A DNA stretch of 19,468 nt, from NCBI GenBank assembly GCA_044450345.1, contig JBIOIY010000056.1, positions 1 through 19,468 on the forward strand, given 5' to 3'. Positions 1 to 19,468 of the stretch are shown here, piece by piece (positions within the stretch are counted from its first letter, which is position 1; each line of letters starts with the position of its first letter). The stretch comes from Thermodesulfovibrionales bacterium (lineage in GTDB: Bacteria; Nitrospirota; Thermodesulfovibrionia; Thermodesulfovibrionales; UBA6898). The position numbers and the translations under genes are program-made. The notes below the pieces were generated by a model. It made no database searches. It was not told the origin of the DNA and saw nothing but the letters and a program-made list of their open reading frames with translations.

Positions 1-2
1 AC

Positions 3-377
3 GGAGACCTCCACAGAAACTGGAGAACGTGGGACCGGGGCAGGCACTGGAACAGATATGACTGGTATAAACATGAGTACAGAGAGCACGGGAGGCGGGA
101 TCATGACCGTGGACGAGATTTGCATGATGGCGGCCACGGGCATGGCGGTCGAGGGCTGCATGATGGCCGCGGAGAACGAGATGGCGGTCACGAGTTGCAT
201 GACGGCCGCGGAGGGCGAGATGGTCACAAGCCGGGAGACAGGGACGGCAAGAAGTACGATGGCGGAGGTATGAAGCATAATGGCGGTGGCATGAAGAAGT
301 CCGGAGATGCCGGCGGAAAGAAGTACGGTGGCGGAGGTCAACCAGGGCATCCGGACAAAAGTGATAGGGATCGATAG
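3..377 (+). CDS. 3' part of a hypothetical protein with a His/Gly/Arg-rich low-complexity tail; paralog of 555..1079 (5' end outside the window)
   Basis: The frame of ORF 120..377 is open back to position 3 and reads GDLHRNWRTWDRGRHW, which aligns with GDFNRNWRRWEKDKYW of 555..1079. It ends at TAG 375-377, upstream of a terminator. Confidence 0.85.
   Translation, partial: GDLHRNWRTWDRGRHWNRYDWYKHEYREHGRRDHDRGRDLHDGGHGHGGRGLHDGRGERDGGHELHDGRGGRDGHKPGDRDGKKYDGGGMKHNGGGMKKSGDAGGKKYGGGGQPGHPDKSDRDR
121..338 (+). repeat. In-frame coding repeats (LHDG x3; GKKY[D/G]GGG x2)
   Basis: TGCATGA(T/C)GGC at 121, 157 and 196 (spacing 36 and 39 nt). GG(C/A)AAGAAGTACG(A/G)TGGCGGAGGT at 246 and 315. Confidence 0.8.
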
Positions 378-427
378 ATTAGAAAAACAACTTCAATTGA
401 AAGAGTGTTACTTACTGGAATCCAATC

Positions 428-456
428 AAAAGGGGCTATCGCGTATAGCCCCTTTT
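428..456. terminator. Bidirectional rho-independent terminator
   Basis: AAAAGGGGCTAT-CGCGT-ATAGCCCCTTTT, a perfect 12-bp inverted repeat with A/T tails, between convergent genes. Confidence 0.85.
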
Positions 457-554
457 AAGTTTTTAATAACAAGATCACTGTTTCCTCGCCCCGCTCACCG
501 AAAGACAACACCGATGAGGAGATATCAGCTGTCGCCCTTATTTACTTAATACCG

Positions 555-1079
555 TTAATACCGTCCTCCCCCCTCCCTGTGCTCTTCGCGTCTCTCTCCT
601 CTGCCTTCTCTTCCTTCTTCCCGCCGTTCATGGCGTAACCCTTCCCTCCACCGTTCGTTTCTCTCCCAGTACTTGTCCTTCTCCCATCTCCTCCAGTTCC
701 TGTTAAAATCTCCATAGGGTATCCGCTCGTGTCCGGCATACACATGCCGATAGTCCGGCGGCAGCTCTATCAGGACGCTGGGAACTCTCCCAGGAGCAAG
801 ATAAGCCCACGGGCCGTTATAACCCCTGGCACGGTACCAGCGGCCTTCATAGGGGCGGTACCAGAAGCCGTGATAAAAGACAATGTCCACATCCGCTTCA
901 GGAGCATAGTAAACGTATGTCCCGGGGATTACCACCAACGGAGGCGGTGCGGAAAACCTGAAGACAGGGATATTGATCCCTATGCCCACACTTACCCCGG
1001 CGTCACCCCTGGCAGAAAATGCCGTTACAAAAAGAAGCGATAAGGCAACTGCTAAAAAAACCAACCTTCCTCTTTTCAT
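555..1079 (-). CDS. Secreted hypothetical protein (signal peptide, Pro/Tyr/Trp-rich core, charged tail)
   Basis: AAGGAGG RBS upstream of the ATG. MKRGRLVFLAVALSLLFVTAFSA signal-like N-terminus. VSVGIGINIP..PPPLVVIPG..YVYY..FYHGFWYR core. Confidence 0.9.
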   Translation of the reverse strand: MKRGRLVFLAVALSLLFVTAFSARGDAGVSVGIGINIPVFRFSAPPPLVVIPGTYVYYAPEADVDIVFYHGFWYRPYEGRWYRARGYNGPWAYLAPGRVPSVLIELPPDYRHVYAGHERIPYGDFNRNWRRWEKDKYWERNERWREGLRHERREEGREGRGERREEHREGGGRY

Positions 1080-1112
1080 GTCACTGTCCTCCTTCTTTAA
1101 GATAGATCAGTA

Positions 1113-1202
1113 TGGAAGATCAATTTGAAGGAAATGTGAAGGACTTCACAATGTGAGGCCTTCAATATGAAGGACTTCATGCAAAGGCCTTCAATATGAA
1201 GG
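1113..1202. promoter_or_regulatory. Cluster of TGAAG/CTTCA direct repeats and palindromes; putative regulator binding array
   Basis: AGGCCTTCAATATGAAGG exact at 1156-1173 and 1185-1202. TGAAGGACTTCA at 1137-1148 and 1168-1179. GAAG at 1115, 1127 and 1138 (11-12 bp phasing). Lies in a divergent intergenic region. Confidence 0.6.
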
Positions 1203-1434
1203 TTATCAACATCTGTTTTCCGGTACGACCCAAATGTGACATAGAGCGAGCTGGGGTGACGCCTTGGGGGAGAAGGCGCAATTATTTCTGTCTTTCGTCT
1301 TTTAACTGCCGAAACAGCCTTAATTGCGACTTTCTTCTATAGTTAAGACTTTGCGATTATTCCGGCATTGTTCCATTGTATGAATATGAGGTGTGTTTTC
1401 ATGTGAATTAAGTAGGGAAAGAGGTGGAGCAGAA

Positions 1435-2619
1435 ATGAAAAGCTTAGTCATTCTGGCAACAATTATGATAGCTTTGGTTATGATGCCGGTCATGGCGGTT
1501 GCCCAGCCTACTCAGCCCGGAACGGCCACTCCCCCGCTTTCACAGCCCCTGGTAAGGGAAGGCACTTTTGCAACCAAGCTTGCCGATGCCCTGAAGGTGG
1601 GGCCGGCCACAAACGAGGCTGAGGCCGAGCGTTCGTTAAGCGCGGTCGGTATAGCCCCGAAGAACGGCTGGATCGCTGATTACCCGGTGACGCCGGATAT
1701 CGCTGGTGAATTGCAGACTTCTATCGCCGATGCTGCAGTTGCAGGCAGAATATCATTAAAAAAGGATGCTGCAACGAAGACTTTCCAGGATGTGATGACC
1801 TCGTACAATCTGTCTGCAGCGCCGGGAATTTCAGACCTTGCTGCAAACGAGGCGTCTGCCCCGGCATATCCCGAATCTGAAGTCATAAACAACTACTACT
1901 ACGAAGAGGGGCCTCCTGTGGTTACCTATTATGCCCCGCCGCCGGATTATGCATACCTGTATAGCTGGGTACCTTATCCGTTTTGGGGGTGGGATTTCTG
2001 GTTCCCGGGCTTCTTTGTGTTGGGGGACTTTGATATAGGGTTCCGCGGGCACCATGGGCATGGGGATCATCACGGACATGGAGACAGGGAGTTTATCAGC
2101 AACCACTTCCGTGACCCCTCAACCGGCAGGATGTCGCGTATCGACCCCGCAAATAGGGCCCACGGCGGGACTTTTGCGGACAGGGGAGGCACTAGAGGAT
2201 GGACGAGTCCTTCTGCTAGGAGCAGTGCACAATCTATTGTGACAAACAGCAGGACCTTTGCATCGGCAAGGGTGAACTCTGCAAATGGGATTGCCCGTCC
2301 TACTTCCCTTAGCATGGCTTCTGTTTCAACTGCCGGCAAAAGGGCAGCAACCGGGGCAAGGACGTATGGGGGTTCAAACCTCAACAGCGCCAGGTCTTTT
2401 TCCGGACAGAGCAGGACTTTCAGCAGGCCTGCATACAGGACACAAGGTAATTTCACCCCGTCCATGGGAGGCAGGTCCTTTGTTTCGCCTTCCGGCGGGT
2501 CGAGATCGTTCAGCGCTCCTTCCGCCGGAGGGAGGTCAGGCGGCGCCTTTGGCGGGATGAGGGGCTCCTTTAGCGCCGGTGGAAGAGGTGGAGGTTCCTT
2601 TGGCCGCTCGAGGCGTTAA
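1435..2619 (+). CDS. Secreted hypothetical protein, paralog 1 (conserved N-domain, His-rich patch, Gly/Ser/Arg tail)
   Basis: Start moved to ATG 1435 (GAGGTGGAG RBS; MKSLVILATIMIALVMMPVMAVA signal peptide). Strong identity to 2652..3530 (PPLSQ.LVREGT.AT.LAD.LK.GP, GIAP.NGWIADYPVTPDIAGEL, EGPPVVTYYAPP.DYAY.Y.WV). Confidence 0.88.
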   Translation: MKSLVILATIMIALVMMPVMAVAQPTQPGTATPPLSQPLVREGTFATKLADALKVGPATNEAEAERSLSAVGIAPKNGWIADYPVTPDIAGELQTSIADAAVAGRISLKKDAATKTFQDVMTSYNLSAAPGISDLAANEASAPAYPESEVINNYYYEEGPPVVTYYAPPPDYAYLYSWVPYPFWGWDFWFPGFFVLGDFDIGFRGHHGHGDHHGHGDREFISNHFRDPSTGRMSRIDPANRAHGGTFADRGGTRGWTSPSARSSAQSIVTNSRTFASARVNSANGIARPTSLSMASVSTAGKRAATGARTYGGSNLNSARSFSGQSRTFSRPAYRTQGNFTPSMGGRSFVSPSGGSRSFSAPSAGGRSGGAFGGMRGSFSAGGRGGGSFGRSRR

Positions 2620-2651
2620 CCTCTGCGGTAACGGAAAGAGGTGGAGTGAAG

Positions 2652-3530
2652 ATGAAGGGCTTATTGATCATCACGCTATTGATCATGGCGGTCTTTGTAA
2701 CGATGCCGATCGTGGTAAATGCGGCCCCCCCGCTTTCACAATCTCTGGTGAGGGAAGGCACATTGGCAACCAGACTTGCCGATGTCCTGAAGCTTGGACC
2801 GGTCGGGGGCGAGGCGGAGGCGGAGAGTGCGCTAAGCGCGGCCGGCATAGCCCCGAGGAACGGCTGGATCGCCGATTATCCGGTTACACCGGACATTGCC
2901 GGTGAACTTGAGGCTTCTGTCGGCGATGCTGCAGGGACAGGCATTTTATCTATTACGAAGGATGCTGCCTTAAAGACATTCCGGGACGTGATGTCGGAGT
3001 ATAATCTGCCCGTGGCAGCGGAAGGCGAGGTCCGAAGCGCAGAGGCATCACCCCCTGATTATCCTGATGCCGAGGCCTTGGATAATTACTATGACAGCGA
3101 GGGGCCTCCGGTAGTCACCTACTATGCCCCTCCTTCTGATTACGCGTATATGTACGATTGGGTTGCTTCCCCGTTCTGGTGGTCGGGGGTTTGGTTCTCG
3201 GGTTTCCTTATCCTGACAGACTTTGACGTGAGGGTGCACAGCCATGGACATAAGCGCGGGGATGGGCACGACGAGTTTATCAGCAACCATTTCCGCGATG
3301 GGACCGGCAGGACAGCCAGGATAGATCCCACTGACAGGACCGCTGCAGCGGTGGGGATGCAGAGAGCACCTGCTCTCAGCACGCATACGCGCAGTACAAG
3401 CACATCCGGAAGCACGTGCAGTTCATGCCACTATAGCGCACCTTCCGGCGGGGGCAGGTCATCGGGTTTCTCAGGCTGGGGCAACAGGGGTTCTCACGGA
3501 GGTTCATCCGGAAGGAGCTGGAATAGGTAA
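2652..3530 (+). CDS. Secreted hypothetical protein, paralog 2 (tandem duplicate, C-terminal CxxCH)
   Basis: Same GGAAAGAGGTGGAG RBS as paralog 1, ATG at 2652, signal peptide ending VVNA, CSSCH at 3417-3431. Confidence 0.88.
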   Translation: MKGLLIITLLIMAVFVTMPIVVNAAPPLSQSLVREGTLATRLADVLKLGPVGGEAEAESALSAAGIAPRNGWIADYPVTPDIAGELEASVGDAAGTGILSITKDAALKTFRDVMSEYNLPVAAEGEVRSAEASPPDYPDAEALDNYYDSEGPPVVTYYAPPSDYAYMYDWVASPFWWSGVWFSGFLILTDFDVRVHSHGHKRGDGHDEFISNHFRDGTGRTARIDPTDRTAAAVGMQRAPALSTHTRSTSTSGSTCSSCHYSAPSGGGRSSGFSGWGNRGSHGGSSGRSWNR

Positions 3531-3536
3531 CCCTGT

Positions 3537-5609
3537 TTAATCGTCAGCAGGATAGCCCGTTTTTTGAGGCGCACCATGGTCTTCTTCGCAGGCGGAACCG
3601 TTGCCGTCCCACATGAGGACGCAGTCCCTTCCTTTCATCTTTGCCTTGTACAGCGCCCTGTCAGCGCATCTGATAAGATGGTCCTTCAGTCCGCCGCAGT
3701 CCGGGAACATCGAGATTCCCGCACTTATCGTAATCTGCTTTGCCGGGAACCTCTTCCATGCCAGCTGTATCTGGTCCCTGATGTTCTTCATTATCCTCTC
3801 CGCCACCCCTAGTGCCTCTGCCTTCGATGTCTGCGGCATCAGGATTACGAATTCGTCCCCCCCGAACCTTACGAGTATGTCGTTAGCCCTCACCGCGGCA
3901 GACATGATCGAGGCGACCTCCTTCAGGATATAATCCCCGGCCAGATGGCCCTCGGCGTCATTGAAGAGCTTGAAGATGTCGATGTCCATTATCACGAGGG
4001 ACATAGGGAGAGCGTACCGCCTTGCCCGCCGGGATTCTTCATCGAGGCGGATATTGAAGTATCGCCTGTTAAAAAGACCGGTGAGCGGATCAGTTATGGA
4101 AAGCTCCCTCATCTGTTCCGACCTCTCGTGATAGTCGCAGAGCCTCAGGAGGACGGATGCCTGAGAAACAAAGCCGGCAAGGGTACTGATGTCCTTTTCC
4201 GAAAAAGGCTCGCCAGAGTACTTGTCCGAGAGGTTCAGGACCCCTATCGTCTCATCCGCCACCTTCAGCGGTAAGCTGATCGATGAGGGCGTCCTATAAT
4301 GGGATTTAACTGCAGACGTATACTCCAAGATCACCTCTTCGCGGTCGGTGAGGACCGGCTCTCCCGTTTCATAGACCCTTCCTGCAATGCCCTCACCAGG
4401 TCTCACCCTCACGCTTCCCATAAGCCACCGGTTGATGCCTTTCGAGGCAAAGACCCGGAGCGTCTTCTCGTCGTATTCCGGCATCATGAGAGAGCATTTC
4501 TCAGCGCCAACGAGCTCAGATGCCTCACTGACGATGCCTTCATAGAGGCGTTCAGGCTCCCTGAAGTGAGAATAGAGGCTGAATATCCTGTTCGAGACCT
4601 GTCCCAGCGATACGGCTTTTCTTTCGTAGTCCTCCTTCTGCTGCCTTATGCCGCAGAGGTAAGATGAGAGCATGCAGAGTTCCTGCACCGCATTGAACGC
4701 CTCCTTGTCAAGAAGGGTGTTAAAGACGCCGAGGAACCCGAACGAGCCGAACGCGGAAGACAGGGGAAAGAGATACATCGATACGACCTCTTCCGGAAAG
4801 CCGCTGTACCAAAGCTCGTGCCCGTCAAGGACTGCGGCGGGTCTGCCGGACGCCGACGCCTGGGAAAAGAATTGGTTATCTTTTGAAAGGTCGATCTGCT
4901 GAATCAGGCCGCTCTGCCTGCCGGCCGCAACTTCGGGGATAAAGGATTCGTTTCCCTTCGAAAAGACCGCGGCTGTATCCACATTGAACAGGAAAATGAC
5001 CGCGTCGACGATTGTCCGGTAAATGTCCTTTATCAGGGTGTCCGAGTTCATGTTCGCCATGAGACTCACAATCGTCCTTGAGCATCTCCATTTCCTGCTC
5101 AGCTCGTCTTTCTCATGGCCCGATGAGATCAGATTCTCTATAAGAGAATGGATACTTTGCAGCCTGCCTGTCATCTGCTCGGAAGGGATGACCGTGATCT
5201 CCTTCAGCCAGCCTTCCATTCCCTTCCTCTCAAGGCCGAACTTGCCGGCGCTTCGCACATAAAACATCTTGAAATCCTCGGCAGACGCATAAAACGCCTC
5301 CGCAGTTGCCACCAGTCTCAGGTCTTTGTAATTAATCGGCAGAACAACGAGATGCTGCATTGTATAAGGCTGGATAATAAACGGGTTGCTCCTCTTCAGC
5401 GAGAGTCCGAGTTGTTCTTCGATGAAGCTGTCGTATAGTTTCTGTCCGTTCTTGTCCGACTTTAGAAACGACAGGAGTGCGTCCTCCTTAACAGGCGATA
5501 TGAGCCGGTTCAGTCTGTCGTCATATAACGAGTAGTGAAGCCCCGTAAGCACCGAGAGGGACTCGAATGCCTTTGTCAGGGACTGCACGTCAAGAAAACG
5601 GTACCCCAT
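3537..5609 (-). CDS. Diguanylate cyclase: PocR-like N-domain, two GAF-like domains, GGDEF
   Basis: Start ATG 5609 with GGAGG RBS. TDPLTGLFNRRYF, DID.FK.FND..GH..GD, RAND I-site, RFGGDEF. GAF signature GEGIAGRV...SLPLKVADETIGVLNLSDK..FSEKD. Confidence 0.93.
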   Translation of the reverse strand: MGYRFLDVQSLTKAFESLSVLTGLHYSLYDDRLNRLISPVKEDALLSFLKSDKNGQKLYDSFIEEQLGLSLKRSNPFIIQPYTMQHLVVLPINYKDLRLVATAEAFYASAEDFKMFYVRSAGKFGLERKGMEGWLKEITVIPSEQMTGRLQSIHSLIENLISSGHEKDELSRKWRCSRTIVSLMANMNSDTLIKDIYRTIVDAVIFLFNVDTAAVFSKGNESFIPEVAAGRQSGLIQQIDLSKDNQFFSQASASGRPAAVLDGHELWYSGFPEEVVSMYLFPLSSAFGSFGFLGVFNTLLDKEAFNAVQELCMLSSYLCGIRQQKEDYERKAVSLGQVSNRIFSLYSHFREPERLYEGIVSEASELVGAEKCSLMMPEYDEKTLRVFASKGINRWLMGSVRVRPGEGIAGRVYETGEPVLTDREEVILEYTSAVKSHYRTPSSISLPLKVADETIGVLNLSDKYSGEPFSEKDISTLAGFVSQASVLLRLCDYHERSEQMRELSITDPLTGLFNRRYFNIRLDEESRRARRYALPMSLVIMDIDIFKLFNDAEGHLAGDYILKEVASIMSAAVRANDILVRFGGDEFVILMPQTSKAEALGVAERIMKNIRDQIQLAWKRFPAKQITISAGISMFPDCGGLKDHLIRCADRALYKAKMKGRDCVLMWDGNGSACEEDHGAPQKTGYPADD

Positions 5610-5751
5610 AGCTTGCCCTCCTGCAAGAGCTACACTTGAATAAAATGCATGTAAAAACCCGACTGCCCACACATAAGCAAGCCTCCCGCCGTAGCGGCGC
5701 AATAAAAAGAACTCGATTATTCAGTCCGCAGGCCCCCCCGGGTCGCTACTA

Positions 5752-5776
5752 AAAAGATACACAAAAAATATCTTTT
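5752..5776. promoter_or_regulatory. Palindromic operator-like site
   Basis: AAAAGATA-N9-TATCTTTT perfect inverted repeat in a divergent intergenic region. Confidence 0.4.
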
Positions 5777-5952
5777 CCTCAACAGAATTCTTGCCTGAGG
5801 TGATACGGATGCAGGCCGACGTGCCGGCGCGGCCGCGCAAAGCCGATCTCATTGCCTTGACGACGCCTTGAAACCCGCTAATATGTAATTATGACAAAGA
5901 GGCGCCGGGATTCTTGCTTTGCCGCCGGACTATCAACTAAGGACACCCAACT

Positions 5953-6063
5953 ATGTGGATAGTCAGGCTTGCGCTGCGGAGGCCTTACACGATTGCAGTC
6001 ATGGCGCTCCTGATCCTTGTACTCGGGACTCTTTCGGCCACCCGGATGATAAATTGCGCTTGA
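5953..6063 (+). pseudogene. 36-aa ORF matching the N-terminus (TM1) of an AcrB/CusA-family RND permease; remnant or small membrane protein
   Basis: AAGGA RBS then ATG 5953: MWIVRLALRRPYTIAVMALLILVLGTLSATRMINCA*. This closely resembles the MWIVRLALRRP...RMPVDIFP start of RND permeases, with similarity lost after RM. Confidence 0.8.
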
Positions 6064-6082
6064 ACCGTCAATGTCTTAGAAT
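6054..6082 (+). promoter_or_regulatory. Putative sigma70 promoter giving a leaderless arsS mRNA
   Basis: TTGCGC-17 bp-TAGAAT, with the -10 ending 7 nt before ATG 6090. No SD sequence upstream of that ATG. Confidence 0.5.
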
Positions 6083-6089
6083 AAATGCC

Positions 6090-7055
6090 ATGGAGAATGG
6101 CGCCGGCTTCGGAGACAGGATAAGGGATATACAACCCGCGGCCCTTTCGGCGATCGATATCTCTATCCTCCAGGTGAACCTCGGCTACAGATGCAATATG
6201 GCCTGCGCACATTGCCACGTCGATGCACGGCCCGACAGGGACCAGATAATGGGGGAGGAGACGATCGAGGCCGTCATTGAAGTCTTGAAGGACAACGATA
6301 TCAGGACGCTCGATATCACAGGCGGTGCCCCCGAGATGAACCCCCATTTTGCCCATCTCGTCAAAAAGGCCAGAGAGGCGGGACACCGTGTCATTGTCCG
6401 CACAAACCTCACCATATTTTTTGAAGAGGGCATGGAACGCCTCCCGGAATTCATGAGTGAGAACTCGGTCAGGGTCATCGCATCCATGCCTTGTTATACA
6501 GAGGACAACGTAGACCGCGCAAGAGGGAAAGGGACTTTTAAGAAATGCGCAAAGGCCCTCGCCATGCTGAACAGCTTCGGATATGGAAACGGTTCTGCTG
6601 ATAAGGGACTGGACCTCGTATATAACCCCTCAGGTCCATTTTTGGCGCCTCCTCAAAAGGCTTTGGAAGAAGACTACAGAAGAGAGTTGAAGAGGAATTA
6701 CGGAATAACGTTCGACAGTCTGTATGCGTTTACGAACATGCCGATAGGCAGGTTCAGGGACTTGCTTGTAAAGACCGGCCGCCTGGAAAAGTATAGTGAA
6801 TACCTCATCTCCGCCTTTAACCCCGAAAACCTCAAGGGCCTTATGTGCAGAAAGCTCCTGAGCATTGGATGGGACGGACGGCTGTACGACTGCGATTTCA
6901 ACCAGATGCTCAACGTCCCGGTGCATCCGCATTTCCCGCAGCACATTAAGGAATTCGACTACTCACGTCTTAAGAACAGGCCTATCGCAGTCGGCGACCA
7001 CTGCTACGCCTGCACCGCAGGACAGGGCTCCACCTGAATAGGCGCAATCGCCTGA
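6090..7055 (+). CDS. arsS: Radical SAM/Cys-rich (seleno)protein of the ArsS family (DUF3641 C-terminus); UGA 7035-7037 read as Sec
   Basis: LQVNLGYRCNMACAHCHVDA (CxxxCxxC), LDITGGAPEMNP, LVYNP.G.FL.PPQ..LE..Y, GLMCR, LYDCDFNQML, HCYACTAGQGST-TGA-IGAIA-TGA. Family members end CTAG.GSSCGGAL. Start set at ATG 6090. Confidence 0.9.
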
Positions 7056-7080
7056 CAGGCAGTTTGCCTGTATCGCGCTT
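7040..7080 (+). promoter_or_regulatory. Putative bacterial SECIS element
   Basis: Upper stem ACAGGCA/TGCCTGT (7055-7061/7065-7071) with a G-initiated GTT loop 24 nt after the UGA. Lower stem AGGCGC/GCGCTT (7040-7045/7075-7080). Confidence 0.7.
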
Positions 7081-7148
7081 AGAGTAATTTATATCTATAC
7101 ACTTCGCGGTGCATGCTGCGGGCCTCTTAACACCAATAATTCACACGC

Positions 7149-7272
7149 AGCACGAGGAGACCATCTTCTCTCTCATTCTCGTCCCGATGAATCGGGGCTC
7201 CGAGGCAATTTCTCCAAAAATATTCTGTTTGTTGGAGAAATTAAAACCGTTCCAAGATAGTCACCTCCTGCT
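7149..7272 (-). repeat. Structured intergenic element, copy A (three-way junction)
   Basis: Closing stem 7149-7167/7254-7272, stem AATTTCTCCAA/TTGGAGAAATT (7207-7217/7232-7242), and CTCG..CGAG stem capped by TCCCGATGAATCGGGG. Homologous to the reverse complement of 7317-7446. Confidence 0.8.
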
Positions 7273-7316
7273 TCTGCGCCATGACAAGCAGGAAGTTTTA
7301 TGAATAATTTGGACTC

Positions 7317-7446
7317 AGGATTGAGAGGGAACTGTCTTAGAGCGGCTTCAATTTCTCGTATTGCCCGACGCAGGAGGGGGAGAAATTGCCTCGGAGGTCG
7401 CCGCGGCGACCGAGAATGAGCGAAAAGATGGTTTCCTCTCAATCCT
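7317..7446 (+). repeat. Structured intergenic element, copy B (inverted relative to A)
   Basis: 22-bp closing stem 7317-7338/7425-7446 (3 G-U pairs), CAATTTCTC/GAGAAATTG (7349-7357/7380-7388), CTCG/CGAG stem capped by GGTCGCCGCGGCGACC. Confidence 0.8.
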
Positions 7447-7469
7447 TTCCTGGAAATGATAGCCGAATT

Positions 7470-7478
7470 TGCTATAAT
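7470..7478 (+). promoter_or_regulatory. Extended -10 promoter of the ABC exporter operon
   Basis: TGCTATAAT (TGnTATAAT) 44 nt upstream of ATG 7523. AAGGAG RBS at 7508-7513. Confidence 0.65.
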
Positions 7479-7522
7479 GGTGAGATCCGTTTTTCAACAA
7501 CGAACTTAAGGAGTCTTGTGAA

Positions 7523-8740
7523 ATGGGGAATGAAGACCTCTCGAAACTGAAGATAGACAAGTCCGAGGCCGTTGTAGGGCCTAAGAAACAGAAGAAACTC
7601 TTCCGTGCGGTCGCTGCCCTGGCGGTCTTCCTCCTTTTGGTCGTCCTTTATATAAACGGCGTATTCACCCCTGCCGTGAAGGTTGAGACCGCATCCGTAA
7701 CGCAGACATATCCTTCCCAGGCCTTCACCCTCCTGAACGCAAGCGGCTACGTGGTTGCCCAGCGCAAGGCGGCCATAGCATCGAAGGCAACCGGCCGGCT
7801 GGTCTCGCTTTCAGTGGAAGAAGGCAGCAGGGTAAAAAAGGGCGATATAGTCGCCAGGCTCGAAAGCGAAGACGTGATCGCCTTGAAGGAACAGGCAGCG
7901 GAAAATCTGAATGCGGCGAAGGCGGGTCTCGAACAGGCGAAGGCCGAGCTCCATGACGCGACGCTGCAATTCAACAGGAGCAGGGAACTGTTCGGAAAGG
8001 GCTTTATCTCCCGGACCGATTTGGATACTGCGGAAGCGCGCTATAAAAAAGCTGTCGCCGGAGTTGCAAGTGCCGAAGCGACTATCAAGGCGAATAAGGC
8101 GGCGCTTCAGGGCGCCAACGCCGCGGTAGAGTACACGCTTATCCGTGCACCCTTCGATGCCGTTGTCCTGACAAAGGACGCCGACATCGGAGATATGGTC
8201 ACCCCGTTCGGGGCGGCCGCAAACGCAAAGGCGGCTGTCGTCACGATCGCAGATATGGGCTCTCTCCAGGTAGAGGTCGATGTCTCCGAGTCTAATATCG
8301 AGAAGGTAAAGAAGGAGCAGCCCTGCGAGATACAGCTCGACGCGTTTCCCGAGGCGCGTTTTCGGGGTGCGGTACATATGATCGTGCCAACGGCCGACAG
8401 GACTAAGGCGACTGTGCTCGTGAAGGTCGCTTTCCTGGACAAGGACGTCCGCATACTTCCGGAGATGTCGGCGAAGGTGTCTTTCCTCGAAAGGCCGGTT
8501 GCAGCGGCCGAAGAAAGCCCCCACACCGCGATAAACCCTTCGGCAATAGTCACGAAGGACGGCAGGAAGTTCGTGTTCCTTATTAAAGACGGGCGTGTCA
8601 TCGAGGCATCGATAACTACAGGCCGGCAGATTGGAGACATGACAGAGGTCACGGCAGGGCTTAAGACGGGAGACAAGATAGTCCTGAAACCCTCCGGTAA
8701 ATTAAAGACCGGCTCCAAGATAAAAGTTGCGGAGCAGTAG
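7523..8740 (+). CDS. Efflux periplasmic adaptor / membrane fusion protein (HlyD/MacA-like)
   Basis: N-terminal TM, LNASGYVVAQRKA, V.EGSRVKKGDIVARL lipoyl half, coiled-coil hairpin, IRAPFD, VEVDVSE, LPEMSAKV. Confidence 0.95.
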   Translation: MGNEDLSKLKIDKSEAVVGPKKQKKLFRAVAALAVFLLLVVLYINGVFTPAVKVETASVTQTYPSQAFTLLNASGYVVAQRKAAIASKATGRLVSLSVEEGSRVKKGDIVARLESEDVIALKEQAAENLNAAKAGLEQAKAELHDATLQFNRSRELFGKGFISRTDLDTAEARYKKAVAGVASAEATIKANKAALQGANAAVEYTLIRAPFDAVVLTKDADIGDMVTPFGAAANAKAAVVTIADMGSLQVEVDVSESNIEKVKKEQPCEIQLDAFPEARFRGAVHMIVPTADRTKATVLVKVAFLDKDVRILPEMSAKVSFLERPVAAAEESPHTAINPSAIVTKDGRKFVFLIKDGRVIEASITTGRQIGDMTEVTAGLKTGDKIVLKPSGKLKTGSKIKVAEQ

Positions 8741-9451
8741 ATGGGCGATTCTAGGCCGATCATCGTCGAGACAAGGAATATCTTTAAGTCCTACAGGCGC
8801 GGCAGTCAGATAGTTCCGGTGCTCGAGGACATCACTTTCGACATCATCGAGGGTGAATTTCTCGCGCTGATGGGGCCTTCCGGCTCGGGAAAGAGCACGC
8901 TATTAAATCTCATCGCAGGCATCGACAAGGCCGACTCGGGTACCATAAAGGTCGGAGGGATCGACATCACCACCCTTTCAGAAACAGACCTCGCGGGCTG
9001 GCGTGCGACGCACGTCGGGTTCATCTTCCAGTTCTATAACCTTATGCCTGTCCTGACTGCGTTCGAAAACGTGGAACTGCCGCTGCTCCTGACAAGGCTT
9101 TCGCGCAGGGAAAGAAAAGAGCATGTCGATATGGCGCTCAAGGCCGTGAGTCTCTTGGACAGGATGGACCATTACCCTTCGCAATTGTCAGGAGGCCAGC
9201 AGCAGAGGGTCGCCATCGCCCGAGCGTTCGTGACCGACCCGGCGATACTTGTTGCGGACGAGCCGACCGGCGACCTGGACCGGCGTTCGGCAGAGGAGAC
9301 ACTGGACCTTATGGAGCGCCTCGTCGACGAATTCGGCAAGACGATCATCATGGTCACGCACGACCCCCGCGCAGCAAGCAAGGCACATATCATCAAGCAC
9401 CTCGAAAAAGGCGTCCTGACAGACAATGGGCCTGCTCAAGCTGCTGTTTAA
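8741..9451 (+). CDS. ABC transporter ATP-binding protein (LolD/MacB-type)
   Basis: Walker A GPSGSGKST, GFIFQFYNL, LSGGQQQRVAIARA, ILVADEPTGDLD, MVTHD. Confidence 0.97.
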   Translation: MGDSRPIIVETRNIFKSYRRGSQIVPVLEDITFDIIEGEFLALMGPSGSGKSTLLNLIAGIDKADSGTIKVGGIDITTLSETDLAGWRATHVGFIFQFYNLMPVLTAFENVELPLLLTRLSRRERKEHVDMALKAVSLLDRMDHYPSQLSGGQQQRVAIARAFVTDPAILVADEPTGDLDRRSAEETLDLMERLVDEFGKTIIMVTHDPRAASKAHIIKHLEKGVLTDNGPAQAAV

Positions 9452-10583
9452 GAACGCCTTCCGCCACAAGCTCCGTACGTTCCTGACGGTGCTCGGCATC
9501 ACGATCGCCATCCTCTCCTTCGGCATGCTTCGCACGATCGTCGGAGCGTGGTATGCCGGGGTCGAGGCTTCTTCCGCCACACGCCTGGTCACGAGGAACT
9601 CGGTCTCCCTCGTCTTCTTCCTGCCCATCTCATATAAGGAAAAAATCCGGCAGGTACCCGGGGTGACAGAGGTCGGCTACTCTGACTGGTTCGGGGGGAT
9701 ATACATAGAGGAGAAGAATTTCTTCCCGAACTTCGCTACAGATGCAAAGACGGCCATGGAACTCTTCCCTGAATTCATAGTCCCTGAGGGCCAGAGGAAC
9801 GCCTTTATGCACGATAGAAAAGGGGCCGTCGTCGGCAGGAAGACCGCGCAGAGGTTCGGCTGGAAGATAGGGGACCTTGTGACACTCAAAGGGACGATCT
9901 TTCCCGGGAACTGGGAATTCGTCATCCGGGGGATTTACCGGGGGGCGCAGAAGAGCACTGATGAGACCCAGTTCTTCTTCCACTGGAGCTACCTGAATGA
10001 GTCCCTGAAAAAGACGGCGCCGTACCGTGCGGACAAGGTAGGGTGGTTCCTCGTAGGGGTGAAAAGCCCTGATGTGGCGGCCGATGTCGCGGTGGAGATC
10101 GACAAGCTCTTCAAAAATTCTCTGGCAGAAACCATAACCGAGACAGAGAAGGCGTTTCAGCTGAGCTTTATATCCATGACAGAGGCGATCGTGGTCGTTA
10201 TACAACTGGTCTCGATCATCGTAATCATCATTATCATGGCCGTGATGGCCAATACAATGGCGATGACCGTAAGGGAGCGGACCGGAGAATATGCGATCAT
10301 GAAGACGCTCGGGTTCGGCGGCTGGTATATCGCCGGGCTCATCCTCGGCGAGTCACTGGTGATAGCCGGGGTCGGCTCGGCCCTGGGGATAGGCCTCACC
10401 TTCCCTGCGGCAAAGGCGTTCGGCAATTCGTTGAGCCAGTATTTCCCTATCTTTAATGTATCCAGAAGCACCATTTATCTGGAGATGGCTGCCGGCCTCA
10501 TTGTCGCGGTTGTCGCCGCCGTCTTCCCGATCTGGCGCGCCATCCGGCTGCGGATCGCCGACGGCCTCAGGAGGATAGGATAA
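9426..10583 (+). CDS. ABC transporter permease (MacB/FtsX-like)
   Basis: FRHKLRTFLTVLGI TM1, large periplasmic loop, NTMAMTVRERTGEYAIMKTLGF FtsX motif, three C-terminal TMs. Overlaps the ATPase gene by 26 nt. Confidence 0.95.
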   Translation: MGLLKLLFKNAFRHKLRTFLTVLGITIAILSFGMLRTIVGAWYAGVEASSATRLVTRNSVSLVFFLPISYKEKIRQVPGVTEVGYSDWFGGIYIEEKNFFPNFATDAKTAMELFPEFIVPEGQRNAFMHDRKGAVVGRKTAQRFGWKIGDLVTLKGTIFPGNWEFVIRGIYRGAQKSTDETQFFFHWSYLNESLKKTAPYRADKVGWFLVGVKSPDVAADVAVEIDKLFKNSLAETITETEKAFQLSFISMTEAIVVVIQLVSIIVIIIIMAVMANTMAMTVRERTGEYAIMKTLGFGGWYIAGLILGESLVIAGVGSALGIGLTFPAAKAFGNSLSQYFPIFNVSRSTIYLEMAAGLIVAVVAAVFPIWRAIRLRIADGLRRIG

Positions 10584-11750
10584 ATGGCCATCCCTGTTTC
10601 ATACAGCTTCAGGAACCTCTGGACAAGAAGGCTCACCACTATACTCACCGCCGGGGGTATGGCGCTCGTGGTCTTCGTCTTCGCATCGGTCCTTATGCTC
10701 GCCGAGGGACTCAGGAAGACCCTCATCGAGACGGGATCGTTTGACAATGTGGTCGTCATTCGCAAGGGGTCTCAATCAGAGATGCAGAGCGGCATACCAC
10801 GTGCACATGCGTCCATTGTAGAGACAGACCCGGGGATAGCGATCGGGCCCGCAGGGAAACCCTTTCTTGCAAAGGAACTGGTGGTTATAATAAACCTTCC
10901 CAAGCGCGGAAGCGATAAGCCTTCGAACATCACGATCAGAGGGATAGGCGAATTTTCACTTGTCTTGCGGCCCCAGGTGAAGCTCGTTGACGGACGGATG
11001 CCGAAACCCGGATCGGCCGAGGTAATAGCCGGCGAGAGCGTTGCCAAGAGGTTCAGGGGCGCGGGCATCAATGAAAAGATCCGCTTTGCGATGCAGGACT
11101 GGATCGTGGTCGGTATATTCGATGCGGGCAAGACAGGATACAGCTCCGAGATCTGGGGCGACGTGGACCAGCTCATGCAGGCGTTCCGGAGGCCTGCATA
11201 TTCTTCCGTGCTCTTTAAGCTCCGGGACCCTTCTGAGTTTACGAAGGTAAGAGAACGGATCGAACACGATCCCCGCCTCACCCTGGAGGCAAAACGCGAG
11301 ACAAAATATTACGCGGACCAGTCCGAGATGATGGCGCAGTTTCTCCGCATTCTCGGGATATCGCTTACCGTAATCTTCTCCCTCGGCGCTATGATAGGAG
11401 CAATGATAACCATGTACGCAGCGGTTGCAAACCGCACGGCAGAGATCGGTACGCTCCGGGCGCTCGGTTTCCGGAGGAGGAACATCCTCATATCGTTTTT
11501 GGTCGAATCGATGCTGCTCGGTCTGAGCGGCGGTCTCATAGGTCTGCTCTTTGCCTCCTGCATGCAGTTCATCACGATCTCGACAGTCAACTGGCAGACT
11601 TTTTCCGAACTCGCCTTTTCGTTCACCCTGACCCCTGAGATTACGATAAGCTCTCTGGCCTTCTCTATGATCATGGGGTTCATAGGCGGCGTGCTCCCTG
11701 CGCTCAGGGCGTCACGTATGAATATAGTGGACGCGCTGAGGACGAGCTAG
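10584..11750 (+). CDS. ABC transporter permease (MacB/FtsX-like), second subunit
   Basis: RNLWTRRLTTILTAGG TM1, TMYAAVANRTAEIGTLRALGF, PALRASRMNIVDALR. Abuts the previous stop codon. Confidence 0.95.
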   Translation: MAIPVSYSFRNLWTRRLTTILTAGGMALVVFVFASVLMLAEGLRKTLIETGSFDNVVVIRKGSQSEMQSGIPRAHASIVETDPGIAIGPAGKPFLAKELVVIINLPKRGSDKPSNITIRGIGEFSLVLRPQVKLVDGRMPKPGSAEVIAGESVAKRFRGAGINEKIRFAMQDWIVVGIFDAGKTGYSSEIWGDVDQLMQAFRRPAYSSVLFKLRDPSEFTKVRERIEHDPRLTLEAKRETKYYADQSEMMAQFLRILGISLTVIFSLGAMIGAMITMYAAVANRTAEIGTLRALGFRRRNILISFLVESMLLGLSGGLIGLLFASCMQFITISTVNWQTFSELAFSFTLTPEITISSLAFSMIMGFIGGVLPALRASRMNIVDALRTS

Positions 11751-11799
11751 TTTCCGGCCTGACAGTTATTTGCAGCAGGGGCACCTCTCGTCTCCGCGC

Positions 11800-12810
11800 T
11801 CAGGCGATCGCCGGCGTATTATTGGATGAGAGTAAATCCAGCAGCTGGAGATGGAACTTCTTTTTGTTCCTTTTCTGTTCGTACATCAACCCATCGGCCT
11901 TGGCGATCAGATCGTCGATGGAACACTGACTCCCCGGTTCAAGGCGGGCTATGCCGACGCTTATCGAGAGCGTGTAGCTGCGCTCATATCTGAGATTGTG
12001 CAGTTCTATTTTCCTTTGCAGACGGGCGGTGTATACACCGAGTTTATCATGAGACGGTTCGATCAGGAGAACAACGAATTCATCTCCTCCGATGCGGGCT
12101 ATTATATCTACGTCGCGAAAACATTCCCTGAGGATGGCTGCAGTCTCGATGAGCGCCCGGTCGCCTTCCTGATGTCCGAACGTATCATTGATCTTTTTTA
12201 AATCGTCCAGATCCGCGGAAAGCAGCGACATCCCTTTTTTCAGGCGCTGCGATATCTTTAACTGCTGCCCGGCCAGGGCAAAAAAGCCCCGCCTGTTGAA
12301 GAGGCCCGTAAGTTCATCCGTATTGGACAGGTTGAGCAGTTTCTCTTCATTCATTTTGAGTTCGCTGATGTCCTTTGAGATCACGGACACCGCCGCTATT
12401 TTCCCATCGGTTTCTATTATGGGACTCAATGTGCGAAGAAAATATCTGCCGTCCCTGTGACTTCTGTGCACATGTTGGACGGACTTCCCTGTACGGAATA
12501 CCTCAATGACCTTCTCGATAAAAAATCGCGTTTCATCGGGGGAATGGGACCTGCCGTATGGCTGTCCCACTATTTGTCCGCTCGTAAGGCCTAACCTTGA
12601 CTCGTGTTTCTTGTTCATGAAGAGATACCTGTATTTCCTGTCTATGAGATATATGGAGTCATCGGTAGATTCGACGACGAGACGATATTTATCCTCCCCT
12701 CCCTTCAGTAACGCGGGGAAGACTTCCGGTGTCTTTATATCGGGAAGGCATTGAGGGGGCCCTGTCCCGTCGTTCGATGGCTGTCTCTTTGTCTTGTCCC
12801 CGTCTTTCAT
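11800..12810 (-). CDS. PAS-domain diguanylate cyclase
   Basis: Start ATG 12810 with GGAG RBS. PAS (KYRLVVESTDDSIYLID...ISKDISELK), TDELTGLFNRRGF, DLDDLKKINDTFGHQEGD, RDVD I-site, RIGGDEF. Confidence 0.93.
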   Translation of the reverse strand: MKDGDKTKRQPSNDGTGPPQCLPDIKTPEVFPALLKGGEDKYRLVVESTDDSIYLIDRKYRYLFMNKKHESRLGLTSGQIVGQPYGRSHSPDETRFFIEKVIEVFRTGKSVQHVHRSHRDGRYFLRTLSPIIETDGKIAAVSVISKDISELKMNEEKLLNLSNTDELTGLFNRRGFFALAGQQLKISQRLKKGMSLLSADLDDLKKINDTFGHQEGDRALIETAAILRECFRDVDIIARIGGDEFVVLLIEPSHDKLGVYTARLQRKIELHNLRYERSYTLSISVGIARLEPGSQCSIDDLIAKADGLMYEQKRNKKKFHLQLLDLLSSNNTPAIA

Positions 12811-13223
12811 AAACAACTCCAACATTAAAATATTGCAAGAAATATGCCCCCAGTCAGGGACGATACGGCAAATCATATCAAAACAGCGGCGAACTGCTGG
12901 AAGTCACCGTATCTTATTGATTTCGCCGCCCCAAAAGAGAGTATATGAGACCTTCCCCACTCCTTTAATAAAGGTGTACATCTCCCGCGTTTCCCTCCAT
13001 TATTTGACATAGTGAAATCATCTTCTCTAATTATGTATTGAAAGTGTCATCCTCCTTCGATAATTGCAATACGTTTTACGATGAATAACAAATTGATTTT
13101 TACAAGAATAAATCCCTTTTTTTAGCGGGCGCGATGGTTGGAGGCAGCGGGAAATAGGAAGCGGGAAGTAATCTTAAAGGGGTTCTCTTTTTAGCGGTTA
13201 CGGTCTGTCCTGGAGTTACCGGG

Positions 13224-13925
13224 TCAGTCGGCCTTGTCGAGGACCAGGACGAATTCCTGCAGTTTCATCCTGTCCCCCTCAGAAATCTCGACAAACTCTA
13301 TCCCGATGTCATAGCGCGAATCGCCCTCCTCACCGGTCTTTAAACAGGAGGCGATCCTCCCCACAAACTTTATCTGCGTATCTCCGGAGAGAAGGATTTC
13401 CATGGGAATTCTTTCCTCGATTTCGAGCGGACCTTCGCTTGAGATGAGCATGCCTCCGAGGCTGAGCTTAACGACTGCATAACTCTCAGCGACGTCCAGG
13501 ACCGCTTTCTTCAGGGTCGAGGGGACGAGGAACCTCATGCTGCATCTCATCCCGCCGGCCTTATCCACTTCTTCGCGCAAGAAGTTCGCGTGTACATCGA
13601 GGAAATTCGTGAGTTCCCGCATTTTGTCGGTTGACATGGTGACAAATTTTATGCCCGCGGTATAAATCGGTATTACTTCGCCCCGTATGCCCTTTTTCGT
13701 CCCGCTCATCCTTGACCAGACAACGGAGCCCTTTAATGAAATGGTCTTATTGCCATCCCCTACATTGAGCGTATATACGCTGCCCATGTTGAGCCGTCTG
13801 TCTACCCTGATCGAGATTCCGCCGACGCTGATATCATGGATCTCGACCTCATTGGCGAACATCATTTTGCCGTTGATCCCTAGGATATCGACCGAAAATC
13901 TCTTATATCTTCTATTTTCCCGCAT
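13224..13925 (-). CDS. Tandem PilZ-domain protein
   Basis: Start ATG 13925 (AGGGGG RBS). PilZ1: RRYKR + DISVGG + GIKF. PilZ2: RCSMR + KLSLGG + GIEF. Confidence 0.9.
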   Translation of the reverse strand: MRENRRYKRFSVDILGINGKMMFANEVEIHDISVGGISIRVDRRLNMGSVYTLNVGDGNKTISLKGSVVWSRMSGTKKGIRGEVIPIYTAGIKFVTMSTDKMRELTNFLDVHANFLREEVDKAGGMRCSMRFLVPSTLKKAVLDVAESYAVVKLSLGGMLISSEGPLEIEERIPMEILLSGDTQIKFVGRIASCLKTGEEGDSRYDIGIEFVEISEGDRMKLQEFVLVLDKAD

Positions 13926-14008
13926 CCGGTTTCCCCCTGTCTCCTGCCTGCGTATACCCATCATGCGGGTACGGATAGGCTGGGCGACCCCAATGGCACT
14001 TTTTTTAT

Positions 14009-14037
14009 ATCATAACGACGAGACGCATAATAATCAA
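14009..14037 (-). promoter_or_regulatory. sigma70 promoter for the PilZ gene
   Basis: Minus strand TTGATT-17 bp-TATGAT. Confidence 0.65.
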
Positions 14038-14105
14038 GCGTTCTGAAAAACCACAATCCGCTCTTAGCTCCGGGGGTTCCACCGTCTGCATGCAGCCGTG
14101 TTTTG

Positions 14106-14134
14106 TTGACAGCCGATACATAAGCGGGTACGAT
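14106..14134 (+). promoter_or_regulatory. sigma70 promoter for the thioesterase
   Basis: TTGACA-17 bp-TACGAT. Confidence 0.75.
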
Positions 14135-14177
14135 TTGTTATCACGAGATGCGGGGTAGGTGGGTAAGGAAAATGTCG

Positions 14178-14684
14178 ATGATGGAAGGCAAAAAGGTGGC
14201 GGACAGCAGCGTAATTATCGCGCAGGTGATGATCCCTCAGGACGCGAACCCTGCCGGCAATGTTCACGGCGGGGTCATCATGAAGCTCATCGATACCGCC
14301 GCAGCCGTTGCGGCAAGCAGACATGCGAGGTGCAATACTGTAACGGCCTCTATCGACAGGCTCGACTTTCACCACGCGGTATATGTGGGCGACCTTCTTT
14401 TCTTCAAGGCCGGCCTGAACATGGTCGGCAGGACTTCGATGGAAGTGGGAGTCAGGGTTGAGGCGGAGAATATCTTCACAGGTGAGATCAGACATACCGC
14501 CTCGGCCTATCTCACCTTTGTGGCGCTTGACAAGGAGGGTAGGCCTACCGGGGTGCCTCCGCTTGTTCTCGAAACGGATGAAGAGAAGAGGCGCAACCGT
14601 GAGGCGCTCAAAAGAAAAGAGATCCGGCTTGCCGAGAAAAAGCGGGAAGAAAGCTGCCAGCTCGATCGCCGAAGCTGCACGTAG
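14178..14684 (+). CDS. Acyl-CoA thioesterase (hotdog fold, YciA-like)
   Basis: PQDANPAGNVHGGVIMKLID, VTASIDRLDF, VGRTSMEVGVRV, AYLTFVALD. Start is 14172, 14178 or 14181; the AAGGA RBS best fits 14178. Confidence 0.95.
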   Translation: MMEGKKVADSSVIIAQVMIPQDANPAGNVHGGVIMKLIDTAAAVAASRHARCNTVTASIDRLDFHHAVYVGDLLFFKAGLNMVGRTSMEVGVRVEAENIFTGEIRHTASAYLTFVALDKEGRPTGVPPLVLETDEEKRRNREALKRKEIRLAEKKREESCQLDRRSCT

Positions 14685-14710
14685 AAGAGTCTTTGCGCGG
14701 AAACAGATTC

Positions 14711-15784
14711 TCAATGTTTCTTGAGCGGCAGGCGGATCGTAAAGGTGCTTCCTTTCCCAGGGGCACTCTCGACAGAGATGGTGCCTCTGTGCTCCTGAAC
14801 CACTTTCAAAGTGTAGGTGAGGCCGAGGCCAGGACCATATATCTTCGACGTAAAGAGCGGTTCGAAGATGTCCTTTATCTTTTCTCTCGATATCCCTTTC
14901 CCGTTATCTGAGACCCCTATCTCGATGCATCCTTCTGTGACGGAACTTGATAGTCTGAGCACCCTCGGCTCCCCGGTCATGGCCTCGATGGCATTCTGTA
15001 TGAGGTTGGCGATTGCCTGCGTCAGTTGCATGGGATCGGCCTGTATCAGCGGGAGATTATTCGTGAAGTCGGTTTCAACATCTACAGCCTTTTCCTCGAA
15101 CTCCCGTTCAAACAGCATAAGGGCTTTCATGACGACATCATTGACGTTCGTCTGCTCGAGATACGAGAGGGACATTATCTGTATCCCGATGATTTTTTTT
15201 ATCATTTTTTCGAGTTTTGAGACGTCTTCCATGATCATTTCCATGTATTTCCTGTTGAGATTACCCTCAGGGAGGTTGTCGTAAACCCTGCGCGCAAAAC
15301 CTCCTATCGAAACAAGGGGATTTCTTACCTCATGTGCGACCTCGTCCATCATCTGCTCCAGGGCTCCCAGTTTTTCCTCTTCCACCAGTTTTTCGTGTGC
15401 CTGCTTTATCTTCAGGAGAGACCTGACGCGTGCGGAAAGCTCCTTGTAATCAAAGGGCTTCGCCAAATAATCATCGGCTCCGGTATCGAGCCCTTTTACC
15501 TTGTCCGATATCTCGCTTCTTGCCGTCAACATCAGGACCGGGATATACTTTGTATCGATGTTCGCCTTGAGCCTCTCACAAACCTCGTATCCGTTCAGCT
15601 TTGGCATCATGACATCGAGGATAATCAAATCGGGACCGTATGACTCGACGAACGCGAGGCATTCCTCGCCGTCGTAAGCCTCAGAGGTATCATACCCTTC
15701 GGCCCTCAGTCTCTTTCTCAGTAGCTCAACCGTATCCACGGTATCGTCGACAATCAAAATCTTATTGAACCTTTCCATCGGCAT
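14711..15784 (-). CDS. Receiver-histidine kinase hybrid (REC-HisKA-HATPase), cytoplasmic
   Basis: ILIVDD, LDVMMP, LTA, KPF. H-box VAHEVRNPL, N-box NLIQNAIEA, DNGKGI, FEPLFTSK, GPGLGL. Start 15784 or 15778. Confidence 0.93.
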   Translation of the reverse strand: MPMERFNKILIVDDTVDTVELLRKRLRAEGYDTSEAYDGEECLAFVESYGPDLIILDVMMPKLNGYEVCERLKANIDTKYIPVLMLTARSEISDKVKGLDTGADDYLAKPFDYKELSARVRSLLKIKQAHEKLVEEEKLGALEQMMDEVAHEVRNPLVSIGGFARRVYDNLPEGNLNRKYMEMIMEDVSKLEKMIKKIIGIQIMSLSYLEQTNVNDVVMKALMLFEREFEEKAVDVETDFTNNLPLIQADPMQLTQAIANLIQNAIEAMTGEPRVLRLSSSVTEGCIEIGVSDNGKGISREKIKDIFEPLFTSKIYGPGLGLTYTLKVVQEHRGTISVESAPGKGSTFTIRLPLKKH

Positions 15785-16190
15785 TCCTTCTCCCTTCCTC
15801 ATTATCCTTCAGGTAATACCCGATCTGTTCCGGGAGTTCACGAATATCAATAGGTTTCGGTATAAATCCGATACAGCCGGCATTCATTGCCCTCTCCTTA
15901 TCTCCCTTCATGACATGGGCTGTGAGGGCGACGATTGGTATGTCTCTGTACTCTTCCTGACTTTTCAGTCTTCGTATTACCTCATAGCCGTCCATTTTGG
16001 GAAGGGAGATATCCATCAGGATCAGACCGGGTCTTTCATCTTGGGCCTTCCTCAGCGCGTCTTCTCCATCAACGGCCTCGACCATATCGTATCCTCTGTT
16101 CTTCAGCACTTTGACCACGAGTTCACGGTTATCCCTATTATCATCAACGACCAGTATCTTTTGGTGTAAACTCTTATTTATTTTCTCCAT
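15762..16190 (-). CDS. Single-domain response regulator (DivK/CheY-like)
   Basis: ILVVDDN, ILMDISLPKMDG, VALTAH, GFIPKPID. No output domain. Confidence 0.93.
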   Translation of the reverse strand: MEKINKSLHQKILVVDDNRDNRELVVKVLKNRGYDMVEAVDGEDALRKAQDERPGLILMDISLPKMDGYEVIRRLKSQEEYRDIPIVALTAHVMKGDKERAMNAGCIGFIPKPIDIRELPEQIGYYLKDNEEGRRNADGKVQ

Positions 16191-16215
16191 AGTTCTCTCC
16201 GATGCTGCAGAAACA

Positions 16216-18918
16216 TTATGATTTGTCGCATTTGGAGATGGTCTCCTTGATCTCCTTCAAAAGTCCCTCGGTCGTCAACTTGGCTCTGTTTAAGATGCCG
16301 CGAATCCTGCCGTTGAGTTCTGAGATCTGTCTTTCGGTCAGGTCTTTATGGGTAACGACTATAAGAGGGATGTTCCTGACCTCATCGTTCGTCTTCATAT
16401 ATTCAATAACATCGGCACCGCTCACTGCCGGCATCGTAAGGTTCAGCACCATCAGGTCGGGCCTTGATTCCTTTATGATATCAATCGCCTCCTGGCTTGT
16501 ATATGCCTCCATTACCTGATAGCCGGCCTCGTTGAGCATTGTGCCGATCAGTTTTACTGCATCCTGCTCATTATCCACGACCAATATCCTTCTGATTTTC
16601 GTCATTTTTTCGAGGTTCTTCAACTTTCTCAAGAGGACGTCCTTTTCAATCGGCTTCACGATATATTCGGCAGCTCCGAGACTGAACCCCAACTGCTTTT
16701 CGTCTATGATCGAAAGTATGATGACAGGAATATCCTGAGTTTCCGGTGTATTCTTCAGCTCACGTAACACCTGCCAACCGTCTTTTACGGGCATCATGAT
16801 ATCCAGAGTTATGGCTACAGGCCTGATCTCTATGGCCTTCTTAACGACATTTTCACTGCTGATAAGACCTACTACGTGATAATCCTTTCCCAGGTATTTC
16901 CGGATAATTTCTACGGCCTCGGGATTGTCGTCAACCGCAAGGACGTTTTTTTTAAGTTCTGCAGAAACGCGTTCCTCTGTACCTGTTGAAACCCGATTTA
17001 TCTCGTATAACTCGTCTGTCTCGATCAGCAGTCTTTCGATAAGCTCGCATCCCTTGCAAAAGTCGATCTTTTCGGGATAAGAAGCGACCTTCGTGCCTTT
17101 GCAGTGAGTTCCGGTGATCAACCAGCATCTGCTCTCTTTAGTGCTGTGAGCGGGACAGCTTGTCTGACCACAGTGAAAATATTCCCAGCATTTAACCGGA
17201 TTTCCCGCATACCGGGGCTCTTTCAAAAATATCCCGGCAGCGGTGCTAAAATACGAAGACAGACCTTCTGCCATTGAGGTCTCCAGTGACGGCTCAGCAG
17301 ATTTTTCCAAAACCGACTTATCTGCCGGAAGGGTGAAGCAGAATCTGCTGCCGCTTCCGTATTCGCTTGTCAGCCAGATCACGCCTTTATGGAGTACGAC
17401 GAGGCCTCGTGCGATACTCAGTCCGAGACCGGTGCCCTCGTACTGGCGGGCGGACGAGACGTCCAGCTGACTGAACTTGTCAAAGAGTTTCGTTATGTCT
17501 TCCTCCCTGATCCCTATCCCCGTGTCCTCGACGCAGACCTCCACGAAAAGCGGCGTTTCTCCTGATTTGATGCCCTTGTCGGAGGGGCGGGCCGTTATTG
17601 CGATACCTCCTTTATGAGTGAACTTCACGGCATTGGAGAGTAGGTTTATCAGGATCTGTGCAACTTTGTCTTCATCTGCAAAAATGAGCGGCAGGTTTTC
17701 GCGGAAGTCAAGTCTGATCGAAAGCCCCTTCTGTCGTATCACAGGTTCGAAGGTCGAAAGAACGGATTCGGTAACCCGCCTGAGGTCGATCTCCCGGGGA
17801 TGCAATTCTATCTTGCCTGATTCTATCTTGGAAATGTCCAGGACATCATTGATCAATTGCAGGAGATGCTTTGCGTTGCTCACCACCTTGTGAAGACTCT
17901 TGCCCTGCTCTTCGTTAATCGGCCCGTCCACCCCGTCGATCAGAAGGTCCGTATAACCGATAATCGCGTTCATCGGCGTGCGGAGCTCATGGGACATGTT
18001 GGCCAGAAAGGTAGATTTCAGTTTGTCCAGTTCCCTGAGTTCCCTGTTCGCCCTTTCGAGGAGGGCCAGGAGCTCGGTCCTTTCATTCAACAAGTTCGTC
18101 TTTCTCGTAACCTCGCGCTCCAATTTTCTGCTGAATGATGAGATGCTGTCGACCATGTAGTTGAACGTATTGCCGAGCACTCCGATCTCATTTTCTGTCA
18201 TAACATCCACTGAGACGGACATGTCCCCCTCTGCAAACCGCTTCGCCTTTTCAGCAAGGTTTTCCACAGGGCGCCTGATGAGTTTGGTCAGCATCGCATA
18301 AATGATCGCGATCATCACGCTAATGCTGAACACTCCCAGCAATATGGTCCTGTTTCTCGCAGCAGCGACCTGGGCATATGTGCTGTTGGCATCAATCTTC
18401 AGTATCATGCTCCCGAGCACCATTCGGGAGGACCCGTGACAGTGATAACATTCGGTTTCGTTCAGCAGGGGGTGCATGATGAAGAGGTATCTTCTGCCCC
18501 TGATCTCATCGAGAAAAGTCCTCTGCGGTCCCCCCTTCGCTAGTACCTCATTCAGAGTGCGAATAAAGGTCTTGCTATACAGGGAATCCGACAACGTGGT
18601 TCTAATCACATCCTGATTAGTGGAATAGACTATTTCCTTATCGAAGTCGCAGACGTGCACCTCGACATCCTTTATCTTTTCCCGTATCCCCGATAACTGT
18701 CTTGCAACGCCGTCTGAGTCTCCCACGGACATGGGATATTTAAAGGAAGAATGGATTGATGAGGCCAGCTCGCTGCCATGCATCTCCATGGTCTCTGTCC
18801 GGTCCTTCGTGCCGTAATAGAGGCGCACGACAATCTCTACCCCGAGGACGAGTACGATCGTGATTATTATGACAGCAAGTATCTCGTTACCCAGACGTTT
18901 CCGTACAAAGCCGAACAT
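16216..18918 (-). CDS. Membrane hybrid sensor histidine kinase: periplasmic heme-c sensor, HAMP, HisKA, HATPase, Cys-rich insert, REC, pseudo-REC
   Basis: Start ATG 18918 (GGGGAG RBS). Two TMs flank CYHCH (18436-18450). HAMP ENEIGVLGNTFNYM, FLANMSHELRTPMN, NLLSNAVKFT, DTGIGI, GTGLGL. CWEYFHC..CPA..CWLITGTHC..CKGC, LDIMMP, then LNLTMP. Confidence 0.95.
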   Translation of the reverse strand: MFGFVRKRLGNEILAVIIITIVLVLGVEIVVRLYYGTKDRTETMEMHGSELASSIHSSFKYPMSVGDSDGVARQLSGIREKIKDVEVHVCDFDKEIVYSTNQDVIRTTLSDSLYSKTFIRTLNEVLAKGGPQRTFLDEIRGRRYLFIMHPLLNETECYHCHGSSRMVLGSMILKIDANSTYAQVAAARNRTILLGVFSISVMIAIIYAMLTKLIRRPVENLAEKAKRFAEGDMSVSVDVMTENEIGVLGNTFNYMVDSISSFSRKLEREVTRKTNLLNERTELLALLERANRELRELDKLKSTFLANMSHELRTPMNAIIGYTDLLIDGVDGPINEEQGKSLHKVVSNAKHLLQLINDVLDISKIESGKIELHPREIDLRRVTESVLSTFEPVIRQKGLSIRLDFRENLPLIFADEDKVAQILINLLSNAVKFTHKGGIAITARPSDKGIKSGETPLFVEVCVEDTGIGIREEDITKLFDKFSQLDVSSARQYEGTGLGLSIARGLVVLHKGVIWLTSEYGSGSRFCFTLPADKSVLEKSAEPSLETSMAEGLSSYFSTAAGIFLKEPRYAGNPVKCWEYFHCGQTSCPAHSTKESRCWLITGTHCKGTKVASYPEKIDFCKGCELIERLLIETDELYEINRVSTGTEERVSAELKKNVLAVDDNPEAVEIIRKYLGKDYHVVGLISSENVVKKAIEIRPVAITLDIMMPVKDGWQVLRELKNTPETQDIPVIILSIIDEKQLGFSLGAAEYIVKPIEKDVLLRKLKNLEKMTKIRRILVVDNEQDAVKLIGTMLNEAGYQVMEAYTSQEAIDIIKESRPDLMVLNLTMPAVSGADVIEYMKTNDEVRNIPLIVVTHKDLTERQISELNGRIRGILNRAKLTTEGLLKEIKETISKCDKS

Positions 18919-18969
18919 GTCATCTCCCCTGTATCGCATACAATGCTGCTATAAAGAACAGAAGATATT

Positions 18970-18984
18970 CCCCGATTCACGGGA
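18970..18984. repeat. Short REP-like hairpin related to the hairpin in element A
   Basis: CCCCGATTCACGGGA versus CCCCGATTCATCGGGA (reverse complement of 7182-7197); one-nt difference. Confidence 0.45.
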
Positions 18985-19029
18985 AAACAGCCTTTTAGTC
19001 CGCGCATTCTGCCTGCCACTGTATAGGTT

Positions 19030-19467
19030 TCAATGCGCGTACCCGTGAATCAGAGGTTTATACCTGAATGCCTTGACCCTTTCCGGTGTATGACAGCCCT
19101 CACAGTCCTCTTTTCTGAGACGTCTTTTAACATCGAGAGGACTCTTTGTCAATATATGGGTTTTTCCCGGACCGTGGCAGACCTCGCAGCCGGTGTTTTT
19201 CATGGAGGGCGTCTGTTCCAGGCTGATAAATCCGCCGGGCCTGCCGTAACCAGTGGTGTGGCAGTTATAGCATCCCTTGATTTCTTCTTCCGAGAGGCCC
19301 TTCTGCATACGTTCTATCGCTTCGAAGGATTTGGCCTTTTTGGCAAATTTTGTGAAGTTTTCGTATTCTGTTTTGTGGCAGGACCTGCATGCCTCAGAGC
19401 CAACGTATTCGGGTATTCTATACGCCGGTTCGGCCGGCTGCATGGGTAATGTTATAGCGAAAGACGT
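19030..19467 (-). CDS. Small tetraheme c-type cytochrome, cytochrome c554-like (5' end outside the window)
   Basis: YVGSEACRSCH, CYNCHTTGYGRPGGF, GCEVCHGPG..H, CEGCH give four CxxCH motifs. The frame is open to the window edge (TSFAITLPMQPA, probably the end of a signal peptide). Confidence 0.92.
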   Translation of the reverse strand, partial: TSFAITLPMQPAEPAYRIPEYVGSEACRSCHKTEYENFTKFAKKAKSFEAIERMQKGLSEEEIKGCYNCHTTGYGRPGGFISLEQTPSMKNTGCEVCHGPGKTHILTKSPLDVKRRLRKEDCEGCHTPERVKAFRYKPLIHGYAH

Positions 19468-19468
19468 G

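Follow-up and report, generated by a model that had tools for sequence, protein, structure and literature searches.

On the forward strand of a contig from a Thermodesulfovibrionales draft genome, a gene of the ArsS radical SAM family runs into an in-frame TGA, and five sense codons and a second TGA follow in the same frame. Does the first TGA end the protein, or is it decoded as selenocysteine (Sec)? We examined this question in the window, that is, the whole stretch of 19,468 nucleotides analysed here, and in relatives of the gene from other genomes. On the comparison of these sequences, it is highly probable that the gene (6090-7055) encodes a 321-residue ArsS-family radical SAM enzyme in which the UGA at 7035-7037 is read as Sec316. 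The features on which this reading draws are collected in Table 1.

Table 1. Positions of the arsS-family gene, its predicted Sec codon and associated elements in the window, and of the selD gene elsewhere in the genome.
Feature	Position	Strand	Basis or remark
arsS-family CDS	6090..7055	+	321 residues, predicted Sec at 316; translation with TGA=U
Radical SAM CX3CX2C motif (C35, C39, C42)	6192..6215	+	93/93 aligned family members
DUF3641 part, four invariant Cys	6846..7013	+	93/93 in family alignment
Invariant DUF3641 Cys codons	C253 6846-6848; C268 6891-6893; C305 7002-7004; C308 7011-7013	+	
Predicted Sec codon UGA, residue 316	7035-7037	+	Aligned codon always TGC/TGT/TGA
Five codons after Sec (IGAIA)	7038-7052	+	x-G-[A/S]-x-x in 13/13 TGA-form loci
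True stop TGA under read-through	7053-7055	+	Stop at same codon in 12/13 TGA forms
Candidate SECIS hairpin	7055-7071 (stem 7055-7061 / 7065-7071; apical loop GUU 7062-7064)	+	Folds, covariation
selD, itself a predicted selenoprotein gene	L018 1387-2442 = G000:C28	-	U at ...SSCAGUAAKF

Two possible ends of the reading frame

The 3' end of the gene reads TGC ACC GCA GGA CAG GGC TCC ACC TGA ATA GGC GCA ATC GCC TGA, which translates as CTAGQGST-TGA-IGAIA-TGA. The first-pass annotation had reported this sequence together with a hairpin downstream of it, and this observation was correct in every detail. It had also claimed that the track of open reading frames truncates arsS at 7037; the mechanically made list does contain an entry 5919..7037, which starts at an upstream TTG and ends where table 11 places the stop. 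The closest database homologues are 315 aa long, which agrees with a start at the ATG at 6090. Without read-through, the frame from this ATG halts at the first TGA, and read-through adds Sec316 and IGAIA.

Translated through the TGA, the protein scored 435.2 bits on the NCBIfam model TIGR04167 (cut-off 300), with residues 21-320 aligned to profile positions 4-303 of 303. The alignment gets to the last profile position only because the TGA is read through. TIGR04167 is an equivalog model, which the protein passes by 135 bits. Pfam DUF3641 (PF12345) matched residues 185-319 over its full length (177.9 bits, model 1-134 of 134), and Pfam Radical_SAM matched residues 29-166 (55.3 bits). The order of domains, a radical SAM core with CX3CX2C followed by DUF3641, is that of ArsS/TIGR04167. 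So is the place of the proposed Sec, in a C-terminal G-x-x-U position six residues from the end, where Cys-type homologues show CTAGxGSSCGGA.

The title of TIGR04167 is "arsenosugar biosynthesis radical SAM (seleno)protein ArsS", and its older name is rSAM_SeCys. A "Radical SAM domain protein" under this accession stands among the predicted bacterial selenoproteins in the tables of PMC9312934 and PMC13188914, the latter giving GxxU as the motif of this selenoprotein family. A family example, AAR34688.1, is credited to Zhang and Gladyshev (2005) in a selenoprotein review table, and the entry also appears in a selenoproteome table of 2007 (PMC1976440). The statement in the first-pass annotation that this radical SAM/DUF3641 family has Sec-containing members is thus borne out by the NCBIfam name and by the review tables. 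Its word "hidden" holds for a naive track of open reading frames, but not otherwise, as the family model is already titled "(seleno)protein". In the literature searched, we found no discussion of Sec in ArsS under the name ArsS, the link being made only via TIGR04167 in the reviews. Since the family model carries that title and is listed in selenoprotein reviews, the arsS gene described here is a correct re-discovery, a further member of a known selenoprotein family that simple ORF calling had truncated.

The reading of the mechanical list itself is that the TGA is a plain stop. The product would then be a 315-residue ArsS without the last Cys, and the hairpin an element of the mRNA end or of mRNA stability. 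Table 11 terminates the frame at this codon, and 116 of the best 120 database relatives are protein records that terminate exactly one residue ahead of the Sec316 position (one of the 116 being the window's own truncated product), while the other 4 go on through this position as GS[ST]C[AVM]GA. Some termination, through competition by RF2, is expected at any Sec UGA, and we count this too in favour of the plain stop. What stands against it is the conservation around the TGA and the presence of Sec machinery in the genome, to which we now turn.

Cysteine, selenocysteine and the conserved tail

Our DNA-level set comprised 110 loci with 111 gene copies in total; named genomes contributed 80 of the loci, and genomes of the same class the other 30, one of which is the window locus. 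Rows were picked by the motif CxxC[TASI]AGxGxx, and the codon after the motif was counted. The codon aligned with the first TGA was TGC in 68 copies, TGT in 30 and TGA in 13, and no other codon occurred. In a protein alignment of 93 rows, the Sec316 column held C in 81 rows and U in 12. Cys was invariant in this alignment at positions 35, 39 and 42 (the radical SAM motif) and at 253, 268, 305 and 308, where the invariance of C308, and largely that of C305, is built in by the row-picking motif and that of C253 and C268 is free of it. The motif GSSCGGAL, which the first-pass annotation had quoted from homologues, does exist, many loci having for example CTAGQGSSCGGAL, and the TGA aligns with its Cys. 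That annotation had named alignment of the TGA with a conserved Cys as a check on its own reading; when we ran this check, the column was Cys or TGA in 111/111 copies. A plain stop would therefore discard a residue that is Cys or Sec in every copy, which argues against it.

The codons beyond the TGA are also conserved. All 13 TGA forms keep the pattern x-G-[A/S]-x-x, with third-base changes that are synonymous, and Cys forms show C-x-G-[A/S/T/E]-x-x at the same place. At the codon of the second TGA, the 13 TGA forms have TAG (9), TGA (2, window included), TAA (1) or no stop (1; this is L105, which continues for 12 residues). The Cys forms P0096 and P0100 likewise finish five residues past the Cys. 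Because 12 of the 13 TGA forms stop at this codon and Cys forms finish similarly far on, we regard the second TGA as the real stop. We also considered the second TGA as a second Sec codon and rejected this candidate, since 10 of the 13 loci have TAG or TAA there. Five in-frame codons that keep their pattern through synonymous changes, and then stop at one and the same codon, are a further point against termination at the first TGA.

The same comparison bears on the proposal that the TGA arose through a mistake in sequencing or assembly, or that TGC or TGT recently mutated to a nonsense codon in what would now be a pseudogene. TGA is one base away from either Cys codon, and the draft assembly consists of 86 contigs. 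However, the same TGA occupies the same column in 12 other loci of separate genomes, each with the extension and the hairpin, and the remaining frame is intact and scores far over the TIGR04167 cut-off. We consider an error or pseudogene to be exceedingly improbable.

In the family tree, a single clade of 12 Sec and 2 Cys rows contains the TGA forms. On this tree, which is a quick one whose careful search was unfinished, the Sec/Cys label requires 2 changes, and the TGA forms may have a single origin. Since they belong to one clade, the TGA-form loci are kin and not independent witnesses; the shuffle statistics given below therefore overstate significance and should not be read as probabilities.

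The hairpin and the selenocysteine machinery

The first-pass annotation had placed a hairpin with a G-initiated loop 24 nt past the TGA, and such a hairpin is there. Its sequence is ACAGGCA-GUU-UGCCUGU, a 7-bp stem with the loop G at 7062, so that the UGA and the loop are 24 nt apart (7038-7061). Folded alone it has an energy of -8.8 kcal/mol, and 0/200 shuffles fold equally well. As summarised in PMC13188914, a bacterial SECIS (bSECIS) has a loop of 3-9 nt, an upper stem of 4-16 bp, a distance of 16-37 nt from the UGA, a G among the first two loop bases, mostly followed by G or U, and a minimum free energy of -7.5 kcal/mol or lower. The arsS hairpin lies within all of these bounds, with a 3-nt GUU loop. 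It thus shares with the bSECIS consensus (Zhang and Gladyshev, 2005, bSECISearch; as given in PMC13188914) the small GU-first loop, the 7-bp upper stem, the spacing and the folding energy. Unlike that consensus, it has no lower stem conserved among relatives. It also lies past the true stop, whereas most bacterial SECIS elements are inside the coding sequence: the last base of the stop TGA is the first base of the stem, and since Sec stands six codons from the end, the element would be essentially untranslated.

A lone hairpin is weak evidence, because 4052 of the 111128 TGA triplets in the genome (3.6%) satisfy by chance the bSECIS-like rule that we used; it is conservation that carries the weight. 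This rule was satisfied by 12 of the 13 TGA forms (the thirteenth has two G-U pairs) versus 3 of 80 Cys forms, and what matched in those three were long hairpins with different spacings. In the alignment of the 13 TGA-form loci, 96.6% of the helix cells are paired, and 3 of the 7 stem pairs have changed on both sides; one pair is A-U in 8 loci, G-C in 3, C-G in 1 and G-U in 1. The covariation score was reached by 0/500 shuffles. When the partner strand was slid by 1-3 columns, pairing dropped to 29-40%, and RNAalifold recovered the same hairpin as a 6-bp core. The first loop base is G in 13/13 TGA forms, and its distance from the TGA is fixed.

Neighbouring structures did not behave in this way. 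An outer stem (about 7039-7045 with 7074-7080) appeared in one fold but is not kept in relatives, where RNAalifold gave the 6-bp core only, and for this reason we leave it out of the SECIS. The hairpin GGCG-CAAU-CGCC (7041-7052) was rejected as a SECIS candidate, having no loop G and no conservation. A terminator reading of the hairpin at 7055-7071 was also set aside, as no T run accompanies it and it does not resemble a terminator. Rfam at gathering scores matched neither SECIS nor any other family in the whole window, and over 6950-7150, at E values up to 10, returned only chance-level mir-6505 and nos_TCE. For the plain stop, in which the hairpin would belong to the mRNA end, the fixed distance from the TGA, the G-first loop and the missing T run are all points against.

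Sec decoding also depends on the rest of the genome, which is 91% complete. The first-pass annotation had listed selA, selB, selC and selD as genes to look for, and all four are in the genome. The tRNA-Sec gene (selC) scored 70.5 bits in Rfam against a cut-off of 47, and ARAGORN called it tRNA-SeC with anticodon tca. The selA (608.7 bits) and selB (382.4 bits) genes are over their cut-offs and adjoin each other on contig C20. Finally, selD (357.8 bits, over its cut-off) has one in-frame TGA of its own, with a 9-bp hairpin whose GUG loop lies 33 nt past that UGA.

In the mechanism that we propose, SelB and Sec-tRNA(Sec) would bind the hairpin and bring Sec to the first UGA; the ribosome would then decode five further codons (IGAIA) and end at the second UGA. 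The second UGA would escape recoding because it sits at the foot of the hairpin, too near the loop (about 6 nt away, outside the 16-37 nt window). With the conserved column, the tail, the hairpin and the complete Sec machinery all set against it, we judge termination at the first TGA to be very improbable. The claim of the first-pass annotation that the arsS "stop" is a Sec codon with a SECIS-like hairpin is thus supported by the Cys/Sec alignment, the conserved tail, the covarying hairpin and the full machinery, and we infer actual insertion of selenium into the ArsS-family protein.

Arsenic context, predicted fold and meaning

ArsS moves the 5'-deoxyadenosyl group of SAM onto dimethylarsenite, giving DDMAA, as described in PMC13598754 and also in bioRxiv 10.1101/2024.02.01.577332. 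We consider it somewhat likelier than an even chance that the ArsS-family protein of this organism, going by its sequence, forms DDMAA. No ArsM exceeded the cut-off of 263 for the NF008823 profile in this genome, which is 91% complete and in which arsM may be unassembled; the best match, at 71.4 bits, is a UbiE/MenG methyltransferase. Among five tested relatives with Sec-ArsS, four have an ArsM over the cut-off, and the NF008823 search found none in the fifth (G142). Because ArsM was not found here and the neighbours are not shared with relatives, we infer the arsenosugar role from family membership only.

The ArsM genes of the four relatives (L136-L139: G144:C193, G011:C1, G072:C18 and G114:C3) each contain one in-frame TGA. 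As this holds for 4/4, both arsenic enzymes appear to be selenoproteins in these anaerobes.

The neighbours of arsS in the window are a GAF-GGDEF gene on the opposite strand and a MacAB-type efflux set that includes an HlyD-type gene, and we found no arsenic genes within the window. We sought the GGDEF gene and the HlyD-type gene in the 1.5-kb flanks of 12 TGA-form loci and found neither. Compared with ArsS/TIGR04167, the protein thus shows no structural difference; what differs is the setting: we found no ArsM partner in this genome, and arsS sits by itself amid genes for signalling and efflux.

Other parts of the window have features of their own. Regions at 11800-18939 (-) and 3537-5702 (-) are rich in signalling genes, with two GGDEF proteins (GAF- and PAS-linked), a double-PilZ protein, a hybrid histidine kinase and two response-regulator proteins, and a multihaem cytochrome fragment lies at 19030-19443. 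The intergenic DNA at 7154-7446, flanked by the arsS hairpin and the HlyD-type gene, contains a nested inverted repeat with arms at about 7154-7215 and 7379-7438. A unit of about 100 nt from it (about 7325-7438) has about 25 genome copies on at least 15 contigs, at 71-91% identity, and the element resembles the dispersed intergenic repeats of the REP or MITE kind.

It is possible, though we think it unlikely, that Sec is inserted and yet the enzyme does not serve arsenosugar synthesis, acting instead on a methylated arsenical from outside the cell or on a different metalloid, or in a different role, with the ArsM partner missing. The lack of an ArsM match in both this genome and G142 would agree with this, as would the c-di-GMP signalling and MacAB-type efflux genes next to arsS, the lack of common neighbours in the 1.5-kb flanks of the 12 TGA-form loci, and class relatives that carry up to 8 ArsS-like copies or have ArsS-like parts in frames of about 660-695 aa. 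Against another substrate stand the 135 bits by which the protein exceeds the equivalog model and the ArsM genes of 4 of the 5 Sec-ArsS relatives, in addition to the chance that arsM is merely unassembled in a genome that is 91% complete.

The copy number and the long frames in the class are observations in their own right. G111 has 8 ArsS-like matches and G012 has 5, and the open frames of about 660-695 aa that contain an ArsS-like part include those on G015:C83 and G098:C18 among the class examples. The long frames suggest fused forms, and together with the copy numbers they hint at wider functions within the ArsS family.

We next consider the predicted fold. The AlphaFold2 model, built from an alignment of 44 rows, had a mean pLDDT of 87.6 and a pTM of 0.89, with pLDDT below 50 for residues 313-317, around Sec316. 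A search of the PDB by sequence found no ArsS, only weak radical SAM core matches to YydG. The nearest structures in Foldseek were of the twitch/SPASM type: SkfB (6efn), ChlB (9gm3), BlsE (7vob), EpeE (8ai4), anSME (4k39) and MoaA (2fb2). The fold matched these over most of its length (query-normalised TM 0.50-0.58), but at an identity of only 12-18%. Enzymes of this type have a Cys-rich C-terminal part with auxiliary Fe-S clusters. The model would be compatible with an auxiliary Fe-S cluster bound by the four invariant Cys residues of DUF3641, with Sec316 on a mobile tail.

The Sec or Cys of this flexible C-terminal tail presumably has its role in the active site, where it could be a ligand of a metalloid or of a cluster. 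A more specific and rather speculative idea, which we hold to be improbable as it stands, is that the Sec316 selenol is a direct As ligand that would hold the substrate, through an As-Se bond, for the 5'-deoxyadenosyl radical; and/or that the enzyme, in a genome where no ArsM was found, would act on scavenged methylated arsenic or another metalloid and not in a self-contained arsenosugar pathway.

The highly probable Sec reading of arsS adds nothing new on Sec decoding or on the ArsS family as such; it adds one further selenoprotein for a selenium-rich Nitrospirota-type anaerobe. It does have a consequence for annotation, in that the true product would be one of 321 residues with an invariant Sec in the catalytic region, as against a stump of 315 residues. 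As 116 of the best 120 database proteins appear truncated at the same site, enzymology or structures based on these records would miss a residue that is always Cys or Sec. Finally, the family would offer a natural case of a bacterial SECIS located outside the coding sequence, whose stem takes in the true stop codon.

Follow-up and report, generated by a model that had tools for sequence, protein, structure and literature searches.

What are the two folded stretches that lie head to head in a single gene spacer of this Thermodesulfovibrionales bacterium, and in which form, as DNA or as RNA, is their shape maintained? The window analysed here, that is, the whole stretch of 19,468 nucleotides of contig JBIOIY010000056.1, contains a gap of 485 nt that is bordered by a radical-SAM/DUF3641 gene (5919-7037) on one side and, from 7523 onwards, by a HlyD/ABC/FtsX efflux operon on the other, and both stretches are located in this gap. 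A sequence-only reading of the window had taken them for two copies of one structured element and had suggested that this might be either an undescribed RNA motif or a non-autonomous mobile repeat.

The two copies and their shared architecture

Copy A (7149-7272, minus strand) and copy B (7317-7446, plus strand) were found to have one three-way-junction architecture, as had been proposed, and the covariance model described below also placed A on the minus and B on the plus strand. The two core blocks said to be identical could be recovered: an 18-nt block, GGAGAAATTGCCTCGGAG, is present as the reverse complement of 7198-7215 in A and in forward orientation at 7379-7396 in B, and a 10-nt block, CGAGAATGAG, as the reverse complement of 7172-7181 in A and forward at 7411-7420 in B. 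Alignment and folding further agreed with the reading that the distal hairpins of A and B are unlike in sequence and have retained their pairing.

The structured part of copy A (7149..7272, minus) is defined by its fold, by alignment and by a model match at 7140-7280 of the minus strand (98.1 bits). It consists of the closing helix P1 (7272-7254 with 7167-7149), the junction strand J1/2 (7253-7244), the helices P2 (7243-7206) and P3 (7204-7178), and the junction strand J3/1 (7177-7168). The corresponding part of copy B (7317..7446, plus), based on alignment and a model match at 7312-7452 of the plus strand (112.2 bits), comprises P1 (7317-7338 with 7424-7446), J1/2 with GAGCGGCTT (7340-7348), P2 (7349-7388), a P3 made up of the base CCTCGGAG (7389-7396), a hairpin (7397-7410) and CGAG (7411-7414), and finally J3/1 with AATGAGCGA (7415-7423).

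When folded alone, each copy formed a closing stem and two hairpins, with -47.2 kcal/mol for A (z -4.35) and -61.5 kcal/mol for B (z -5.08), and none of 200 shuffles equalled either value. It should be noted that the opposite strands of A and B also gave good folds (z -4.87 and -4.76, respectively), as near-palindromes generally do. In a single plus-strand RNA of 7136-7456, A was predicted to pair with B in one long hairpin of -146.8 kcal/mol, compared with -41.8 and -61.5 kcal/mol for the parts alone.

Based on its own sequence and on a pattern of terminal inverted repeats (TIRs) obtained from relatives, copy A could be extended to a full element with TIR-like ends at 7131..7313 (minus). Its 3' end, CACCAATAATTCAC in plus-strand reading, is located at 7131-7144 and its 5' end, ATGAATAATTTGGA, at 7300-7313; the pattern from relatives matches copy A at 7296-7313 of the minus strand with no more than four mismatches. 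The 4-mers that flank this element, TTAA (7127-7130) and CTCA (7314-7317), do not form a duplication. A separate TIR is missing on the 5' side of copy B, where the 5' end of A lies 3 nt from the P1 of B, and the spacer between the 5' ends of the two copies (7273..7316) is mostly the 5' extension of A. A sigma-70-like site, ATGACA-16-AATAAT (7281-7308, plus), is present in this spacer and points into B. Another promoter-like site, TGGAAA-16-TATAAT with a TG (7451..7478, plus), lies outside the element and is that of the efflux operon; its TATAAT stretch is retained in two relatives, G004 and G006, and the G006 locus is devoid of the element. In the contigs of four DNA runs, the locus was represented by repeat pile-ups and by one contig with 7113-7441 inverted, and no clean empty site for it was found among these contigs.

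A widespread family with one conserved fold

The number of copies was examined in the own assembly (3.19 Mb, 86 contigs) by several methods. A BLAST-type search returned 36 matches, and nhmmer with an HMM built from 26 copies identified 34 full-length copies at E < 1e-7 plus fragments. A search for further copies with a covariance model (R1; 141 positions and 34 pairs), as the sequence-only reading had advised, yielded 36 matches of 118-195 nt in this genome; of 41 related genomes from the same order, 26 contained a match. The same-genus counts obtained with the model were at least 77, 6, 0, 40, 0, 36 and 1, the high counts per genome being lower bounds (at least 77 in G001). The reading had also named a local inverted duplication as the plain alternative, which is not supported: A and B are members of a family of dozens and are unlike each other in P2 and P3. 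Several other possibilities were rejected. Partial matches in the own genome were fragments with no gene between the halves, which speaks against split copies; a BLAST comparison of the 300-nt flanks of the 34 copies revealed only two self-overlapping pairs and three short unrelated repeats, and hence no larger conserved unit; and none of seven pattern matches in viral contigs fitted the model.

The occurrence of the element is not restricted to this order. An exact-pattern scan with one genome per species retrieved at least 129 stretches, most of them in metagenome-assembled genomes (MAGs) of Nitrospirota/Thermodesulfovibrionales, and the other labels among the scan matches listed were Planctomycetota, Gemmatimonadetes, Latescibacterota, Saccharibacteria, Parcubacteria, Desulfobacterales and Elusimicrobiales. 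When the first 100 of these at least 129 loci were scored, the model matched in nearly all of them (98 matches), with a G+C content ranging from 0.34 to 0.70 and with entirely different helices. Whole-genome model counts in five MAGs of other phyla were at least 111 (Planctomycetota), 45 (Gemmatimonadetes), 5 (a 0.5-Mb Parcubacteria MAG), 1 and 5. Some of the single MAG matches may be binning errors; the multicopy matches cannot be.

The suggestion that the motif is undescribed held up in the databases searched. Rfam 15 had no match in the window at gathering score and none in 7030-7530 at E values up to 10, and in 14 copy-bearing loci from six phyla its only match was a neighbouring tRNA. Among the passages retrieved by a full-text literature search, no paper on this element was found.

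The consensus of the 34 aligned copies reads: variable P1, UGAGCGGCUUC, P2, G, CCUCGGAG-[hairpin]-CGAG, AAUGAGCGAAA and P1', in which the base of P3, CCUCGGAG...CGAG, is invariant. That the structure is conserved through covarying stems could be substantiated with a MAFFT alignment of these copies and a hand-written structure: 90.0% of 1150 stem cells pair, compared with 69.3% after shuffling and 39-49% with slid partners. Changes on both sides were observed in 30 of the 34 pairs, the covariation score was reached by no shuffle, and RNAalifold recovered the same helices from the alignment. In the cross-phylum alignment, which was fitted by the model and is therefore biased to the structure, 90.6% of cells pair (42-47% with slid partners). 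P3 and J3/1 of that alignment are fixed by the search pattern and J1/2 is free; the J1/2 sequence GAGCGGNUU is conserved though it lies outside the pattern.

The proposal of a strand-specific fold was also strengthened, since G-U outnumbers A-C by 90 to 27 in the stems of the 34 copies on the named strand and by 184 to 44 in a further count. This excess marks the strand given in the sequence-only reading as the folded one. The junction is an irregular internal loop, with 5' GAGCGGNUU facing 3' AAUGAGCGA, that opens into the hairpins P2 and P3. Judged by sequence, the strands J1/2 (GAGCGGNUU) and J3/1 (AAUGAGCGA) could face each other in antiparallel orientation in a putative irregular helix of tandem G.A/A.G, two G-C pairs, a 3x3 loop and two U-A pairs. 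In the three or four pairs adjoining the junction, the pyrimidine is always on the 5' side, and the 5' arm has G>C in 86 of 93 copies; both observations point to a specific three-dimensional or protein contact. A coding reading of ATGCAG... was discarded on the ground that helix lengths vary out of frame.

Mobility, insertion sites and neighbouring genes

The earlier proposal of a non-autonomous mobile repeat was borne out in its MITE-like part, for which TIRs and apparent 4-bp duplications in relatives and filled and empty sites were found, and was not supported in its REPIN/RAYT/HUH part, as the abundance of Y1_Tnp genes does not track that of the element. The element is small and non-coding and has many dispersed copies. 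An alignment of 20 copies from G001 revealed shared ends beyond P1, with CCCAGAC-TATTCATAAAC as the 5' end, ATGAATAAT-ATGGG as the 3' end and CCCRGAYWATTCATAAAC as the terminal inverted repeat consensus. When up to three mismatches were allowed, this TIR pattern was counted 31 times in G011 and 19 times in G001 (2 and 0 times for the reversed control), and many of these occurrences directly adjoin model matches. Only 3, 3 and 5 occurrences were observed in G000, G004 and G006, respectively, and in the own genome a TIR-like end lies within 400 nt of only three of the 34 cores, copy A included. Most copies in this genome have lost their ends. Clean 4-bp repeats of the form YTAR, the apparent target duplications, were read at three G001 loci: CTAA/CTAA (L319), TTAG/TTAG (L308) and CTAA/CTAA (L310). 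A stricter script applied to the 20 G001 copies found both ends in five and an exact 4-bp repeat in one, the other two repeats having been read from the alignment. Taken together, the TIRs and the 4-bp duplications indicate that the element was moved as DNA by a transposase encoded elsewhere.

The source of this transposase was sought in the 41 genomes. None of the three candidate drivers examined, Y1_Tnp, RVT_1 and the IS1380 model, follows the copy number. With regard to a REPIN/RAYT or HUH driver, G001 has at least 77 copies and no Y1 gene, G004 has 40 and none, and G003 and G005 have no copies and six Y1 genes each. RVT_1 was not found in G004, G006, G010, G011, G013 and G020, which hold 16-70 copies. 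IS1380-family MITEs resemble the element in their CC(C)-starting ends and in the apparent 4-bp YTAR duplications; however, no IS1380 transposase scored high enough in the own genome (32-36 bits at best, roughly the score of an IS4 model, with a cut-off of 180), and the model exceeded this cut-off in four of the 41 relatives, none of which was the high-copy G001, G004, G006 or G011. Both core and TIR were absent from 11 loci, namely ten IS1380-model matches in relatives and the weak match in the own genome, and the one IS1380 copy with clear ends (in G020; CCTGAATCCGG..., with TTTAA on both sides) is unlike the element at its ends. Thus, the attribution of the vehicle to IS1380 is not confirmed. 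An autonomous partner with the same ends was not found among the IS1380, Y1 and RT loci examined, which is weak evidence, as MAGs often miss insertion sequences.

Presence and absence at orthologous sites were compared site by site on the basis of synteny within the genus. The site at C17:23896 is filled here and empty in G004 and G006; that at C17:27800 is filled in G004 and empty in G006; that at C17:30662 is empty in G004 and, in G006, is occupied by a copy that points the other way; and that at C17:38913 is empty in G005, where two genes overlap by ATGA. Similarly, C1:9915 is empty in G005 and G006 and retains a 5'-truncated remnant in G004, and C1:12007 is filled here and empty in relatives. 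The locus of the window has an internally deleted remnant upstream of the HlyD orthologue in G004. At C1:17876, one site with conserved flanks is occupied by three subfamilies in three species, and at C17:27800 the copies of G000 and G004 have P1 in common and are unlike in the P2 tip and P3.

The cleanest case of filled and empty sites was identified in Gemmatimonadota, where locus L264 is filled in G042 and G083 (flanks 78% alike) and unoccupied in G080 and G082. In these two genomes, the adjoining genes are connected by an 11-nt spacer that has no hairpin, which implies that P1 came with the insertion and rules out its origin from a pre-existing terminator hairpin or from an inverted target duplication. 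Between G042 and G083, P1 differs by four double compensatory changes, the outer flanks have diverged beyond recognition, and the tips of P2 and P3 have been replaced by other variants found in the genome. The compensatory changes in P1 and the decayed outer ends indicate that P1 and the junction are preserved as a structure in old copies. Copies of one genome also exchange their cores.

The MAGs of Planctomycetota and Gemmatimonadota have cores that are 86-93% alike, and P1, with 19-34 bp, is nearly perfect and unique to each copy; neither a TIR nor a target duplication was seen there. Such a combination requires either old insertions with core exchange or some other route of spreading. Homology between copies of G041 stops sharply at the P1 boundary, hairpins of at least 19 bp are scarce in 43 kb of this genome, and no empty site was found among its close relatives in 20 genomes.

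Pairs like that of the window were also examined. Among the matches listed, seven pairs with a spacing below about 150 nt were noted: that of the window, C10:25260/25480, one pair in G004 and another four in G001. All of them run minus then plus, with their 5' ends facing. The partners belong to different subfamilies and must therefore have arisen by separate insertions and not by duplication; new insertions may prefer the 5' end of a copy already present. The head-to-head arrangement of A and B is thus a recurrent way for two copies to adjoin, and most full-length copies of the own genome (30 of 34) are single.

According to a crude ORF caller, all 34 copies are intergenic. On the 3' side, 24 of them face a gene on the opposite strand, often 0-30 nt from its stop, and the remaining 10 have a same-strand gene downstream at 40-127 nt; in 26 copies, the distance to a gene boundary is shorter from the 3' end than from the 5' end. 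A weak replication-strand bias was noticed, with 22 of 34 copies on the C-rich strand. The neighbours are unrelated housekeeping genes, and none of 73 flanking ORFs at 49 loci carries a transposase, integrase or reverse-transcriptase Pfam domain. The protein of the gene next to L251 has a low-complexity tail. In the 0.5-Mb Parcubacteria MAG, one forward copy is located between rpoB and rpoC and another after rpoC. Orientation relative to genes is mixed in the Planctomycetota MAG, and eight of nine Gemmatimonadota loci are co-oriented with the next gene. A sigma-70-like site upstream is present in one of the 34 copies (B alone), compared with a shuffle mean of 1.9. This lone site, the mixed gene context and the position of the operon promoter beyond B argue that the element is neither a leader nor a stand-alone sigma-70 gene.

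Several known repeats are similar in part. The bcr1-type repeats of the Bacillus cereus group are MITE-like, and their compensatory changes point to a fold at the RNA level. The element shares both properties with bcr1 and is unlike it in sequence, fold and host range; bcr1 is not known to have a cross-phylum core. Correia/NEMIS of Neisseria, ERIC/IRU of enterobacteria and RUP/BOX of pneumococci are confined to a genus or family and have conserved ends. The element is like them in being small, non-coding, multicopy and intergenic, in having inverted-repeat ends and apparently short target duplications, in forming long hairpins if transcribed and in varying in presence between relatives. On the other hand, what is conserved here is an internal three-way junction found in at least six phyla, and the helices, including the closing one, vary. 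Relevant reviews include PMC2229807, PMC3184786 and PMC10969869.

Readings of the conserved core

On balance, our results are probably best explained by a mini-transposon (MITE) with a conserved Y-shaped cargo that is selected as a fold of one strand, probably as read-through RNA, and serves as a binding or processing module. The evidence for the MITE as vehicle is reasonably good; that the core is RNA, and what it does there, is what we infer. A transposase encoded elsewhere would move the element as DNA via its TIRs. After insertion, the ends decay, and P1 and the Y-core stay, with compensatory changes and with wobbles on one strand only; such persistence of P1 and the Y-core after the ends are lost suggests that the core is selected as a folded single strand. 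The core RNA would most likely be produced by read-through from neighbouring genes, own genes or riboswitches being unlikely, and would most likely act in transcripts as a protein-binding or processing module, in which a P1 of at least 20 bp could be the target of a double-strand RNase and the conserved loop the binding site. A finding against the RNA reading is that copies occur in both orientations to genes. In addition, G-T wobbles are tolerated in single-stranded DNA as well, and template-switch repair of quasi-palindromes could keep the arms complementary without selection, yet it gives no strand bias. There is a modest chance that the Y-core represents a functional RNA of a new class, a three-way junction with about 25 near-invariant nucleotides that either binds protein or is catalytic. 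It would have spread on MITEs through at least six phyla, including the tiny genomes of the candidate phyla radiation, and would be kept by the host at individual loci, acting there on the transcripts into which it is inserted.

Several other explanations should be considered. The Y-core could itself be the site of mobility, a folded single-stranded DNA junction that is moved or swapped by a structure-specific enzyme (a tyrosine recombinase, an HUH nuclease or another), with the TIR form of Thermodesulfovibrionia being just one vehicle. Conservation that is highest inside and lowest at the ends is the reverse of an ordinary MITE, and the strand-specific folding, the exchange of cores on fixed P1 stems, the abrupt end of homology at P1 in G041 and the head-to-head orientation of the seven close pairs noted among the listed matches would all fit such a site. 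However, Y1_Tnp does not track the element, the flanking ORFs are free of the mobility domains named above, and the empty site in G080 and G082 means that P1 arrives with the insertion, which makes this reading unlikely in our opinion. Integron attC sites are recognised by structure over sequence, are strand-specific and carry unpaired bases in an irregular helix beneath a tip that varies. The element resembles them in its strand-specific irregular fold and in its frequent position just past a gene stop on the opposite strand, but RYYYAAC/GTTRRRY boxes and R''/R' type motifs were not seen on reading, the copies are dispersed in mixed orientation without co-oriented arrays, and here it is the tip that is conserved and the outer helix that varies. 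REPs are simple hairpins of 20-40 nt that are tied to a Y1 gene and act as single strands. REP/REPIN sequences are also dispersed and palindromic and also occur as inverted pairs, whereas the unit here is a 125-nt junction that does not co-occur with Y1 genes. Judging from sequence features, the core might instead be catalytic, representing a candidate new class of self-cleaving ribozyme carried by the repeat, much as hammerheads and twisters ride on repeats elsewhere. The near-invariant nucleotides in the junction strands beside freely varying helices, the fixed Y:R orientation next to the junction, the recurrent U.G/G.U wobbles in P1, the multicopy and cross-phylum occurrence and the absence from Rfam are what such a ribozyme could look like. 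We nevertheless regard it as quite improbable, given that efficient cleavage of the message might be costly for the copy between rpoB and rpoC, that many copies are antisense to their neighbours and that, to our knowledge, a P1 of at least 20 bp is unusual among small ribozymes.

The idea that the copies are small RNA genes in their own right, or riboswitch-like cis-regulatory leaders of the genes that follow them, is suggested by copy B, which is located 77 nt upstream of the HlyD gene with a promoter-like site at its 5' end, and by the eight co-oriented copies of the nine examined in the Gemmatimonadota MAG. It is largely refuted and appears very improbable now: same-strand downstream genes and promoter-like sites are as infrequent as described above, the operon's own promoter-like site comes after B and is retained at a locus without the element, the neighbours are unrelated, and copies are gained and lost between species. 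The same low probability applies to A and B being one unit, a REPIN-like long hairpin of two inverted copies. Such a unit would account for the stability of the joint plus-strand hairpin and for the recurrence of head-to-head pairs, but it is at odds with the different subfamilies of the partners, with the predominance of single copies, with wobbles that fit separate folds on opposite strands and with an occurrence of RAYT-type genes that does not follow that of the family.

As a rule, structured bacterial repeats are bound to a lineage and conserved at their ends. In the element described here, an internal junction is conserved across phyla as distant as Nitrospirota, Planctomycetota, Gemmatimonadota, Latescibacterota and Parcubacteria. 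The number of copies can exceed 100 per genome, single loci show compensatory evolution, and Rfam 15 has no entry for the element. If it were only a tolerated hairpin, it would be an issue for annotation, since it fills many gene spacers, also inside essential operons, and will be mistaken for small RNA genes or riboswitches. Should the core, on the other hand, prove to be an RNA that has a specific partner or chemistry, it would rank among the most abundant uncatalogued RNA folds of uncultured bacteria and would clearly illustrate how a transposon can supply many transcripts with a preformed RNA module.

Genes and strain variation around the A/B pair

In the window, the two head-to-head Y-element copies (A, 7149-7272, minus strand; B, 7317-7446, plus strand) neighbour genes for a GAF-GGDEF diguanylate cyclase (3537-5702, minus strand) and a radical-SAM/DUF3641 protein (5919-7037, plus strand), and a MacA/MacB-type efflux operon, including two FtsX permease genes, lies downstream. 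In one metagenome contig (record 17 of run X3), window positions 6400-7076 were joined to 7113-7441 on the opposite strand. Judged from this junction, the corresponding strain would have either an inverted A/B block or just one B-like copy after the upstream gene.

The orthologous gap upstream of HlyD was also compared in same-genus relatives. An internally deleted Y-element remnant was found in this gap in G004 (contig C8, locus L214), in which hairpin P2 has been lost and the closing stem P1, an inserted palindrome and the joining strand J3/1 are retained, and no Y-element was present in the orthologous gap of G006.

Short repeats within and beside Y-elements

The 20-nt palindrome CCTGCCTGCCGGCAGGCAGG occurs 39 times in the own genome of the window, G000 (at most two mismatches), for example at C17:23937-23956, C1:119794-119813 and C4:61335-61354, outside the window. 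Several unrelated repeat families of this genome have it as their tip, and it is present within six of the Y-elements, at two distinct places: the CGAG of P3, and P2.

A second short repeat, in which a T run and CCGCA come after AAAGGTGGCGCAGATAAAG, adjoins several Y-element copies. It could be identified in the upstream flanks of G000 copies C1:17876, C55:6960 and C2:44304 as well as at loci L286 and L287, and is kept at the orthologous site of both G004 and G006. A different repeat, which has hairpins of its own (GTCATTGCCC...GGGCAATCC), adjoins the opposite-orientation Y-element at locus L231 (G006:C66:33570-34090) and perhaps represents a further repeat family.

Y-elements in Parcubacteria and Saccharibacteria

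In the Parcubacteria MAG G043, Y-element copies lie on both sides of rpoC on contig C16 (loci L254 and L258), one in the rpoB-rpoC spacer, oriented in sense, the other past rpoC, oriented in antisense; further Y-elements are located after groEL and ahead of the L25 gene. At locus L250 of the Saccharibacteria MAG G044 (1673-1756, minus strand), the immediate neighbours of the single Y-element of this MAG are genes for a tRNA and for a PIN-domain protein.

A promoter-like site between copies A and B

A sigma-70-like site (ATGACA-16-AATAAT, 10/12 matches) was found at window positions 7281-7308 on the plus strand, pointing outward into copy B. Such a site in front is not general in the family, as it was observed for only 1 of 34 copies. 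Because the site at 7281-7308 points outward and is partly made up of copy A's 5' terminal repeat, an outward -10 box may be carried by the end of the Y-element family.
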